Source: Candidatus Latescibacterota bacterium
GTDB lineage: Bacteria > Latescibacterota > UBA2968 > GCA-2709665
Assembly: GCA_965203805.1 (NCBI GenBank)
Contig: OZ241917.1
Span: 512,001 to 576,000, forward strand
Reading direction: 5' to 3'
DNA: 64,000 nucleotides
Shown: positions 1 through 64,000 of the stretch, in pieces
Position numbering within the stretch: the first letter of the stretch is position 1
How the letters are laid out: each line of letters starts with the position of its first letter
The notes under the pieces: model-generated
What the model saw: the letters and a program-made list of their open reading frames with translations, nothing else
The model's database searches: none
Told to the model about the DNA's origin: nothing
Made by a program: the position numbers and the translations under genes

Positions 1-2
1 TG

Positions 3-1103
3 GTCCCCGCGGAGCCGTCGAAATGGACGCGGAACCCTTTCGGCGGCACGGTGGACGCGGGCTATGTGTGGGGACGCGGCGCGATCGATTCCAAGCTGAC
101 GACGGCCGTGGGACTGCAGGTGCTCCTGATGTGCAGGCGGCTGGGTCTTGCGCTGAAGCGCGACCTGGTTCTGGTGGCGGCCGCGGACGAGGAACTCGGG
201 GGGGTGCACGGGGTACGGTGGCTTGCGGCAAACCACCCGGACGTGTTCGACGCCGAATACGGCATCAACGAGGGCGGCGGATTCGCGCTGATGATCGACG
301 GCCGGCCGGTATATACGTGCCAGGTGGCCGAAAAGGGGAGCGCCGAGGTGAATCTGGTGGCCCGCGGACAGCCGGGGCACAGCTCCGTGCCTCACCGCGA
401 CAATGCGGTCTTCCACCTGGCCGGGGCCCTTGAGAGAATGAGCGACGGGAAGATGCCGCATCGCGTGACGGACGGGGTCCGGGCGTTCTTCGAAGGCGCA
501 GCGGCCGCGCAGGTCCGGGGCGAGGTCGCGGGCCTGCTTCTGGACGTGCTGGATCCCGAGCGCTGCGATACGGCGTTGTCAGCCTTGCCGGTTGACGAGC
601 CCACCCGGCTGATGTTCGACGCCATGGTGCGCAACACGTGCGCGCCGACCATTCTCGAGGCCGGGGTGAAGCGAAACGTGATCCCCTCCGAAGCCGTCGC
701 GCGGTTGAGCGGCAGGCCGCTGCCGGGTGTGGACGAGGCGGCATTTGACCGTGAAGTTCGCGCCCTTGCGGGCGAGGGCGTGGCATTCGAGTTGGAAAAA
801 ACCTTCAGGCCCGGCACGGAGTTCGACCATCGCACACCCCTGCTGGACGCCATCGAGGCGTCGGTCGCCCGGTTCGACCCCGACGCAGCCGTGGTCCCCT
901 ACATGCAGACGGGCGGCACGGACGCGCGGTTTCTTCGGGACCGCGATATCCACATCTACGGATTCATACCCATGCGGCACGAAGCGGGCGAGGCCTATTT
1001 CGAACTGTGCCACGGCCACGACGAACGGGTTTCCGTTGCGAATGTGCAGTTCGGGGTGCAGGTGCTGTTCGACGTCGTGTGCCGGTTAAACGGCATCGCA
1101 TAG
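3..1103 (+). CDS. M20/M25/M40 family metallo-hydrolase (peptidase M20), 5'-truncated by window edge
   Basis: Frame is open from the window start (VPAEPSKWTRNPFGG..WGRGAIDSK). M20 motifs GRGAxDxK, ADEExGG, NEGG, GHSS, GGTD and HGHDER are present. Confidence 0.9.
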   Translation, partial: VPAEPSKWTRNPFGGTVDAGYVWGRGAIDSKLTTAVGLQVLLMCRRLGLALKRDLVLVAAADEELGGVHGVRWLAANHPDVFDAEYGINEGGGFALMIDGRPVYTCQVAEKGSAEVNLVARGQPGHSSVPHRDNAVFHLAGALERMSDGKMPHRVTDGVRAFFEGAAAAQVRGEVAGLLLDVLDPERCDTALSALPVDEPTRLMFDAMVRNTCAPTILEAGVKRNVIPSEAVARLSGRPLPGVDEAAFDREVRALAGEGVAFELEKTFRPGTEFDHRTPLLDAIEASVARFDPDAAVVPYMQTGGTDARFLRDRDIHIYGFIPMRHEAGEAYFELCHGHDERVSVANVQFGVQVLFDVVCRLNGIA

Positions 1104-1127
1104 AGGGTCGTCGATTTTACGCCCGGA

Positions 1128-2024
1128 CTACCGCGCGAGTATATGCCGAAGCGCGCCCTCCAGTTGAGGGTGTTGGAAGTCATATCCCGATTCCTGGAGC
1201 CGGGCCGGCAGAACGCGGGTGCTCGAGAGCAGGAGGGCATCCGCCATTTCTCCGAAAGCCAGCCGGGCGGCGAAGGCCGGCATGGGGAAGAGCGTCGGAC
1301 GGGAGAGGACGCCCCCCAGCGCTTTGGTGAATTCCCTGTTGGTGACCGGCGCCGGCGACACCGCGTTGACGGGCCCCTCGATCGCATCCGTATCGAGCGC
1401 ATGGTCGACGATTCCCACGAGATCGCTCAGCGTGATCCAGCTCATATACTGATTCCCGCTGCCGATCACGCCGCCTGCGCCCATTTTGAACGGGAACAGC
1501 ATTTTGGCCAGCGCGCCGCCGTCGGCGCTGAGCACAATTCCGATGCGCAGGTACACCGTACGGACGCCCGCGTCCGTCGCGGGTCTCGCGGCCTGCTCCC
1601 AGTCGAGGCACGTCTCCGCCAGGAAGTCGGCGCCCGGCGCACTCTCCTCGTCGAGGATCTCATCGCCGCGGTTGCCGTAGTAACCGACGGCAGATGCGCA
1701 GATCAGTACGCCTGGGGGCGTCTGAAGCTCCGCAAGGCCTTGCGCCAGAAGCCGTGTGCCATCTTCCCGACTGCTCCGGATTCTGTCTTTCTTTGCGTCG
1801 TTCCACCGGCCCGTGGCGATGTTTTCGCCCGCCAGGTGAACGACGGCCTGGACGCCTTCAAGGTCGGCGGCGTCGAGTTCTCCCGTTTCCGGATCCCAAC
1901 GGTGCTCCGTGTCGTTTTGCGGGCTCCGGCGAACCAGCCGGACGACGCGGTGGCCGCCGGCTTCCAGGTTGGGAATGAGTGCTGAGCCAACGAGCCCGGA
2001 CGAACCCGTTACGAGTACTGTCAT
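1128..2024 (-). CDS. TIGR01777/YfcH-type NAD-dependent epimerase-family oxidoreductase
   Basis: N-terminal TGSSGLVG Rossmann motif, VHLAGENI, ASAVGYYG and SWIxxxD; 298 aa; RBS AGGAGG upstream. Confidence 0.9.
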   Translation of the reverse strand: MTVLVTGSSGLVGSALIPNLEAGGHRVVRLVRRSPQNDTEHRWDPETGELDAADLEGVQAVVHLAGENIATGRWNDAKKDRIRSSREDGTRLLAQGLAELQTPPGVLICASAVGYYGNRGDEILDEESAPGADFLAETCLDWEQAARPATDAGVRTVYLRIGIVLSADGGALAKMLFPFKMGAGGVIGSGNQYMSWITLSDLVGIVDHALDTDAIEGPVNAVSPAPVTNREFTKALGGVLSRPTLFPMPAFAARLAFGEMADALLLSSTRVLPARLQESGYDFQHPQLEGALRHILAR

Positions 2025-2048
2025 GGGATGCCTCCTGGTCTCTTACAG

Positions 2049-2471
2049 TTACAGTCGATAAAGCATAACATAGATGAACACGCCGCTGATGCACACGAAC
2101 ATCCAGACCGGCCACACCCACCGGGCGAGGCGCCGGTGGACCGCGAACCTGCCGCGCACGGCCAGCCACACAACCGCCAGGACAAACGGCGCGTTCAGAG
2201 CCGCCAGGACAACATGCGGAATCAGGATGGCGAAATAGATGCCGCGGGTCCAGTCGTGGTGCGGATAGGGCACCGAACCGACCTGGATGTGATAGACAAG
2301 GTACGACGTCAGAAACAGCCCCGAGCAGACCAGGGCGAAGAGCATCATCCGCCGGTGTTGCCGGACGTTGCCACGCCGGATCCGCAGGTAACCCAGCAGC
2401 AGAAAGCACGCGCCGACCGTATTGAATATCGCATTGAGAGTTGGCAGATCCTCTACGGCCATCCGGACCAC
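2049..2471 (-). CDS. DUF420 family membrane protein
   Basis: LPxLNAxxN, HRRxM, FLxSYLxYH, ILIxH and HRRLAR..WMFV..SG motifs with four hydrophobic segments. Start may be the ATG at 2462. Confidence 0.85.
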   Translation of the reverse strand: MVRMAVEDLPTLNAIFNTVGACFLLLGYLRIRRGNVRQHRRMMLFALVCSGLFLTSYLVYHIQVGSVPYPHHDWTRGIYFAILIPHVVLAALNAPFVLAVVWLAVRGRFAVHRRLARWVWPVWMFVCISGVFIYVMLYRL

Positions 2472-2771
2472 TTAATTCGGGATGCACAACGGAGTTGAGG
2501 TTCTGTTCCTATTCCAGGCAACCGGTTATCGGGACTGGGGAGGAAGTGTACTCATTTTTGCCGTTTCTGGCAACCCGGCGGATGCCCGCATCCGGAGACG
2601 CGGCGGTTACGGCCCCAATGTGCGCTGGCGGTTCGGGCGGATCGCCTTCCGGGGCCGGCGGGAAGGCATCGGGGCGAATGGAGACGCCAGGGGCGGGATC
2701 CTGGAATCGACGGGGTCTCCATGAAACGTCGCGGCGCCCGAATCCGGCGATGAGCGGATCGCCATTGCGGG

Positions 2772-2800
2772 TTGACACAGGGCCGGAATTCGTTTATTTT
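2772..2800 (+). promoter_or_regulatory. sigma70-type promoter for the 67-aa ORF
   Basis: TTGACA-17nt-TATTTT. Confidence 0.55.
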
Positions 2801-2849
2801 CGGTTCATTCGATCAGAATTAAGCCTGTTTAAAACAGGAGGATAGCGGA

Positions 2850-3053
2850 ATGTCTGCAACGGGCGGCCTGTGGATGACACCCGGAGAAATCGAGCAGTCC
2901 CTGGGGCGCCGGAAATCCAGAGAAGTGTTTGAAGACCTGATTTACGACCGGCGCAAGCGGCGTGAGATTCTGGACCTCCTGATCGAGGCCACGGGCTGCA
3001 ACGAGTTTTCGGCGGAGGATTTCCTGAGGGAAATCGTCAAAACGCGCCAGTGA
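2850..3053 (+). CDS. small hypothetical protein (67 aa)
   Basis: Strong RBS AGGAGG before the ATG, its own promoter and a protein-like helical sequence. Confidence 0.65.
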   Translation: MSATGGLWMTPGEIEQSLGRRKSREVFEDLIYDRRKRREILDLLIEATGCNEFSAEDFLREIVKTRQ

Positions 3054-3282
3054 TGCCCGTTCGATACCCGAGCCGGCCGGAAGACGCCATTTCATGAAAC
3101 GAACGGACGGCTTGCCATAGCAGTCCGTAGAAAAAGTCGCTCTGCAGGCGAGGCCGAGTCATTGTGGCCGAAGACAAGGCGCGCGACCGACGCGAATCCC
3201 TGGATTCGGGGAGGGAGCGCAACGCCGTATTTCGGCCACAAGGGCCGGACGCAGACCGGATGGTCTTTTTCAACGGGCTGAT

Positions 3283-3316
3283 AGGCGGGAATTGAATTTT
3301 CGCCTTTTTTCTTTTT
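3283..3316 (+). terminator. intrinsic terminator upstream of nadB
   Basis: AGGCGGGAAT-TGA-ATTTTCGCCT stem (with G-U pairs) followed by TTTTTCTTTTT. Confidence 0.6.
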
Positions 3317-3394
3317 GCGTATCGAGTCCCTGGATTGTGATTTCTTGCGGTCCGTTTCAGACCGTTTTGAATGTTTCGGAAGGGAATAGCGACC

Positions 3395-5050
3395 GTGCCC
3401 GACGTCATGGAATCCGACTATCTGGTCATTGGCAGCGGTATCGCCGGTCTGTCTTTCGCATTGCGGGCGGCGGAGTCCGCCTCCGTTGCCGTGATCACGA
3501 AGAAGGAGTCCCAGGAGTCGAACACCAATTACGCCCAGGGCGGCATTGCCGCCGTCTTCGATTCGGACGATTCCTTCGCGATCCATGCTCAGGATACGCT
3601 CGTTGCCGGGGCCGGGCTCTGCCGCAGGGACGCGGTGGAGCTCGTGGTTGGGCAGGGTCCCCGGATGGTCAGGGAACTGATGGCCTGGGGCGCCGCGTTT
3701 ACGACGAAGCAGGACGGCCGCCGCCTGTCGCTCGGACGGGAGGGAGGGCACACCAGGCACCGCATCGTCCACGCCGACGACCTGACTGGCAGGGAAATCG
3801 AGAGAGCGCTCACGGACGCGGTAGACGCCCATCCCAACATCACGCGTTTCGAACACCATATGGCGGTCGATCTGATTACGGAACACCATCTCATCGGCGC
3901 GACGACGGAACCGCGGGGGCGGATTCACTGCTGGGGCGCTTACGTCCTTGATTCGGCGGCAGGCCGGGTCAGGCGGTTTCTGGCGCGGGTCACGCTCCTG
4001 TGTTCCGGGGGCGCCGGACAGATCTACACGCACACCACCAATCCGGGCATCGCAACCGGCGACGGGATCGCCATGGCGTACAGGGCCGGCGCGCCGGTCG
4101 CGAATCTCGAATTCATGCAGTTCCACCCCACCACACTCTACCATCCTGAGGGTGACTCGTTCCTGATTTCCGAGGCGGTGCGCGGTCACGGGGGCGTGCT
4201 GGTTGACCGGAACGGTCGTTCCTTCATGGATGGATGTCACGAGATGGGCGCGCTCGCGCCGCGCGACATCGTCGCCAGAGCGATCGACAACGAATTGAAG
4301 AAAAGCGGCGCTCCCTGCGTGTATCTCGACGTCACCCACGTGCCCGCCGCCGAGATTCAGGAGCGTTTTCCCAACATCCACCGGCGGTGTTTCGCGCTCA
4401 ATATCGATATCACCCGGCATCCCATTCCGGTTGTGCCAGCGGCCCATTACATGTGTGGAGGCGTGTCGACGGACCTGTGGGGTCGTACGGAGATCGAAGG
4501 GCTCTATGCCTCCGGAGAGGTGGCGCACACGGGCCTGCATGGGGCCAATCGCCTCGCCAGCAACTCCCTTCTCGAGGCGCTGGTGTTTTCGGACCGCGCC
4601 CATCGGCACGCGTCCCGTCGCCTGGACAGAGCAACCGGCTTTCCCGATGTGCCGGACTGGCGGGAAGACGACGTGTTCAACGCCGAGGAATGGGTGCTGC
4701 TGGCGCACGACCGATTGGAGGTCCGGCGGTTGATGTGGGACTACGTCGGCATCGTGCGTTCCGATTTCAGGCTCAAACGGGCGGCGAGGCGTATCGGCGT
4801 CATTGCTGGGGAGGTGGAGGACTTTTACAAGCGGACCAAGGTAACGGAAGGTCTTCTTGAGTTGAGAAACATCACGACGGTGGCCGCGCTCGCGGTGCGT
4901 TGTGCGCTGAAGCGGCGCGAGAGCCGGGGGCTGCATTACAACGTGGACTGCCCCGCGGACGGCTCGGCGCCCCCGGAGGATACGATCCTCTCCGCCCGGG
5001 AGTCATGGCAGGCGTCCGAAATCGACTGGCAGGCGGCCATGAATATCTAA
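3395..5050 (+). CDS. nadB: L-aspartate oxidase
   Basis: GSGIAGL FAD motif, SNTNYAQGGIA, REGGH..RI.H, EFMQFHPT, ISEAVRG, HYMCGG, TGLHGANRLASNSLLE and RRESRGLHY. Confidence 0.95.
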   Translation: MPDVMESDYLVIGSGIAGLSFALRAAESASVAVITKKESQESNTNYAQGGIAAVFDSDDSFAIHAQDTLVAGAGLCRRDAVELVVGQGPRMVRELMAWGAAFTTKQDGRRLSLGREGGHTRHRIVHADDLTGREIERALTDAVDAHPNITRFEHHMAVDLITEHHLIGATTEPRGRIHCWGAYVLDSAAGRVRRFLARVTLLCSGGAGQIYTHTTNPGIATGDGIAMAYRAGAPVANLEFMQFHPTTLYHPEGDSFLISEAVRGHGGVLVDRNGRSFMDGCHEMGALAPRDIVARAIDNELKKSGAPCVYLDVTHVPAAEIQERFPNIHRRCFALNIDITRHPIPVVPAAHYMCGGVSTDLWGRTEIEGLYASGEVAHTGLHGANRLASNSLLEALVFSDRAHRHASRRLDRATGFPDVPDWREDDVFNAEEWVLLAHDRLEVRRLMWDYVGIVRSDFRLKRAARRIGVIAGEVEDFYKRTKVTEGLLELRNITTVAALAVRCALKRRESRGLHYNVDCPADGSAPPEDTILSARESWQASEIDWQAAMNI

Positions 5051-5071
5051 GGCCGCCCTCAGGGAGTGTGT

Positions 5072-6871
5072 ATGCAACACGGCATCGCCGTTCTGGATTT
5101 CGGCGGGCAATACGCCCATCTGATCGCCAATCGCATCCGCCGGCTTCAGGTCTATTCGGAAGTCTTCCGACCCGACGTGGACGTTTCCGCGGTCGACGGG
5201 TTCACGGGCCTGATCCTGTCGGGGGGCCCCGCAAGCGTATACGACCCGGATCAGCCGGCGTTCAATTCCGCGCACCTGAATTCCGGGCTGCCCGTCCTCG
5301 GGCTCTGTTACGGCCACCAGCTGGTCTGTCAGGAACTGGGCGGCGAGGTTGCCCGCGGAAAGATCCGCGAGTACGGTTCCGCGGAACTGCACATTCGGTC
5401 AAGCACCGGCCTGTTCGCGGGCATGGAGCCGTCCCAGGTAGTGTGGATGAGCCACGGAGATGCGGCCAGCCGTCTGCCCGAGGGATTCGAGGTGCTGGGT
5501 TCCACGGACGACTGCGCAACGGCCGCTGTCGGCGATGTTCGGCGCAACTTGTTCGGACTGCAGTTTCACCCTGAGGTTGCGCACACGGACCGGGGGATGG
5601 ATATCCTGAACAATTTCCTGGATATCTGCGCCGCGCCGCGGACCTGGACCATGGCAGGCTACGCGGAAACGGCGATGGAAGAGATTCGGGAGCAGGTGGG
5701 GCGAAAACGCGTGTTTCTGCTGGTTTCGGGCGGTGTGGACTCGAGTGTGGCATTCGCGTTGTTCAACCGGGCGCTCGGTCCGAAGCGGGTGCTGGGCCTG
5801 CATATCAACAACGGGTTCATGAGGAAAGAAGAGTCCGCCCGCGTGGCCTCCGCGCTGCGGGATGAGGGATTCGAGAACCTGATTGTGGAGGACGCTACGG
5901 AGGATTTTCTGCTCAGTGTGGAGGGGATCGTGGAGCCGGAACAGAAACGCCAGGCCGTTGGCCGGGCCTTCCTCGACGTCAAGGACCGCGTGCTCGACCG
6001 GATGAACCTGGATCCGGATGGCTGGCTGCTGGGGCAGGGAACGCTCTATCCGGATACGATCGAGTCAGGGGGTACGGAACATTCAGCGGTGATTAAAACG
6101 CACCACAACCGGGTGGACGTGGTGGAGGAACTGATCGCCCGCGGACTGGTCATCGAGCCGCTGGCGCATCTGTACAAAGACGAGGTACGCGAACTCGGGG
6201 TCGCCCTGGGCCTTCCGCCGCACCTGGTCTGGCGCCAGCCGTTTCCCGGTCCCGGACTGTCTGTGCGCTGCCTCTGCTCCACGGGCGACAGCGCCGGAGC
6301 GCCGAACGCCGGCATCGAGGAAGCCGCCCGCGAACTCGCGGTCCGCGCCGGGTTCGGGCTTCGCGTCCTCCCGCTCCGGAGCGTGGGCGTCCAGGGAGAT
6401 TTCCGTACCTATGCGCACCCGGCGGTCGTCTGGGGAGAAGCGGATTGGGGGACATTGGAGGAGGTATCCACCCGCATCACGAATTCCATCCAGGAGATCA
6501 ACCGGGTGGTCTATCTGCTTGCGCCATCGTCGCTTCCCGAACTGAAGCTGAAACGGGCTTTCCTGACGAAGACCCGCCTGGATCTGCTCAGAAGCGTGGA
6601 TGCGCTCGCGATGGGCGCGCTCGAGCGCGAAGGCCTGTCGAAAACGGTGTCGCAGATGCCCACCGTCCTGCTGCCGTTGACGTCCGACGGCATCGCGGAA
6701 ACCGTGGTCTTGAGACCCGTGGAGACGCCTGATTTTATGACGGCGCGATTCTGCGCGCTGCCGTTCGATTTTGCCCGGAAACTCGCGTGCGAGATTCTGT
6801 CTGAAGAGGGTATCGAGGCGGTATTCTACGATGTGACGCACAAACCCCCGGGTACGGTCGAGTGGGAGTAG
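5072..6871 (+). CDS. guaA: GMP synthase (glutamine-hydrolysing), long form
   Basis: LDFGGQY, LGLCYGHQ, QFHPEV, SGGVDS, QGTLYPDxIES, IKTHHN, PFPGPGL and KPPGTVEWE. Confidence 0.95.
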   Translation: MQHGIAVLDFGGQYAHLIANRIRRLQVYSEVFRPDVDVSAVDGFTGLILSGGPASVYDPDQPAFNSAHLNSGLPVLGLCYGHQLVCQELGGEVARGKIREYGSAELHIRSSTGLFAGMEPSQVVWMSHGDAASRLPEGFEVLGSTDDCATAAVGDVRRNLFGLQFHPEVAHTDRGMDILNNFLDICAAPRTWTMAGYAETAMEEIREQVGRKRVFLLVSGGVDSSVAFALFNRALGPKRVLGLHINNGFMRKEESARVASALRDEGFENLIVEDATEDFLLSVEGIVEPEQKRQAVGRAFLDVKDRVLDRMNLDPDGWLLGQGTLYPDTIESGGTEHSAVIKTHHNRVDVVEELIARGLVIEPLAHLYKDEVRELGVALGLPPHLVWRQPFPGPGLSVRCLCSTGDSAGAPNAGIEEAARELAVRAGFGLRVLPLRSVGVQGDFRTYAHPAVVWGEADWGTLEEVSTRITNSIQEINRVVYLLAPSSLPELKLKRAFLTKTRLDLLRSVDALAMGALEREGLSKTVSQMPTVLLPLTSDGIAETVVLRPVETPDFMTARFCALPFDFARKLACEILSEEGIEAVFYDVTHKPPGTVEWE

Positions 6872-6974
6872 AAACGGAGTCCCTCGGCGACGGTTCCCGG
6901 CCGATGAATCCATCTGACGCCGCGTCCAGGTCTGTCGCCTGGCGGAAGTTCAACCTGATCTGGAGGAGAAAACC

Positions 6975-7412
6975 ATGCACGAGGTGAATTATCTCGCCGT
7001 TGTGATTGCCGGTATTGTCCCGATGGTTGTCGGCGCCGTCTGGTACGGACCCTTGTTCGGGAAGCGCTGGCTCGGATACATGCAGACCACCGAAGAGGAG
7101 ATACGCAAGGACTTCAACCCCCTGAAGACCTACGGCGCGAGTTTTGTGCTCGCGTTGCTTACCGCGTTCATTCTGGCGCAACTGATCGCCGGAATGGGTG
7201 GCACGCAGAACGTCTCTACGATACAGGGAAGCGGGGGCGACGCGATGGCCGGGCTGCACCTGGGGTTGATGGCGCTGATCGCCTTCGTGCTGCCGGTCGC
7301 CTACCAGTCGGTGGCCTTCGAGGGGCGGAAGGCGGGTCTGTTCTGGCTCAGCCTGGGGTACAACGGGGTGGCGCTGATAGGACAGGGCCTGGTGATTGCG
7401 CTCTGGCGTTGA
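6975..7412 (+). CDS. DUF1761 family membrane protein
   Basis: NYLAV..A......GAxWYGPLFGKRW signature with four TM segments; RBS GGAGGAG. Confidence 0.8.
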   Translation: MHEVNYLAVVIAGIVPMVVGAVWYGPLFGKRWLGYMQTTEEEIRKDFNPLKTYGASFVLALLTAFILAQLIAGMGGTQNVSTIQGSGGDAMAGLHLGLMALIAFVLPVAYQSVAFEGRKAGLFWLSLGYNGVALIGQGLVIALWR

Positions 7413-7456
7413 CGCGCCCGGCGTGAGCGCGCCATTCCGGACGTCCCACCAAACGG

Positions 7457-8146
7457 TCAGTCGGAGGCGACGGCCGTTTTTTCGTCCAGTGCCAGGCCGT
7501 CCAGTGTATAGCGATCGACGGGGACGGACTGCTGTACAAGCCGGTGGCGGGCGGCGAAAGCGGCCTTGACCCGTGAACCGAGCAGGACACAGATGACGAA
7601 GACGGCCCCGCCGGCGAGCGTGAGATGGGTGAGATTCAGAAGGTTGCCGATCAGGACGAAGAGCAGGTACCGGGGAAATCGACCGAGGAACACGGCGACC
7701 ACGTATCGATGGAGCGGATAGCCGCTGGCGGGACTGAGGATCCGGAAAATGTAGAATGGGATGAACGGCACCAGCGCCGCGAACCAGATCGCAAAGAAGG
7801 GCGCTTTCATGAAATAATACACCGCGCCCTTGTAGACGTCGCTCTCGCGCGTCCGCCGGATCCTGGCGTTGCGATAGGCGAAGGTAACGGCCCGGTAGTC
7901 CACGAAGCAGGCAATCATCGTACCGGCGACGGCGGCAAGAGCAGCCGTCGCGGGATGATAAGACCGGCCGAAATAAACCAGCGCGGGTTCGTGGGGGAAC
8001 GGAATGAACGAGTTGGAGGGAATGCTGTAGAAGAAAAGAAGCGAAAGGTCGCGATAGTCCGGCAACAGGAGCCCCGCAACGCCCGCTGCTGAAAACACAC
8101 CGACCGCCGCGCAGAGAAACCGTTTCCAGCCTTTGCGCATCTCCAT
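7457..8146 (-). CDS. DedA/VTT (SNARE-associated Golgi) family membrane protein
   Basis: PFPHEP motif, GT..A..VDY, P.IPF and GRFPRY; hydrophobic. Confidence 0.7.
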   Translation of the reverse strand: MEMRKGWKRFLCAAVGVFSAAGVAGLLLPDYRDLSLLFFYSIPSNSFIPFPHEPALVYFGRSYHPATAALAAVAGTMIACFVDYRAVTFAYRNARIRRTRESDVYKGAVYYFMKAPFFAIWFAALVPFIPFYIFRILSPASGYPLHRYVVAVFLGRFPRYLLFVLIGNLLNLTHLTLAGGAVFVICVLLGSRVKAAFAARHRLVQQSVPVDRYTLDGLALDEKTAVASD

Positions 8147-8187
8147 AAACGGCAAACCCTTGTTTCGGTGGGAGGTTATTTCGCGAA

Positions 8188-8232
8188 AATATAAGCGAAA
8201 CTTTTAATTTTGTCAACTCATTTTCAGTTGAC
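8188..8232 (-). promoter_or_regulatory. sigma70 promoter of the DedA gene with overlapping inverted repeat
   Basis: Minus strand TTGACA-17nt-TATATT (8216-8188). GTCAACT-N7-AGTTGAC inverted repeat at 8212-8232 overlaps the -35 box. Confidence 0.55.
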
Positions 8233-8290
8233 GTTCTGGATTTCGCCCGCATGCAGTTTTTGCAGTGGTTCCCTGCGGCGAATAGATTGG

Positions 8291-9643
8291 CTAAAACGTG
8301 CTCTCCGACGTTGTTCCCGGACACCAGCGGGCGGTGGCCAACGCCGGGATGAGGGTGTTCAACGCCGCGGGAGTGCCGATTCGTCTGAGCGCTTCGGCCG
8401 CGTTGCCCCGTGCGTAACGGTTGCCGTCGGCCAGCCCGTCACGCAGTTCGGGAACGGCGGATTCGGCCGCCGGTCCCAGTTTTGCCAGGGCGAGTGCGGC
8501 CGTGCGGCGCACGTCCCCGTCGGTATCCTTCATCTGTTTCTTCAATCCTGAAACCGCCGCCGGTTCCGCGCGGCAAATGTTCCCGAGAGCTTCCGCGGAC
8601 CAACGGCGGATCTCGGCGTCCTCGTGCCTGAGCGTTTCGACCAGACTCGGGACGGCCGCCTCGGCGCCCCTGCCGATGTCCGCCAGGAGTTCAACCGCCA
8701 TGGCCGTGTCGCGGCCAAGCCCGTCGATGATGCTCGGCACCGCGGACGCGCCGATGGCACTGAGGGCATAGGCGGCGTTGCGCCGAACGGATTCGGACCC
8801 GCGGACCAGACGTTCCATGAGGGTGGGAACAGCAGTTTCTCCCGTCGCGGCGAGGCGATAGGCGGCATTCAGCGCGGTGTCTTCGTCGGTGTGTTCCAGG
8901 TCCCGCGCGAGATGGTCGACCGGCGTGTTGCCGCCGTTTGCGGACGAACGTCCCTGATGCCACTGCCACAGGTGATACCAGAGCGGCGTTCGTATCTCCG
9001 CGTTGTCCCAGGCTGCCGGCGCCGGTTGTCCGGACGGGGTATGCAACCAGCTTGCCTCATGGGGTTCATGCATCCGCGCGAACAGGAACTTCATCATATA
9101 GCGTGGCCTGTCGCTGGCATTGGGCATGGCGCGGTGCCACAGGTCGTAGTGTACGATCGAAACGTCGCCGGCGTCGCCGCACAGCGGCAGCTCTTCACGC
9201 TTCTCTGCACAATAGGTATTGTTGAAGTGACTTCCCGGCACGACGCCGGTCGGCCCGAGGAGCACCGGCGTGGGCTGGGGATAATAGAACGCCATGGCCC
9301 ATCGCGTGTGGTGATGGCGCCGGTTCCACCCGTCCATATGCATACGCTGTCCGGTGCTGCCCGGCGGGTTGCAATGGCAGTGGCGGTGTGGATGCATGTA
9401 ATAGTCAGCGCCAAGCAGTCCGGTGAGTGCGCCGGCCACGTTCGGATCGTCGAAGACCTGCCTGATCTCCGGCAGCCTGGGCAGAAGGTTGTTCCCGGGA
9501 TTGCCCTCTTTCTCGAAGATGGCATCGGTACGTTCGTAGACGTCCTGATGGAATTCCGGCGGAAGCGTCGTCTTGACGGTAATGAACCCGTTGACGACGT
9601 AGAACCGCATCTGTTCGTCCGTAAGGAGCTTGACGTCAGACAT
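8291..9643 (-). CDS. phytanoyl-CoA dioxygenase (PhyH) family Fe(II)/2OG enzyme fused to C-terminal HEAT repeats
   Basis: HxD (MHMDG), GPTGVVPGSH, LWHRA..N...R motifs. C-terminal repeats VRRNAAYAL, IRRWSAEALG, VRRTAALALAKLG and ARGNAAEALRRIG. Confidence 0.85.
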   Translation of the reverse strand: MSDVKLLTDEQMRFYVVNGFITVKTTLPPEFHQDVYERTDAIFEKEGNPGNNLLPRLPEIRQVFDDPNVAGALTGLLGADYYMHPHRHCHCNPPGSTGQRMHMDGWNRRHHHTRWAMAFYYPQPTPVLLGPTGVVPGSHFNNTYCAEKREELPLCGDAGDVSIVHYDLWHRAMPNASDRPRYMMKFLFARMHEPHEASWLHTPSGQPAPAAWDNAEIRTPLWYHLWQWHQGRSSANGGNTPVDHLARDLEHTDEDTALNAAYRLAATGETAVPTLMERLVRGSESVRRNAAYALSAIGASAVPSIIDGLGRDTAMAVELLADIGRGAEAAVPSLVETLRHEDAEIRRWSAEALGNICRAEPAAVSGLKKQMKDTDGDVRRTAALALAKLGPAAESAVPELRDGLADGNRYARGNAAEALRRIGTPAALNTLIPALATARWCPGTTSESTF

Positions 9644-9657
9644 GGGAGGATCTCCGA

Positions 9658-10845
<1,188 letters not shown>

Positions 10846-10904
10846 CTTGTGTGTCCCTTTCGGGGAATCCGGGATTGCGGGCGGCCTGGGCCGTTCCCCG
10901 CAGG

Positions 10905-10942
10905 AATAAAGAAACAGGGGGCGTTGATCAGTCCCCCTGTTT
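10905..10942 (-). terminator. intrinsic terminator of glnA
   Basis: Minus strand AAACAGGGGG-loop-CCCCCTGTTT followed by CTTTATT. Confidence 0.7.
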
Positions 10943-10973
10943 GCGTACTGCGTTCCTTCTATAGTGTATGGGT

Positions 10974-12392
10974 TTACGCGTCGAAATAAAGCGCGAATTC
11001 GTACGGGTGCGGCCTCAATCGCATTTCGTCGATTTCGTTCTTGCGCTTGTATTCGATCCAGTGGTCGACCACGTCCTGGGTGAAGACGTTGCCCTTGAGG
11101 AGGAATTCGTGATCGGCCTCAAGCGCGTTGATGGCTTCCTCCAGCGATCCGGGGGTCTGAGGGACCTTGGCCAGTTCTTCCGGCTCCAGTTCGTAGAGGT
11201 CCTTGTCCAGCGGTTCGCCCGGGTCGATCTGGTTCTCGATCCCGTCCAGACCGGCCATGAGCATCGCCGCAAAGGCCAGGTACGGGTTGCATGACGGGTC
11301 GGGACAACGGAACTCGATCCGCTTGGCCTTGGGGCTGGGCGAATACATCGGGATCCGGATGCATGCGCTGCGGTTGCGCTGGGAATAGGCCAGGTTCACC
11401 GGTGCTTCGTACCCGGGCACCAGGCGTTTGTAGGAGTTGGTCGTGGGCGCGACAAAGGCCAACAGCGCGTGCGCGTGCTTCAGGATCCCTCCTGCGTAGT
11501 GAAGCGCTAAATCGCTCAGACCGGCGTACTCGGAACCCGCGAAGAGGGGTTCGCCATCTTTCCACAGGCTCTGGTGCACGTGCATCCCCGTGCCGTTGTC
11601 TTCGAAGAGAGGCTTGGGCATGAACGTTGCGGTTCTGCCGTGTTTCCTGGCGGTGTTCTTTACGATATACTTGTAGAGAATCAGCTTATCGGCGCACGAA
11701 AGCATCGGCGCGAACCTGAAGTCGATTTCTCCCTGTCCGCCGGTCGCCACCTCGTGATGGTGGGCCTCCACTTCGATGCCGCAGTCCAGCATATGCAGGA
11801 CCATCTCACTCCGGATGTCCTGGAGGCTGTCGGTGGGCGGCACCGGGAAATAGCCCTCCTTGTAACGGGGTTTGTAGCCCAGGTTCGGCTGCTCGTCGCG
11901 GCCGGTGTTCCACCGGCCTTCAATCGAATCGACATAATAATAACCCGAACTATTCGTCTGGTCGAAGCGGATATCGTCGAAAACGAAGAATTCCGCCTCC
12001 GGGCCGAACGTGGCTTCGTCGGCGATCCCGGAGGACTTGAGGTAGTTCTCTGCCTTTCGCGCGACGGTTCTCGGGTCCCGGGTATAAAGGTCTCTCGTGA
12101 TCGGGTCTTCGATTTCGCAGAACAACACGAGCGTTGGAATCTCGAGGAACGGATCGACAAAGGCGGTATCCGCATCGGGCATCACGAGCAGGTCGCTTTC
12201 ATCGATGGATTGCCAGCCCCGCATGCTGGACCCGTCGAAGCCGAGGCCGTCTTCGAACGTGTCTGCGTCGACTTCGTCGGCGGGCACGGAAAAGTGCTGC
12301 CACAGCCCCGGATAGTCCGTAAACCGGAAGTCCACGATTTTGACGTTGTTTTCCCTGATCATGGCAAGGACGTCTTGAGGATTTTTGCCCAT
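10974..12392 (-). CDS. glnA: type I glutamine synthetase (GSI-beta)
   Basis: [53 protein letters not shown] and adenylylation site DLY. RBS GAAAGGAG before the ATG at 12392. Confidence 0.97.
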
Positions 12393-12631
12393 TTTGCGGC
12401 TCCTTTCGCTTGTGGGAAGGTGTACGTTTTCGTAATATGAGACGTGATGCATCCGGAATGGCGCAAATATACGGGCCATATGTTTCGGATAGATTGCTAA
12501 TATGTTAAATATATATTAATAGCACTTCCTTTATTGGATCCCGCAACGCTGCGGACGGCGTCGTGTCGCCGGCGTTCCTTCACCCGCGCGAGGGCGGTGG
12601 TTGCCGTCGTACCGGTTCTGCGGCAAAGGGC

Positions 12632-12660
12632 TTGACAATGCAATTGCATTCGTTTATCAT
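12632..12660 (+). promoter_or_regulatory. sigma70 promoter of hrcA-grpE-dnaJ with palindromic spacer
   Basis: TTGACA-17nt-TATCAT; the spacer region carries the perfect palindrome AATGCAATTGCATT (12637-12650). Confidence 0.65.
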
Positions 12661-12877
12661 TTCTGGGAATATCCGGACTGCCGGGTTTCGAAACCCGAAA
12701 CTGCCCCCGCCATCCGGGTGGCGTTGTCGCACGGCATGCAATGAACGCCGCCCTTCAAGTTATTCTCTCTCCCTCGGAAGAAGCCGTCTGAAGACGCGGG
12801 CTGATCATTCGTCACTCAGCGGGCATCTCCTCCGGCCCCGCGATCATTAGCCAAGGCCAGGAGAAGGGGTGGGTCGT

Positions 12878-13909
12878 ATGTTACAGTTACAACAGCGGGA
12901 AGCAGCCATTCTGAATATCCTCATCAGTACCCACGTCAATACCGGCGAGCCCGTCGGGTCGCGCGCTATCGCCAGGTCGGGGTTGGGTCTCAGTCCCGCC
13001 ACGGTGCGCAATTCGATGGCCGATCTGGAGGAGAAGGGCCTGCTGACCCACCCGCACACGTCGGCCGGTCGCGTGCCTACCGATAAGGGCTATCGATATT
13101 ACGTTGACAGGGTGATGCCCAGGCAGACGCTGGAGGAGGAGGAACGCGAGCAGATCCGCGAGCGGGTGCGGGCATACGTTCGGGAGGGCGACGTCGAGGT
13201 TCTGCTCGAGCAGATGTCAAGAGTGATCGCCGAACTCTCGATGAATCTCGGAATGGTGCTCTCGCCCAGGTTCGAGCAGGGGGTGTTCGACCGGTTGGAA
13301 ATGGTCCATCTGTCGGAGGGCAGACTGCTGCTGGTGCTTGCAATCAGATCGGGCCTTGTGAAGACGATGGTTATGGAGGTGGACTCGGCGATCACGCCCG
13401 GCGAACTCGACGAGACGTCACGAGCGGTGAACGAACGCCTTTCCGGACTCAGCGTGGCGGACATCAGGGATTCGGTCGCCGAGCGGCTCCGGGAGGTCTC
13501 CACCGGGTCGCCAAGACTGCTGCGTGTGCTGTGCGACAGCGCGTCCAACCTTTTCCGGTTCCAGAGCGGCACGGATCTGCATTTCGGCGGGGCCGGCAAC
13601 TTTATCATGCAGCCGGAATTCAATCGAATGCAAAACGATCTGGCGGCCCTCATGGAATTGCTGGAAGCCCGGGAACCGATGATTACCATCCTGGACGAAC
13701 GGACCGAACAGGACGGGATCTCCGTCACGATCGGCACGGAAAACGGGCCGCCGCAACTCCGGGGCTGCAGCGTGCTGACGTCGCGATACCGGGTTGGCGC
13801 CATTTCGGGGGTGATCGGGTTGATCGGCCCTACCCGGATTCCGTACGCAAGGCTGATACCGTTAACCCGTTATATGGCGGCGCTGGCCGAGGAAATGCTG
13901 GACCATTAG
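12878..13909 (+). CDS. hrcA: heat-inducible transcription repressor
   Basis: GEPVGS, SPATVRNSMADLEE.G.L.HPHTSAGRVPTDKGYRYYVD and IGPTRIPY. Alternative GTG start at 12869. Confidence 0.95.
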   Translation: MLQLQQREAAILNILISTHVNTGEPVGSRAIARSGLGLSPATVRNSMADLEEKGLLTHPHTSAGRVPTDKGYRYYVDRVMPRQTLEEEEREQIRERVRAYVREGDVEVLLEQMSRVIAELSMNLGMVLSPRFEQGVFDRLEMVHLSEGRLLLVLAIRSGLVKTMVMEVDSAITPGELDETSRAVNERLSGLSVADIRDSVAERLREVSTGSPRLLRVLCDSASNLFRFQSGTDLHFGGAGNFIMQPEFNRMQNDLAALMELLEAREPMITILDERTEQDGISVTIGTENGPPQLRGCSVLTSRYRVGAISGVIGLIGPTRIPYARLIPLTRYMAALAEEMLDH

Positions 13910-13930
13910 CAGGAGGATACCCGCGCGAAT

Positions 13931-14548
13931 ATGGCAGAATCCGACGAAGTCAACGGCAAGGAAAGCTGCGAGGAAACCACCGAAGCGGAAGTGCGCGAGG
14001 ACGGGGAAGCGTCCGGGGAAGAAGACGCGCCGGACCCGCTCGAGGAAGCGCTCCGGGAGTCTGAAGAGTACCGGGATCGGTGGATGCGCCTGGCGGCGGA
14101 ATTCGACAATTACAAGAAGCGGAGGTCACGGGAATTCGATGCCCTGGTCCAGTCGGCCAGCGAAAACCTCATTCGGGAGTTGCTGCCGGTCCTCGACTCG
14201 GTTGCGCGAGCGCTGGAACACCGCGCCGACGGCGAGGAAGAATCCGACGGTTTCAGACAGGGCGTCACGATGATAATGGAGCAGTTTCCCAAGGTCCTCG
14301 AGCGTCGTGGCCTTTCCGAGATCGACGCCCTGGGCCGGCCCTTCGACCCCAACTATCACGAAGCGCTGATGCAGATGTCTTCAGACGAACACGCGGAGGG
14401 TCTGGTGATGGGCGTGGTGGATCGGGGGTACCGCTTGGGCGACAAGGTGATCCGGCCCGCAAAGGTCGTCGTGAGCGGCGGGAGTGCGGCGGAGGAACCT
14501 GAAAGCAAAGAAGACGGCGGGAAAGCGCCTGAAGCGCGGGAATCCTGA
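13931..14548 (+). CDS. grpE: nucleotide exchange factor GrpE
   Basis: [23 protein letters not shown] and [11 protein letters not shown]. Confidence 0.95.
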
Positions 14549-14561
14549 GCAGGAACGAAAT

Positions 14562-15719
14562 ATGTCAAAACGCGACTATTATGAGGTTCTCGGGCTGCAA
14601 CGGGAAGCATCCGAGAACGAGATTAAGAAGGCCTATCGCAAACAGGCGATGAAATATCATCCGGATCGGAACGCGGGCGATGAGGAGGCCGCGGCCAGAT
14701 TCAAGGAGGCCGCCGAGGCGTACGAGGTCCTGAGCGATACCCAGAAACGCCGGGTGTACGACCAGTATGGGCATGCGGGCCTGGGCGGCCCGTTCCAGGG
14801 CGGTGGATTTCAATGGTCCGACTTCACGCATGCTACCGATTTCGAAGATATTTTCTCCAACCTCGATGACGTGTTCGGCGGCGGGATTCTGGGCGACCTG
14901 TTCGGTCGTCGCGGCGGCCGGCGGGGCCCTCAGCGCGGGGAAGACCTCCGCATTCCGCTCCGGCTGACCCTCGAGGAGATCGCGTCCGGCGTCCAGAAGA
15001 AGATCCGGTTCGCCCGGATGGACCGGTGCGACACATGCGGTGGAACCGGGGCACGGACCGGGTCGGCCGCCAGGACCTGCAGCGTCTGCAACGGCATGGG
15101 GCAGGTGCGACAGGCCACGCGATCGCTTTTCGGGCAGTTCGTGAACGTCACCACGTGCCCACAGTGCAACGGAGAGGGCAAGGTGATCGGCGACCGCTGT
15201 TTCGACTGTGGGGGCGACGGCAGGGCGAAGAAGACCGTCAGTCTGTCCGTGAACATACCGGCGGGCGTCACCGACGGTAACTACATCCCGTTGCGGGGGC
15301 AGGGCAGCGTCGGCCCACGGGACGGCGAAGCCGGCGATTGCATGGTGCTGATCGAAGAGGAAGAGCACGAGTATTTCGAACGGCATGGCAACGACATTCT
15401 CTATGAGTTGCCCATCAGTTTCAGCCAGGCGGCGCTGGGCGCCGAGGTCACTGTACCCACGTTGAGCAGCAGGGCGGAAATGAAGATTCCCCCCGGGACG
15501 CAGTCCGGTCAGGTTTTTCGCCTGAAGGGCAAGGGCATCCCCGAGTTGAACGGATACAGGACCGGAGACCAGCTCGTGCGCGTGATGGTCTGGACCCCTG
15601 CCCGTCTCAATGAGGAAGAGAAGGCGCTGTTCCGGCAGCTCGCCGAGCTCGAGAATATCCAGCCGCCGGAGGGCGGCAAGGGTATATTCGAACGCATGAA
15701 GGAGGCGTTCGGCGCTTAA
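14562..15719 (+). CDS. dnaJ: molecular chaperone DnaJ
   Basis: J domain with HPD, G/F-rich region and four CxxCxGxG zinc repeats. Confidence 0.97.
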
Positions 15720-15782
15720 GCGGGCGCCGGACACGCAGCCGGGGGAAGTCGGACCGGCCGTCATCGGATCGTCGATTCAAAT

Positions 15783-17219
15783 TCAGGTCAGCCCTGGAAA
15801 CAGGGGCTGGCCCTTTTTGATCTCAACCTTCGAGAAACCGGCTTCAATTCGTTCAGCCGTATCCGGAAGAAAGGGTCTGAGGACCCACGAAGTGGCGCGG
15901 ACCGAACCGACCCAGGCCGAGAGGTGTTGTTCGAGCTTCCCGGCCCTTTGCCCTTTCAGAAGTTCCCATGGGCGTACCGCGTCGATTTCACGGTTCATGT
16001 CGTCCACACGCCGCCAGACCGCCTTGAGGGCCCCGGCGAAGTCGAAACGGTCCAGCGCTTCGTTAACCTGGTGTGGAACCCGGAAGTCGGGTATCTCCGC
16101 CTGACCGTAACCGCACCGTTCGCAGAGAGATTCGAGTCGGCGCACGAGGTTGCCCAGGCCGTTCGCCAGGTCGGAGTTGTAGACCTCCCGGAGCCGCGCT
16201 TCGGAAACGTCGCCGTCCTCACCGGAACGAACGGCGCGGAGCAGGTAATATCGTACGGCGTCAGGTCCGTATCGCCGGATCAGCGGGAATGGATCCACGG
16301 CGTTGTCCAGCGACTTGCCGATCTTCCGGCCTTCCACGGTCAGATGGCCGTGGACGAAGATGGCCCGGGGCAGCGGCAGGCCGGCTGAGAGCAGCATGGC
16401 GGGCCAGTAGACGGCGTGGAATTTGAGGATGTCCTTGCCGATGACGTGGACCTTGTCAGGGCAGTCACGCCAATAGCGCTTGAATTCTCCACTGTCCCGG
16501 CCGTAGCCGAGTCCCGTGAGGTAGTTGGTCAGAGCGTCGAACCAGACGTATACGACCTGGGCCGGGTCGCCGGGCACGGGCACGCCCCATCCGCCGGACC
16601 GACTCCGATTGCGGGAGATGCTGAAGTCCCTCAGACCCTGCCTGATGAATCCCAGCGCTTCGTTTCGCCGTGTCTCCGGGAGAATGCGGAGCTTTCCGGA
16701 CGCGATCAGACCCTCCAGTTCTGCCTGATAGGCGGATAAGCGAAAGAAGTGGTTCGTTTCTTCGACGGATTCGGGTTCGACACCGTGTAGAGGGCATCGA
16801 CCGTCCGAAAGGTCCCGCTCCAACAGGAAGTCCTCGCAGCCCACGCAATAGAGCCCTCGGTACTGATTGCGGAAGATGTCCTCCTGCCGGCAGGCCGACC
16901 AGAATCGGGAGGCGCCGGTAATGTGGGTGTCCGTCGAGGAGCGGATGAAGCGGTCGTACGAGATGTCGAGGGCTTCGGCGAGGTTCTTGAAGACAGCGGC
17001 ATTCCGTTCGCACAGTTGACGCGGCGTCAGGCCTTCCCTTGCGGCGGCCTGCACGTTCTTGAACGCATTTTCGTCGGTTCCGGTCAGGAAGAACGTGTCG
17101 TGGCCCAGAAGCCGGCGCCACCTGGCGATCGCGTCGGCCTGTACCAGCTCCAGTGCGAAGCCCAGGTGGGGGCGGGCGTTGACGTAAGGGATGGAAGTCG
17201 ACACATAGAAAGTCTTCAT
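15783..17219 (-). CDS. metG: methionine--tRNA ligase, compact one-knuckle form with variant HLGF/KIGKS motifs
   Basis: IPYVN..PHLGF, TGTDE, YCxxCE..CPLH knuckle, FSISR..GWG, YVWFDAL.NY, IGKDILKFH..YWPA, KIGKS.DN and DLAN.LGNL. No C-terminal dimerization domain. Confidence 0.92.
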   Translation of the reverse strand: MKTFYVSTSIPYVNARPHLGFALELVQADAIARWRRLLGHDTFFLTGTDENAFKNVQAAAREGLTPRQLCERNAAVFKNLAEALDISYDRFIRSSTDTHITGASRFWSACRQEDIFRNQYRGLYCVGCEDFLLERDLSDGRCPLHGVEPESVEETNHFFRLSAYQAELEGLIASGKLRILPETRRNEALGFIRQGLRDFSISRNRSRSGGWGVPVPGDPAQVVYVWFDALTNYLTGLGYGRDSGEFKRYWRDCPDKVHVIGKDILKFHAVYWPAMLLSAGLPLPRAIFVHGHLTVEGRKIGKSLDNAVDPFPLIRRYGPDAVRYYLLRAVRSGEDGDVSEARLREVYNSDLANGLGNLVRRLESLCERCGYGQAEIPDFRVPHQVNEALDRFDFAGALKAVWRRVDDMNREIDAVRPWELLKGQRAGKLEQHLSAWVGSVRATSWVLRPFLPDTAERIEAGFSKVEIKKGQPLFPGLT

Positions 17220-17345
17220 GGCATGTCCTTTCCAATTGGGTTCCGGCTATTGAAGATGCGATGGGATTCCGCAAAGAAAGTGACATGCACATGAAAGAGA
17301 CGCCGCCCGCACTGTGAGATATATGGCTGAACACGCTGTCTTCCT

Positions 17346-17386
17346 CAACAAATGAAACCCACCGCCGATTCATCGGCGGTGGGTTT
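17346..17386 (-). terminator. attenuator terminator (3:4 hairpin) in the metG leader
   Basis: Minus strand AAACCCACCGCCGAT-GA-ATCGGCGGTGGGTTT followed by CATTTGTTG, about 135 nt before the metG ATG. Confidence 0.8.
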
Positions 17387-17414
17387 GTCGGTTCGAATCT
17401 ACGTGTGATTCAGA

Positions 17415-17573
17415 TCAGATCAGGGGATGTTTCGCCGCCGAAGTTCCGCTGGTACAGGTGGCCGGCATGTACATCGAAAGTTCGACGGCGTCCGCCTGCG
17501 TCGCGTCGTTCGGTACGGCTGAGGATCGCCGGGATATTCGCGATCCGTCATTTGAGCATTGAACAGACTTCAT
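17415..17573 (-). CDS. putative metG attenuation leader peptide (52 aa, Met-Tyr-Met control codons)
   Basis: RBS AGGAG then ATG. Translation MKSVQCSNDGSRISRRSSAVPNDATQADAVELSMYMPATCTSGTSAAKHPLI*. It is below the ORF-track cutoff. Confidence 0.65.
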   Translation of the reverse strand: MKSVQCSNDGSRISRRSSAVPNDATQADAVELSMYMPATCTSGTSAAKHPLI

Positions 17574-17600
17574 TTCAGTCTCCTGTATTCAGTACGAGAG

Positions 17601-17629
17601 AATATAGAATGCGGGCCACGAATTGTCAA
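17601..17629 (-). promoter_or_regulatory. sigma70 promoter of the leader-metG transcript
   Basis: Minus strand TTGACA-17nt-TATATT. Confidence 0.7.
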
Positions 17630-17645
17630 GCTATCCGGTTTGACG

Positions 17646-17665
17646 CCTGCCTGCCGGCAGGCAGG
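17646..17665. repeat. REP-like perfect palindrome CCTGCCTGCCGGCAGGCAGG
   Basis: 20-bp perfect inverted repeat; a related GCCTGCC..GGCAGGC arm pair occurs at 28915-28939. Confidence 0.7.
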
Positions 17666-17847
17666 GCCTCCTCAGGTTGACCGTCAGGTCCCCGGATTTT
17701 ATCTTACCCTTGTCCTTTTCGCGGTATGGGCTTACATTGACGCAGACGGGAAGACCGGCGGCTGGCACACCGGTTGTCCGATTTCGCGCCTCTACCGGGC
17801 GTAAATTCACTCGTGTGAACACATTGTTAAGGAATAAGGGTTCGGCT

Positions 17848-18897
17848 GTGCTATACTGGCTGGGAGAACGATTTGCCGATGTCTACGGGCCTCTACGGCT
17901 CTTGACGTCCTACCTGTTTCTGGCAGTGCTCGGCACGGCGCTGGCGGGACTGTTTACATGGCGGCTGCTTCCCGGATTGTGGATGCGGCTGCCCAAAGAC
18001 AGGGGCCGCGCGTACGCAGTCGAGAACGAGCAGAGCCACGGAAAGCCCGTTGGCGCGGGCGTGATCTTCATCCCCATCTATCTGGTCGTGTGTTTCCTGA
18101 TTCTGCCGCCGGGTTCCCAGTACTGGCAGATTCTGGGCTGTCTGTTTCTCGCCATGCTGGCCGGGTTTCTTGACGATCGAAGTCCGGGAGGGTGGGGCGA
18201 GTACCGCGTGGGAGCCATCGACCTGGGCATTTCCCTGCTTGGCGCAATGGTCATCTGCCAGTTGGAATCCGTCGAGCTCTGGCTGCCGCTGATGAAGACG
18301 CCGGTTCTGGTTCATCCGTGGATATTCGTGCCCGGGGCCGCGTTATTGATCTGGGTTTCAATCAATGCCACCAACTGTACGGATGGCGTGGACGGGCTGT
18401 CGGGCAGCCTGAGTGTCCTCGCCTTCATCTATCTGGGCGTCATTCTATACGGGATTGTGGGGCACACGGATATTGCCAGGTATCTTCTTGTGCCGCACTA
18501 TCCCGACGGCGCGGTATGGGCCCTGTTCTCATTTGCCATGGCCGGGTGCCTGGCCGGTTATCTGTGGTACAACGCCTATCCCAGCGCCGTGCTGATGGGT
18601 GACGCGGGGTCCCGGCCGATGGGCTTCCTGCTCGGAATACTCGTTCTGGCGTGCGGCAATCCGTTTCTGATCGTCGTCGTTGCCAGCGTGGTCCTGGTGA
18701 ACGGGGCCACGGGACTGTTGAAAGTGGCGCTGCTGCGGTTTCTGAAGATCGGGATTTTCCAGACGGTTCGATATCCTCTGCACGATCATTTCCGGCACAA
18801 GAACGGCTGGTCGAATACGCACGTGCTCGTCCGGTTTATTCTGCTCCAGGCGTTTGTAACGCCGATTCTGCTGGTTCTGCTGGTTAAGATACGATAG
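17848..18897 (+). CDS. mraY: phospho-N-acetylmuramoyl-pentapeptide transferase (MraY family), stand-alone and divergent
   Basis: About 10 TM segments with GFLDD, NATNCTDGVDGL, WYNAYP..VLMGDAGS and PLHDHF..GWS motifs. Confidence 0.8.
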   Translation: MLYWLGERFADVYGPLRLLTSYLFLAVLGTALAGLFTWRLLPGLWMRLPKDRGRAYAVENEQSHGKPVGAGVIFIPIYLVVCFLILPPGSQYWQILGCLFLAMLAGFLDDRSPGGWGEYRVGAIDLGISLLGAMVICQLESVELWLPLMKTPVLVHPWIFVPGAALLIWVSINATNCTDGVDGLSGSLSVLAFIYLGVILYGIVGHTDIARYLLVPHYPDGAVWALFSFAMAGCLAGYLWYNAYPSAVLMGDAGSRPMGFLLGILVLACGNPFLIVVVASVVLVNGATGLLKVALLRFLKIGIFQTVRYPLHDHFRHKNGWSNTHVLVRFILLQAFVTPILLVLLVKIR

Positions 18898-18940
18898 TGA
18901 TCGGTCACCAAAAAGTGTAGGTGTCAGGCATCTAAGAGTC

Positions 18941-19189
18941 GGGGAGACGTTAGACGTAAGAGGGGAGAGGAAATGAGTGCCCTATGGTTTTTCTGGTCGT
19001 TACGGTAGCGGTAAATTAGCAGGCACGGTTTATGTGACAAACACTGCTGTAAATGCCTTCATCTACCGTCTACCCTCTTACGTCTCACCGGTTTTATTGC
19101 CCCGTCCAGTTTCATTTTGTGCTGGAGGCATAAAGGAAAAACCAAACGGGCAAGGACGTTATCTACCGTCTACCGTCTCACGTCTAACC
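18941..19189. repeat. heptamer-periodic repeat blocks in inverted arrangement
   Basis: GAGACGT-TAGACGT-AAGAGGG-GAGAGG (18941-18970) against TCTACCG-TCTACCC-TCTTACG-TCTCACC (19062-19089) and TCTACCG-TCTACCG-TCTCACG-TCTAACC (19162-19189). Confidence 0.6.
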
Positions 19190-19234
19190 ACTTTTATCTC
19201 CCGTCCCCGCCATTTGGCGAACCGCGAGGAGTAT

Positions 19235-20605
19235 ATGAACGCAAAAGAGACGCTGAAGCGAAAAATCTGTGAGGCCATCGACCGCCGTCGCGGGCAGATC
19301 GTGCGGATCGGGGACCACATCATGGCCCACCCCGAGACGGGATTCAAGGAAGTCGAAACGTCCAGGCTGGCCGCAAACACGATGGAGGAGTTCGGCATTT
19401 CGCCCGAAACCGGACTGGGGATCACGGGCGTAAAGGGGATCCTGCGCGGAGCGAAGCCGGGACCGACCGTTGCCCTGATTGGAGAACTGGATTCGCTCGT
19501 GGTACCGGACCATCCCATGGCGAATCCCGAGACCGGCGCCGCACACGCCTGCGGGCACAACGCGCAGATGGCCGGCCTCCTCGGTGCGATGATGGGGATC
19601 GTCGATGCCGGCGCGGCCGGACATCTGGCCGGAAACATCGTGTTCTTCGCGGTGCCCGCGGAAGAGTACATCGAAGTCGAGTACCGGATGGGGTTGGTCA
19701 GGGAAGGGAAGCTGGAGTTTCTCGGAGGGAAACCCGAACTCGTCCGGCTCGGTCAGTTCGACGACGTGGACATCGCGGCCATGATCCACACCCACAGCGA
19801 CCTCAACATGAAAAAAGCGGCGATTTCCGAATCGTGCAACGGCTGTCTGGTGAAAATGGTCCACTTCATCGGCCGGGCCGCGCACGCCGGAGGGGCGCCC
19901 CACCGGGGAGTCAACGCGTTGAACGCCGCGCAGATCGCGTTGGCGGCGATTCATGCACAGCGGGAGACGTTCCGGGATAACGACTCGATCCGGGTGCACC
20001 CGATCATCACAAAGGGCGGAGATATCGTGAACGTGGTGCCTGCGGAGGTCAGGATGGAGACCTACGTACGCGGTAAGACGAACGAAGCAATGCTGGACGC
20101 CAACGAAAAGGTCGACCGGGCGATCCGCGCCGGCGCGATGGCGGTAGGCGCGCGAGTGGAGATCGAGACGCTTCCGGGGTATCTGCCCCTTCGGAACGAT
20201 CCGGCGTTGAGCGCGATTTTCGAAGCGAATTCAAAAGCGCTGTTCGGCGCGGAGGAAGTACGCGAGGTTTCACATCGAACGGGATCCACGGATATGGGAG
20301 ATCTTTCCCACATCATGCCGGCGATCCATCCGTACATGTCCGGAGCCGACGGCGTGGGCCACAGCGCGGACTGGCATATATCGGACAAGGAGATGGGGTA
20401 TCTGGCGCCCGCAAAATCGCTGGCGCTGCTGGCCGTGGACCTGCTGCACGGCGACGGCGAGGAGGCGACGGGCCTGCTACGGGACTTCGAGCCGGCGATG
20501 ACGAAAGACGAATACCTGACGTTCCAGCGGGCGCTGTTCAAGACGGAGGTTTTCGACGGGGCGGGCGGCGGGAAACCGGAGAGTCAGAATGTCGTATCCG
20601 AATGA
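19235..20605 (+). CDS. M20D/AbgB-like amidohydrolase
   Basis: HPETGFKE, GELD, HACGHNAQ, PAEE, AHAGGAPH.G.NALNAA and GSTDMGD; RBS GAGGAG. Confidence 0.88.
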   Translation: MNAKETLKRKICEAIDRRRGQIVRIGDHIMAHPETGFKEVETSRLAANTMEEFGISPETGLGITGVKGILRGAKPGPTVALIGELDSLVVPDHPMANPETGAAHACGHNAQMAGLLGAMMGIVDAGAAGHLAGNIVFFAVPAEEYIEVEYRMGLVREGKLEFLGGKPELVRLGQFDDVDIAAMIHTHSDLNMKKAAISESCNGCLVKMVHFIGRAAHAGGAPHRGVNALNAAQIALAAIHAQRETFRDNDSIRVHPIITKGGDIVNVVPAEVRMETYVRGKTNEAMLDANEKVDRAIRAGAMAVGARVEIETLPGYLPLRNDPALSAIFEANSKALFGAEEVREVSHRTGSTDMGDLSHIMPAIHPYMSGADGVGHSADWHISDKEMGYLAPAKSLALLAVDLLHGDGEEATGLLRDFEPAMTKDEYLTFQRALFKTEVFDGAGGGKPESQNVVSE

Positions 20606-22217
20606 CGGAAACACAGGCTGGAATGCGGTGAGCGGGACGGGTGCGGTGGCCGCGGGGGGCGCCGGCGCCGTAGCGGCGGGTATCGAAATCCTCGAACGGG
20701 GCGGGAACGCGGCCGACGCGGCGGCAGGCACGATTCTCGCGCTGAACGTGACCGACCACGGCGCCTGTTCCATCGGCGGCGAGGTGCCGGTGATCGTCTA
20801 CGACGCCGTCGAGCGTGAGGTCAAAACGCTGTCCGGTCAGGGCCGGGCGCCGCTTTCCACCGAAGCGATCGACTGGTACATGAAGAACGGCATTCCCGAC
20901 AAAGACATGAAGATGGCGCCGGTCCCCTCGGTCGTGGACCTGTGCACGACGCTGCTCCGGCAATACGGCACCCTCACGTTCGAGGCGATTGTTGCGCCCA
21001 CGCTGTCCATCCTGGACGCCGGCGAGGAACCCTGGCACCCCAGGCTTGCCGTGACGCTGCGCAGACTGGTCGAGGCGGAGCAGGGGGCGCGCGGAAGCCG
21101 GGAGGAGAAGGTGGCCGCCGCCAGCGACCGCTTCTACGGCCGGAACGGGGCCGTGCAGGACGTCGCCGATGATCTGGAAGCGGACTACGTGAAAAAGGGC
21201 GGTTTCCTGCGCAAGGCCGACCTAGCCGCTCACCGGACGCTGATCGAAGACCCGGTTGCCGTCAGCTACCGGGGGTACGAGGTGTACAAATGCGGACCGT
21301 GGACGCAGGGACCCTATCTTTGCCAGGCATTGCGTCTGCTGGAGGGATTCGACCTGAAATCCATGGGCTATCTGTCAGCGGATTACGTACACGTGGCAGT
21401 TGAAGCGCTGAAGCTGGCGATGGCCGACAGGGACGCGTATTACGCCGATCCTGACTTCGCCGCCGTTCCAATGGCCGAACTGCTGTCGGACGCCTATACC
21501 GAGGTCCGGCGGCCGCTGATCGATATGGACAGAGCGTCCCTTGACGCCCGCCCTGGCGATCCGTACGCGTTGAACCCGATTCGGGGCGCGGGCGTGTTCG
21601 AACCGGGTGTCGGCGGGACGACGACCTGCGTGGTTGCGGACCGATGGGGAAACGTCGTTTCCGCCACGCCAAGCGCAAACGTCTACCGGGGCGAAAACCC
21701 GCTGGGTGGTCGTACCGGCGTGTCGTACGGCAACCGCCTGAGAAGCCTGAATACCACGCCGGGCCATCCCAACTGCATCCAGCCGGGAAAGCGACCGCGC
21801 ATCACGCTGACCCCGACGCTCGTGTTGAAGGACGACAGGCCGATTCTTGCCATCAGCGTCGCGGGCGGCGACCTGCAGGACCAGGCGACGCTCAACCTGC
21901 TCCTGGACTTCATCGAATTCGACATGCTGCCCGAAACCGCCGTGCGGGCGCCGCGCTTCGCCACCGCGCATCACGAGGACTCGTTCGATCCGAATCCCGA
22001 CCGGCCGGCCACGTTCAAAAAGGTGGGTTCGCTGTCGATCAGCGACCGGGTGAGCCCCGACGTCCGTGACGAACTCGCCCGCCGCGGACATCGCGTCGAA
22101 CCGTCGGGCGGTCCGATCGCGACGCCCGTCATGCTGTTCGTGGACCCCGCGAGCGGGCGTTTCCACGCCGCCGGCGACCCCGCCGCCGGGCGGCATGCGG
22201 CAGGGCTGGGAGGATAG
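20589..22217 (+). CDS. gamma-glutamyltransferase family protein
   Basis: GGNAADAA, IGGE, autoprocessing site GGTTT..VAD..GN.VS.TPS, PGKRPRITLTP and GGDxQ. Confidence 0.88.
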   Translation: MSYPNDGNTGWNAVSGTGAVAAGGAGAVAAGIEILERGGNAADAAAGTILALNVTDHGACSIGGEVPVIVYDAVEREVKTLSGQGRAPLSTEAIDWYMKNGIPDKDMKMAPVPSVVDLCTTLLRQYGTLTFEAIVAPTLSILDAGEEPWHPRLAVTLRRLVEAEQGARGSREEKVAAASDRFYGRNGAVQDVADDLEADYVKKGGFLRKADLAAHRTLIEDPVAVSYRGYEVYKCGPWTQGPYLCQALRLLEGFDLKSMGYLSADYVHVAVEALKLAMADRDAYYADPDFAAVPMAELLSDAYTEVRRPLIDMDRASLDARPGDPYALNPIRGAGVFEPGVGGTTTCVVADRWGNVVSATPSANVYRGENPLGGRTGVSYGNRLRSLNTTPGHPNCIQPGKRPRITLTPTLVLKDDRPILAISVAGGDLQDQATLNLLLDFIEFDMLPETAVRAPRFATAHHEDSFDPNPDRPATFKKVGSLSISDRVSPDVRDELARRGHRVEPSGGPIATPVMLFVDPASGRFHAAGDPAAGRHAAGLGG

Positions 22218-22307
22218 TTGGAGCAACAACCCTTCTGTGCGTGTGCGGCTTGCCGAGGCAGTTTCTTGCGGCCAATCCGCGCTTTCGGACCCCGCTTCGT
22301 CATACGG

Positions 22308-22343
22308 GCCTTGCTGAGAAGTTGCCAGCAGGGCTTTTTTTTT
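22308..22343 (+). terminator. intrinsic terminator between the convergent ggt and kinase genes
   Basis: GCCTTGCTG-loop-CAGCAGGGC followed by T9. Confidence 0.7.
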
Positions 22344-22362
22344 GTCGTTTGGCAACACCGGA

Positions 22363-24798
22363 TCATTGCTCCTCTTCGCGTTGCGTCGGGCTGACGTATT
22401 CCGTCGTCGCAGCTGGTTTACCGTCCGGTTTTCCGATGCGGTAGCCGACCCCGTGTTCCGTGAAAATGTACCGTGGATCGTCGGCTTCGTCCCCCAGTTT
22501 GCGGCGCAGTCTCTTGACGAGCGAGCGGACGTGCCGCAAATCACGCCCGCCGCGCGTGCCCCAGATGCGGCGCAACAGCGCCTCGTGCGTCACCACTCGG
22601 CCGGAGCTGACGGTGAGTTCCTGCAGCATCCTGTACTCGTTCGCGGTCAATTGTACGCCCCGACCGCCTACCGTCACGCGCCGTTCCTGGTAGTCCAGCG
22701 TCAGTTCCTTATACACGTAGGGCACGTCGGGTTCCGACCGGACCGGTCCGGCTTCCTTACGTAGAGCGGCGTTGATTCTTGCAACGAGTTCCGTCGGGGA
22801 AAAGGGCTTGACGATATAGTCGGACGCGCCCAATTCGAATGCCCGTGCGATGTTGTCTTTCCGACCGTATCCGGACAGGACGATCACAGGCACCCTGTCG
22901 ACTTTAACCACCTCCTCCATCAGTTCAAAGCCGTCGGCGCCGGGCAGGACCAGGTCCAGCAGCACCAGGCAGGGACTGTGCGATCCGATGAGTTCCGCGA
23001 CTTCGTCGGGGTCGGCCGTAACAACGGGCGTATAGCCCGCTTTCGTTAGGATCTCGCGAACGGATTTGAGCGTCTGCGGGTCGTCGTCCACCGCCAGTAT
23101 TCTCCCTCCCTTTTCGTCAATATCGGGCGAATGCTCAGGTTTGTTCGCGTCCTTGCGGGCCGCCGCTGCCGGTACTTCTTCCGCCACCGGAACGGTGAAC
23201 GTGACCCTCGTACCCCGGCCGGGCCCGTCGCTTTCGGCCCATATCCGTCCGCCGTGGGCTTCTACGATGCCCTTGCAGATTGCCAGGCCCAGCCCCGTAT
23301 CATGGGTCCTGCGTTCGCCGTCGATCCGCGAAAACTTCCTGAACAGATGCGGCAGAAGATCCGCTGTCACGCCCGAGCCTTCATCGGTAACGGAAATCAC
23401 AACGTGGAAGTCTTCGCGAACCGCGGTGAGGCGGATGGCAGAGGACGCGTCGGAGTATCGCGCGGCGTTCGTCAGGAGGTTGTTCAAAACCTGGACGATC
23501 CGGCGCCTGTCGGCCAAGACCCAGGGCAATTCCGGCGGAATGTCGATCTCGATATTATTACCGCCCCCGCCGCTTAGAAACGTGCTCCTTGCCTGGTCGA
23601 CGATGGCAGCCGGATCCGTCGGGTCGGGCGTGACCGAGAGCGTGCCGGTTTCGATCTGCGCCACGTCCAGCAGGTCGCTGATCATGTCCCGCATGCGATC
23701 CGCCTGGTGGTCGATGATACGGTAGAACTGCCGCGCTTCGGCGGGGTCGAGGACCGACGAATCGCCCAGCAAGGTCGTGGTAGAGCCCTTAATGGACGTC
23801 AGCGGTACCCGGAGTTCGTGGCTGACCATACCCAGGAACTCGGCGCGAAGGCGCTCAAGGTCCTCCAGGGGCGTCATGTCCTGCACCGTCACGACAACGG
23901 ACTCGATTTCGCCATCCTCGGAACGAATGGGCGTGGCATTGACCAGCGCGGTGACGGACCGACCGTCGGGTGTACGGAGGACGATCTCTTCCGCGCGGAC
24001 CGTCTCCCCTGTGCGCAGCAACCGCGCCAGGGGGTACTCTTTAAGAGAGACTTCCCGGCCGTCGGCGCGCTGGATGGTCAGCACCTCCAGAAGTTGCTCC
24101 TCCGGTCGGGCCGGCGTGCGCAGGCCTCCCACAATCCTTCTCGCCTCGCGGTTGAACGTCAGCGGCGCACCGGTCCTGGCGTCGAAGACCACGACCCCTA
24201 CGGGTGAGGTGTCGATCAGGGTCTCCAGGTCGAGCCTTGCCTTCTGCTCGTCCCGGTGCCGGCGTGCGTTGGCAATGACCAGCGCCGCCTGAGCGGCGAA
24301 CGTCAACAGGGTCTCTTCGTCTTCGGCCGTGAAGACCTCTCCTCCTTCCTTTTCGCAGAGATAGAAAGTCCCGACGCTCTGGCGGCGGTAGCGGATCGGT
24401 GCTGCCAAAAGCGCCGGGGCGGGGCTCAGAGGTACCTGGGGGCGGAACTCAGGCAGGCCCTTGGACCTGGTGTGGCTGTGGAGGTCCCGCAGCCGAAGCG
24501 GCTCCGTTATTTTGGAGAAGTAGTCGAAGAGCCTGTTCCTCTCGGGCCGGAACCACAACCGCCTGGACTGATAAGGCGTAAACCCTGAGGTGATGCAGAC
24601 CTGCACCTGTCCCGCATCGTCCAGCAGCGCCATCATGCCGTACCTCGCATCGGTCAGCGATCTCGCATTGTCCACGGCTTCCTGCAGTACGGCGTCGAAT
24701 TCGAGACTCTCGTTGATGCGAAGGCTGGCCTCGCTCAGTTTTTTCAGGCGGTCCCTCAGGGCAGCCGCTTCCGGATTGCGCTCGTCGGATTTCTTCAC
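22363..24798 (-). CDS. cytoplasmic hybrid sensor kinase-response regulator (GAF-PAS-HisKA-HATPase-REC-OmpR winged helix)
   Basis: SHELRVPLTSI, NLLTNA, DEGSG, GLGLAI..HGG; receiver VDDD..LLDLVLP..KPF; C-terminal LT..EY.ML..L..GRVVT..L..IWG and LRRKLG..YI.T..GVGY. No TM segments. Confidence 0.9.
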   Translation of the reverse strand: MKKSDERNPEAAALRDRLKKLSEASLRINESLEFDAVLQEAVDNARSLTDARYGMMALLDDAGQVQVCITSGFTPYQSRRLWFRPERNRLFDYFSKITEPLRLRDLHSHTRSKGLPEFRPQVPLSPAPALLAAPIRYRRQSVGTFYLCEKEGGEVFTAEDEETLLTFAAQAALVIANARRHRDEQKARLDLETLIDTSPVGVVVFDARTGAPLTFNREARRIVGGLRTPARPEEQLLEVLTIQRADGREVSLKEYPLARLLRTGETVRAEEIVLRTPDGRSVTALVNATPIRSEDGEIESVVVTVQDMTPLEDLERLRAEFLGMVSHELRVPLTSIKGSTTTLLGDSSVLDPAEARQFYRIIDHQADRMRDMISDLLDVAQIETGTLSVTPDPTDPAAIVDQARSTFLSGGGGNNIEIDIPPELPWVLADRRRIVQVLNNLLTNAARYSDASSAIRLTAVREDFHVVISVTDEGSGVTADLLPHLFRKFSRIDGERRTHDTGLGLAICKGIVEAHGGRIWAESDGPGRGTRVTFTVPVAEEVPAAAARKDANKPEHSPDIDEKGGRILAVDDDPQTLKSVREILTKAGYTPVVTADPDEVAELIGSHSPCLVLLDLVLPGADGFELMEEVVKVDRVPVIVLSGYGRKDNIARAFELGASDYIVKPFSPTELVARINAALRKEAGPVRSEPDVPYVYKELTLDYQERRVTVGGRGVQLTANEYRMLQELTVSSGRVVTHEALLRRIWGTRGGRDLRHVRSLVKRLRRKLGDEADDPRYIFTEHGVGYRIGKPDGKPAATTEYVSPTQREEEQ

Positions 24799-25010
24799 GT
24801 TCAGACCTCACTGATTTCGAGCTACGTCTTCGGCCGGGGATTGTCCGGCCCGAGCCGGTGCCTCGGGTACGGCCCCATCAAATCTGTCGAATTGTGGAAA
24901 TATCACGATAATAGCATAAAAAAACGACCCAATCTCACAGATTTGTTATAATTTTTTCGTTATATTATATGCAACATAAGACAGAATTTTTAATAATCCA
25001 ACGGATTCTT

Positions 25011-25751
25011 TTGCTGGCAGCCCAGACGCAACTGTCCAAGTCCACGGTTCAGCGCGTGTGGAAAGCGTTTGGTCTACAGCCGCACCGACAAAAACACTTC
25101 AAGCTGTCCAATGATCCGTTCTTTGTCGAGAAGGTACGTGACATTGTCGGCCTGTATCTGAACCCTCCCGACAACGCGATGGTATTATGCGTTGACGAAA
25201 AGAGTCAGATCCAGGCATTGGAACGAACGCAGCCGATATTGCCTTTGGGGTTGGGCTATGTGGAAGGGGTCACCCACAATTATATCCGGCACGGCACCAC
25301 GACCTTGTTCGCCGCGCTGGAGGTCGCTTCCGGCAAGGTGCTGGCCCAATGCAAACCCCGACATCGACACCAGGAATTTTTACAATTCCTCAAATATATC
25401 GACCAAAACGTCCCGAAGGACCTTGACATTCATCTCGTCGTCGACAACTACGCCACGCACAAGCACGAAAAAATCAAACGCTGGATCGCAGCCAGGCCCC
25501 GATACCACGTTCACTATACACCGACCTATGCGTCCTGGCTCAACCAGGTCGAGATCTGGTTCGGCATCATTACCCAGAAAGCCATCCGACGCGGGACCTT
25601 CAAAAAGGTGAAAGACCTCATCGCCAACATTCAGGATTTCACCAACCATTACAACACCAACTCACGACCGTTCGTCTGGACCGCCACCGCAGAATCGATC
25701 CTTGACAAGATTACTAGACTTTTTGAACTAATTCATGGGACAAGACACTAG
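25011..25751 (+). mobile_element. IS630-family element, 5'-truncated (DDE domain and right end only)
   Basis: VDEKSQIQAL, YIRHGTTTLFAAL, VVDNYATH and SWLNQVEIWF. Ends at ..GGGACAAGACACTAG, a typical IS630 terminus with TA. The N-terminal HTH region and left end are missing. Confidence 0.85.
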
Positions 25752-25760
25752 GAGACACTC

Positions 25761-25995
25761 GATGTACTGGGAAGATATGAAACAACAGTTTCGCCAGAGC
25801 GGCAGCACATTTGATAAGGATGTAGAGGCAATCAAACTTATGTCTTTAGACAATGAGCCTGAGATCGTTGTTCTCGTGCTACACTATCCCAGTGAACGCA
25901 ACAGCAAGCCCTGGGCATTTCGGCTAAAGCGAGAAGACTTATCAAAGCTGGTGCATCAATTATTGATGAAGATTGGAGAGGGGGACAGATCGTGA
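25761..25995 (+). CDS. low-GC hypothetical ORF, possibly the 3' remnant of an IS-interrupted gene
   Basis: Open frame directly after the IS end (..MYWEDMKQQ..KIGEGDRS*) with AT-rich codon usage. Confidence 0.35.
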
Positions 25996-26635
25996 AACAG
26001 GAATTAGAACTAATTGACAACAACCTCTGGAATATTCCACCGTCCCAGGGGTTTTATTCGCATTTTCAGGAATATTTATTTTTCTTATATAGGGACTTGA
26101 ACCTACTTATAGCATCCTGTATCTTCATGGTAAGCCGAGCGGCCTGATTTCATCCGAATTGGGAGACCTCTCCAATTTGAAATACCAGGAAATCTATAAT
26201 CATGAAACCCTGACGGGTAGCGCTCGCCTCCAGCCTTACGAAACTCACGGAAATGGCGCGTTGCTATTCTGAAGCGCTGACCTGTACTCGCCCACGGATA
26301 CGGGATTTCAGAGGTGGCTGCAGGACATTGATAATGTTCGTCGCGCGAGCCATAATGAACCCACGAACAGCTCGGGACGGCATATTGAGCGCAGGGGACC
26401 GCTTACCCCGTGTGGCATGACGTGCGGTAAGGCTTTTCTCTAAGAATCGTTGGTTTGCCGACGGACAGGCGCGGAATGGCACAATCAGGCCAGACAGAAG
26501 TGAAGGCCGTTTGGGGAGAGAGATACCGGAGCGGCTTTGCGGCCGATGACCATGCCCGGTTATTTTGCCTGGCCAGGTCCGGCGACTACTGCGCGCTCAA
26601 GCGAAAGCGGCGGGACTGCATGCCGCAGTGCGCCA

Positions 26636-26670
26636 ACGAAAATGCCCTGCTGATCGGTTTTCAGCAGGGC
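26636..26670 (-). terminator. terminator downstream of tRNA-Glu
   Basis: GCCCTGCTGA-7nt-TCAGCAGGGC perfect 10-bp stem with T-rich tails on both strands. Confidence 0.65.
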
Positions 26671-26691
26671 TGTTTTTATTGGCTTTTTTTA

Positions 26692-26767
26692 TGGTGACCC
26701 CGAGGGGAGTCGAACCCCCGTTTCCAGGGTGAGAACCTGGTGTCCTAGGCCACTGAACGACGGGGTC
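26692..26767 (-). tRNA. tRNA-Glu (anticodon CTC)
   Basis: Acceptor GACCCCG/CGGGGTC-ACCA, anticodon arm CCAGG-TTCTCAC-CCTGG and GGTTCGA T-loop. Promoter TTGACA-17-TAGATT at 26815-26787. Confidence 0.96.
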
Positions 26768-26869
26768 ACCCTGTCAAAGCGGTCGAAATCTAACCAGAAC
26801 AGCCGGTTATGTCAAGGAAATTGAGGGTTAAGCAAGCGCTACGGACACTTGTGTTCCGCCATCGCACAC

Positions 26870-27241
26870 TCAGTCTCTCGGCGGCACGGCGCACAGGAAG
26901 CCGAACGGTTCGTCGCCGGTATTTTTGAATTGATGTTGTTCGTTCGGGGGAATGTAGACGATATCTCCCGGGCCGATTTTGTAGACTTCCCTGCCCATCA
27001 TCAGCCGGGCGGCGCCTCTGAGCACGTAGACGCCGTGGTCGTGTTGGTGGCGGTCGAAGGAGGACTGGCCGCCGGGCGCGATTTCGTAGTACCGCAGGCA
27101 AAAGTTGACGGCGCCGTCGCGTTCGCCGATCACGACCTGCCTGCTGCCGCCCACGGCGCCATCGGTGTTGTATGCCTCGACCGCGACGCCTTCCCACGAG
27201 TACTTGCCGTTTTCACCCGTAAATCGGTGCAGTACGCCCAT
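26870..27241 (-). CDS. cupin domain protein
   Basis: APGG....HQHDH.VYVL.G and GD.VYIPPNEQHQF.N cupin motifs. Confidence 0.85.
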   Translation of the reverse strand: MGVLHRFTGENGKYSWEGVAVEAYNTDGAVGGSRQVVIGERDGAVNFCLRYYEIAPGGQSSFDRHQHDHGVYVLRGAARLMMGREVYKIGPGDIVYIPPNEQHQFKNTGDEPFGFLCAVPPRD

Positions 27242-27272
27242 ATTAATCCTCTGTAATCGTCCGCGCCGTCGT

Positions 27273-28433
27273 CTATTGCCCATTGTTGAGGGCAAATTTG
27301 ACGAAGTCGCCGAAATTGGTCGTGTCGAAGGTTCTGAAGGAGGTGAGCATGGACGGCGTCCACTCGTCGTGCCAGATCCACGCCGTCCATCCGATGCCGC
27401 GGGTCTGGCAGAAGTCGATCAGGGGCTGGCCGTAGTCTTCTCTGGTTCTTACCGGATCTTCCGAGTGCCCGTACCCCCATTCGCCCAGGAAGACCGCTTC
27501 GGTTTTGTCCAGATCCGAAAGAACGCTTTTCCAGGCTTCGCCCTTCCAGGGATAGGGATGGGTTTCATACACCACGTTGGGCCGATCGACCGGGTTGTCG
27601 AGCGCGCCGCTCAGGTCGTACCCCCAGTCGACGCCGGAAACCAGAACGAGCGCCCGGGGATCCACGCCGTGGATGACGTCGACCAGAGACTCGGCCACGG
27701 GCCGCCAGTCGTCCCAGGCGATAAACGCGGGTTCGTTGAACGTGCCGTAGATGACGTGGGGCTGATCGCTGTATCTTCGCACGATCCTGTCGAGCGCTTC
27801 TTTTGCCAGTGAAAGATCGGGGTTGTACGGATTGCCGCGCCACGGGTGCAGGTACCCCCACTCGGGACGTTCCGTCTGGCCGGTCAGCGGATTCCCGTGC
27901 GCGTGCCAGCCGATAAAGATGTAGACGCCGCGCTTTTGGCCCCACGCGACGATCGGATCCACGAATGCGGGCAGGTAGTCCCGATGCCGGTCCCAGAGGT
28001 CCGGGTGAATGGGGACCCGGACGATATCCACGTTCCAGTCGTCGGCCAGAACGTCCAGCGCGTCCTGTCCACGGCGGGTGGCGGCGTGCAGAAAGTACGG
28101 ATCGATCACGGCCACGCCCCGAAGGACGACGTCCACGCGCCGACCGAAGGCGTCAGCGAAGGCCAGAAAGTCGGCGAAATCGACGCTCCCGCTGTTGTCC
28201 AGGTCGAATTCGACCGCTGGCGAACCGAAGGCGTCCGCGAACAGCAGAAAGTCGGGGAGGTCCACCAGCCCGCCGCCGTCGAAGTCCGCGGCGGCGGCAT
28301 TCGCGCTGACGATTCTGTGCCCCTCAACCCGCAGTCTCGAAAGGTTGTCGACGGCATCGGCCGGTGCAGGCGAGACAGACAGGGTGAGGATGAGGATTGC
28401 TGAAACCAGGCTTCTGGACTTCCATACCTTCAT
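27273..28433 (-). CDS. secreted glycoside hydrolase family 5 protein with inserted EF-hand/dockerin-like module
   Basis: Signal peptide (..SPAPA), LRVEG.RIV, VRVP, GWH, acid/base NEP, HPY, nucleophile GEWG and GWTAW. Confidence 0.85.
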   Translation of the reverse strand: MKVWKSRSLVSAILILTLSVSPAPADAVDNLSRLRVEGHRIVSANAAAADFDGGGLVDLPDFLLFADAFGSPAVEFDLDNSGSVDFADFLAFADAFGRRVDVVLRGVAVIDPYFLHAATRRGQDALDVLADDWNVDIVRVPIHPDLWDRHRDYLPAFVDPIVAWGQKRGVYIFIGWHAHGNPLTGQTERPEWGYLHPWRGNPYNPDLSLAKEALDRIVRRYSDQPHVIYGTFNEPAFIAWDDWRPVAESLVDVIHGVDPRALVLVSGVDWGYDLSGALDNPVDRPNVVYETHPYPWKGEAWKSVLSDLDKTEAVFLGEWGYGHSEDPVRTREDYGQPLIDFCQTRGIGWTAWIWHDEWTPSMLTSFRTFDTTNFGDFVKFALNNGQ

Positions 28434-28510
28434 GGACATTCCTGGATCGATTGCGCAATGCGTCTTTTTCGTTTCCGCCGTATAGCCATGCTCAGGAAAC
28501 GGATGTGAGG

Positions 28511-28534
28511 GTGGGGCAGACATTCCTGTCTGCC
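28511..28534. repeat. REP-like hairpin GTGGGGCAGACATTCCTGTCTGCC
   Basis: GGCAGACA-TTCC-TGTCTGCC perfect 8-bp stem. Confidence 0.55.
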
Positions 28535-28548
28535 TGCGTGCGCTAAAC

Positions 28549-29040
28549 ATGCCATCCCGAGGAGGCCCGCAAACCGGTGATGTGTCCGCGCACGGGTTCT
28601 TCCGCGAAGGGCATCCGCCCCGCGTCCAGTCGAGAAGACGGGAGATTCTTCGCTGCGCTCAGAATGACATGCTATGCGCTGGCCTTCAGCGAAATGTGTC
28701 GATCACGCCTGCGCCAATACTGTCATCATGAGGAAGCCGACAGAGAGGCGATGGGTCCGCGCACAAGTTCGTCTGCGAAGTGCATCTGCCCCACATCCAA
28801 TCGAGTAGACGGTAGATTCTTCGACGACGCTCAGAATGACAGTTGGGTTGAATACTATTCGGGAAATGCATCCGATACACAAACGCCTGACATGTCATCC
28901 AGAGGAGGCGCCCCGCCTGCCAGCGATTTATCGGCAGGCAGGCCGACGAAGGATCTACTGCGGCATCGAATTCTCCCTGCGCGATTTGCACGTGACGACA
29001 CCAGAGAGGCGGCACGTCCGCATGCGTGCTCGGAATGACA
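28549..29040. repeat. three tandem degenerate palindromic elements TG(T/C)CATC..GAG....CTC(A/G)GAATGACA
   Basis: Copies at about 28549-28669, 28721-28841 and 28893-29040, with a 172-bp period. Copies 1 and 2 also align internally. Confidence 0.75.
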
Positions 29041-29140
29041 GGCTGCCCTGCATCAGGCCGGTGCAACCTATCCGCGAAAGATATGAAGAATCCCTTTGTG
29101 TAGCAAGGCCGAAGGGAATCTCAACGATGTTTGGCGCATC

Positions 29141-29169
29141 TTGACATCGCGAGATGAACATCGTATTTT
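29141..29169 (+). promoter_or_regulatory. sigma70 promoter of the two-gene module
   Basis: TTGACA-17nt-TATTTT. Confidence 0.55.
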
Positions 29170-29229
29170 GAAAAATTAGCCACTTCGAACAGGGATAGGG
29201 GAAGTGTTATTGCCGAACTCACCTCACGC

Positions 29230-29445
29230 ATGGTTTCTCAGTCGCGCGTGATTGCCAGAGGTGAACGGATCCGCGACCTTGATCGATTGGTACGCACTTT
29301 TGGTGGCCGAAGATCCAGATGGACGAAAAAGAGCAGCCCGCGTTTCGAGATTCACGGTTTCCATTACGAATATCACTGGTACGAACATCCGGATGCGGGC
29401 CGTGTCGAACTGAAACGGAAGAGAGTCGCCGCCAATGACGGTTAG
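29230..29445 (+). CDS. small basic hypothetical protein with HWYE motif (putative toxin)
   Basis: IAxGxxIRD..RL...G....W.K and HWYE...G..E.K pattern; Arg/Lys-rich. The frame is open upstream, so the true start may be non-ATG near 29206-29209. Confidence 0.6.
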   Translation: MVSQSRVIARGERIRDLDRLVRTFGGRRSRWTKKSSPRFEIHGFHYEYHWYEHPDAGRVELKRKRVAANDG

Positions 29446-29767
29446 ATTTCGAAGCCAACGCGCAGACTACCCCGATCTGACTCCCGGGCAGGAATATGGG
29501 GTTATCGGAATCGAAGCGGATGATTTGCGTGTCTTAAGCGATCAAGGTCGACCGTACCTGTATCCCGCGGACGCATTCGAGATTGTGAATTCTCGTGAGC
29601 CAGGAGATTGGATTACGGTTTACGGAGAAGACGGTGAGCGGTACGCATACCCGCCACCGCTGAATGGCAATGGATTCTTTGAAGACTTCTTCGACGAAGA
29701 CGAGGAGGCCGTTGCCGTCTTTTGGCGAACTGTTAATCAGCGTTTGGCTGACACGATGGCGGTTTAA
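29435..29767 (+). CDS. small acidic hypothetical protein (putative immunity/antitoxin)
   Basis: LT.G..Y.V.GIE.D..RV..D.G.PYLYP...FEI SH3-like pattern; overlaps the upstream gene by 11 nt. Confidence 0.7.
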   Translation: MTVRFRSQRADYPDLTPGQEYGVIGIEADDLRVLSDQGRPYLYPADAFEIVNSREPGDWITVYGEDGERYAYPPPLNGNGFFEDFFDEDEEAVAVFWRTVNQRLADTMAV

Positions 29768-29788
29768 TGGGAATTGTGTTGCACATTT

Positions 29789-29819
29789 GCCCTGCTCTGA
29801 TCGGCAGGGCTTTTTTTTT
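29789..29819 (+). terminator. intrinsic terminator
   Basis: GCCCTGC-loop-GCAGGGC followed by T9. Confidence 0.75.
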
Positions 29820-30126
29820 CTGCAAGCTATCGAAACCGGTACCGATGGTCCTACAGGCAGTGACCCGTAATGGGTCCCACCTGCCCCACAATCGGAACCG
29901 TGAACGCCGAGCGTGCGGACCCATTATTTGTCCCGGCTCTCCAGTCTTGTACGATACCCCGCCAGTGTCTGATGCCGCTGCAATCCAGTGTTCGATACGG
30001 CGCATGGTTTCAGGATTTACCTTGTAAGCCCGTCGGATTGGAGTTATATTTGAAGCTTTTGGGCGGATTTCCAGGAGGTCCGAATCGAAGCGCCCGACGG
30101 ACGTTCATTTGATCGGAGAAATCCCG

Positions 30127-31113
30127 ATGTTGAAATATATCGCGTGGCGAATCCTGATGATGATTCCCACGCTCTTCGCCATTTCCATCGTGTCGTTCCT
30201 GATCATCCAGCTTCCGCCTGGGGACTTTCTCACCTCGTACCTGGCGCAGCTCACGTCAATGGGCGAGACGGTGAGCGAAGAGGTCATCGAGGCGCTGAGG
30301 GCGCGGTACGGACTGGGCAGTCCGGTCTACGTCCAGTACTGGACCTGGATGACCGGGATCATCACCCAGGGCGATTTCGGAATGTCCCTTCTGTGGGGCC
30401 GGCCCGTGAGCGAACTGCTCTGGGAGCGGGTCAGCCTGACGGTGATGGTGAGCGCGAGTTCGGTGCTCTTCATCTGGGTGGTCGCGATTCCCATCGGCAT
30501 CTATTCCGCGGTGCGGCAATATTCAATCGGCGATTACATCTTCACGTTTCTGGGCTTCCTGGGGTTGGCCACGCCGCCGTTCATGCTGGCGCTGATCGCG
30601 CTGTGGATCGTCTTCGTGTCCACGGGAAGCGTGCTGGTGGGGCTCTTTTCGCCGGAGTTCATCGACGCGCCGTGGTCGATCGCCAAGGCATTGGACCTGC
30701 TTGCCCATCTGTGGATTCCAATGGTCATCCTGGGTACCGCGGGGACCGCCGGGACGATCCGAGTGATCCGCGCCCAGATGCTGGATGAACTGCACAAGCC
30801 CTATGTGGTGACCGCCAGGGCGAAAGGCGTTTCGGAACTGAAGCTGCTCTTCAAGTATCCCGTGCGGATCGCCCTGAATCCCTTCTTCAGTACCCTGGGA
30901 TGGCTGCTGCCACGGCTGATCGCCGGTGAGATCCTGGTGTCCATCGTGTTGAATCTGCCCACCACGGGGCCGCTGCTCCTGGGAGCCCTGACCAATCAGG
31001 ATATGTACCTGGCCGGGAGCTTTATGCTGATCCTGAGCACGTTAACCGTGATCGGGACGCTGATTTCGGACATTCTGCTCGCGTGGGTGGATCCGAGAAT
31101 CCGGTACTCATAG
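30127..31113 (+). CDS. ABC transporter permease (DppB/OppB type)
   Basis: PPGD, GDFG.S, Y..TARAKG EAA loop, QDMYLA and DPRIR. Confidence 0.92.
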   Translation: MLKYIAWRILMMIPTLFAISIVSFLIIQLPPGDFLTSYLAQLTSMGETVSEEVIEALRARYGLGSPVYVQYWTWMTGIITQGDFGMSLLWGRPVSELLWERVSLTVMVSASSVLFIWVVAIPIGIYSAVRQYSIGDYIFTFLGFLGLATPPFMLALIALWIVFVSTGSVLVGLFSPEFIDAPWSIAKALDLLAHLWIPMVILGTAGTAGTIRVIRAQMLDELHKPYVVTARAKGVSELKLLFKYPVRIALNPFFSTLGWLLPRLIAGEILVSIVLNLPTTGPLLLGALTNQDMYLAGSFMLILSTLTVIGTLISDILLAWVDPRIRYS

Positions 31114-31123
31114 AACATCGGCT

Positions 31124-32389
31124 GTGCCGGAGAATGGACAGGAGACGCACAAGATCGCTACGGAACCGCAAGACAAGAGACATTCAGAGCGTCGGCCGCA
31201 GACAGGCGGGACGTTGAAGGGTGTCGTCGGAAAGCTGCAGGAAGTCGGAATCCCCGGGTTCCGCCGGAGCCGCAAAGCCCGGCAGGCCGGCGAGGAAACC
31301 GGGGCGCAGGTGCTGGTGGCCTCCCAGTGGCGGCTGATGTGGTGGAAGTTCCGCAAACACCAGCTGGCGAAGTTCGCGGGTGCGGTCCTGATTCTTTTCT
31401 ATCTGGTGGCGGGTTTCTGTGAATTCGTGGCGCCGCACGATCCGCACCGCCTGAACACAGAGTATATTCACGCGCCTCCTCAGAAGGTTCGATTCTTCGA
31501 CGTCGAGGGGGCGTTTCATGTCAGGCCTTTCGTGTACCGGCACGTGCAGCAGCGGGACCGGGTCACCCTCCGCCTTACCTATCACGAGGACCGATCCAGG
31601 CGCTTCCCGATTCGATTCCTTGTCGCGGGAGACCCGTATGCCCTGTGGGGGTGGCTCCCCATGCGACGCCATCTGATCGGTCTCGAAGATGGAGAACGCC
31701 TGTTCCTGCTGGGCGCCGACCGCATGGGCCGGGACCTGCTGTCCCGCATCGCGTACGGGGCGCGGGTCTCGCTCTCCATCGGATTGATCGGCATTGCCAT
31801 CAGTTTCGTTCTGGGCCTGATCATGGGTGGGATTTCCGGGTACTTCGGAGGGAGAATCGACGACGTCATCCAGCGGCTGATCGAGTTCATTATGGGTATT
31901 CCGGGTCTGCCCCTCTGGATGACGCTCAGCGCCGCGCTGCCCCCGGACTGGCCGATCATCCGGGTCTATTTCGGCATTACGATCATTCTGGCATTCGTGG
32001 GCTGGACCGGCCTGGCGAGGGTCGTGCGCGGGCGGTTTCTGGCGTTGCGGGAAGAGGATTTCGTGATGGCGGCACGGCTGGGGGGCGCGCGGGAAAGCCG
32101 GATCATCGCCAAACACTTGGTGCCGTCGTTCATGAGTTACATCATCGCCGCGCTCACGCTGGCGGTTCCGCAGATGATTCTGGGTGAGACGGCGCTGAGC
32201 TTCATCGGGCTGGGTCTGCGGTCGCCCGCGATCAGCTGGGGGGTGCTCCTGCAGGACGCGATGAATATCCGGGCCGTGGCGCATTTCCCGTGGCTTCTGC
32301 TGCCGGGCGTGTTCGTCATCGTCGCCGTGCTTGCGTTCAACTTTCTGGGTGACGGGCTGAGAGACGCGGCCGATCCATATACCAGGTAG
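31124..32389 (+). CDS. ABC transporter permease (DppC/OppC type)
   Basis: [33 protein letters not shown] and [13 protein letters not shown]. Start is uncertain. Confidence 0.92.
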
Positions 32390-32397
32390 GGGGGACG

Positions 32398-33408
32398 ATG
32401 GATCCATCGGTGTTGCTCGAAGTCCGTGATCTTCGCGCGTATTTCTTCTCGGACGAGGGTACGGTGCGGGCCGTGGACGGGGTGGATTTTCAGATAATGA
32501 AGGGTGAGACCCTCGGCGTGGTCGGTGAAAGCGGCTGCGGCAAGAGCGTGACGGCGCAGTCCATCCTTCAGATTCTGCCGAAGAACGGTCGGATTGTCGA
32601 AGGCGAGGTGCTGCTGCGCGTCAATGGAAAGGCCGTCGACCTGGCGGGATTGAAGCCGAATGGGAGGGAGATCAGGAAAATCCGCGGCAAGGAAATCGCC
32701 ATGATGTTCCAGGAGCCGATGACCTGCCTGAGCCCGGTGCACACCATCGGGAATCAGATCGAAGAGGCCATCAGGTTGCATCGCAGCGCGGACCGGAAGG
32801 AGGCCAGGGAGGTCGCGGTCGATATGCTGCGGAAGTGCGGCATTCCGGAACCGGAGCGGAGGGTGGATGCCTATCCCCACCAGCTGAGCGGGGGCATGCG
32901 CCAGCGGGCGATGATTGCCATGAGCCTGTCCTGCCGGCCCCGTCTGCTGATCGCCGATGAGCCTACGACGGCGCTGGACGTGACCACGCAGGCGCAGATT
33001 CTGGACCTGCTGAAGGATCTGCAGGAGGAAATCCACACCTCAATCATGATGATTACGCACAACCTGGGCGTGGTCGCGGAACTGGCCGACCACGCGATGG
33101 TGATGTACCTCGGAAAGGTCGTGGAGTTCGCGCGCTGCGATACGATCTTCAACGATCCCGGACATCCGTACACCCGCGCCCTCCTGAGGTCCATTCCACG
33201 GCTGGGAAGCAAGGCGAAGGAAGGCCTGCGCTCCATAGAGGGATCGGTGCCGAACCCGTACGAATTGCCCTCCGGCTGCAAATTCCATCCGCGATGTCCG
33301 GACCGGATCGACGGCGTCTGCGACAGGTACGAGCCGGAGTTGACGACAATCGGCGCCGAACACGGCGTGAGTTGCTTCCTGTATTCCGACCCGTCTTCGC
33401 CATGTTGA
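32398..33408 (+). CDS. ABC transporter ATP-binding protein (DppD/OppD)
   Basis: [29 protein letters not shown] and GCKFHPRC. Confidence 0.93.
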
Positions 33409-33454
33409 TTTCATGATGTAGAAATAAACATGGATGGACAGGATGAAAACCAAA

Positions 33455-33513
33455 AAAGCACGAGAGAGGCGCGAGAAAACGAGAGAACGAGAAAGGCGCG
33501 AGAAGACGAGCAA
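33455..33513 (+). repeat. purine-rich tandem repeat, two units of about 27 bp
   Basis: ACGAGAGAGGCGCGAGAAAACGAGAGA / ACGAGAAAGGCGCGAGAAGACGAGCAA, inside the ABC operon intergenic gap. Confidence 0.55.
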
Positions 33514-33575
33514 CGGCAATGCGCTCAGAACCGGCATCTGCGCGTGAAGCCAGCCATTCGCAAAGAAAGTTGACC

Positions 33576-34604
33576 ATGGCCGACAGCGAAACCGTTCTTC
33601 TGGACGTGAAGAATCTGCGCAAGCATTTCCCCATCACCGAAGGGTTCATGAAGCGGGTGGTCGGGCAGGTGAAGGCAGTGGACGGCGTCAGTTTCGCGGT
33701 GAAGAAACAGGAGACGCTGGGCCTGATCGGCGAGAGCGGGTGCGGCAAGACAACGGTTGGCCGGAGCATCCTGAGGGCGATCGAACCGACCGGCGGAGAG
33801 GTGTTCTTCGAGGATCACGGCCGGATGGTCGACGTCTGCCGCCTTTCACGGAGGGAGTTGAGGTCGTTTCGCAGACACATGCAGATGGTGTTTCAGGATC
33901 CGTACTCCTCGCTGAATCCCCGGATGACCGTTTTCGATATCGTGGCGGAGCCGCTTGTGGTGAACCGGATCGCACGGGGGGCGGAGCTTGAGGACCGGGT
34001 CGCGGAGTTGCTCAGGGTCGTCGGGCTGGACCCGCAGTTCATGCGCCGTTATCCGCACGCGTTCAGCGGCGGGCAGAGACAGCGGATCGGCGTCGCGCGG
34101 GCCCTGGCGTTGAACCCCAGGCTGATCATCGGCGATGAACCGGTTTCGGCGCTGGACGTGTCGGTCCAGGCACAGGTGTTGAACCTGCTCCAGGAACTGC
34201 AGGAGCGTTTGGGCCTGACGTATCTGTTCATTTCTCACGATCTGGCGGTGGTGGAACACATCAGCGACCGGATCGCCATCATGTACGTGGGGCAAATCGT
34301 GGAACTGTCGGACGAGGAAACGCTGTTCGCCACGCCCAGACACCCTTATACGGAAGCGCTGCTTTCGGCCGTCCCAAAGCCCGATCCCTCGTACACGAAG
34401 CGGAAGATCCTGCTGAAGGGCGAAGTGGCCGATCCGGCCAATCCGCCCTCGGGATGCTATTTCCACCCCCGGTGTCCCTACGCCGAGGATCTGTGCCGGG
34501 AGGAGACGCCGGAACTCATTAACGCTTCGCCGCCCGAACACGACCCTCATTTCGTCCGCTGTCACTTCAGCGACACGCTGCAACTGGTAGGAATCGACGC
34601 ATGA
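33576..34604 (+). CDS. ABC transporter ATP-binding protein (DppF/OppF)
   Basis: [28 protein letters not shown] and GCYFHPRC. Confidence 0.93.
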
Positions 34605-36529
34605 CGAAGTCGCGCAAACGGTCCTTCAGGAAGCCGTGTCTCGCGTTCCACGCCTTCATCCTTCTCGCATGTCAGCTCTGTCTGACGGATTGCGTCCCGG
34701 CCTCTCCCGAGGCGTTGAATGAGGCGCCGGCGCTGAGCGAACGCGTCCGCGCGGGACAGCTCCCGCCGGTTCGGGAGCGCCTGCCCGAGTCGCCGGCAGT
34801 CGTGCATCCCCTGGAGCGGACCGGCAGTTACGGCGGTACGTGGCGGCGCGTGCACATGGGCATGCCGGACCGTGCCGGCTGGATGCGTCTTACGTACGAT
34901 CCGCTCCTGCGCTGGTCGAAGGATTACGCCAGGGTCGAGCCCAATCTCGCCCGTTCGTGGGAGGTCTCGGAGGACGGAAGGGAGTTTACGTTCAATTTGC
35001 GAAAAGGGATTCGCTGGTCCGACGGGGCGCCGTTTACCGCGGACGATTACATGTTCTGGTACGAGGACGTGATCCTTAACGACGATCTGAATCCCGTCAA
35101 GCCGAGCTGGCTCACCATCGCCGGCGAACTGGGCATTGTCGAACGACTGGACGACCACACGATCCGGTTTCGTTTCGTGAAACCGAACGGCGTCATCCTG
35201 CAGTGGCTGGCATCGTGGACGGACGTGGTTGCGGGACCGGCGCCGAAACACTACCTCAAGCGGTTTCATCCCAACTATGTACCGGAAGCAGTACTGGATT
35301 CCATTGTGTTCGCGGAAGGATATGACACGTGGATGGCGCTGTACGAAACCAAGAGCAGCGCATTTCTGAATCCCGACCGGCCCGTTCTTTGCGCGTGGCA
35401 GGCGAGAACGGGGGCGGACGCGGCCATCTTCATCGCGGAGCGCAACCCCTACTACTGGAAGGTGGACCCGGAAGGCAATCAGCTGCCGTACATCGACCGG
35501 GTGGAAATGACGCTCGTACAGAGCGCGGAGACGGTGACGCTCAAGGCCATCGCCGGGGAGATCGATATGCAGAGCCGGCGGGTCGAATTCATGAATTATC
35601 CGTTGTTGATGGAGCACCGGGAGAGCGGCGGATACCGGGTTCTGCGGTGGAAGCCGGCCACCACGGGGCAGGGGACCGTGTATCTGAATCAGAACTATTC
35701 CCACCAGGACTCCGTGATGGGCGCCCTGCTCAGGAACCGCACGTTCAGGCGGGCGTTGTCTCTGGGCATCGACCGACGGCAGATGATCGACCTGTTCTAC
35801 ATGGGGGTGACCGAGCCCAGGCAGGTTGTCCCGTATATCGATGAATTGCACGGTGTACCTGGTACCGATACAATGTACACTTCGTTCGATCTGAATCAGG
35901 CGAACCGCCTTCTGGACGAAGTCGGACTCGACAGGCGGGACAGTGCGGGATACCGGCTGCGTCCCGATGGCAAAAGGCTGAAGTTCACGATTGCCGGATT
36001 CACACCTGGAAACGCTTACGTGGACGTGGCGGAACTGCTGGCCTCCCAGTGGACCGCGCTGGGCATCCAGTCCACGGTCAAACCGGAAGACGTGGCCTTG
36101 TGGGTGACGCGCGCCACGGCAGGGGAACACCACGTTTCCGTCTATGCCGCATCCGGCGGGTTCCGGCCGATGATGGATCCGGTCTGGTTCTTCCCGTCGG
36201 CGTCGACGGCCTACTGGGCGCCGCTGCACGGGCTCTGGTACACCAGTGGCGGGAGGGCCGGAGAAAAACCGACCGGCGAAATTGCCCGTATCGTGGAGAT
36301 TTATGAGCAGGCGATGACCACGGTGGACGAAGCGGAGCAGGTGGCGCTGGTGAAGCAGGCGGTGCGACTGCACTCGGAGAATCTCTGGCGGATCGGCGTG
36401 TGCGGAGGGTTCGACCAGGTATTCGTGGTCAAAAACGACTTCCGCAACGTCCCCGAAGTCGGTCTGGGCGACAACCCGCTGTTAACGCCGGGATACACGC
36501 ACCCGGAGCAGTACTTCTTCGACCGGTAG
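34601..36529 (+). CDS. ABC transporter substrate-binding protein (family 5)
   Basis: EAP.L...V..G.LPPV.ERLP, G.YGG, LRKG.RWSDG.PFTADD and [17 protein letters not shown]. Confidence 0.9.
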
Positions 36530-36570
36530 GGCCGTAGCTCCGCGTCCGGTATTCCCCGGCGGTATCGAAC

Positions 36571-36606
36571 AAAAAAGGAAGTTGAGAATGGTCCTCAACT
36601 TCCCTT
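36571..36606 (-). terminator. terminator of tRNA-Arg
   Basis: Minus strand GGAAGTTGAG-loop-CTCAACTTCC followed by a T run. Confidence 0.7.
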
Positions 36607-36614
36607 GATATATC

Positions 36615-36691
36615 TGGTGCGGATGCCAGGATTCGAACCCGGAACCGCCTGGTCCGTAGCCAGGTGCTCTATCCAGTTGAGCCACATCCGC
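36615..36691 (-). tRNA. tRNA-Arg (anticodon ACG)
   Basis: Acceptor GCGGATG/CATCCGC-ACCA, anticodon arm CCTGG-CTACGGA-CCAGG and GGTTCGAATCC. Promoter TTGACA-17-TAATTT at 36768-36740. Confidence 0.96.
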
Positions 36692-36804
36692 ACCGTATTG
36701 ATCGGCCCGAGCGCAGGTCCAGCGATTTTACGGCCACATAAATTAACCAAAACACTCCGAGGTGTCAAGGAATCCGGGAGTACCAACAACAGCGGGAGGG
36801 TACG

Positions 36805-38889
36805 GTGAGCGAACTTGAAGCCCCTGTATATGTAGCCGGCGAATTCTGGCGGCAGGTAAAGCGGGACGTCTCGGGTCTGGATCTGCCGGAAGATGTGTCG
36901 GACCCGGAGGACGAAGCGGCCGCCTGGCGGGCGTGGCACGCGTATCTTGCCGCCAGGCCGGAGCCCACCTGGCACTTCGATTCGGAGCGGTTCGGCGATG
37001 CCGTTCGCACGCACTGGCCGGGCCTTGCGCGCGTCTGGATCGATCAGTCGGACCTGCTGATCGAAGGAAAGATGATCTACGGCGAGGGCGCGGTGCCCTA
37101 TGTGCCGGGTGAGGGTCTGGACTGGAACGCGAACCCGGACAAGACCATGAACTGGGGCGGAATCCACTATATGTTCTTCATAAGGTGGCCGATTCGCGCG
37201 GCGATGTTGACCGGGGACGGGAAGTACGTCAGGGCGGTCGGGGACTGCATGCGAAGCTATCTGGAACAGATGGACGATATCCGGGACGAAGCGGGCGTAA
37301 TGGGGCGCGGCCCCGAGGCAGGCGGATTCTACGCCGTCTGGAATACGCTCGCTGTCGGGTTGAAGTTGAAAGCGCTGGGCGAAGCGCTCTACGCGTTGCG
37401 CGCCCATCCGGACTGGAGCGCGCAGGACTGCCGCGCCGTATCCATCATGATCTGGCGCCTTGGGCGGCATTTGCATGGGCAGGTGACGTCTCAGACGGCG
37501 GTGGAATGGCAGCAGCAGTTGAATTTCATCTCCTCGGGCAGCGGCGGACTGGGGGGCGTCGGCGCACTGCTGCCTGAGTGGGAGGCCGGGGAGGGTTGGC
37601 TGGAAACCGCCCGGCAGATTCAGGAGGTGCTGCTCCTGAACCAGGTGTATCCGGACGGGTTTCAGAAGGAAATCTGCACGCAGTACCACAAGACGGTCAT
37701 CCGTTCCTTTGCCACGCTGCAGATGATACTGGCTCGCCGCGGAATTCCGAGCTTTTACGATTCGGAGCCCTTCCGGTCCCGGTTTCTTGCGATGCACCGT
37801 TTCCTGGCCGAGATTCTGACGCCGGACGGATTCACGCCGGCCATCAATTCGGCGGTGTACGCACAGGACTGGCCGGCGTTTCTGGCCGCGGGCAATTCCT
37901 TCTTCAAGGATCCGGTGCTTCAGTGGCACATCGACCGTGGTTACCATCCAGAACACGTACCGGTGCAGAAGGGCGGTCCCGGTTGGGGCAATACGATTCT
38001 GAACGACCTGTGCGTCCCCAAACCCGGTGGGGCGTCCGTTCGGGCGCCTGCGCCGGATTCGCGCCTGTTTCCCGATTCAGGTGTTGCCGTGCTCCGCGAC
38101 GGGTGGGACCGCGACGCCAATGTACTGGTCCTGGATTTCGGACATCCCGAAGGCGGGCACGCCTACGGGGGGCAGGCTTCGTTCTCCGCCTGGGTGAAGG
38201 GGCGACCCGCGGCACTGTCACCGGGTTCGCCTTTCGCATACAGCGATCCGGAATACAAACCCTGGTACGTCAGCACACAGGGCCAGAACACGGTCTGGAT
38301 CGACGGCGAAGACCAGGAATTATGGCGCCCGGGCAACAAACGTCGCATCTGGGGCCGGCTGCTGGACTGGCGGGAGACGGAGGAGGAAACCCGCATACGC
38401 GTATCACACGACGGATACCTGCGGTCGAAGGGCGTGCGGCACGAACGCACGGTGTTACTCAGAAAGGGAACGTATTTCCTGATTTACGACCTGCTCGATG
38501 CTGCGGGCAGCGACGAACCGCGCTCGATGCGCTGGACCCTGCGCTGTCCGGACGCACTGCGGGAGGGAGGCGGCCGCGTGGTGATCAGCGACGGCGCCCC
38601 GGGCGTCAGGCTGGCGCCCGCCTGGGCCGAGGCGATCCGCGAGGTGGAGATCGGATGGGGGCCGAGCATGGTCCCGCTGACCTATCGTCCGGATATGTCG
38701 GCCCAGAAGGCCCGGATCTGCCACGCCAGGTTCGTGCAGGACGTGGACGCCGGCGGGCAGGCGCGTTTTCTCGTGCTTATGGCGTCGGGGGACTGTTCGG
38801 ACGCGGCGGTACACGCGCAGCAGGTCGACGGCGACGTTGCGGCCACCGTTACCGCGTGGGGCGAAACCGACCGCATCGTTCTGAAATGA
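36805..38889 (+). CDS. heparinase II/III family (polysaccharide lyase-like) protein
   Basis: YPDG.QKE....YH, F..SG.AVLR.GW, GH, QNTV.IDG.DQ and SHDGY....HER.V motifs. Confidence 0.75.
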   Translation: MSELEAPVYVAGEFWRQVKRDVSGLDLPEDVSDPEDEAAAWRAWHAYLAARPEPTWHFDSERFGDAVRTHWPGLARVWIDQSDLLIEGKMIYGEGAVPYVPGEGLDWNANPDKTMNWGGIHYMFFIRWPIRAAMLTGDGKYVRAVGDCMRSYLEQMDDIRDEAGVMGRGPEAGGFYAVWNTLAVGLKLKALGEALYALRAHPDWSAQDCRAVSIMIWRLGRHLHGQVTSQTAVEWQQQLNFISSGSGGLGGVGALLPEWEAGEGWLETARQIQEVLLLNQVYPDGFQKEICTQYHKTVIRSFATLQMILARRGIPSFYDSEPFRSRFLAMHRFLAEILTPDGFTPAINSAVYAQDWPAFLAAGNSFFKDPVLQWHIDRGYHPEHVPVQKGGPGWGNTILNDLCVPKPGGASVRAPAPDSRLFPDSGVAVLRDGWDRDANVLVLDFGHPEGGHAYGGQASFSAWVKGRPAALSPGSPFAYSDPEYKPWYVSTQGQNTVWIDGEDQELWRPGNKRRIWGRLLDWRETEEETRIRVSHDGYLRSKGVRHERTVLLRKGTYFLIYDLLDAAGSDEPRSMRWTLRCPDALREGGGRVVISDGAPGVRLAPAWAEAIREVEIGWGPSMVPLTYRPDMSAQKARICHARFVQDVDAGGQARFLVLMASGDCSDAAVHAQQVDGDVAATVTAWGETDRIVLK

Positions 38890-38893
38890 CCGG

Positions 38894-40606
38894 ATGAACA
38901 CCGGAGGCACGCAGGAGGTGACGGAGCAGGCGACGAAATTTCAGGTCCGAGTCGAGCGCAACGTCGAAGCAACGATGCGTGACGGCGTCGTCCTCCGGGC
39001 GGACGTTGCCCGGCCCGATGCGCGGGGAAGGTTTCCGGCGCTCGTTCAACGTACTCCGTACGGAAAAGCGGCAAATACGCAACTGGCGGAGGCGGGGTAC
39101 GTCGTCATTTCCCAGGACATGCGCGGTCGGTACGCGTCAGACGGCGAGTTCACGCCCATGTTCATGCCTGGCTACCAGGATGCCGCTGACGGATACGATA
39201 CCGTGGAGTGGGCCGCAAGGTTGCCGTACACGGACGGAAAGGTGGGCGTGTACGGCATCTCGTACCCTTCATGGGCGTCGTGGGAACTGGCGTCCGTCAG
39301 GCCGCCGCACCTGGTCGCCATGTTCAACGGCGGGTACGCCACGCGTCTGACCGACTGGGAACTGGGCGGCGTGTTGCGCACCGGCCGGGTGCAGCAATGG
39401 CTCTTCCGCTCCCTGGGCCCGGACCTGCGCCGCCGCGCCGGTCTGCCGGGACCGCATACGCCGGCTGAAGCCGGGGAATCCGCCGGCAAGGACCGCGAGA
39501 AACCGCTCTGGTTCGTGCCGTTGAAGGACTTGCCAGACGAATACGCGGCCGGATGCCGGACCATCTGGCATTATTGGCTGGACCACCATCACAACGATAT
39601 TTTCGATTTCGGCGAACGGCACGGGGACGTGGACGTGCCGGTCCTCCACATGACGGGATGGCACGACCGGTTGGTCCTGACGGTGGATCACTTCACGGGC
39701 ATGCGGAAAAACGGACGCTCCCGGGCCGCTCGAAAGTCGCAGCGGCTGATTGTCGGCCCATGGTCGCACGGATCGCAGGGTCCCCGGCGGGTCGGCGAAA
39801 TGGATTTCGGAAAATCGGCGGCGGTCGATTTCACCGCGCTGATGGTACGCTGGTTCGACTACTGGCTCAAGGGGAAGCCGAATGGCATGATGCGTACGGC
39901 GCCCGTGCGGTATTTCGTAATGGGAGAGAACCGGTGGCGAACGGCACCCGCATGGCCGGTACCGGATGCGAAGTCGTTGTCGTTGCACCTGGTCTCCGAC
40001 GGCGGCGCCATCGGCGCATCGGGAAGCGGGAGGCTGGTCAGAAGACCTCCACCGGGCCGTGGCAGCGACCGGTACGAGTACGACCCGCGCGATCCGGTGA
40101 TGTCGCTTTTTTACGAGAGTTGCCAGGATGCGCCGTACGATCAGCGGCGTCTGGACGGCCGGCGGGACGTACTCGTGTATCAGACCCGCCGCCTGAAGAC
40201 GGGCGTCCGCGCGGTCAGCCGTCCGGAAGTGGTGCTGCACGCGGCGTCCAGCGCCAGGGACACCGACTTTATCGTCAAGTTGATGGACGTCCATCCGGAC
40301 GGGTTCGTCCATCAGGTGAGCTATGGAATCGTTCGGGCGAGATTCCGGAACGGGTTCGACAGCCCCGAGCCGCTCTTGACGGGAAAGGTCTACCAGTACC
40401 GGATTTCAATGCTCCCCACGGCCGTCCTCTTCCGCCCCGGCCACAGGATCCGGCTGGACGTGACGAGTTCGGATTTTCCGAATTTCGACCGGAATCACAA
40501 CACCGGCGGAGACGACTACGCGGAGGCCGGTTTCGTGATCGCCCGTCAGGAGATATTCCACGGGCCCGGTCGGCTTTCGCGGGTTGTCCTCCCGGTGTCG
40601 GATTGA
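38894..40606 (+). CDS. CocE/NonD family hydrolase
   Basis: MRDGV.L.AD, RTPYGK, QD.RGR..SDG, DG.DTVEW, GxSY nucleophile, GW.D, GPW.H and DVTSSDFP.FDRN. Confidence 0.9.
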   Translation: MNTGGTQEVTEQATKFQVRVERNVEATMRDGVVLRADVARPDARGRFPALVQRTPYGKAANTQLAEAGYVVISQDMRGRYASDGEFTPMFMPGYQDAADGYDTVEWAARLPYTDGKVGVYGISYPSWASWELASVRPPHLVAMFNGGYATRLTDWELGGVLRTGRVQQWLFRSLGPDLRRRAGLPGPHTPAEAGESAGKDREKPLWFVPLKDLPDEYAAGCRTIWHYWLDHHHNDIFDFGERHGDVDVPVLHMTGWHDRLVLTVDHFTGMRKNGRSRAARKSQRLIVGPWSHGSQGPRRVGEMDFGKSAAVDFTALMVRWFDYWLKGKPNGMMRTAPVRYFVMGENRWRTAPAWPVPDAKSLSLHLVSDGGAIGASGSGRLVRRPPPGRGSDRYEYDPRDPVMSLFYESCQDAPYDQRRLDGRRDVLVYQTRRLKTGVRAVSRPEVVLHAASSARDTDFIVKLMDVHPDGFVHQVSYGIVRARFRNGFDSPEPLLTGKVYQYRISMLPTAVLFRPGHRIRLDVTSSDFPNFDRNHNTGGDDYAEAGFVIARQEIFHGPGRLSRVVLPVSD

Positions 40607-40618
40607 CGTTTCGCGGCC

Positions 40619-40647
40619 TTGACACCCGCCGGCGGCGGGCGTATTTT
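40619..40647 (+). promoter_or_regulatory. sigma70 promoter
   Basis: TTGACA-17nt-TATTTT upstream of the beta-helix gene. Confidence 0.5.
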
Positions 40648-40734
40648 GAAGCCTCCGGGAGTCGATGCCGATCTTTCCGCGGGGGACGAGTCGGCGCGTC
40701 CGGATTCTGGAGATTGAGGAATGGAGACAGAGCG

Positions 40735-41997
40735 ATGATCGATCTCGCGACCAACCGGCCGATCACGGCGCGGCGGGACATGGTGCTGACAGTGGGTCAG
40801 GACGAAGGGGACCTCCAGGGGACTGACGACAAAGCGCTCCAGGCCGGCGCGGACTATCTCCGGCGGCTCGGGGGCGGAATCCTGCAGGTTCTTCCCGGTG
40901 TGTATACCATGCGGAACGCGTTGTACCTGCATGCGGGCCTCACGGTTCGGGGTGAAGGCGACGCGACCGTGCTGAAGAAAGCGACCGGGTTCAGGACCGA
41001 ACTGGTTCGGGATTCGGACTGGTACGAGGCGCGTGTGGCGGTCCGCGACGCATCCGGGTTCAGCGCGGGGGACGGCGTGATGCTTCGGGCGTTTCGAGGC
41101 GGAGACGGCCGGATGGAGGTCGTGAAAGATACCGTGACGGCGGTGGAAGACAACCTGATTTCGTTGAGCATGCGGATCTACAAGAACATGTGGCTGGAAG
41201 AGCGCGCGACGCTGGCTACGGTTTTCCCGATCCTGACCGCGGAAGAGGGCGTCCACGACGTTCGGATCGAGGACCTCGTGCTGGACGGGAACCGCGAGAA
41301 GAATGAAGAGATAAACGGGAACTATTCCGGCGCGGTGTTTCTGCAGCGTTGTCACCGGTACCGGTTCTCCAACGTGACCGCGCGGAACTACAATGGCGAC
41401 GGGTTCAGCTTTCAGGTCTGCGACGACTTCGTCTTCGACAACTGCGTGTCCCGGGGCAACGCGAATCTGGGGTTTCACCCCGGCAGCGGGTCTCAGCGGC
41501 CGGTGTTCCGGAACTGCCGGTCCACCGCAAACAGCCAGGGCATCTTCTTCTGCTGGGGGGTGTCGGACGGGCTCGCCGAGGATTGTACCTGTTCGGACAA
41601 TCTCGACTTCGGCATCTCGATCGGGCACCGTGATACTGACAATCGGATCCGGAACTGTACCATTGAGCGCAACCACAAGGTTGGCGTGCTGTTTCGGGAG
41701 CCCCTGTCGGAATTCAGGGGCGCCCACAGGAACGTCGTGGCTTCCTGCAGGATCCGGGACAACGGATTCGCCGCGGACGGCGCCGGCGTGGACATTCGCG
41801 GGGAGACCCACCACGTCGAGATTCGCGATTGCCGGATCGAAGACACCGGCGAGGGAAAACAGAAGATCGGCATCCGGATCGACGAAGGGGCGAGAGATAC
41901 CGTCGTCAGGGGTAATCAGTTCGTGAATCTCGAGGAAGACGTCAGGGCACGAGGCGCGAACGAGGCCGTCACGATCAAAAGGCGCGGCATGCGCTAA
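40735..41997 (+). CDS. right-handed parallel beta-helix (pectin-lyase fold) protein
   Basis: ALQA..D....GGG...V.PG.Y N-terminus and repeated N-C...N...G(I/F) coils; RBS GGAG. The ORF-track start at 39553 is a spurious extension. Confidence 0.8.
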   Translation: MIDLATNRPITARRDMVLTVGQDEGDLQGTDDKALQAGADYLRRLGGGILQVLPGVYTMRNALYLHAGLTVRGEGDATVLKKATGFRTELVRDSDWYEARVAVRDASGFSAGDGVMLRAFRGGDGRMEVVKDTVTAVEDNLISLSMRIYKNMWLEERATLATVFPILTAEEGVHDVRIEDLVLDGNREKNEEINGNYSGAVFLQRCHRYRFSNVTARNYNGDGFSFQVCDDFVFDNCVSRGNANLGFHPGSGSQRPVFRNCRSTANSQGIFFCWGVSDGLAEDCTCSDNLDFGISIGHRDTDNRIRNCTIERNHKVGVLFREPLSEFRGAHRNVVASCRIRDNGFAADGAGVDIRGETHHVEIRDCRIEDTGEGKQKIGIRIDEGARDTVVRGNQFVNLEEDVRARGANEAVTIKRRGMR

Positions 41998-42127
41998 GCG
42001 GACGCCTTTTCAACGGCTCGACAACCCATTGAGCGGCAGTGGAGTTGAACGGCGAATAAAGCGGATACCCGTGACAATTCGTGGCTGAATCAGGGTAGAT
42101 GACTCGTTTCATTTGAGGGGGCAATTC

Positions 42128-42361
42128 ATGTCGGTTTCGTTGAACGAAGCGGAATTGAAGGACAAGGCGATCCGGTACCTGAAAACGCAATACGGTGAGG
42201 ATACAGTACGGATGGACATCCGGAACAACGGCGTCGAAGACGGAAGCGGAGTCTTCCACGTGGACTGTACCGTGAGCGTGGGCGGATCGCTTTCGGACTG
42301 GACGAAGTGGTTCACGTTCCGGCAGGGCGAAGTGTCGAGTATGCGCTGGCAGATGCGGTAG
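42128..42361 (+). CDS. small hypothetical protein (77 aa)
   Basis: RBS GAGGGGG, genome-typical codon usage and an alpha/beta-like sequence. Confidence 0.6.
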   Translation: MSVSLNEAELKDKAIRYLKTQYGEDTVRMDIRNNGVEDGSGVFHVDCTVSVGGSLSDWTKWFTFRQGEVSSMRWQMR

Positions 42362-42411
42362 GTTGCGCCCCGGCGCGTCCATGAAAACGAGCCGGAATCC
42401 GGAGGACGGCA

Positions 42412-43266
42412 ATGCCGTTAGAGCAACGTCGCGTGCGCATCGGTATGTTGAAGGCGATGCCCGCAAAGTGGGATCCGGAAGCAAACTGGGCGGAGTTCGA
42501 GCAGCAGTTCGGCAGGCATCGCGACAGCGGCCTGGATGTCTTCGTTACGCCCGAGTGTTTCCTCGACGGGTACGCGGTGACCGAGGCGGATTGGACCGTC
42601 CGGAAGTTCCGTGGTGTCGCTCAGACGGTGGGCGAGAGCTTATACGTACGCAGGGTTCAGGAACTGGCGCGGTCGGCGCGGACGCACATCGTGTTCGGAT
42701 TCACCGAGATGAAGAACGGCCGATTCTACAACGCGGCGCTGATGGTCGACCGCAATGGCGAGATCGCGGGGACATATTGCAAGACCCATTTGCAGAACCA
42801 CGATCTCCGCTTCGCCGCCGGACGGGAACTTCCCGTTTTCGAACTGGATTTCGGGACTGTCGGTCTGGCAATATGCGCCGACCGGCGCTGGCCCGAGTCC
42901 ATTCGGGTGCTGCGGCTGAAGGGCGCCGAGGTCTGTCTCCTTCCGACCTACGGGATGTCGCACCTCGACAACGAGTGGTGGATGCGCACGCGCGCGTACG
43001 AAAATCAGATGTTCGTCTGCTTCGCACATCCATGCGTGGCGTTCGTCGCCGGCCCGACGGGTCAGTTGGACGCGAAACTCCAATCCAACGTGCCCGATGT
43101 ACTGGTTCACGAGATAGACCTTGCGGCCGCAACGGGGGACAACCATCTGGCGAACCGCAGGCCGGAACTCTACGGGATACTGTCGGACGTGACCCATCCG
43201 TCCCGGCAGGCGCCGTTCGAGCCTGCCGCAACCGACGGGCTGCCAAGGAGGAAACGAGGTGACTGA
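42412..43266 (+). CDS. carbon-nitrogen hydrolase (nitrilase) family protein
   Basis: Catalytic E-K-C triad (TPE, YCKTH, ICAD), RAYEN and RRPELY. Confidence 0.88.
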   Translation: MPLEQRRVRIGMLKAMPAKWDPEANWAEFEQQFGRHRDSGLDVFVTPECFLDGYAVTEADWTVRKFRGVAQTVGESLYVRRVQELARSARTHIVFGFTEMKNGRFYNAALMVDRNGEIAGTYCKTHLQNHDLRFAAGRELPVFELDFGTVGLAICADRRWPESIRVLRLKGAEVCLLPTYGMSHLDNEWWMRTRAYENQMFVCFAHPCVAFVAGPTGQLDAKLQSNVPDVLVHEIDLAAATGDNHLANRRPELYGILSDVTHPSRQAPFEPAATDGLPRRKRGD

Positions 43267-44278
43267 AGGCAGAGTGGGGGCCGCAATTATCGGATGCGGG
43301 AACATGGGAAAGACCCACGCGCGTTTGCTGGCGGGCTTCAACGAAGTGTCGCTGCGGATGCTGGTGGATGCCGATGAGGGCAGGGCCCGGGCGCTGGGAG
43401 CCGAGGTCCCGGCCGCAGCGGTGAGTACGGAATTCGAAAGAGCGCTGGACGATCCGGCCGTGGACATCGTGTTTATCTGTACCCACCACCATCTCCACGC
43501 CCCGATGTGCGTGGCGGCGGCGGGGGCCGGCAAGAATATCTTCTGTGAGAAACCGCTGGCGATCAACATCGAGGATTGTGAGGCGATTTCGAAGGCCGTG
43601 AAGGCGGCTGGCGTGAAATTCATGGCGGGTTTTCAGGCGAGGTTTTCGCCGTTCTTCCTGAAGTTGAAGGAGGTCGCGCCGCGGCCGTGGCTCACGATCG
43701 CGCAGTATTTCGATCCAAGGTGGGGGGAACAGAGTTGGGCGAACGATCCGGTTGCCGGCGGCGGCAATGTACTGAGCCAGGGGTGCCACTGTTTCGACGC
43801 GGTCCGTTTCCTGAATGCGTCAGAGGCGGTATCGATCTACGCGGCCGGCGGGAACTACCACCACCCCACGTTGCCCATCACCGACGCCGTGGCGTGTACG
43901 TTGCGGTTTGCGGACGGGGCGGTCGCCAACGTCGCGATAGGCGACGTTGGAAAACCGGCGCTGATGGGCAAGGCGGCCTACCAGGTCTTCGCCGGCGACA
44001 CGACGGCGAGTCTGTTCAATTACCACTGGAGTCCGGAGATCCGCCTGTGGGGCGCCGGGCCTGGCCGGTTGACGGTGGACGACATGCCCGGATGCGACGA
44101 TTCGGATTTCGCACACGGTTATACGCAGCAGATGCGGGCGGTGGTGGATTGGACGCTTCGAGACGTCGACCCGGTGAACGCTGGGAAACTGGACGACGCC
44201 GTGCGGGCGACGACGCTTGCCCTCCGGTCCATTGAAGCGATCCGTACGGGACAGGCGCAGGAACTGACCTGGGTGTAG
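43259..44278 (+). CDS. Gfo/Idh/MocA family oxidoreductase
   Basis: IGCG.MG, H......A..AGK..FCEKP and GG.......H..D. Confidence 0.9.
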   Translation: MTEGRVGAAIIGCGNMGKTHARLLAGFNEVSLRMLVDADEGRARALGAEVPAAAVSTEFERALDDPAVDIVFICTHHHLHAPMCVAAAGAGKNIFCEKPLAINIEDCEAISKAVKAAGVKFMAGFQARFSPFFLKLKEVAPRPWLTIAQYFDPRWGEQSWANDPVAGGGNVLSQGCHCFDAVRFLNASEAVSIYAAGGNYHHPTLPITDAVACTLRFADGAVANVAIGDVGKPALMGKAAYQVFAGDTTASLFNYHWSPEIRLWGAGPGRLTVDDMPGCDDSDFAHGYTQQMRAVVDWTLRDVDPVNAGKLDDAVRATTLALRSIEAIRTGQAQELTWV

Positions 44279-44361
44279 GCGCCGTTCCTGATGCTGCACA
44301 GGCGAAATGAGGCAGGCACTCACCTGCCGCCCTGTTGGGAGCCGAAGAAAGGAAATCGAAA

Positions 44362-45417
44362 ATGAGCTACGGTATCGGATTGGTGGGGAACCGGGCCCAT
44401 CAGATGAGCTATGGCCCGATCCTCGAGGCGCGGCACGATTGCCGGATTGTTGCCGCGGCGGAGCACCGGGCGGACAAGGCAAAGCCGCTCGAGGAGCGAT
44501 TCGGCGTCGCCTGCGGCGCCGATTACGACGCGGTAATGGAAGATCCGGACGTGCAGATCGTTTCCATTGCAACCGACTTCTACCTGAAACGACCCCTGAT
44601 CGCAAAGGCTGTGGCCTGCGGCAAGCACGTTCTGGTGGACAAACCGCTTTCTCGCACCGTTGCGGAAGCCCGGGAAATCGCAAGCGCGACCGAGGGTTCA
44701 GGCGTCAGGATCGTGTTGGCCTATCCCATCAGATACCTGCCCGGCCTCGCCGCGCTGGCGCGGGGAATTCGGTCCGGGGACTACGGAAACGTCACGTCCT
44801 ACGCGCATTACTTCGTCCGCCAGTTCAAGGACAGCGACCTCATGCAGTATGTGAGCTACCCCACGCCGGTCAACGTGAACGGAGGGGGCGAACTGATGAA
44901 CCTGGGCAGTCATGCCGTGGACTTTCTGCACCACCTGTTCGGCATGCCGGAGCGCATCTATTCCCGGATGCGGAACGCCTATTGGGACGAATACCGGGCA
45001 TTCGGTACGGAAGATATGGCCACCGTCGTCTGCGAATACGGGGACTTCGTCGCGACGCTGGTGACGGGGCGGAACAAACTCGAAGAAGAAGGGCCTCCGG
45101 CAAACGCGGTGGACGTGACCGCGCAAGGCCGATGGATCCACGCTGAGCCCGATGCGATGCTGATCAACGGGGTGGCGCAGGAATTGCCGCGAATGCCGGT
45201 GTCATACTCGGATTCGTGCGTGCAGGAACTGATCGACTGTATCGAAGACGAACGGGACCCGGAAATGGGCGTAGCCGACGGTTTGGCCGTTGCGACGATG
45301 ACGACGGCGGCCTACCAGTCGTCTCAGAACGGTGAATTCGTGGCGTTGCCCCTCGAAGACGAGAACCATCCCATGATCGCACCCGATGAACAGGTGATCG
45401 AGGGTTTTCTGGACTGA
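44362..45417 (+). CDS. Gfo/Idh/MocA family oxidoreductase
   Basis: GKHVLVDKP, GGGELMNLGSHAVD and ED.A motifs. Confidence 0.85.
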   Translation: MSYGIGLVGNRAHQMSYGPILEARHDCRIVAAAEHRADKAKPLEERFGVACGADYDAVMEDPDVQIVSIATDFYLKRPLIAKAVACGKHVLVDKPLSRTVAEAREIASATEGSGVRIVLAYPIRYLPGLAALARGIRSGDYGNVTSYAHYFVRQFKDSDLMQYVSYPTPVNVNGGGELMNLGSHAVDFLHHLFGMPERIYSRMRNAYWDEYRAFGTEDMATVVCEYGDFVATLVTGRNKLEEEGPPANAVDVTAQGRWIHAEPDAMLINGVAQELPRMPVSYSDSCVQELIDCIEDERDPEMGVADGLAVATMTTAAYQSSQNGEFVALPLEDENHPMIAPDEQVIEGFLD

Positions 45418-45451
45418 CGCGATTCAAAGGCAAAGCAGCACGGTGGACGAT

Positions 45452-45478
45452 CGGCCCGGGAGGTCAACTTCCGGGCCG
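45452..45478. terminator. hairpin between convergent genes
   Basis: CGGCCCGGGAG-loop-CTTCCGGGCCG. Confidence 0.45.
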
Positions 45479-45480
45479 CT

Positions 45481-46800
45481 TCAGTCCATCAGGCGGGCGT
45501 TGTACTGGCGGGGACCGGGGACGTAGCCGGCGTAGGCGGTATCGTCTGACGGCGCGGGCGTGTAGATGTAAACGGCATCCGCCCAGGGGTTGTACACGAG
45601 CAGGTCTTCGCGTTCATCGCCACAGAGGTCGGCGGGCACGGCGTGATACCAGCCCATTTTCTCGGGGCCAACGGGCGGCGGCAGGTCCGGAAGCGCCACC
45701 GCGGGTTCTCCATTTCCGTCGAAGAGGATGCCGCCGTTGTAGAGCATCGCGGGCGCGTCGAATCCGTTCCAGTAAACCGTCTCCATGCCGGTTTCGTTCG
45801 GCGAATTGTTGAGACGGAAGCGCCGGACAATCCTTCCGTCGTTGTCCGCGACAAGAACGTCCGGACGGTGCCCGAGATAGCGAACGGCCATTTGCGGCGC
45901 GGGTTCGTCCGGCAGGAAGGTGGCTACACGCACTTCCTGCCCGTGGGGGACGACGTCCTCGCCGAGCTCGAGGATCACGTCCCCGTTCCCATCGAGAACG
46001 TGGCCGCCGCCGGAACAGATGGCGCGCATCCGTCCACCGTCCCAGGGCTGGATCGACACGGAGTCCATGTTTGGCGCAAGCTGACGTTCCCACAGCGGCC
46101 TGCCGCCGGAATCCAGAATGAAATACCCGCCCAATACCTCGTCTCGACCGTCGCGATTCAGGTCGCCCACCGCCGGTATATACGCGGAGCAGCGGCCGTA
46201 GTCGTTCCACGGTACGGTGTAATCCCACAACATGTCCAGATTGTGGTCGAACGCCAGCACGCGCTCACCCAGCTTGACCACGATATCCCGGGGAAAGGTC
46301 GTGCCTCTGAGGTTGGCGATTAACAGGCGCTGGTGGAACCAGTTGGCGCCCCAGCCGCTGCAGGCCTTGAGAATCTCCGGACGGCGCTCCACTTTGAGCG
46401 CGCCCGTCGCCCCGTCGCGTATCTGGACGGTAACGTCCGCAAGGGACTCCCGGGGCGTGACACCGTCCGGGCGATGGAAGAAGCAGATTACCTCGCACCG
46501 GCCGTCCGCGTCTACGTCGTGGATCGAGACCGAACAGGGCCGGAGCGGCTGGGCGCCGCCGTCCCCTTCCTGCCACAGAATCTCCCCATCGATGGTGAAG
46601 GCGCCCAGGAAACAGGGCTTGAGTCCGCTTGCCGTGTCGCAACGGTAGACCAGCAGATCGGCGTGTCCGTCTCCAGTAAGGTCGCCCAGCCGGACGTCCC
46701 CTCCAAAACGCAAGCCCTGTCCCTCAATCCGGGCATGGGTCAACAGCGCGCGCGGTATTTCGACTCGCCGGTAGAGAACGGCCGGGGCGGTATCGAACAT
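45481..46800 (-). CDS. beta-propeller protein with DxDGDG Ca-binding repeats (FG-GAP/PL11 rhamnogalacturonan lyase-like)
   Basis: GDLTGDGHAD, HDVDADGRCE, GDLNRDGRDE and ADLCGDERED repeats. Confidence 0.65.
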   Translation of the reverse strand: MFDTAPAVLYRRVEIPRALLTHARIEGQGLRFGGDVRLGDLTGDGHADLLVYRCDTASGLKPCFLGAFTIDGEILWQEGDGGAQPLRPCSVSIHDVDADGRCEVICFFHRPDGVTPRESLADVTVQIRDGATGALKVERRPEILKACSGWGANWFHQRLLIANLRGTTFPRDIVVKLGERVLAFDHNLDMLWDYTVPWNDYGRCSAYIPAVGDLNRDGRDEVLGGYFILDSGGRPLWERQLAPNMDSVSIQPWDGGRMRAICSGGGHVLDGNGDVILELGEDVVPHGQEVRVATFLPDEPAPQMAVRYLGHRPDVLVADNDGRIVRRFRLNNSPNETGMETVYWNGFDAPAMLYNGGILFDGNGEPAVALPDLPPPVGPEKMGWYHAVPADLCGDEREDLLVYNPWADAVYIYTPAPSDDTAYAGYVPGPRQYNARLMD

Positions 46801-46876
46801 CAGGCAGATCGCCGACAACGGGCTGAACGAAGGATGGGCATGTCAACGTATGAAGCGGGGACGGGAAATGGGCGGG

Positions 46877-47182
46877 CTACTCCTGCCGACCGGCTTCGTG
46901 TTCTCGCCGAAGTTGGAGTACGCATTCGAATCTCTCCGACAGGCTCTCGCCGGGCCGGGAGAATCGAAGCATGGTTTCGTGAGACATCACCATCATCGTG
47001 CCGAGTTCGGGATCGGGATACCGGCAGAAGCTGTGTTTGACTTCCTCTCCCGTAACGCAGCAGTGGGTTTCAAGCGGGAATTCGAAATCGCCGTCGAGCA
47101 GACTGCCGGACTTGGATCCGACTTCCGAATCGCTATCGGCCGGAATCTTGTAGTCGGCGTAGAACTGATCCTGGTCAGCCAT
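46877..47182 (-). CDS. hypothetical protein (101 aa, acidic)
   Basis: RBS AAGGAG before the ATG at 47182; minus-strand TTGACA promoter candidate at 47318. Confidence 0.55.
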   Translation of the reverse strand: MADQDQFYADYKIPADSDSEVGSKSGSLLDGDFEFPLETHCCVTGEEVKHSFCRYPDPELGTMMVMSHETMLRFSRPGESLSERFECVLQLRREHEAGRQE

Positions 47183-47677
47183 CTGGCTTGGACTCCTTGA
47201 GCGTGGTTGCCGGTCGGACGCCGGGTTTACCGGCCCCGCCTCGTGTTTCGTGACCAATGGCGGAGCCGCGCGCATTTTTCGGTCTTGAAATATATACCGG
47301 AAGCATGCTCGTTGTCAACAGAAACAGGCCGAATTCCGGGGTCCGTATGAAGTCATCGTCCGCCGGCGCCAAAATCCGGGGCTGTGGCCGAACAACGCGC
47401 TCTGCCCCGTTGAACGAGCGCTTTCGTGCGGGCTCCTTCCGGTTCGCACGAGCGGTTTGGGCTTGATTTCGGGTCGCCGTATTGCTTATTTTCTACCCCG
47501 ATCCACGGCGGATCGTCCTCAGGTCCGGAAGCTGCCGGGGCGATCCGGATACGATACCACCCATGCGCCACGAATGGCGCCCGCGAGCCGATTGCGCCGG
47601 ACCGCCCTAGGCGGGGCCATCCGGTCGTCCTGGCGCGGTCCTGGAATGGACAGATACATGCAGGTGCTGGAGGGTTG

Positions 47678-49198
47678 ATGGAACTCGGACTGCTGATCGA
47701 ATGGTTTCAGTCGGCTTTACTGGTGTTATATAGCGTGACACTTGGTCTGCTGTTGGTCTTCAGTCTGCACCGCCATGTGATGGTACGGCTGTATTTCAAG
47801 AACCGGCGCAACCGGCCGGCCCCGGCCGGCCGGTTCGAGGATTTGCCGAACGTGACGGTACAGCTGCCGGTTTACAACGAATTCTACGTGGTGGAGCGGC
47901 TGATCCGGTCCGTGGCCGAGTTCGACTATCCGAGAGACCGCCTGGAAATCCAGGTCCTGGACGATTCGACGGACGAGACCACCGAAGTGGCGATGCGTTG
48001 TGTGGCGGAGCTGAAAGAGGCGGGACATAACATCGCCTGCCTGCATCGCACGAATCGCACAGGGTACAAGGCGGGCGCCCTTGCCGAAGGCCTTCGCGTT
48101 GCCAGCGGCGAATTCGTGGCTGTATTTGACGCTGATTTTCTCCCGCCCAGGGAATTCCTAAAAAAGACAATCCACTTTTTTACCGACGAGGGCGTGGGTC
48201 TGGTGCAGGCGAGGTGGGATCATCTGAACCGCGACTATTCTCTGCTGACGCAGGTTCAGGCGATCTTTCTGGACGGGCATTTCATGATGGAGCACGGCGC
48301 CCGCAGCAGATCCGGACTGTTTTTCAACTTCAACGGCACCGCGGGCATCTGGCGCAGGCAATGTATCGACGACGCGGGAGGATGGGAGAACGACACCCTG
48401 ACCGAAGATCTCGATCTGAGCTATCGGGCGCAGTTGGCCGGGTGGCGATTTCTGTTTCTGGACGACGTGGCTGCGCCCGCCGAGTTGCCCGTGGAAATGA
48501 ACGCCTGGAAGACCCAGCAATTCCGCTGGTCCAAAGGCTCCACCCAGACGGCGCGCAAACTGGTTGGGCGTGTCCTGCGCGCGAGCCTGCCGTGGCGGGT
48601 GAAACTCGAAGCCCTGATCCATCTGAGCGGAAATTTCGCTTATCTGCTCATGGCCATGCTGGCCGCGCTGATCTTTCCTGCCGTGCTCGCCCGCCTGGAC
48701 CTGGGTTGGATCCGGATCGTCTTCGTGGATCTGCCGCTCTTCGTCTCCGCGACGGGGGCGGTATCCCGGTTCTACATCTACTCGCAGAAGGAACTTTATC
48801 CGGACTGGACGAGTCGAATCAAATACATGCCCTGTGTGCTGGCGGCCGGTATGGGTATTTCGTTCAATAATGCCAGGGCTGTGCTCGAGGCGTTGGCGGG
48901 GCACCAGACGGAGTTTACCAGAACGCCGAAGTACCAGGTTGTGGACCGCCGGGACACCTGGCGCGGCAAGCGTTACGCCGTGCACAAAAATGCGCTTTCA
49001 GTCGTCGAACTCGCCGTGGGGTTGTATTTTCTGTGGGTGATCGGGTATGCGCTCGGCCATCGGATATATTTCCCGGTCCCGTTTCTCGCGCTTTTCAGCC
49101 TGGGTTTCTTCTACGTGGGATGGATGTCGCTGTTTCAGGGGCGCTTTCAACGCCTCCGGGCAGCGTTTTCCAGAACGGAGGCGCCTGCGGCGGACTGA
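47678..49198 (+). CDS. glycosyltransferase family 2 (cellulose synthase-like) membrane protein
   Basis: VQLP.YNE, QVLDDSTD, GYKAGAL, FDADF, FNGTAG, TEDLDL and QQFRW (D,D,D,QxxRW) with C-terminal TM segments. Confidence 0.92.
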   Translation: MELGLLIEWFQSALLVLYSVTLGLLLVFSLHRHVMVRLYFKNRRNRPAPAGRFEDLPNVTVQLPVYNEFYVVERLIRSVAEFDYPRDRLEIQVLDDSTDETTEVAMRCVAELKEAGHNIACLHRTNRTGYKAGALAEGLRVASGEFVAVFDADFLPPREFLKKTIHFFTDEGVGLVQARWDHLNRDYSLLTQVQAIFLDGHFMMEHGARSRSGLFFNFNGTAGIWRRQCIDDAGGWENDTLTEDLDLSYRAQLAGWRFLFLDDVAAPAELPVEMNAWKTQQFRWSKGSTQTARKLVGRVLRASLPWRVKLEALIHLSGNFAYLLMAMLAALIFPAVLARLDLGWIRIVFVDLPLFVSATGAVSRFYIYSQKELYPDWTSRIKYMPCVLAAGMGISFNNARAVLEALAGHQTEFTRTPKYQVVDRRDTWRGKRYAVHKNALSVVELAVGLYFLWVIGYALGHRIYFPVPFLALFSLGFFYVGWMSLFQGRFQRLRAAFSRTEAPAAD

Positions 49199-49257
49199 TA
49201 CGACGTCCCACTATCATTTACGGTACGCAAACCTTCAAATCTCCACGTGGTATTCTT

Positions 49258-50145
49258 GTGACGGCGCGCATCGGACGCTTTTTCGCCAATCGATATACGC
49301 TTGCCTACGGGACGGCACTGGTTGCGCATCTGCTGTTTTTCGTCTTTTACGCGTCCCTGTTGAGCCTTGTGCCGCAACCGCGGATCGACGCGTCCGACCG
49401 CGAGTCCAGGCCGATGACTTTCGAATTCGTGGAGTTGCCCGATCCTGTGCAGGACGAACAGCCGCCGGATGCGACGTCTTTGCGTTCGGACCGTGTCTCG
49501 CGGGCGAAGGACCTCCACGACCTGCCCCTGCCGCAATCGCACCTGCCCTACACAAACGGCCTGGTGCAATCACCCTCGCGGTTACGACCCGATGTGGGAC
49601 GTGATGGCGATGGCGGCGAGCGGGGCGAAACCGACGCCCGCACCCGCGCCGACCGGGAGGAAGCGGAGCCCGACGAGACTTCTACGGATTTCGCGACACT
49701 GATGAAGCCGCGAAGAACGTGGACCCCCCGGCAGCCGAAAAGCGCGTTGTTCGGACGTCCGGCCCGGCCCGGCGTGTTGCCCATGAAAAACCTGCGGAGC
49801 CACGCCCTCGAGGAGGGAGGGCTGCAACTGAGCACGTATGACTGGGAATTCGCGCCGTACCTGGCATACCTCAAACGCCACATTGGAGACCACATTCATC
49901 CGCCGGCCGCGTTCACGCAGCTGGGGCTCATCCAGGGCCGGACGCGACTGAAATTCCGGATCCTGCCGGACGGAAGCCTCGAGGGTCTTGAGGTCATCGA
50001 CTTCGACGGCAGCCCTTACCTGCGGGATACCAGCACGCGCGCGGTGGAACTGTCGGCGGATTTCCGGCCTCTGCCGGCCCACTTTCCGGAGGAATTTCTG
50101 GAGATTACCGCCCTGTTCCACTATCTGTTACTGGATTCCCGATAA
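49258..50145 (+). CDS. TonB/TolA-family energy transducer
   Basis: N-terminal TM with His (ALVAHLL), low-complexity linker and C-terminal G...LKF.I..DG...LP..FP domain; precedes exbBD. Confidence 0.7.
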   Translation: MTARIGRFFANRYTLAYGTALVAHLLFFVFYASLLSLVPQPRIDASDRESRPMTFEFVELPDPVQDEQPPDATSLRSDRVSRAKDLHDLPLPQSHLPYTNGLVQSPSRLRPDVGRDGDGGERGETDARTRADREEAEPDETSTDFATLMKPRRTWTPRQPKSALFGRPARPGVLPMKNLRSHALEEGGLQLSTYDWEFAPYLAYLKRHIGDHIHPPAAFTQLGLIQGRTRLKFRILPDGSLEGLEVIDFDGSPYLRDTSTRAVELSADFRPLPAHFPEEFLEITALFHYLLLDSR

Positions 50146-50162
50146 CACCGGAGCACCCGCAT

Positions 50163-50789
50163 ATGGGATGGGAGTTGTTCGTGCAGGGGGGGTTGATGAT
50201 GTATCCCCTCACGCTGTGTTCAATCCTTACGGTGGCAATCACCCTGGAGCGGGCGTTCAGTCTGCGGCGCCACAGGATCATTCGCGGAGAGATTGTCAGC
50301 GTCATCGAGAACATAAACGGCCCTGAGGATATCGGCCTGGCGGTATCGGTGTGCAACCAGTACGAAGGGCCATTCGCTCAGGTTGTGCGGGCCGGCCTCA
50401 ACAACCGTCACCTGACTCCGGATGAGATCAGAGAAAGCATCGTGGACCAGGGGCGCCAGGAAATGGGGAAGCTCCAGAAGGGGATCGTCGTTCTTGAAAC
50501 CGTCGCCAGCGTTTCTCCGCTGCTGGGGCTGCTGGGTACGGTTCTGGGGATGATCAAGGTTTTTCGCGAGATTTCGGAAGTGGGCATCGGGCAGGGCAAC
50601 CTGCTCGCGGGTGGGATCGCCGAGGCGATCCTGACAACCGGCGCCGGTCTGTTCATTGCGATTCCGTCTCTGGTGTTCTTCAATTTTTTCAGCAGCAAGG
50701 CCGAGAGTCTGGTCCTGGAAATTGAGAAATATTCCAACACGCTGCTGAAAAAGCTGCGAGACTTCAAGATGCATGGGCCGGAGAATTGA
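50163..50789 (+). CDS. exbB: MotA/TolQ/ExbB proton channel protein
   Basis: GG..MYPL, PLLGLLGTV.GMI..F and GIAEA..T.AGL..AIP. Confidence 0.85.
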   Translation: MGWELFVQGGLMMYPLTLCSILTVAITLERAFSLRRHRIIRGEIVSVIENINGPEDIGLAVSVCNQYEGPFAQVVRAGLNNRHLTPDEIRESIVDQGRQEMGKLQKGIVVLETVASVSPLLGLLGTVLGMIKVFREISEVGIGQGNLLAGGIAEAILTTGAGLFIAIPSLVFFNFFSSKAESLVLEIEKYSNTLLKKLRDFKMHGPEN

Positions 50790-50800
50790 GGGGCCGCGAT

Positions 50801-51214
50801 ATGCAGTTGTATCAGAAACCCAGGCGACGGCCGTCTATCAACATCACGTCACTGATCGACGTCTTGTTTCTGCTCCTGACCTTCTTCCTGGTGACGACAT
50901 CTTTCATCGAGCAGTCCGCGCTGAAGGTGGAACTGCCATCCATGGAAAACGTGGACCGGGTCCGGCAGCCGAAACGCTTCGTGCTCGATGTGGCTCCGGA
51001 CGGCCGGATACATTACGACGGCGAGCCGGTCGAGCGGAACGCGCTGGGTGACCGGCTGAAGACGGCTTCGAATGATGTTAACGCCGCAGGCGGGCTCGTG
51101 TTGAGGGCCGACCGGGACCTCCCCCACGGCGAGGTGATGGGCGTTCTGGACATCATCCGAGGGGCGGGAATCAGGCGATTTGTGATTGCGACGGCGACGT
51201 CGGGGCCCGGATGA
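50801..51214 (+). CDS. exbD: ExbD/TolR biopolymer transport protein
   Basis: INITSLIDVLFLLL.FF and LRAD......V..V.D. Confidence 0.85.
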   Translation: MQLYQKPRRRPSINITSLIDVLFLLLTFFLVTTSFIEQSALKVELPSMENVDRVRQPKRFVLDVAPDGRIHYDGEPVERNALGDRLKTASNDVNAAGGLVLRADRDLPHGEVMGVLDIIRGAGIRRFVIATATSGPG

Positions 51215-51297
51215 AACACCGTTCAATCGTGTCTTGCATTGTCCATGTTGTTCAGGTCTTCGATTGCGTGCTCGTAGATTGTCCTGCGGGAGGATGC

Positions 51298-52629
51298 ATG
51301 TCCAGATTTCAACAGGTCGTCTTTTTATGCGCCATAGCGGTCCTTTCGGGATGCGGGGAAGGTGAAAGAGGACGGGCCCGCCGCGGCGAACAGCGCCGGG
51401 GCGCGGCGGTACCCGTAAGGGTAGAGCCCGTGAACCGTCGGGACATTTCGAATTATATTCTGGCCAATACAACGCTGGAGGCGTTTCAATGGGTGGACGT
51501 GCGTGCCAGGACGTCCGGACAGGTCGTGGAGATCCTCAGGGAAGAGGGTGATCGCGTCAGGGAAGGCACGGTGCTTGCGCGTCTGGATTCGGAGGAACCG
51601 ACGTTACAGGTCAATCGCATGGAGGTGGCCTACCTCGACGCGCGCCGGTCCTTCGAGCGAGATGAAAAACTGTTCAAGCGGGAACTCCTCAGCAAGGAAC
51701 GGTATGAGAACTCCAGGGGGCAGATGGACCGCGCCTACACCGAACTGAAACAGGCGCGGCTGAATCTGAGCTATACGACCATTGCTTCACCACTCAACGG
51801 CAGACTGACCATTCGAAGCGTCGAGGTCGGAAACATGGTGACCGCGAATCAGGCGGTGTTTTCCGTGGCGGTCTTCGACCCGCTGCTCGCCCGCATCCGG
51901 ATACCGGAAAAAAACATGGGCAAAGTGGCGATCGGCCAGGGCGCGAGAGTCGCCGTGGAGTCCGCGCCGGGTCGGGTGTTTCGCGGCGTTGTGAAGATGA
52001 TCAGCCCCGTCGTGGATCCGGAGAGCGGAACCATCAAGGTCACCATCCAGGTTCCTGGCGCCGGAAACGGAATCCTCCGGCCGGGCATGTTCGCATCGGT
52101 ACATATCATCACCGAAGTACACAGGAACACACTGGTGATACCCAAGAGAGCGCTCGTCCTCGAAGGCGAGGGAAATCAGGTCTTCGTGTATGAACGGGAC
52201 GGCGAACAGGGCGCGGGAAGGGCGGTGCGCCGGAAGGTCGGGATGGGATTTGCCGACAATGAATACCTGGAGATTCTGAACGGCCTGTCAGAGGGAGAAA
52301 AGGTCATCACCGTCGGGCACGACGGCCTGCGTCCGGGCACAGCCGTGCGTCTGGTGGGCGAGGGGGTCCCGGAGACGGCGGCGGGGGAAGAGCGGACAGG
52401 TGGCGGGTCCCCGGGATGGGGAGGCGGCCAACGGGGCGGCGGTGAGAACGGCCGGCTGAAGGCAATGAAGGAACGGTTGCTCGCCCGGTTTCCCGATCTG
52501 AAGAAGGCGTATGACGAACGGCTAAAGGAAGATCCGGATCTCGCCACGAGCAGTGAAAAGTGGCGCGCGTTCGTGGGTGAAATGCGCCGTGCGGGGATAC
52601 TGCCGGCCGGGGGCGGGAGACCACAATGA
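51298..52629 (+). CDS. RND efflux periplasmic adaptor (MFP), lipoprotein
   Basis: Lipobox LSGC, G.V......EG..V..G..LA.LD, I.SP..G and LRPGMF. Confidence 0.88.
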   Translation: MSRFQQVVFLCAIAVLSGCGEGERGRARRGEQRRGAAVPVRVEPVNRRDISNYILANTTLEAFQWVDVRARTSGQVVEILREEGDRVREGTVLARLDSEEPTLQVNRMEVAYLDARRSFERDEKLFKRELLSKERYENSRGQMDRAYTELKQARLNLSYTTIASPLNGRLTIRSVEVGNMVTANQAVFSVAVFDPLLARIRIPEKNMGKVAIGQGARVAVESAPGRVFRGVVKMISPVVDPESGTIKVTIQVPGAGNGILRPGMFASVHIITEVHRNTLVIPKRALVLEGEGNQVFVYERDGEQGAGRAVRRKVGMGFADNEYLEILNGLSEGEKVITVGHDGLRPGTAVRLVGEGVPETAAGEERTGGGSPGWGGGQRGGGENGRLKAMKERLLARFPDLKKAYDERLKEDPDLATSSEKWRAFVGEMRRAGILPAGGGRPQ

Positions 52630-55600
52630 AGCTGATCGAGTTTTCGACCCGCCGCAGGGTTACGGTGACGATGTTCGTTGTCGCGGCCGTGATTTTCGGT
52701 CTGGTCGCGTTTCGCCGGCTTTCGATCAATTTGCTTCCTGATATCACCTATCCCACGCTGACGGTGCGTACCGAATACGAAGGCACGGCGCCGGCGGAAA
52801 TGGAACGCCTGGTAACGGAACCCGTTGAGGGCGCCGTGGGGGTGGTAACGAATGTCGTAAAGGTGAGTTCAACGTCGCGTCCGGGCGTGTCTGAAGTGGT
52901 CGTGGAGTTTTCATGGGGTACGGACATGGACTTCGCATCGCTGGACATCCGGGAGAAGCTGGACCGGTTGCAGCTTCCGCAGGGTGCGGAAAAGCCGGTC
53001 CTGCTGCGTTTCGACCCGTCGCTGGATCCGATTATGCGGATCGGGCTCTACGGACCGGAGAGTCTGGTGGCCCTTCGTCTGTTGGCCGAGGAACATATCA
53101 AGCTGGATCTGGAGAGCCTCGAGGGCGTTGCCGCCGCGCGCGTGAACGGGGGCCTTGAAGAGGAGATACACATCGAACTGGACGAACCCAGGCTGGCCTC
53201 TCTGCGCATCCCGGTACAACAGGTCGTCGCACGCCTGGGCCAGGAGAATGTGAATCTCACCGGCGGGCAGCTCAAGGACGGGGAAGCGGAGTACGTGGTG
53301 CGCACGGTCAACGAGTTTCGCTCGGTCGAGGAGATCCGGGACGTCGTTGTGGGCGAACGGCAGGCCGCCGCCATCACGCTCTCGGACGTGGGCCTCGTGT
53401 TCCGGGGACACAAGGAACGCAAGGTAATCAACCGGATGAACGGGCGCGAGAGCGTGGAACTGGCCGTATACAAGGAAGGCGACGCCAATACCGTGACCGT
53501 CGCCGGGCGGGTGACCGAGGCTCTGGAGCGCTTTAAGAAAGAGACCGGGGCTCTGCCGTCCGGCGCACAAATCGAGGTTGTTTTCAGCCAGGCGACGTTT
53601 ATAAGGGCGTCCGTCGCCGAGGTGCTCAACACGGCAATTATGGGTGGCGTCCTGGCGGTGATTGTGCTGTACCTGTTTCTGGGCAATCCTCGAAGTACGG
53701 CGATCATCAGTCTTTCGATTCCGATCTCCGTCGTTTCAACCTTTCTGCTGATGTTCAGTTCGGATGTCAGCCTGAATATCATGTCCCTGGGGGGGTTGGC
53801 GCTGGGGATCGGCATGCTGGTGGACAACTCCATTGTCGTACTGGAAAGCATTCAACGGTACCGTGAGGAGGGTCAATCGTCGCTGGAGGCGACGGTAAAG
53901 GGAGCCGGGGAGGTGGGGAAAGCGGTGGTTGCTTCCACCCTGACCACGATCTGCGTCTTCGTGCCCATCGTCTTTGTCGAAGGGATCGCCGGTCAGCTGT
54001 TCCGCGACCAGGCGTTAACGGTGACGTTTTCCCTGGTGGCCTCATTGCTGGTCGCGCTCACGCTGATTCCGATGCTGGCTTCAATTGACTTCAGCCGGAG
54101 GGAAGAGGAACCGGGGGCGGGCCGCCGGCGCGTGCGTCCTCACCCTGCCATCGGAGCGGCAAGGGGAATCGGCATCGTTCTGCACGTGGTCCGTGCGCTG
54201 GCCAGGGTGGTAATCAGGTTGCTATATCCGGTTTTCTGGCTCTTCGAACGGATCATGGGCGGCGCCTATCGAATCTATCCCCGGGTGATCGGCTGGGCGC
54301 TGAGCCATCGCGCCGCCGTGCTCCTCTTCGCGCTGGCGCTGGCAGGCGCGTCCGGATTGCTGGCCGGATTTCTGGGAAGCGAGTTGATTCCGGAGATGAG
54401 CCAGGGTGAATTCAGCATTTCCGTGACAATGCCGGTGGGTACCCCGCTCGTCGCGACCGAACGGATGATTCGCGGGATGGAACGGATCGTCCAGGCCCAG
54501 CCGGAGGTGGCGCTGGTCTACAGCACCGTTGGCCTGAGCGGATCGTCCGACGGGTCCGCCGGAGAGGAGCGCGAAAACGTCGGCCAGATTCATGCGGCGC
54601 TGAAAGAGGGAATCATCCGGGATCGTGAAGACGCTGTGATGGATCGATTGAGGCAGGAATTCCGGGGCATACCCTCCGCGGAGTGCAAGTTCGCCCGCCC
54701 CTCGTTCTTCACATCCAGGACACCCGTCGAGGTTGAGATTTCCGGATACAACCTGGGCGCCTTGAGGGCATTGTCCGAACAGCTGGCCCGCAGTATGGAG
54801 GACGTTCCCGGGCTGGTCGACGTGAAGACAAGCGCCGAGGGAGGCAATCCGGAGGTGCAGATCCGCTTTAATCGGAAGTGGGTGGCGCAGATGGGGACGA
54901 GCATCAATGAGATAGGAAGGCTTGTCAGGAACAAAATCCAGGGAGAGGTGGCGACGGAGTTTGCCCAGGGCGACAGGAAGGTGGATATTCGCGTACGTGC
55001 GGACGAGCAGCACCGGGCCACGGTTGATGATCTCAAACGCCTCATTGTGAGTCCGGCCGGTGCGTCGGCGCCCATTCCCCTTGAGGTGGTTGCGGACCTG
55101 TCCGTTGAGATGGGCCCCGCCGAGATCCTGCGGGCGGACCAGGAGCGCGTGGCGGTCGTTTCCGCAAATCTTGAAGGTCGCAGCCTGAGCGAAGCGGTGG
55201 AAGACATCGAAGCCGTGATACGGGACATGGACTATCCTCCCGACTACAATATCAAGGTCGGTGGGCAAAACGAAGAGCGAAAGCGGTCGTTCGAGAGTAT
55301 GCGCCTGGCCATACTGCTGGCGGTATTTCTGGTTTACCTGGTGATGGCTTCCCAGTTCGAGTCGCTGATCCATCCCTTTGTGATCATGTTTTCCATTCCC
55401 TTCGGCCTGGTGGGTGTGGTCTGGCTGTTGCTGGCAACCGGCCAGACGGTGAGCGTGGTGGTGTTGATCGGGCTGATTATGCTGGCGGGAATCGTCGTGA
55501 ACAACGCGATTGTGCTGATTGATTATATCAACACCCTGCGCCGGGAGCAAGGCATGGGGAAGCGGGAGGCGATCGAGAGCGCCTGCCAGGTCAGGCTGCG

Positions 55601-55892
55601 CCCGATTCTGATGACGACGTCAACCACGGTGTTGGGGCTGTTGCCCATGGCCACCGGCATCTTCGACTTCAGGCCGCTCGTGGCCAACGTGGAATCCGGC
55701 CTGACAGACGTATTGCCGGGTGGCGCGCTGGCGCAGATAATGGGTGCCCTGAACGTCGTGTTTCCGGTGGGGCAGGGCGCGGAAATCCGCGCGCCGATGG
55801 CAATCACCGTAATCGGCGGACTGGTGGTTTCCACACTGGTGACGCTGGTACTGATTCCCACGCTCTACTCGCTTGTCGACCGGAAGACGTAG
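52626..55892 (+). CDS. RND efflux permease (AcrB/AcrD/AcrF family)
   Basis: GMLVDNSIVV.E.I, GIVVNNAIVL.D, RLRPILMT; 12-TM pattern. Confidence 0.93.
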   Translation: MKLIEFSTRRRVTVTMFVVAAVIFGLVAFRRLSINLLPDITYPTLTVRTEYEGTAPAEMERLVTEPVEGAVGVVTNVVKVSSTSRPGVSEVVVEFSWGTDMDFASLDIREKLDRLQLPQGAEKPVLLRFDPSLDPIMRIGLYGPESLVALRLLAEEHIKLDLESLEGVAAARVNGGLEEEIHIELDEPRLASLRIPVQQVVARLGQENVNLTGGQLKDGEAEYVVRTVNEFRSVEEIRDVVVGERQAAAITLSDVGLVFRGHKERKVINRMNGRESVELAVYKEGDANTVTVAGRVTEALERFKKETGALPSGAQIEVVFSQATFIRASVAEVLNTAIMGGVLAVIVLYLFLGNPRSTAIISLSIPISVVSTFLLMFSSDVSLNIMSLGGLALGIGMLVDNSIVVLESIQRYREEGQSSLEATVKGAGEVGKAVVASTLTTICVFVPIVFVEGIAGQLFRDQALTVTFSLVASLLVALTLIPMLASIDFSRREEEPGAGRRRVRPHPAIGAARGIGIVLHVVRALARVVIRLLYPVFWLFERIMGGAYRIYPRVIGWALSHRAAVLLFALALAGASGLLAGFLGSELIPEMSQGEFSISVTMPVGTPLVATERMIRGMERIVQAQPEVALVYSTVGLSGSSDGSAGEERENVGQIHAALKEGIIRDREDAVMDRLRQEFRGIPSAECKFARPSFFTSRTPVEVEISGYNLGALRALSEQLARSMEDVPGLVDVKTSAEGGNPEVQIRFNRKWVAQMGTSINEIGRLVRNKIQGEVATEFAQGDRKVDIRVRADEQHRATVDDLKRLIVSPAGASAPIPLEVVADLSVEMGPAEILRADQERVAVVSANLEGRSLSEAVEDIEAVIRDMDYPPDYNIKVGGQNEERKRSFESMRLAILLAVFLVYLVMASQFESLIHPFVIMFSIPFGLVGVVWLLLATGQTVSVVVLIGLIMLAGIVVNNAIVLIDYINTLRREQGMGKREAIESACQVRLRPILMTTSTTVLGLLPMATGIFDFRPLVANVESGLTDVLPGGALAQIMGALNVVFPVGQGAEIRAPMAITVIGGLVVSTLVTLVLIPTLYSLVDRKT

Positions 55893-55980
55893 GTTCAGGA
55901 TGTCGTGTTCTATCCCGTAGACGGGTGATCGCCTGTTGACGTTTCTCAGGGCGGAACGCGGACAGCCGGCTGGAGAGGAA

Positions 55981-56751
55981 ATGAATCCGTGTGCGGACAC
56001 GAACTCGGAGAATGATGCGTACCGGAAGCGTGTGAGGTCCAGTTCGCTGTCGGAACTGGAGGACATGTACACGCACGTGGATCGAGGTCAATATCCGGAC
56101 CGGGCGCAGAAACTTCGGGAGGAGATCGGCAATCGGCTGACGGTCCTCGAAGACCGCCCCGACCGGCCGGTCCCGAACAGCCCGGTCCCGGCGGGCGTGA
56201 TCCGGCGTCTTTGGGCGAGCCTGATCGATCATTTCATACATCTCCTGATACTTGGCGCGTTGTTCCTCGCAGGCTGGTCGGTGCTTCAGCTCGTATCGGG
56301 ACCACGGTCGGACGGGCCGTCGGCTGCCGCCGTCTCCGCGCGCCGCGGACCGTCGACGCTGCAAGGATTCGTTTCCGGTCTGCTGGCTGGCGACGCGGCG
56401 GCCTGGAAGAATGGCGAACAGTGGTCCCGGGCGGGAATGGTTGCGTTGTTTTTTTTGATTCTAAAGGCGTTGATGGTCGTCCCGGCGTGGGGGCGTACCG
56501 GAAATACACCCGGAATGAGAGAGGCGGGCATCCGGCTTGCCCGCGGGAACGGGGAACCCGTGGGTGTGAAGCGGGCGCTGGCGCGATTCTGTGTACAGTA
56601 CCCGTTGTTCTGGCTGACGCTGGGTATCAGCACGCTTTGGATGATCCGGGACAAGAGGAAGCAGGCGCTACACGACAGGCTGACGGACACGTGTGTAATA
56701 CGGGAGTACCGTACCTGGGAGAAGCGGAACGAAGACCGGGTCTTCGACTAG
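55981..56751 (+). CDS. RDD family membrane protein
   Basis: RR..A.LID, G.TPG and Q.LHD....T.V motifs. Confidence 0.8.
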   Translation: MNPCADTNSENDAYRKRVRSSSLSELEDMYTHVDRGQYPDRAQKLREEIGNRLTVLEDRPDRPVPNSPVPAGVIRRLWASLIDHFIHLLILGALFLAGWSVLQLVSGPRSDGPSAAAVSARRGPSTLQGFVSGLLAGDAAAWKNGEQWSRAGMVALFFLILKALMVVPAWGRTGNTPGMREAGIRLARGNGEPVGVKRALARFCVQYPLFWLTLGISTLWMIRDKRKQALHDRLTDTCVIREYRTWEKRNEDRVFD

Positions 56752-56777
56752 CCGGATGCGGTCTCACGAATTCGGGT

Positions 56778-56806
56778 TGCCTTTTACCACCTGTTTTGTT
56801 ATACTG
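56778..56806 (+). promoter_or_regulatory. sigma70 promoter candidate
   Basis: TTGCCT-17nt-TATACT, about 240 nt before the 57045 ORF. Confidence 0.4.
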
Positions 56807-57044
56807 TGCTAACTCTTCCTCCGGACCAACGCCTTGCTGCCGCACGTACCCCCCCACCATGGCGTCATTTCCCGGTTCTTTCAAATCTCAGGCATTCATC
56901 TGACGGTCCCGGGGTGCGCCCCTCTCAGGGCAACTGCCCCGTGTCTGAGGAGAATCCGCGAAACTTTTGCGTGATTCATGCTGTCTAATCGTAATGGCGG
57001 GCTCACGGACGGGAGAACAGTCTTCAATTTGCAGGAGTCTGGTT

Positions 57045-57482
57045 ATGCGTAAGCGGGTCCCGCAGGCGGTTTGCTGCCTGCTTGCACTTGCCGTCGGAAT
57101 CACAGCCGAACCGGTTCAGGCGAAATCTTTCTTTACGTCCCGCCGGACGTTCGGCGTTCTGTTTCTGGGCGGGAGCGCGGTCATGGCCAAGAAGGCCGTC
57201 GATTTCCGCAGGGACGCCGACAGGACCTACGATGCCTATAAGCTCGCCCGTACATCGGAAGAGGCGGAACGCCTGTATGACCGAACGGGCGACTACGATA
57301 CAAAGAGCAAAATGAGTGTCGGACTCTCTGTCGTTCTGTTGGCCAGCGGTTTGCGACTGATACTCTCAAGCGGTGTCGATGAGGACCCCTCGAAGGTCCG
57401 TCGGAAGCGGAAGTTCAACGTGGACCTGACGAGCGACGTCAACAAGCGAACGGTCAGGGTTGCCGTACAACGACATTTTTAA
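57045..57482 (+). CDS. exported hypothetical protein
   Basis: RBS AGGAG, signal peptide ending VQA, two hydrophobic segments and a C-terminal amphipathic strand ending in Phe. Confidence 0.7.
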   Translation: MRKRVPQAVCCLLALAVGITAEPVQAKSFFTSRRTFGVLFLGGSAVMAKKAVDFRRDADRTYDAYKLARTSEEAERLYDRTGDYDTKSKMSVGLSVVLLASGLRLILSSGVDEDPSKVRRKRKFNVDLTSDVNKRTVRVAVQRHF

Positions 57483-57607
57483 TGGTGGAGACCAGGAAGC
57501 TGTTTTGAAATTCCAGGTGAGTTCCCGAGCGCGATCAAAAAGTGGCGGTTATGAGGCGCGGGGGGCGCGTAGCGCCGCCGGAATTTTCGTGCATTAAGGA
57601 GAGATTT

Positions 57608-64000: not shown

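What the first reader, a model, noticed from the sequence alone, without database searches (positions are those of the whole stretch)
15783..17219. MetRS with altered class I signature motifs (HLGF, KIGKS): candidate inducible, inhibitor-resistant second copy
Seen: the HIGH motif reads HLGF (second His to Phe) and KMSKS reads KIGKS. The protein is a compact 478 aa with one Zn knuckle and no C-terminal dimerization domain, lies convergent to dnaJ, and has its own attenuated promoter. Established: auxiliary aaRS paralogs confer antibiotic resistance. Mupirocin-resistant IleRS2 includes variants with altered HIGH motifs, and the indolmycin-resistant TrpRS of Streptomyces coelicolor is induced by ribosome-mediated attenuation. 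Inference: this may be an auxiliary MetRS induced when the housekeeping MetRS is inhibited, which would point to an unknown natural MetRS-targeting antibiotic.
Basis: partly seen in the sequence, partly recalled or inferred. Interest (0 to 1): 0.8.

Follow-up and report, generated by a model that had tools for sequence, protein, structure and literature searches.

The report
Back-up MetRS behind a methionine-sensing leader
This is a second, horizontally acquired methionyl-tRNA synthetase whose odd signature motifs are normal for its family, and it appears to be switched on by short upstream reading frames rich in methionine codons, a kind of control I could not find described for methionine.

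Summary
ORF 15783-17219(-) encodes a 478-aa type-1 MetRS with HLGF and KIGKS, one Cys3His knuckle and no C-terminal domain.

The genome also has a canonical 634-aa MetRS (HLGH, KMSKS, tRNA_bind domain), so this is a second copy.

The altered motifs are not special to it. H-x-G-F with K-I-S/G-K-S is the rule in a large family of short MetRS. In 9 of 9 small CPR-like genomes tested, that enzyme is the only MetRS. The motifs therefore do not point to inhibitor resistance, and no biosynthetic cluster lies nearby.

- A sigma-70-like promoter is followed by a 52-codon leader ORF with a conserved Met-codon cluster and a strong terminator.
- A leader segment can pair with the terminator's 5' arm.
- This genome has a second leader whose Met codons pair with the MetRS ribosome-binding site and start codon.
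- Unrelated Met-cluster leaders precede family members in Rhizobium, Agrobacterium, Sinorhizobium and Streptomyces plasmids, Myxococcota, Chloroflexota and Actinomycetota (20 of 24 non-CPR loci; 4 of 24 antisense).

Best reading: a back-up MetRS induced when Met-tRNA charging falls. A resistance role is untested.

The parts
15783..17219 (-). Auxiliary short type-1 methionyl-tRNA synthetase, 478 aa
   Evidence: ORF. PF09334 E 1.2e-95. TIGR00398 410.8 bits, above the 336.35 cut-off. PDB 2csx E 2e-110. Model pLDDT 92.2 with TM 0.85-0.92 to solved MetRS1 structures. dN/dS 0.18-0.25 within the genus and its nearest genus.
17157..17168 (-). Codons 18-21, HLGF (variant of the HIGH motif)
   Evidence: H18 and G20 are invariant in 40 family members.
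16311..16325 (-). Codons 299-303, KIGKS (variant of the KMSKS motif)
   Evidence: K299, I300, K302 and S303 are invariant in 40 family members.
16785..16847 (-). Single zinc knuckle, C125-x2-C128 ... C142-x2-H145
   Evidence: Read from the sequence. All four positions are invariant in alignments A2 and A3. Zinc binding is inferred, not shown.
17225..17233 (-). Ribosome-binding site GGAAAGGAC of the MetRS gene
   Evidence: Conserved in the same-genus loci. Paired with the leader-2 Met-codon segment in the predicted fold.
17220..17346 (-). Leader 2: SD plus GTG start (17334-17332), Met codons M-C-M at 17292-17284. The reading frame runs across the MetRS start in another frame.
   Evidence: In 5 of 5 genomes that have this piece (G000, G013, G011, G015, G017), the minimum-free-energy fold pairs the Met-codon segment with the RBS and AUG of MetRS.
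17355..17386 (-). Intrinsic-terminator hairpin (14 bp). In this genome the following T run is interrupted.
   Evidence: RNAalifold finds 13 pairs, nearly invariant in 14 genomes, with one compensatory change. Hairpin alone -23 to -30 kcal/mol.
17433..17442 (-). Region 2. It can pair either with region 1 or with the 5' arm of the terminator (antiterminator).
17481..17490 (-). Region 1, 5' strand of the leader hairpin that encloses the Met codons (coordinates derived by hand)
   Evidence: Full-length fold of the G000 leader. The coordinates are counted back from the Met codons located.
17466..17474 (-). Regulatory Met codons of leader 1. They read M-Y-M here and M-x-M-M in 13 of 14 genus genomes.
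17415..17573 (-). Leader 1 ORF, 52 codons plus stop, with an AGGAG Shine-Dalgarno sequence
   Evidence: It is 52 codons long in 12 of 14 genus genomes.
17601..17629 (-). Sigma-70-like promoter TTGACA-17-TATATT
   Evidence: The -35 block is present in 14 of 14 genus loci.
14562..15719 (+). dnaJ (context), convergent neighbour and last gene of hrcA-grpE-dnaJ
   Evidence: ORF translations, named from their sequence and not scanned. The order dnaJ - auxiliary MetRS - GT4 gene is kept in 14 of 14 genus loci.

Best explanation
The ORF encodes an active auxiliary methionyl-tRNA synthetase. It belongs to a short (about 470-480 aa) type-1 family whose normal signature is H-x-G-F, T-D-E-N and K-I-S/G-K-S.

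Origin. The family is the only MetRS found in the small CPR-like genomes tested. An ancestor of this Latescibacterota family acquired a copy horizontally. The copy has since been inherited at a fixed locus in the genus, alongside the canonical long MetRS.

Control. The gene appears to be held off unless charged elongator Met-tRNA runs short, through two devices in series.
1. Transcription attenuation. A 52-codon leader ORF carries a Met-codon cluster. A ribosome stalled there should free a downstream segment to pair with the 5' arm of a strong terminator, so that RNA polymerase reads through.
2. Translational attenuation (in this genome and a few relatives). The Met codons of a second leader are base-paired with the MetRS ribosome-binding site and start codon. 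A ribosome stalled on them should expose the start.

Net effect: a back-up MetRS induced by methionine starvation or by failure or inhibition of the housekeeping enzyme.

Shown here: gene, fold, paralogy, distribution, the leader ORFs, the terminator and the complementarities.
Inferred: enzyme activity, stalling, read-through, and what the back-up is for.
For: Enzyme:
- Family scores lie above cut-off.
- The whole length aligns to solved MetRS1 structures, and the model matches them at TM 0.85-0.92.
- The anticodon-helix and PW positions are invariant in the family.
- dN/dS is 0.18-0.25 among the five closer genomes, against 0.09-0.12 for the canonical copy.
- H-x-G-F enzymes are the sole MetRS in 9 of 9 small genomes tested.

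Paralogy and origin:
- A canonical copy is present.
- The short copy is found in 13 of 14 other genomes of the genus (12 intact, 1 split). It is in 3 of 7 genomes of other genera of the family. It is in 1 of 19 genomes of the sister family, and that copy has an in-frame TGA.
- The Latescibacterota copies form one clade (SH-aLRT 96), nested among CPR-like rows and apart from the canonical copies (SH-aLRT 99).
- Synteny is kept in 14 of 14 genus loci.

Leader 1:
- Promoter, SD and leader ORF are present in 14 of 14 genus loci. The ORF is 52 codons in 12 of 14 and carries M-x-M-M in 13 of 14.
- In 11 of 14 loci the terminator ends 22-30 nt before the MetRS ATG. That leaves no room for a separate promoter.
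- With the Met region masked and the 3' arm absent, 14 of 14 folds pair region 2 with the terminator's 5' arm.
- That helix is paired in 88% of cells, against 24-67% when the partners are slid.

Leader 2: the Met segment pairs with the RBS and AUG in 5 of 5 genomes that have it.

Independent lineages:
- Unrelated leaders with Met clusters plus terminators occur in G016 (four Met in seven codons).
- They also occur in Rhizobium, Agrobacterium, an alphaproteobacterium, Myxococcales and Caldilineaceae. In each, a region-2 segment is complementary to that lineage's own terminator arm.
- Three plasmid-borne copies have them too.

Survey:
- 12 of 57 loci have at least 3 Met in 7 codons upstream. Controls gave 2 of 57 on the antisense strand, 1-3 of 57 in four control regions, and a mean of 1.28 (maximum 3) in shuffles.
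- In non-CPR clades, 20 of 24 loci have a small upstream ORF with at least 2 Met in 5 codons, against 4 of 24 antisense. In CPR-like loci the figures are 4 of 33 against 6 of 33.
Against: - No experiment and no usable expression data back this. RNA-library contigs only show that parts of the gene and leader are present in one metatranscriptome. One contig extends upstream of the predicted promoter.
- The antiterminator helix within the genus is supported by conservation and complementarity only. Covariation is no better than shuffles (132 of 500 reach the observed value).
- In the window genome itself, leader 1 has only two Met codons (M-Y-M-P) and the T run after the hairpin is interrupted. 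Its transcriptional arm may therefore be weak.
- The leader-2 frame has no conserved end. It runs 119-956 nt into the MetRS ORF, so its translation is uncertain.
- The auxiliary copy is dispensable. It is absent in G001, split in G011 and carries a stop in G037.
- The small genomes are MAGs of unstated completeness, so "sole copy" could be overstated for some of them.
Confidence: 0.68

Rival explanations
1. The auxiliary MetRS is kept because it is insensitive to a natural MetRS inhibitor or to a toxic methionine analogue. The attenuator switches it on when the sensitive housekeeping enzyme is blocked. This concerns the selective benefit and is compatible with the mechanism in the best explanation.
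For: - It is a second copy with a remodelled active site. F at the fourth HIGH position goes with T-D-E-N in 121 of 130 parsed sequences.
- It would be induced by a charging failure.
- The same family sits as a second copy in 24 of 31 large genomes tested across several phyla (9 of 11, 15 of 20).
- It also sits on large plasmids, one of them conjugative. That pattern fits a mobile accessory trait.
- Precedents: an altered HIGH motif gives up to 1000-fold mupirocin resistance in IleRS2 (PMC10485003, abstract read). An auxiliary antibiotic-resistant TrpRS is regulated by ribosome-mediated attenuation (Vecchione and Sello 2010; only the title was seen, in the reference list of PMC4787780).
- The organism's DNA turns up in sponge, coral and marine metagenomes. 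That such habitats are rich in natural products is my recollection.
Against: - The motif states are family-wide and occur in sole-copy, hence housekeeping, enzymes.
- Met leaders also precede the gene where it is the only MetRS found (G061, G063).
- No biosynthetic genes appear among the ORFs surveyed between 5066 and 28550 here. None appear around three plasmid-borne copies either.
- I know of no natural product that targets MetRS (recalled, not searched).
- The copy is lost or broken in some relatives.
Confidence: 0.15
2. The upstream ORFs are not sensors. Leader 1 with its hairpin is an independent small-protein or small-RNA gene, and the MetRS gene is expressed constitutively or from another signal.
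For: - In the window genome, 135 nt separate the hairpin from the MetRS start. A promoter could hide there.
- Leader 1 is long for a leader peptide (52 codons) and its length is conserved.
- There is no significant covariation for the antiterminator.
Against: - In 11 of 14 genus genomes the terminator abuts the RBS, 22-30 nt from the ATG. The MetRS there can only be transcribed by read-through.
- The N-terminal half of the peptide is variable, and is replaced outright in G013 and G011, while the Met cluster is kept.
- Unrelated leaders in other phyla share only the Met cluster, the terminator and the matching region 2.
Confidence: 0.08
3. The protein is a MetRS-like paralog that no longer charges tRNA-Met for translation. 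It could be a pseudo-enzyme or an enzyme acting on another acceptor.
For: - The second His of HIGH is lost, and the conserved TDEH reads TDEN.
- The full-length equivalog models score below their cut-offs (NF008900: 478.8 bits against 598).
- Constraint is about twice as relaxed as on the canonical copy.
Against: - The same motif states occur in enzymes that are the only MetRS of their genome.
- The anticodon-binding and catalytic Lys/Ser positions are invariant.
- The fold is complete.
- A Met-tRNA-sensing leader makes sense only for a Met-tRNA-producing enzyme.
Confidence: 0.05

Closest known systems
Escherichia coli pheST attenuator (pheM leader peptide) and the trp/his/leu-type leader-peptide attenuators
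   Same: The anatomy matches: a promoter, a short translated leader with a cluster of codons for the cognate amino acid, three alternative pairings (1:2, 2:3, 3:4) and an intrinsic terminator in front of the gene. In pheST the controlled gene is itself an aminoacyl-tRNA synthetase. The description of pheST is recalled; the anatomy here comes.
   Different: - The sensed amino acid is methionine. Five full-text searches found no leader-peptide attenuator for it, and Rfam found no family.
- The leader is long (52 codons).
- This genome adds a second, translational stage.
Streptomyces coelicolor trpRS1 (auxiliary, indolmycin-resistant TrpRS under ribosome-mediated attenuation)
   Same: An auxiliary synthetase beside a housekeeping one, gated by a leader that senses charging of the cognate tRNA. 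For this paper only the title was seen (reference list of PMC4787780). The details are recalled.
   Different: Resistance is demonstrated there and is untested here. Here the leader type also occurs in genomes where the enzyme is the only MetRS.
Bacillus subtilis thrZ/thrS (silent back-up ThrRS induced when charging fails)
   Same: A normally silent second synthetase induced by starvation for the amino acid or by shortage of the main enzyme. Recalled; the thrS/thrZ paper appears in the reference list seen.
   Different: thrZ uses T-box antitermination by uncharged tRNA. No T-box or any other Rfam family is found here. The sensor here is a translating ribosome.
IleRS2 with altered HIGH motif (mupirocin hyper-resistance)
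   Same: A class I synthetase paralog with a non-canonical HIGH motif (PMC10485003, abstract read).
   Different: There the altered motif is tied by experiment to resistance. Here H-x-G-F is the ancestral norm of a whole family, including sole-copy enzymes.
Solved type-1 MetRS (Aquifex aeolicus 2csx, Thermus thermophilus 1a8h, Brucella melitensis 4dlp, Mycobacterium 2x1l/6ax8)
   Same: The architecture is the same: a Rossmann core, a CP domain with one knuckle, the KMSKS domain and a helical anticodon-binding domain. Sequence E-values are 2e-110 to 1e-100 and TM scores 0.85-0.92.
   Different: - Identity is 37-39%.
- The fourth HIGH residue is F rather than H. TDEN(A) replaces TDEH(G). KIGKS replaces KMSKS.

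Membership tests
Methionyl-tRNA synthetase, type 1 (TIGR00398 / PF09334) | Profile score above the curated cut-off | tested here: met
   TIGR00398 scores 410.8 bits against 336.35. PF09334 scores 321 bits against 20.1. The full-length equivalog models that include C-terminal parts fall below their cut-offs (NF008900: 478.8 against 598).
Methionyl-tRNA synthetase, type 1 (TIGR00398 / PF09334) | Canonical class I HIGH signature (H-x-G-H) | tested here: not met
   It reads HLGF. The first His and the Gly are kept; the fourth residue is Phe. This is the family norm: 112 of 121 sequences, 3 of them unparsed. It also occurs in sole-copy enzymes, so it does not argue against activity.
Methionyl-tRNA synthetase, type 1 (TIGR00398 / PF09334) | KMSKS loop with both Lys and the final Ser | tested here: met
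   It reads KIGKS. K299, K302 and S303 are invariant in 40 relatives. Only the second and third positions differ.
Methionyl-tRNA synthetase, type 1 (TIGR00398 / PF09334) | Complete fold: Rossmann core, CP knuckle, anticodon-binding helical domain | tested here: met
   Model pLDDT 92.2 and pTM 0.92. TM 0.85-0.92 to T. thermophilus, Mycobacterium, Brucella and S. aureus MetRS.
Methionyl-tRNA synthetase, type 1 (TIGR00398 / PF09334) | Anticodon-recognition positions (Asn/Arg helix, Pro-Trp) | tested here: met
   N353, N357, R361, P417 and W418 are invariant in A2 and A3 and align with 2csx. Which residues contact the anticodon is recalled, not tested.
Methionyl-tRNA synthetase, type 1 (TIGR00398 / PF09334) | Aminoacylation of tRNA-Met | not testable with these tools
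   Inferred from sole-copy relatives and from purifying selection.
Leader-peptide (ribosome-mediated) transcription attenuator | Short upstream ORF with Shine-Dalgarno sequence, downstream of a promoter | tested here: met
   AGGAG plus ATG at 17584-17571 and a promoter at 17629-17601. Present in 14 of 14 genus loci.
Leader-peptide (ribosome-mediated) transcription attenuator | Cluster of codons for the sensed amino acid | tested here: met
   M-x-M-M in 13 of 14 genus leaders and M-Y-M in the window genome. Four Met in seven codons in G016. MMM in the Rhizobiaceae leaders. Enrichment against controls.
Leader-peptide (ribosome-mediated) transcription attenuator | Intrinsic terminator between the leader and the regulated gene | tested here: met
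   Hairpin at 17386-17355, -23 to -30 kcal/mol. It abuts the RBS in 11 of 14 genus loci. In the window genome the T run is interrupted.
Leader-peptide (ribosome-mediated) transcription attenuator | Alternative antiterminator pairing with the terminator's 5' arm, exposed by a ribosome stalled at the regulatory codons | tested here: inconclusive
   Predicted in 14 of 14 constrained folds. 88% of cells are paired, against 24-67% when slid, but covariation is no better than shuffles (132 of 500). Different lineages have different terminators, each with a matching region 2.
Leader-peptide (ribosome-mediated) transcription attenuator | Read-through responds to charged tRNA in vivo | not testable with these tools
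   RNA contigs were uninformative.
T-box riboswitch control of aaRS genes | Match to the T-box covariance model | tested here: not met
   Across 15000-19000 at E up to 1, Rfam gave no T-box or other credible family; the only two listed matches were chance-level miRNA hits on the terminator hairpin. Six other lineages' loci gave no match at all at E up to 0.1.
Antibiotic-resistant auxiliary aaRS (IleRS2, TrpRS1, self-immunity copies) | Second copy beside a housekeeping enzyme | tested here: met
Antibiotic-resistant auxiliary aaRS (IleRS2, TrpRS1, self-immunity copies) | Linkage to a biosynthetic cluster or to a known inhibitor | tested here: not met
   The neighbours are guaA, glnA, hrcA-grpE-dnaJ, a GT4 transferase, an M20 peptidase, GGT, a histidine kinase and GH5. 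Three plasmid contexts also show no cluster.
Antibiotic-resistant auxiliary aaRS (IleRS2, TrpRS1, self-immunity copies) | Lower inhibitor sensitivity than the housekeeping enzyme | not testable with these tools
   Needs kinetics.

The most novel reading that the evidence does not exclude
The short H-x-G-F MetRS is a mobile resistance or tolerance determinant against a still unknown natural MetRS inhibitor or toxic methionine analogue. It has spread from CPR-type lineages into large-genome bacteria (Latescibacterota, Rhizobiaceae, Myxococcota, Actinomycetota and their plasmids). Everywhere it is armed by a methionine-codon leader peptide that fires when the sensitive housekeeping enzyme is blocked. 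Even without resistance, the leaders would be the first methionine-specific ribosome-mediated attenuators. I put that weaker reading at about 0.55.
Probability: 0.13. Interest if true: 0.85.

Novelty: new variant of a known kind. Interest (0 to 1): 0.58.

Why it matters
Leader-peptide attenuation is a textbook mechanism for Trp, His, Leu, Thr, Ile/Val and Phe. I found no described case for methionine, whose codon is also the start codon.

If these leaders work as predicted, they report the charging of elongator tRNA-Met directly. They would control a MetRS gene in many phyla, including culturable, genetically tractable Rhizobium and Streptomyces strains, so the idea is easy to test.

The work also corrects a tempting inference. 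H-x-G-F and K-I-S/G-K-S in MetRS are a normal family signature, coupled to T-D-E-N, and not a mark of resistance. Natural enzymes that lack the second His of HIGH are useful for understanding how class I synthetases stabilise the transition state.

Finally, the same short MetRS recurs as a regulated second copy in 24 of 31 large genomes tested. That raises an open question: what does a back-up MetRS buy the cell?

Tried and rejected
- Rfam. Region 15000-19000 gave two chance-level miRNA hits on the hairpin. Six loci from other lineages gave none. So there is no T-box, SAM riboswitch or other known leader family.
- RNA evidence. One metatranscriptome (X20) holds contigs over 15821-16246, 17510-17645 and 17952-18148. 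These are contigs, so they show no ends, strand or level. The leader contig extends upstream of the predicted promoter. This gives no support either way for attenuation.
- Genome-wide scan of G000 for other Met-cluster leaders followed by terminators. Of 735 clusters, 23 had hairpins and none was convincing. The scan's threshold (3 ATG in 7 codons) also misses the window's own two-Met leaders, so it says little.
- Upstream of the canonical MetRS (the gap between holB and metG) there is no Met-cluster ORF.
- Low-zinc back-up, by analogy with the cyanobacterial ThrRS T2 (PMC4787780, passages read). Rejected as a lead: here it is the auxiliary copy that keeps the Cys3His knuckle, while the canonical copy has lost the first Cys pair.
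- Heat-shock link through the neighbouring hrcA-grpE-dnaJ. The genes are convergent. The adjacency holds only within the genus (14 of 14) and not in G015, G016 or G017. I treat it as synteny, not co-regulation.
- Literature. Five full-text searches for a methionine leader-peptide attenuator or a regulated second MetRS found nothing relevant. One search found only the MetRS1/MetRS2 drug-target papers. The library lacks most subscription journals, and supplements were closed, so absence from print is not proven.
- Vecchione and Sello 2010 could not be opened.
Full report
**The observation**

The ORF at 15783..17219 on the minus strand is real and encodes 478 residues. Residues 18-21 read HLGF where class I synthetases have H-x-G-H, and residues 299-303 read KIGKS in place of KMSKS.

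The protein matches PF09334 (E 1.2e-95). It passes the metG domain model TIGR00398 (410.8 bits against a cut-off of 336.35). It aligns over residues 1-456 with Aquifex aeolicus MetRS (2csx, E 2e-110) and with other type-1 MetRS structures. An AlphaFold model built on 40 relatives has mean pLDDT 92.2. It superposes on the Thermus, Mycobacterium, Brucella and Staphylococcus enzymes at TM 0.85-0.92.

The protein has one knuckle (C125, C128, C142, H145) and stops after the anticodon-binding domain. It is convergent with dnaJ.

**It is a second copy**

The same single-contig genome (5.87 Mb) holds another MetRS at C1:317500-318903, about 194 kb before the window. That one is a 634-aa ORF after a holB-like gene (named from its translation), with HLGH, KMSKS and a C-terminal tRNA_bind domain. 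The two share 41% identity.

Distribution among 40 relatives:
- All have the long copy.
- The short copy is present in 13 of 14 other genomes of the genus: 12 intact and one split into two frames (G011). It is absent from G001.
- It is present in 3 of 7 genomes of other genera of the family.
- In the sister family it appears in 1 of 19 genomes, at 49% identity and with an in-frame TGA.

Within the genus it always sits between dnaJ and a GT4 glycosyltransferase gene (14 of 14 loci).

Among the five closer genomes compared (four of the genus and G015), dN/dS is 0.18-0.25 for the short copy and 0.09-0.12 for the long copy. The short copy is thus under purifying selection that is about twice as relaxed.

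**The motifs are a family trait, not a peculiarity**

- The best 120 database relatives (53-96% identity, 466-520 aa) carry source labels such as Latescibacteria, Handelsmanbacteria, WWE3, Saccharibacteria, Hydrogenedentes and FCB group. Counting the query, 112 of 121 read H-x-G-F, 6 read H-x-G-H and 3 were unparsed. For the second motif, 77 read KISKS and 38 KIGKS.
- In 80 loci from named genomes, H or F at the fourth HIGH position and M, I or L plus S or G in the KMSKS loop occur in all combinations. Of the 57 loci that could be parsed, 24 have F and 33 have H.
- F goes with T-D-E-N instead of T-D-E-H in 121 of 130 parsed sequences. This suggests a coupled remodelling of the active site.
- Most important, in 9 of 9 small CPR-like genomes (0.5-1.2 Mb) that carry an H-x-G-F enzyme, it is the only hit above the metG cut-off. 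Such enzymes must therefore be competent housekeeping synthetases.

The step from altered motifs to inhibitor resistance does not hold.

**Origin**

In a maximum-likelihood tree of 97 rows (IQ-TREE quick search, LG+G4, SH-aLRT only), most canonical copies fall on one side (support 99). The two long-branch Myxococcota copies are misplaced.

The Latescibacterota short copies form one clade (support 96). Its branching follows the genera. It is sister to a Chloroflexota row and a Myxococcota row (support 99) and lies among CPR-like rows. This fits one horizontal acquisition by an ancestor of the family, followed by vertical descent and occasional loss.

The same family is a second copy in 9 of 11 and 15 of 20 large genomes tested. 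These include Rhizobium, Agrobacterium, other Alphaproteobacteria, Myxococcota, Chloroflexota, Actinomycetota and a Rokubacteria MAG. It also lies on large rhizobial and Streptomyces plasmids, one of them conjugative.

**The leader**

Reading upstream on the minus strand, the window shows these features:
- a TTGACA-17-TATATT promoter (17629-17601);
- an AGGAG Shine-Dalgarno sequence and a 52-codon ORF (17573-17415) with Met codons at 17474-17466;
- a 14-bp GC-rich hairpin followed by T's (17386-17355);
- 135 nt further on, the MetRS start.

The unit is conserved in all 14 genus loci:
- The ORF is 52 codons long in 12 of 14.
- Its N-terminal half varies, and is replaced outright in two genomes.
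- Codons 33-36 read M-x-M-M in 13 of 14. The window genome reads M-Y-M-P.
- In 11 of 14 loci the terminator ends 22-30 nt before the MetRS ATG and abuts the ribosome-binding site. There the gene can only be transcribed by read-through.

RNAalifold predicts the terminator plus a helix between the Met-codon region and a downstream segment, region 2. When the Met region is masked, as under a stalled ribosome, and the 3' arm is not yet made, all 14 sequences fold region 2 onto the terminator's 5' arm.

That antiterminator is paired in 88% of cells, against 24-67% for slid controls. The sequences are too alike for covariation, however: 132 of 500 shuffles do as well. Within the genus the model rests on conservation, geometry and complementarity.

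**A second, translational stage**

The window genome and two others of the genus (G013, G011) carry an extra piece between the terminator and the MetRS start. Two other genera (G015, G017) have only this piece. It has its own Shine-Dalgarno sequence and start codon (GTG at 17334) and an M-C-M or M-R-M motif (17292-17284).

In 5 of 5 of these genomes, the minimum-free-energy fold pairs these Met codons and the bases after them with the MetRS ribosome-binding site and AUG. A ribosome stalled on the Met codons would melt that helix.

Two points weaken this. The frame has no conserved end and runs into the MetRS ORF, so its translation is an inference. In the window genome, leader 1 has only two Met codons and a broken T run, so this second stage may carry much of the control here.

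**Independent lineages give the stronger support**

G016, of the same family and with a MetRS 60% identical, has an unrelated 48-codon leader with four Met in seven codons. It has its own terminator and a region 2 that mimics that terminator's 3' arm.

Leaders found in other lineages:
- Chromosomal Rhizobium copies: MDNTVISTFVMMMPRS.
- Agrobacterium: MDRLFANATMMMLRS.
- A Rhizobium plasmid: MNRSLANATMMMPRS.
- A conjugative Sinorhizobium plasmid: MHTNPINVTMMMLRS.
- A Streptomyces plasmid: MITPSRQHRMMPRTRGC.
- Myxococcales, Caldilineaceae, Chloroflexota, Rokubacteria and several Actinomycetota have Met-cluster leaders of their own.

Most of these are followed by a hairpin with a T run. The scripted search found none in 3 of the 11 tested (L058, L092, L052), and one case (L061) was mis-specified. 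In the Rhizobium, Agrobacterium, alphaproteobacterial, Myxococcales and Caldilineaceae cases, the constrained fold again pairs an upstream segment with that lineage's own terminator arm.

Survey counts:
- 12 of 57 loci have at least three Met in seven codons upstream on the sense strand. Controls gave 2 of 57 on the antisense strand, 1-3 of 57 in four control regions, and a mean of 1.28 (maximum 3) in shuffles.
- With a gentler criterion, 20 of 24 non-CPR loci have such a small ORF, against 4 of 24 antisense. In CPR-like loci the figures are 4 of 33 against 6 of 33.

The canonical MetRS of this genome has no such leader. Rfam has no family for any of these leaders. Five full-text searches found no description of a methionine leader-peptide attenuator. 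The library lacks most subscription journals, and supplements were closed.

**What it means**

The most economical reading is a back-up MetRS switched on when charged Met-tRNA runs short. It resembles E. coli pheST in mechanism, and B. subtilis thrZ or S. coelicolor trpRS1 in logic.

What the back-up is for remains open: inhibitor or analogue tolerance, better kinetics at low methionine, or something else.

Against the resistance reading:
- The motifs are family-wide.
- Leaders also occur where the enzyme is the only MetRS found (G061, G063).
- No biosynthetic cluster lies nearby, either here or around three plasmid copies.

For the resistance reading:
- Precedents exist (PMC10485003, abstract; PMC4787780, passages).
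- The active site is remodelled.
- The same family has repeatedly been acquired horizontally as a second copy, including on plasmids.

I put resistance at about 0.15, and the attenuator-controlled back-up enzyme at about 0.68.

**Caveats**

- Everything about regulation is prediction.
- The one metatranscriptome that holds parts of the locus is uninformative.
- The small genomes are MAGs, so "sole copy" may be overstated for some of them.
- The tree is a quick search without bootstraps and has compositional heterogeneity warnings.
- One row (L085/G070) comes from a genome flagged unpublished. No claim depends on it.

Noticed in passing
window about 24969-25751 (genome position 537585, minus strand): The genome-wide scan printed the same 34-residue out-of-frame ORF tail nine times, at nine places in the genome. 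One place lies in the window, in its lowest-GC stretch (0.548 at 24001-26000). It is probably a multi-copy insertion element.
   Followed up: no
L127 (G016 canonical MetRS): In genus g3 the long, supposedly canonical MetRS reads HLGT at the HIGH motif and is only about 509 aa. The fourth HIGH position therefore also varies outside the short family.
   Followed up: no
loci L067, L099, L093, L063, L102 (Actinomycetota and one Gemmatimonadota-labelled MAG): These leaders share an M-M pair followed by a Pro/Gly-rich tail, and four of the five end in G-V-R. This looks like a distinct actinobacterial class of Met leader.
   Followed up: partly
residues 49-52 of the protein (window about 17064-17075) and the family alignment: T-D-E-N replaces the usual T-D-E-H of type-1 MetRS. 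It co-occurs with F at the fourth HIGH position in 121 of 130 parsed sequences, which suggests compensating active-site changes.
   Followed up: partly
window 15786-15812 (+): A terminator-like hairpin with a T run, oriented for dnaJ, lies inside the last codons of the convergent MetRS gene.
   Followed up: no
upstream of the promoter in L016, L018, L019, L020, L026 and window about 17640-17700: A conserved block of about 60-100 bases, beginning with a GTCATCC(T/A)GAGGAGG-like motif, sits just upstream of the leader promoter in several genus genomes. In two metagenome strains, 20 bases are missing at 17645. It may be a small repeat element.
   Followed up: no
whole genome G000 and its genus: Closed, single-contig genomes of this genus score 5-9% contamination. 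That fits true duplicates of single-copy marker genes, such as this second synthetase, better than real contamination.
   Followed up: no
window 15200-18200: Near-identical or closely related DNA (about 98% over 3 kb in two runs) occurs in sponge, coral and marine metagenome runs from several studies. The organism is probably host-associated and marine.
   Followed up: partly

What the first reader, a model, noticed from the sequence alone, without database searches (positions are those of the whole stretch)
17346..17629. Complete trp-style, Met-codon-sensing transcription attenuator upstream of metG
Seen on the minus strand, in order: promoter TTGACA-17-TATATT (17629-17601); RBS AGGAG; a 52-codon leader ORF (17573-17415) whose only internal Met codons are ATG-TAC-ATG (codons 34-36, 17474-17466); segment 1 CGCCGUCGAA (17490-17481), just 5' of the Met codons; segment 2 UUCGGCGGCG (17442-17433); and segments 3/4 forming a terminator (17386-17355) with a U-rich tail. 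Segments 1:2 pair over 10 bp (one G-U). Segments 2:3 pair over 7 bp (UCGGCGG/CCGCCGA) and enclose a small GAAUC/GAUUC hairpin. Segments 3:4 terminate. Established: this is the E. coli trpL logic, whereas the known metG leader control is the Firmicutes T-box. Inference: a ribosome stalled on Met-Tyr-Met masks segment 1 and frees the 2:3 antiterminator, so metG is read through when Met-tRNA(Met) is limiting. I know of no described Met leader-peptide attenuator for metG. It is mechanistically odd because initiation of the leader also needs MetRS-charged tRNA.
Basis: partly seen in the sequence, partly recalled or inferred. Interest (0 to 1): 0.9.

Follow-up and report, generated by a model that had tools for sequence, protein, structure and literature searches.

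The report
Methionine-sensing leader upstream of spare metG
A short upstream reading frame with clustered methionine codons, followed by a terminator, most likely switches on a spare methionyl-tRNA synthetase gene when charged methionine tRNA runs low, a textbook control logic apparently not yet described for methionine.

Summary
The comparative evidence supports the interpretation.

- **Gene:** this metG is a 478-aa second copy in a Candidatus Latescibacterota genome that also has a longer MetRS gene.
- **Conservation in the phylum:** 22 of 22 analysed copies carry at least one Met-codon leader. These are M-x-M-M in the genus, and MGMPMSM, MGMSM, MGM or MAMPRM in divergent lineages.
- **Conservation beyond it:** Met clusters in upstream short ORFs occur at 36 of 69 loci (shuffles 5.5). 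In a second set the figure is 27 of 63. Canonical metG loci show 0 of 12. No other amino acid is enriched.
- **Structures:** the terminator and the 2:3 antiterminator are conserved, but the covariation comes from one lineage. The 1:2 helix is less conserved.
a second upstream ORF has Met codons lying in a hairpin that buries the metG ribosome-binding site and start codon.
- **Known families and literature:** no Rfam family matches and no paper was found.

No expression data exist, so the mechanism is inferred.

The parts
17601..17629 (-). Sigma-70-type promoter: -35 TTGACA (17629-17624), 17-nt spacer, -10 TATATT (17606-17601). The predicted transcription start is near 17594.
   Evidence: Matches 11 of 12 consensus positions. 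CTTGACA plus TATATT or TATCTT is kept at the same place in the aligned orthologous leaders.
17415..17584 (-). Leader ORF 1 with its ribosome-binding site: AGGAG at 17584-17580, ATG at 17573, 52 codons, stop TGA at 17417-17415.
   Evidence: Among 15 orthologous leaders, the ORF beginning at the conserved MKSVQ-type start has 52 codons in 12. The other three have 53 (L010), 50 (L013) and 48 (L016).
17466..17474 (-). Regulatory Met codons ATG-TAC-ATG (codons 34-36).
   Evidence: Orthologs have M-x-M-M at codons 34, 36 and 37 (13 of 15), MGMPMSM (L016), MGMSM (L114), MGM (L113) or MAMPRM (L115).
17481..17490 (-). Segment 1 (CGCCGUCGAA), the 5' strand of the anti-antiterminator. It ends 6 nt before the first Met codon.
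   Evidence: Pairs with segment 2 in the MFE fold. In the consensus of 15 leaders a 6-8 bp version is shifted by 3 nt and 86.7% of cells pair.
17433..17442 (-). Segment 2 (UUCGGCGGCG). It pairs either with segment 1 or with the terminator 5' arm, and it copies part of the terminator 3' arm.
   Evidence: The CGGCGG core pairs with CCGCCG in 97.8% of cells across 15 leaders, with 2 compensatory pairs, both from L016.
17346..17386 (-). Intrinsic terminator: 5' arm (segment 3) 17386-17373, loop 17372-17369, 3' arm (segment 4) 17368-17355, U-rich tail 17354-17346.
   Evidence: 14 pairs, -26.7 kcal/mol. Conserved, with 6 compensatory pairs in the RNAalifold consensus. In 10 genus orthologs its U-tract lies 6-16 nt from the metG ribosome-binding site.
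17208..17346 (-). Second module: upstream ORF 2. Ribosome-binding site GAGGAAG at 17346-17340, GTG start at 17334-17332, Met codons at 17292-17290 and 17286-17284. It runs out of frame across the metG start.
   Evidence: An in-frame start with a ribosome-binding site is present in 7 of 7 loci that carry the element. The conserved peptide core is S-x-x-G-G-(I/V/L)-x-x-M-(R/C)-x-S, and the first Met lies at -73 in 6 of 7.
17214..17296 (-). Sequestering hairpin. The 5' arm (17296-17275) contains the ORF 2 Met codons. The 3' arm (17233-17214) contains the metG ribosome-binding site GGAAAGGA (17233-17226) and the start codon (17219-17217).
   Evidence: -29.8 kcal/mol for the 92-nt segment 17299-17208 that contains it, z -4.3, with 0 of 300 shuffles as stable. 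It is the MFE structure in 7 of 7 loci. 89.5% of cells pair, 4 pairs show compensatory changes, 2 of 500 shuffles reach that count, and slid controls pair in 26-46% of cells.
15783..17219 (-). Regulated gene: a 478-aa MetRS1-type methionine--tRNA ligase without the C-terminal tRNA-binding domain. It is an auxiliary paralog.
   Evidence: TIGR00398 scores 410.8 bits against a cutoff of 336.35, and PF09334 matches. A second, longer metG lies elsewhere in the genome at 41% identity.

Best explanation
The region is a ribosome-mediated (leader-peptide) transcription attenuator that reports the supply of charged elongator tRNA-Met and controls an auxiliary methionyl-tRNA synthetase gene.

**Tier 1, transcriptional**
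- Transcription starts at the promoter at 17629-17601.
- A ribosome loads on the 52-codon leader ORF.
- When Met-tRNA(Met) is plentiful, the ribosome reads through codons 34-36 and runs over segment 2 to the stop codon 15 nt beyond it. Segment 2 is then either covered or recaptured by segment 1. The 14-bp terminator forms and transcription ends near 17350.
- When Met-tRNA(Met) is scarce, the ribosome stalls on the Met cluster. There it covers segment 1, which ends 6 nt upstream, but does not reach segment 2, which starts about 30 nt downstream. Segment 2 pairs with the terminator 5' arm and RNA polymerase reads on.

**Tier 2, translational (less certain)**
- In this genome the read-through transcript meets a second check. 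The metG ribosome-binding site and AUG are buried in a hairpin whose 5' arm holds the Met codons of a second upstream ORF.
- A ribosome paused there would hold the hairpin open, as in ermC-type control.

**Status of the steps**
- Shown by sequence and comparison: all elements, their conservation, and the Met-specific enrichment.
- Inferred: translation of the leaders, stalling, termination, and the response to Met-tRNA.
For: 1. **Anatomy.** All parts are present and correctly ordered.
2. **Read-through is required.** In 10 genus orthologs the terminator U-tract lies 6-16 nt from the metG ribosome-binding site, leaving no room for another promoter. metG can then only be expressed by reading through the terminator.
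3. **The Met cluster is the conserved feature of the peptide.** Thirteen of 15 leaders have M-x-M-M at fixed codons. Peptides that cannot be aligned still have MGMPMSM, MGMSM, MGM or MAMPRM in frame.
4. **Census.** Of 22 analysed Latescibacterota copies, 22 carry at least one Met-codon module.
5. **Generality and specificity.**
   - Among 69 distant homologs from many phyla, 36 have a closed upstream ORF with at least 2 Met in 5 residues. The reverse complement gives 10 and shuffles give a mean of 5.5 (maximum 11).
   - For at least 3 Met the counts are 14, 2 and 0.24.
   - Met reaches z 13.7 and 32.5 at the two thresholds. The next amino acid reaches 3.8.
   - A replicate on 63 metagenome loci gives 27, against 9 and 6.7. 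For at least 3 Met it gives 11, against 2 and 0.1.
6. **Negative control.** Zero of 12 canonical long metG loci, and the canonical metG of this genome, have such an ORF.
7. **Folding.** RNA 3' of a ribosome stalled at the Met cluster pairs 5-11 nucleotides of segment 3 in 15 of 15 leaders. In the four structures I re-read (L001, L004, L007, L016) the partner is segment 2.
8. **Pair counts.** The 2:3 helix pairs in 97.8% of cells, with 2 compensatory pairs, and slid controls mostly pair in 17-39%. The RNAalifold consensus contains both 1:2 and the terminator.
9. **Auxiliary gene.** One genus member and 144 of 168 phylum genomes lack it at E <= 1e-120. This fits the precedents of attenuator-controlled synthetase genes.
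10. **Tier 2.**
Against: - **No expression data.** No RNA run holds the region, so translation, the 3' end and regulation are all unobserved.
- **Thin covariation for 2:3.** Both compensatory pairs come from a single lineage, L016. The helix is a 3-nt repeat, so registers slid by 3 nt still pair in 78-81% of cells.
- **Swap control failed.** Exchanging segment-2 windows and terminator arms between lineages did not discriminate: -14.0 to -16.6 kcal/mol in all four combinations.
- **Single-helix significance is weak.** Six percent of random genome windows match the window's 2:3 energy.
- **Full-length folds are noisy.** With a masked ribosome, 2:3 formed in only 7 of 15.
- **The 1:2 helix is weak outside L001 and L002.** Without a ribosome it wins in only 4-5 of 15 local folds. 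The others keep 2:3, which would predict read-through without translation. Its pair statistics do not exceed shuffles on the covariation score (222 of 500).
- **Other phyla.** A simple antiterminator test was positive in only 2 of 14 leader-terminator units.
- **This window has the weakest version.** It has 2 Met codons and an interrupted U-tail.
- **An open frame proves little here.** At 59% G+C an alternative frame is also long.
- **Tier 2 caveat.** CAUG is a palindrome, so an AUG opposite the metG start codon could exist for pairing alone.
Confidence: 0.72

Rival explanations
1. The leader is a translation-coupled attenuator that reports general ribosome slowing, for example from antibiotics or global starvation, rather than Met-tRNA specifically. 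The Met codons would be incidental or structural.
For: - The window has only two Met codons.
- In Tier 2 the AUGs lie opposite the palindromic CAUG of the metG start, so pairing alone could keep them.
- The ermC-type precedent senses stalling without amino-acid specificity (passage read in PMC2965389).
Against: - Met is the only amino acid enriched in clusters, with z 13.7 and 32.5 against at most 3.8 for any other.
- Clusters persist in unrelated leader sequences across phyla.
- The controlled gene is the cognate synthetase.
- In Tier 1 the Met codons lie in a loop region and are not needed for pairing.
Confidence: 0.1
2. The leader is a ligand- or protein-binding element, such as a Met or SAM riboswitch, a tRNA-binding element, or a MetRS autoregulatory operator. 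The ORF would be fortuitous.
For: - Conserved alternative helices and a terminator also fit a riboswitch.
- Open frames arise easily at 59% G+C.
Against: - No Rfam family reaches its threshold in the window or in 20 homologous loci.
- The 5' half of the leader varies in sequence, while the ribosome-binding site, start codon, frame length and in-frame Met cluster are kept.
- Divergent lineages share only the Met cluster and the segment-2 to terminator logic.
- No conserved aptamer-like core was seen.
Confidence: 0.08
3. It is an independent small gene (a 52-aa protein or small RNA) with its own promoter and terminator. metG would be expressed constitutively by leak-through or from another promoter.
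For: - A promoter, ORF and strong terminator make a complete unit.
- In this window 135 nt separate the terminator from metG.
Against: - The peptide is not conserved outside the genus apart from the Met cluster.
- The unit is always linked to this metG paralog and is unique in the genome.
- In 10 genus orthologs there is no room for another promoter.
- No other promoter-like site lies on this strand between the terminator and metG.
Confidence: 0.06

Closest known systems
E. coli trpL-type and related leader-peptide attenuators (trp, his, leu, thr, ilv). This is recalled textbook knowledge. The ilvB1 version with ribosome masking at the stop codon was read in passages of PMC13236596.
   Same: Promoter, short ORF with ribosome-binding site, cluster of cognate codons, alternative 1:2, 2:3 and 3:4 helices, and an intrinsic terminator. 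The helix energies are -25.6 (1:2), -15.8 (2:3) and -26.7 (3:4) kcal/mol, so the antiterminator is the weakest of the three, as I recall is also true in trp.
   Different: - The sensed amino acid is methionine, which also starts the leader peptide.
- The controlled gene is a synthetase paralog, not a biosynthetic operon.
- The leader is long, at 52 codons.
- The stop codon lies 15 nt 3' of segment 2, so the ribosome reads through segment 2 rather than stopping in front of it.
- The 1:2 helix varies among orthologs.
Attenuator-controlled aminoacyl-tRNA synthetase genes: pheST in gamma-proteobacteria, and trpS and leuS in Streptomyces (passages of PMC1262725); a hisS paralog with a leader peptide in bacilli (passages of PMC2965389). 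I recall that one Streptomyces trpS copy is an auxiliary, antibiotic-resistant enzyme, but I did not check this.
   Same: A leader peptide rich in the cognate amino acid sits in front of the cognate synthetase, often a duplicated or auxiliary copy.
   Different: - None of these is for methionine. PMC1262725 states that no RNA regulatory structure was found for methionine operons in Actinobacteria.
- Here the pattern spans many phyla.
- Here it can be stacked with a translational module.
T-box leaders of metS/metG in Firmicutes (recalled; the family is in Rfam).
   Same: They control synthetase genes by terminator-antiterminator choice in response to tRNA charging.
   Different: A T-box reads uncharged tRNA directly and has a specifier loop and a T-box sequence. 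No T-box match was found at E <= 10 in 16900-18000 or at gathering score in 20 homologous loci.
ermC/cat-type translational attenuators (recalled; ermC is mentioned in PMC2965389). Comparison for Tier 2 only.
   Same: An upstream ORF whose stall site lies in the 5' arm of a hairpin that buries the downstream ribosome-binding site and start codon.
   Different: - The proposed trigger is Met-tRNA shortage, not a drug.
- ORF 2 has no conserved stop and runs out of frame over the metG start for 23 to at least 197 codons.
- Its peptide core (GG-I/V/L-x-x-M-R/C-x-S) is conserved, which could mean a peptide-dependent arrest.

Membership tests
Leader-peptide (ribosome-mediated) transcription attenuator | A short ORF with ribosome-binding site and start codon in the 5' leader, between the promoter and the regulated gene. 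| tested here: met
   AGGAG is followed 6 nt later by ATG and a 52-codon ORF. The ribosome-binding site, start and frame are kept in 15 of 15 orthologous leaders.
Leader-peptide (ribosome-mediated) transcription attenuator | A cluster of codons for the amino acid tied to the regulated gene. | tested here: met
   M-Y-M in the window, M-x-M-M in 13 of 15 leaders, and up to four Met codons in L016. The enrichment is specific to Met across phyla and absent from canonical metG (0 of 12).
Leader-peptide (ribosome-mediated) transcription attenuator | An intrinsic terminator between the leader ORF and the gene. | tested here: met
   A 14-bp stem with a U-rich tail, conserved with compensatory changes.
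Leader-peptide (ribosome-mediated) transcription attenuator | An antiterminator helix that excludes the terminator. | tested here: met
   In 15 of 15 folds 3' of a stalled ribosome, 5-11 segment-3 nucleotides are paired. 97.8% of cells pair. Weak points: the covariation comes from one lineage, the swap control was uninformative, and the single-sequence chance level is 6%.
Leader-peptide (ribosome-mediated) transcription attenuator | An anti-antiterminator (1:2), or ribosome masking of segment 2, that secures termination when there is no stall. | tested here: inconclusive
   The helix is strong in the window (10 bp, -18.4 kcal/mol) and present in the RNAalifold consensus. It is the local MFE in only 4-5 of 15 leaders, and its covariation is no better than shuffles.
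Leader-peptide (ribosome-mediated) transcription attenuator | Read-through responds to charging of the cognate tRNA. | not testable with these tools
   No RNA-holding run was listed, and the organism is known only from metagenome-assembled genomes.
T-box riboswitch | Specifier loop, conserved T-box sequence and stem I architecture, as in the Rfam model. | tested here: not met
   At E <= 10, cmscan gave only three sub-threshold hits, all on the terminator hairpin (STnc240 and mir-4041). Twenty homologous loci gave 0 hits at gathering score.
ermC-type translational attenuator (Tier 2 only) | An upstream ORF whose stall site lies in the 5' arm of a hairpin that sequesters the downstream ribosome-binding site and start codon. 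| tested here: met
   ORF 2 has a ribosome-binding site and an in-frame start in 7 of 7 loci. The hairpin is the MFE structure in 7 of 7. 89.5% of cells pair, with 4 compensatory pairs. Stalling itself was not tested.

The most novel reading that the evidence does not exclude
Met-codon leader peptides form a widespread and so far undescribed class of sensors for elongator Met-tRNA charging.

- They control an auxiliary, short MetRS1-type synthetase in Latescibacterota, Planctomycetota, Verrucomicrobiota, Hydrogenedentota, Chloroflexota, Actinomycetota, Gammaproteobacteria and Myxococcota.
- The leader sequences differ between phyla, which suggests repeated invention.
- In Latescibacterota two mechanistically different modules exist: a transcriptional terminator switch and a translational hairpin that hides the ribosome-binding site and start codon. 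They are used alone or stacked in series on one mRNA.
- The conserved ORF 2 peptide might be an arrest peptide in its own right.
Probability: 0.55. Interest if true: 0.8.

Novelty: new variant of a known kind. Interest (0 to 1): 0.72.

Why it matters
- **It fills a gap.** As far as I recall, leader-peptide attenuation is described for Trp, His, Leu, Thr, Ile/Val, Phe and Cys. Methionine was the missing case, possibly because the same synthetase charges the initiator tRNA that the leader needs to start translation.
- **It bears on tRNA charging.** A conserved Met leader would show that cells can separate initiator supply from elongator supply. That would give a natural reporter for elongator Met-tRNA charging.
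- **It points to an inducible backup MetRS.** Many phyla appear to keep one, which raises the question of what disables the main enzyme: Met shortage, oxidative damage or natural inhibitors.
- **It is a compact test case.** The tandem transcriptional and translational arrangement offers a small system for studying layered control.
- **It helps annotation.** The short ORFs and terminators upstream of these genes should be called leaders, not hypothetical proteins.

Tried and rejected
- **Known RNA families.** Rfam at E <= 10 on 16900-18000 gave only sub-threshold hits on the terminator hairpin. Rfam at gathering score on 20 homologous loci gave 0 hits.
- **Expression data.** The look-up of sequencing runs listed no RNA holder; the 20 rows are DNA or unknown, and most are sponge, coral or marine metagenomes. 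I therefore did not use read laying, since contigs cannot show RNA ends.
- **Full-length constrained folds.** With a masked ribosome they were dominated by long-range 5' pairings. The 2:3 helix appeared in only 7 of 15, so I replaced them with local folds.
- **Swap control.** Pairing segment-2 windows with terminator arms across lineages did not discriminate.
- **Generic antiterminator test in other phyla.** Two of 14 units fell in the best 5% of background. This is inconclusive. My terminator finders also undercount: 8 of 35, although hairpins with U-tracts can be read directly in the sequences printed (for example L045, L049, L058, L063, L067, L070, L075, L087, L089).
- **Other Met leaders in this genome.** A search for at least 3 ATG in 5 codons followed by a terminator gave 3 hits at two places. 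I inspected only the one near 5,211,113, which lies inside a long ORF on the opposite strand. The other place, near 5,833,450-5,833,495, I did not examine. The leader DNA has no second copy in the genome.
- **Literature.** Eight searches found no paper on a Met-codon leader or a metG/metS attenuator. One search was swamped by 'MetS' meaning metabolic syndrome. I read passages only, through the find function, of PMC1262725, PMC4833913, PMC13236596 and PMC2965389. I did not see their supplements, which may list more attenuators. Subscription journals are not covered.
- **Not run.** I ran no structure prediction, complex prediction or large protein searches, because the protein's identity was clear from NCBIfam and Pfam.
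Full report
**Observation**

On the minus strand I read, in order:
- a TTGACA-17-TATATT promoter at 17629-17601, matching 11 of 12 positions and the only promoter-like site on this strand in 15500-19000;
- AGGAG at 17584-17580;
- a 52-codon ORF at 17573-17415 whose only internal Met residues are codons 34 and 36;
- a 14-bp terminator at 17386-17355.

The 256-nt leader folds at -93.4 kcal/mol, against -74.1 +/- 4.8 for shuffles (z -4.0). Helix energies are -25.6 (1:2), -15.8 (2:3) and -26.7 (3:4) kcal/mol. Rfam gives nothing above threshold. One correction: about 135 nt lie between the terminator and the metG start at 17219.

**The gene**

- The product is a 478-aa methionine--tRNA ligase. TIGR00398 scores 410.8 against a cutoff of 336.35, PF09334 matches, and the protein aligns to positions 3-475 of a 648-position MetRS model. 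It therefore lacks the C-terminal domain.
- The genome has a second, longer metG at 41% identity, and so does every genome of the genus. One genus member (G001) has only the long one.
- Across the phylum, 24 of 168 genomes have the short gene at E <= 1e-120. It is thus an accessory paralog.
- Record titles of orthologous contigs name Candidatus Latescibacterota, with two labelled Gemmatimonadota.

**Conservation in the phylum**

I collected 17 orthologous loci (L001-L017) and five more (L113-L117). L018 was left out because its match starts at residue 39 and contains a stop. L116 and L117 also have one internal stop each.

- Thirteen genus loci, L016 and L017 share the promoter, ribosome-binding site, leader ORF, Met cluster and terminator with fixed geometry. 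The ORF beginning at the conserved start has 52 codons in 12 of the 15 leaders. Met lies at codons 34, 36 and 37 (one or five codons later in L010 and L005, where a longer ORF is called) in 13, and the stop lies 31 nt before segment 3 in 13.
- The window is the only member with M-Y-M-P instead of M-x-M-M.
- L016 and L114 have peptides unrelated to the genus peptide except for MGMPMSM and MGMSM. L113 has MGM and L115 has MAMPRM. L116 and L117 each carry two leader-terminator units in tandem.
- L014 and L015 lack this module but carry the second one described below.
- In total, 22 of 22 loci have at least one Met-codon module.
- In ten genus orthologs the terminator U-tract lies 6-16 nt from the metG ribosome-binding site. 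metG can then only be transcribed through the terminator.

**Alternative structures**

Evidence in favour:
- RNA 3' of a ribosome stalled at the Met cluster pairs 5-11 nucleotides of segment 3 in 15 of 15 leaders. In the four structures I re-read (L001, L004, L007, L016) the partner is segment 2; L006 uses a shorter 4+4 bp version.
- On alignment A1, 2:3 pairs in 97.8% of cells with two compensatory pairs (C-G to U-A, and G-C to A-U). The terminator keeps pairing through six compensatory pairs.

Evidence against, or weak:
- Both 2:3 compensations come from L016.
- The helix is a 3-nt repeat, so registers slid by 3 nt still pair in 78-81% of cells.
- Swapping partners between lineages does not discriminate.
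- Six percent of random genome windows match the window's 2:3 energy.
- Full-length constrained folds gave 2:3 in only 7 of 15.
- The 1:2 helix is in the RNAalifold consensus and pairs in 86.7% of cells. Its covariation does not exceed shuffles, and it wins the local fold in only 4-5 of 15.

In the other leaders, termination without a stall probably depends on the ribosome itself. The stop codon lies 15 nt beyond segment 2, so a terminating ribosome would cover the 3' edge of the 6-bp core. This last point is inference from footprint sizes recalled from the literature.

**Generality**

The same MetRS subfamily was fetched from species genomes of many phyla.

| Test | Forward | Reverse complement | Shuffles |
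|---|---|---|---|
| 69 loci with at least 300 nt upstream, at least 2 Met in 5 residues | 36 | 10 | mean 5.5, max 11 |
| Same loci, at least 3 Met | 14 | 2 | mean 0.24 |
| 63 non-redundant metagenome loci, at least 2 Met | 27 | 9 | mean 6.7 |
| Same loci, at least 3 Met | 11 | 2 | mean 0.1 |

- In the first set, 32 of the ORFs end within 160 nt of metG.
- Across all 20 amino acids, Met stands alone at z 13.7 and 32.5. The next is Phe at 3.8.
- The metagenome set was reduced from 70 loci by dropping 7 duplicates.
- Twelve canonical long metG loci and this genome's canonical metG have no such ORF.
- Leader families differ by taxon. Examples are ..MMMPGAW..GSG.M in Planctomycetota, Verrucomicrobiota and Hydrogenedentota; MSMAMRSR.NP in Chloroflexota; MPMAMPQMW in Gammaproteobacteria; and SMMAL.PG..G or MVTFWSQVMMPR in Actinomycetota. 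Many are followed by strong hairpins with U-tracts.
- In 4 of 5 such genomes tested, a second MetRS-like gene is present. The exception, G169, is an unpublished genome.
- These loci are one per species but are still related, so the z-scores overstate independence.
- My simple antiterminator test in other phyla was positive in only 2 of 14 units. How those leaders work is open.

**A second module**

Between the terminator and metG, the window carries a second upstream ORF:
- ribosome-binding site GAGGAAG at 17346-17340;
- GTG start at 17334;
- Met codons at 17292-17290 and 17286-17284.

The same element occurs in L004, L017, L113 and L114 behind the terminator, in L014 and L015 without it, and in metagenome locus L121.
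- All seven aligned copies have a ribosome-binding site and an in-frame start 9-17 codons before a conserved core, S-x-x-G-G-(I/V/L)-x-x-M-(R/C)-x-S, with synonymous third-position changes.
- The frame runs across the metG start without a conserved stop.
- The segment holding the Met codons (17296-17275) pairs with the metG ribosome-binding site and AUG (17233-17214). The energy of the 92-nt segment 17299-17208 that contains the hairpin is -29.8 kcal/mol, z -4.3.
- This hairpin is the MFE structure in 7 of 7 copies. It pairs in 89.5% of cells with four compensatory pairs; 2 of 500 shuffles reach that count, and slid controls pair in 26-46%.

I read this as an ermC-like translational attenuator. 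The hairpin itself is well supported. I hold the Met-sensing part at about even odds, because CAUG opposite the start codon is needed for pairing anyway, and only the first Met is invariant.

**Mechanism and the initiator puzzle**

My answer is inference. Initiator and elongator tRNAs are separate pools, and elongation uses several Met per protein against one for initiation. Partial loss of charging should therefore deplete the elongator pool first, and a run of Met codons would amplify that loss. The general sensitivity argument for attenuators is made in PMC1183508, which I saw only in a search listing.

**Comparison and novelty**

- Classical attenuators in front of synthetase genes are known for pheST, for trpS and leuS in Streptomyces (passages of PMC1262725), and for a hisS paralog (passages of PMC2965389).
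- PMC1262725 reports no RNA element for methionine operons.
- Eight full-text searches found nothing on a Met leader. The library lacks subscription journals, and I could not see supplements.
- I file this as a new variant of a known kind. The mechanism is classical. The new points are the amino acid, the breadth across phyla, and the stacked translational module.

**Verdict**

No expression data exist, as no RNA holder was listed. My confidence that this is a Met-tRNA-sensing attenuator is 0.72, and my interest score is 0.72.

Noticed in passing
window 17208-17346 (minus strand); also L004, L014, L015, L017, L113, L114, L121: A second upstream ORF has a conserved peptide core (GG-I/V/L-x-x-M-R/C-x-S). 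Its Met codons lie in a hairpin that buries the metG ribosome-binding site and start codon. It is used alone in L014 and L015, and stacked behind the terminator elsewhere.
   Followed up: yes
L116 and L117 (Latescibacterota family f4), upstream of the metG homolog: Two leader-terminator units lie in tandem. Their peptides combine runs of His with Met (HMHHHHVMPAAW, HHYHFHCHAMPRAW, MHHHHMMW). The His runs are unexplained. Both metG matches contain one internal stop.
   Followed up: partly
window 17170-17180 (MetRS residues 14-24) and homologs: The class I HIGH signature reads H-(L/V/I)-G-F in all Latescibacterota copies. Of 82 loci where my pattern matched, 58 have H-x-G-F and 22 have H-x-G-H. 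The KMSKS motif reads KIGKS or KISKS. Whether Phe at the fourth position changes catalysis was not examined.
   Followed up: partly
window 17645-17664, just upstream of the -35 box: A perfect 20-nt palindrome, CCTGCCTGCCGGCAGGCAGG, lies between the leader promoter and the divergent gene at 17677-18897. Related GCCTGCC/GGCAGGC repeats occur upstream in L005. It could be an operator, a repeat element or a bidirectional hairpin.
   Followed up: no
window 15786-15812: A hairpin followed by a T-run (10 pairs) lies at the convergent junction of dnaJ (14484-15719, plus strand) and metG (stop at 15783, minus strand). It may end both genes.
   Followed up: no
L113 and L121, between the terminator and ORF 2: About 250 nt are inserted between the two modules, and the insert is conserved between the two records. 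In L121 the terminator 5' arm has a G-to-A change that makes an A-C mismatch in the terminator but improves pairing with segment 2.
   Followed up: partly
L016, between the terminator and metG: A possible decayed copy of ORF 2 (..LGGLGAHST..) lies in a different frame relative to the metG start. This was read by eye.
   Followed up: no
one search run list: DNA runs holding half or more of the sampled words are three runs of one coded organism and four sponge metagenome runs, so the organism may be a sponge associate.
   Followed up: no
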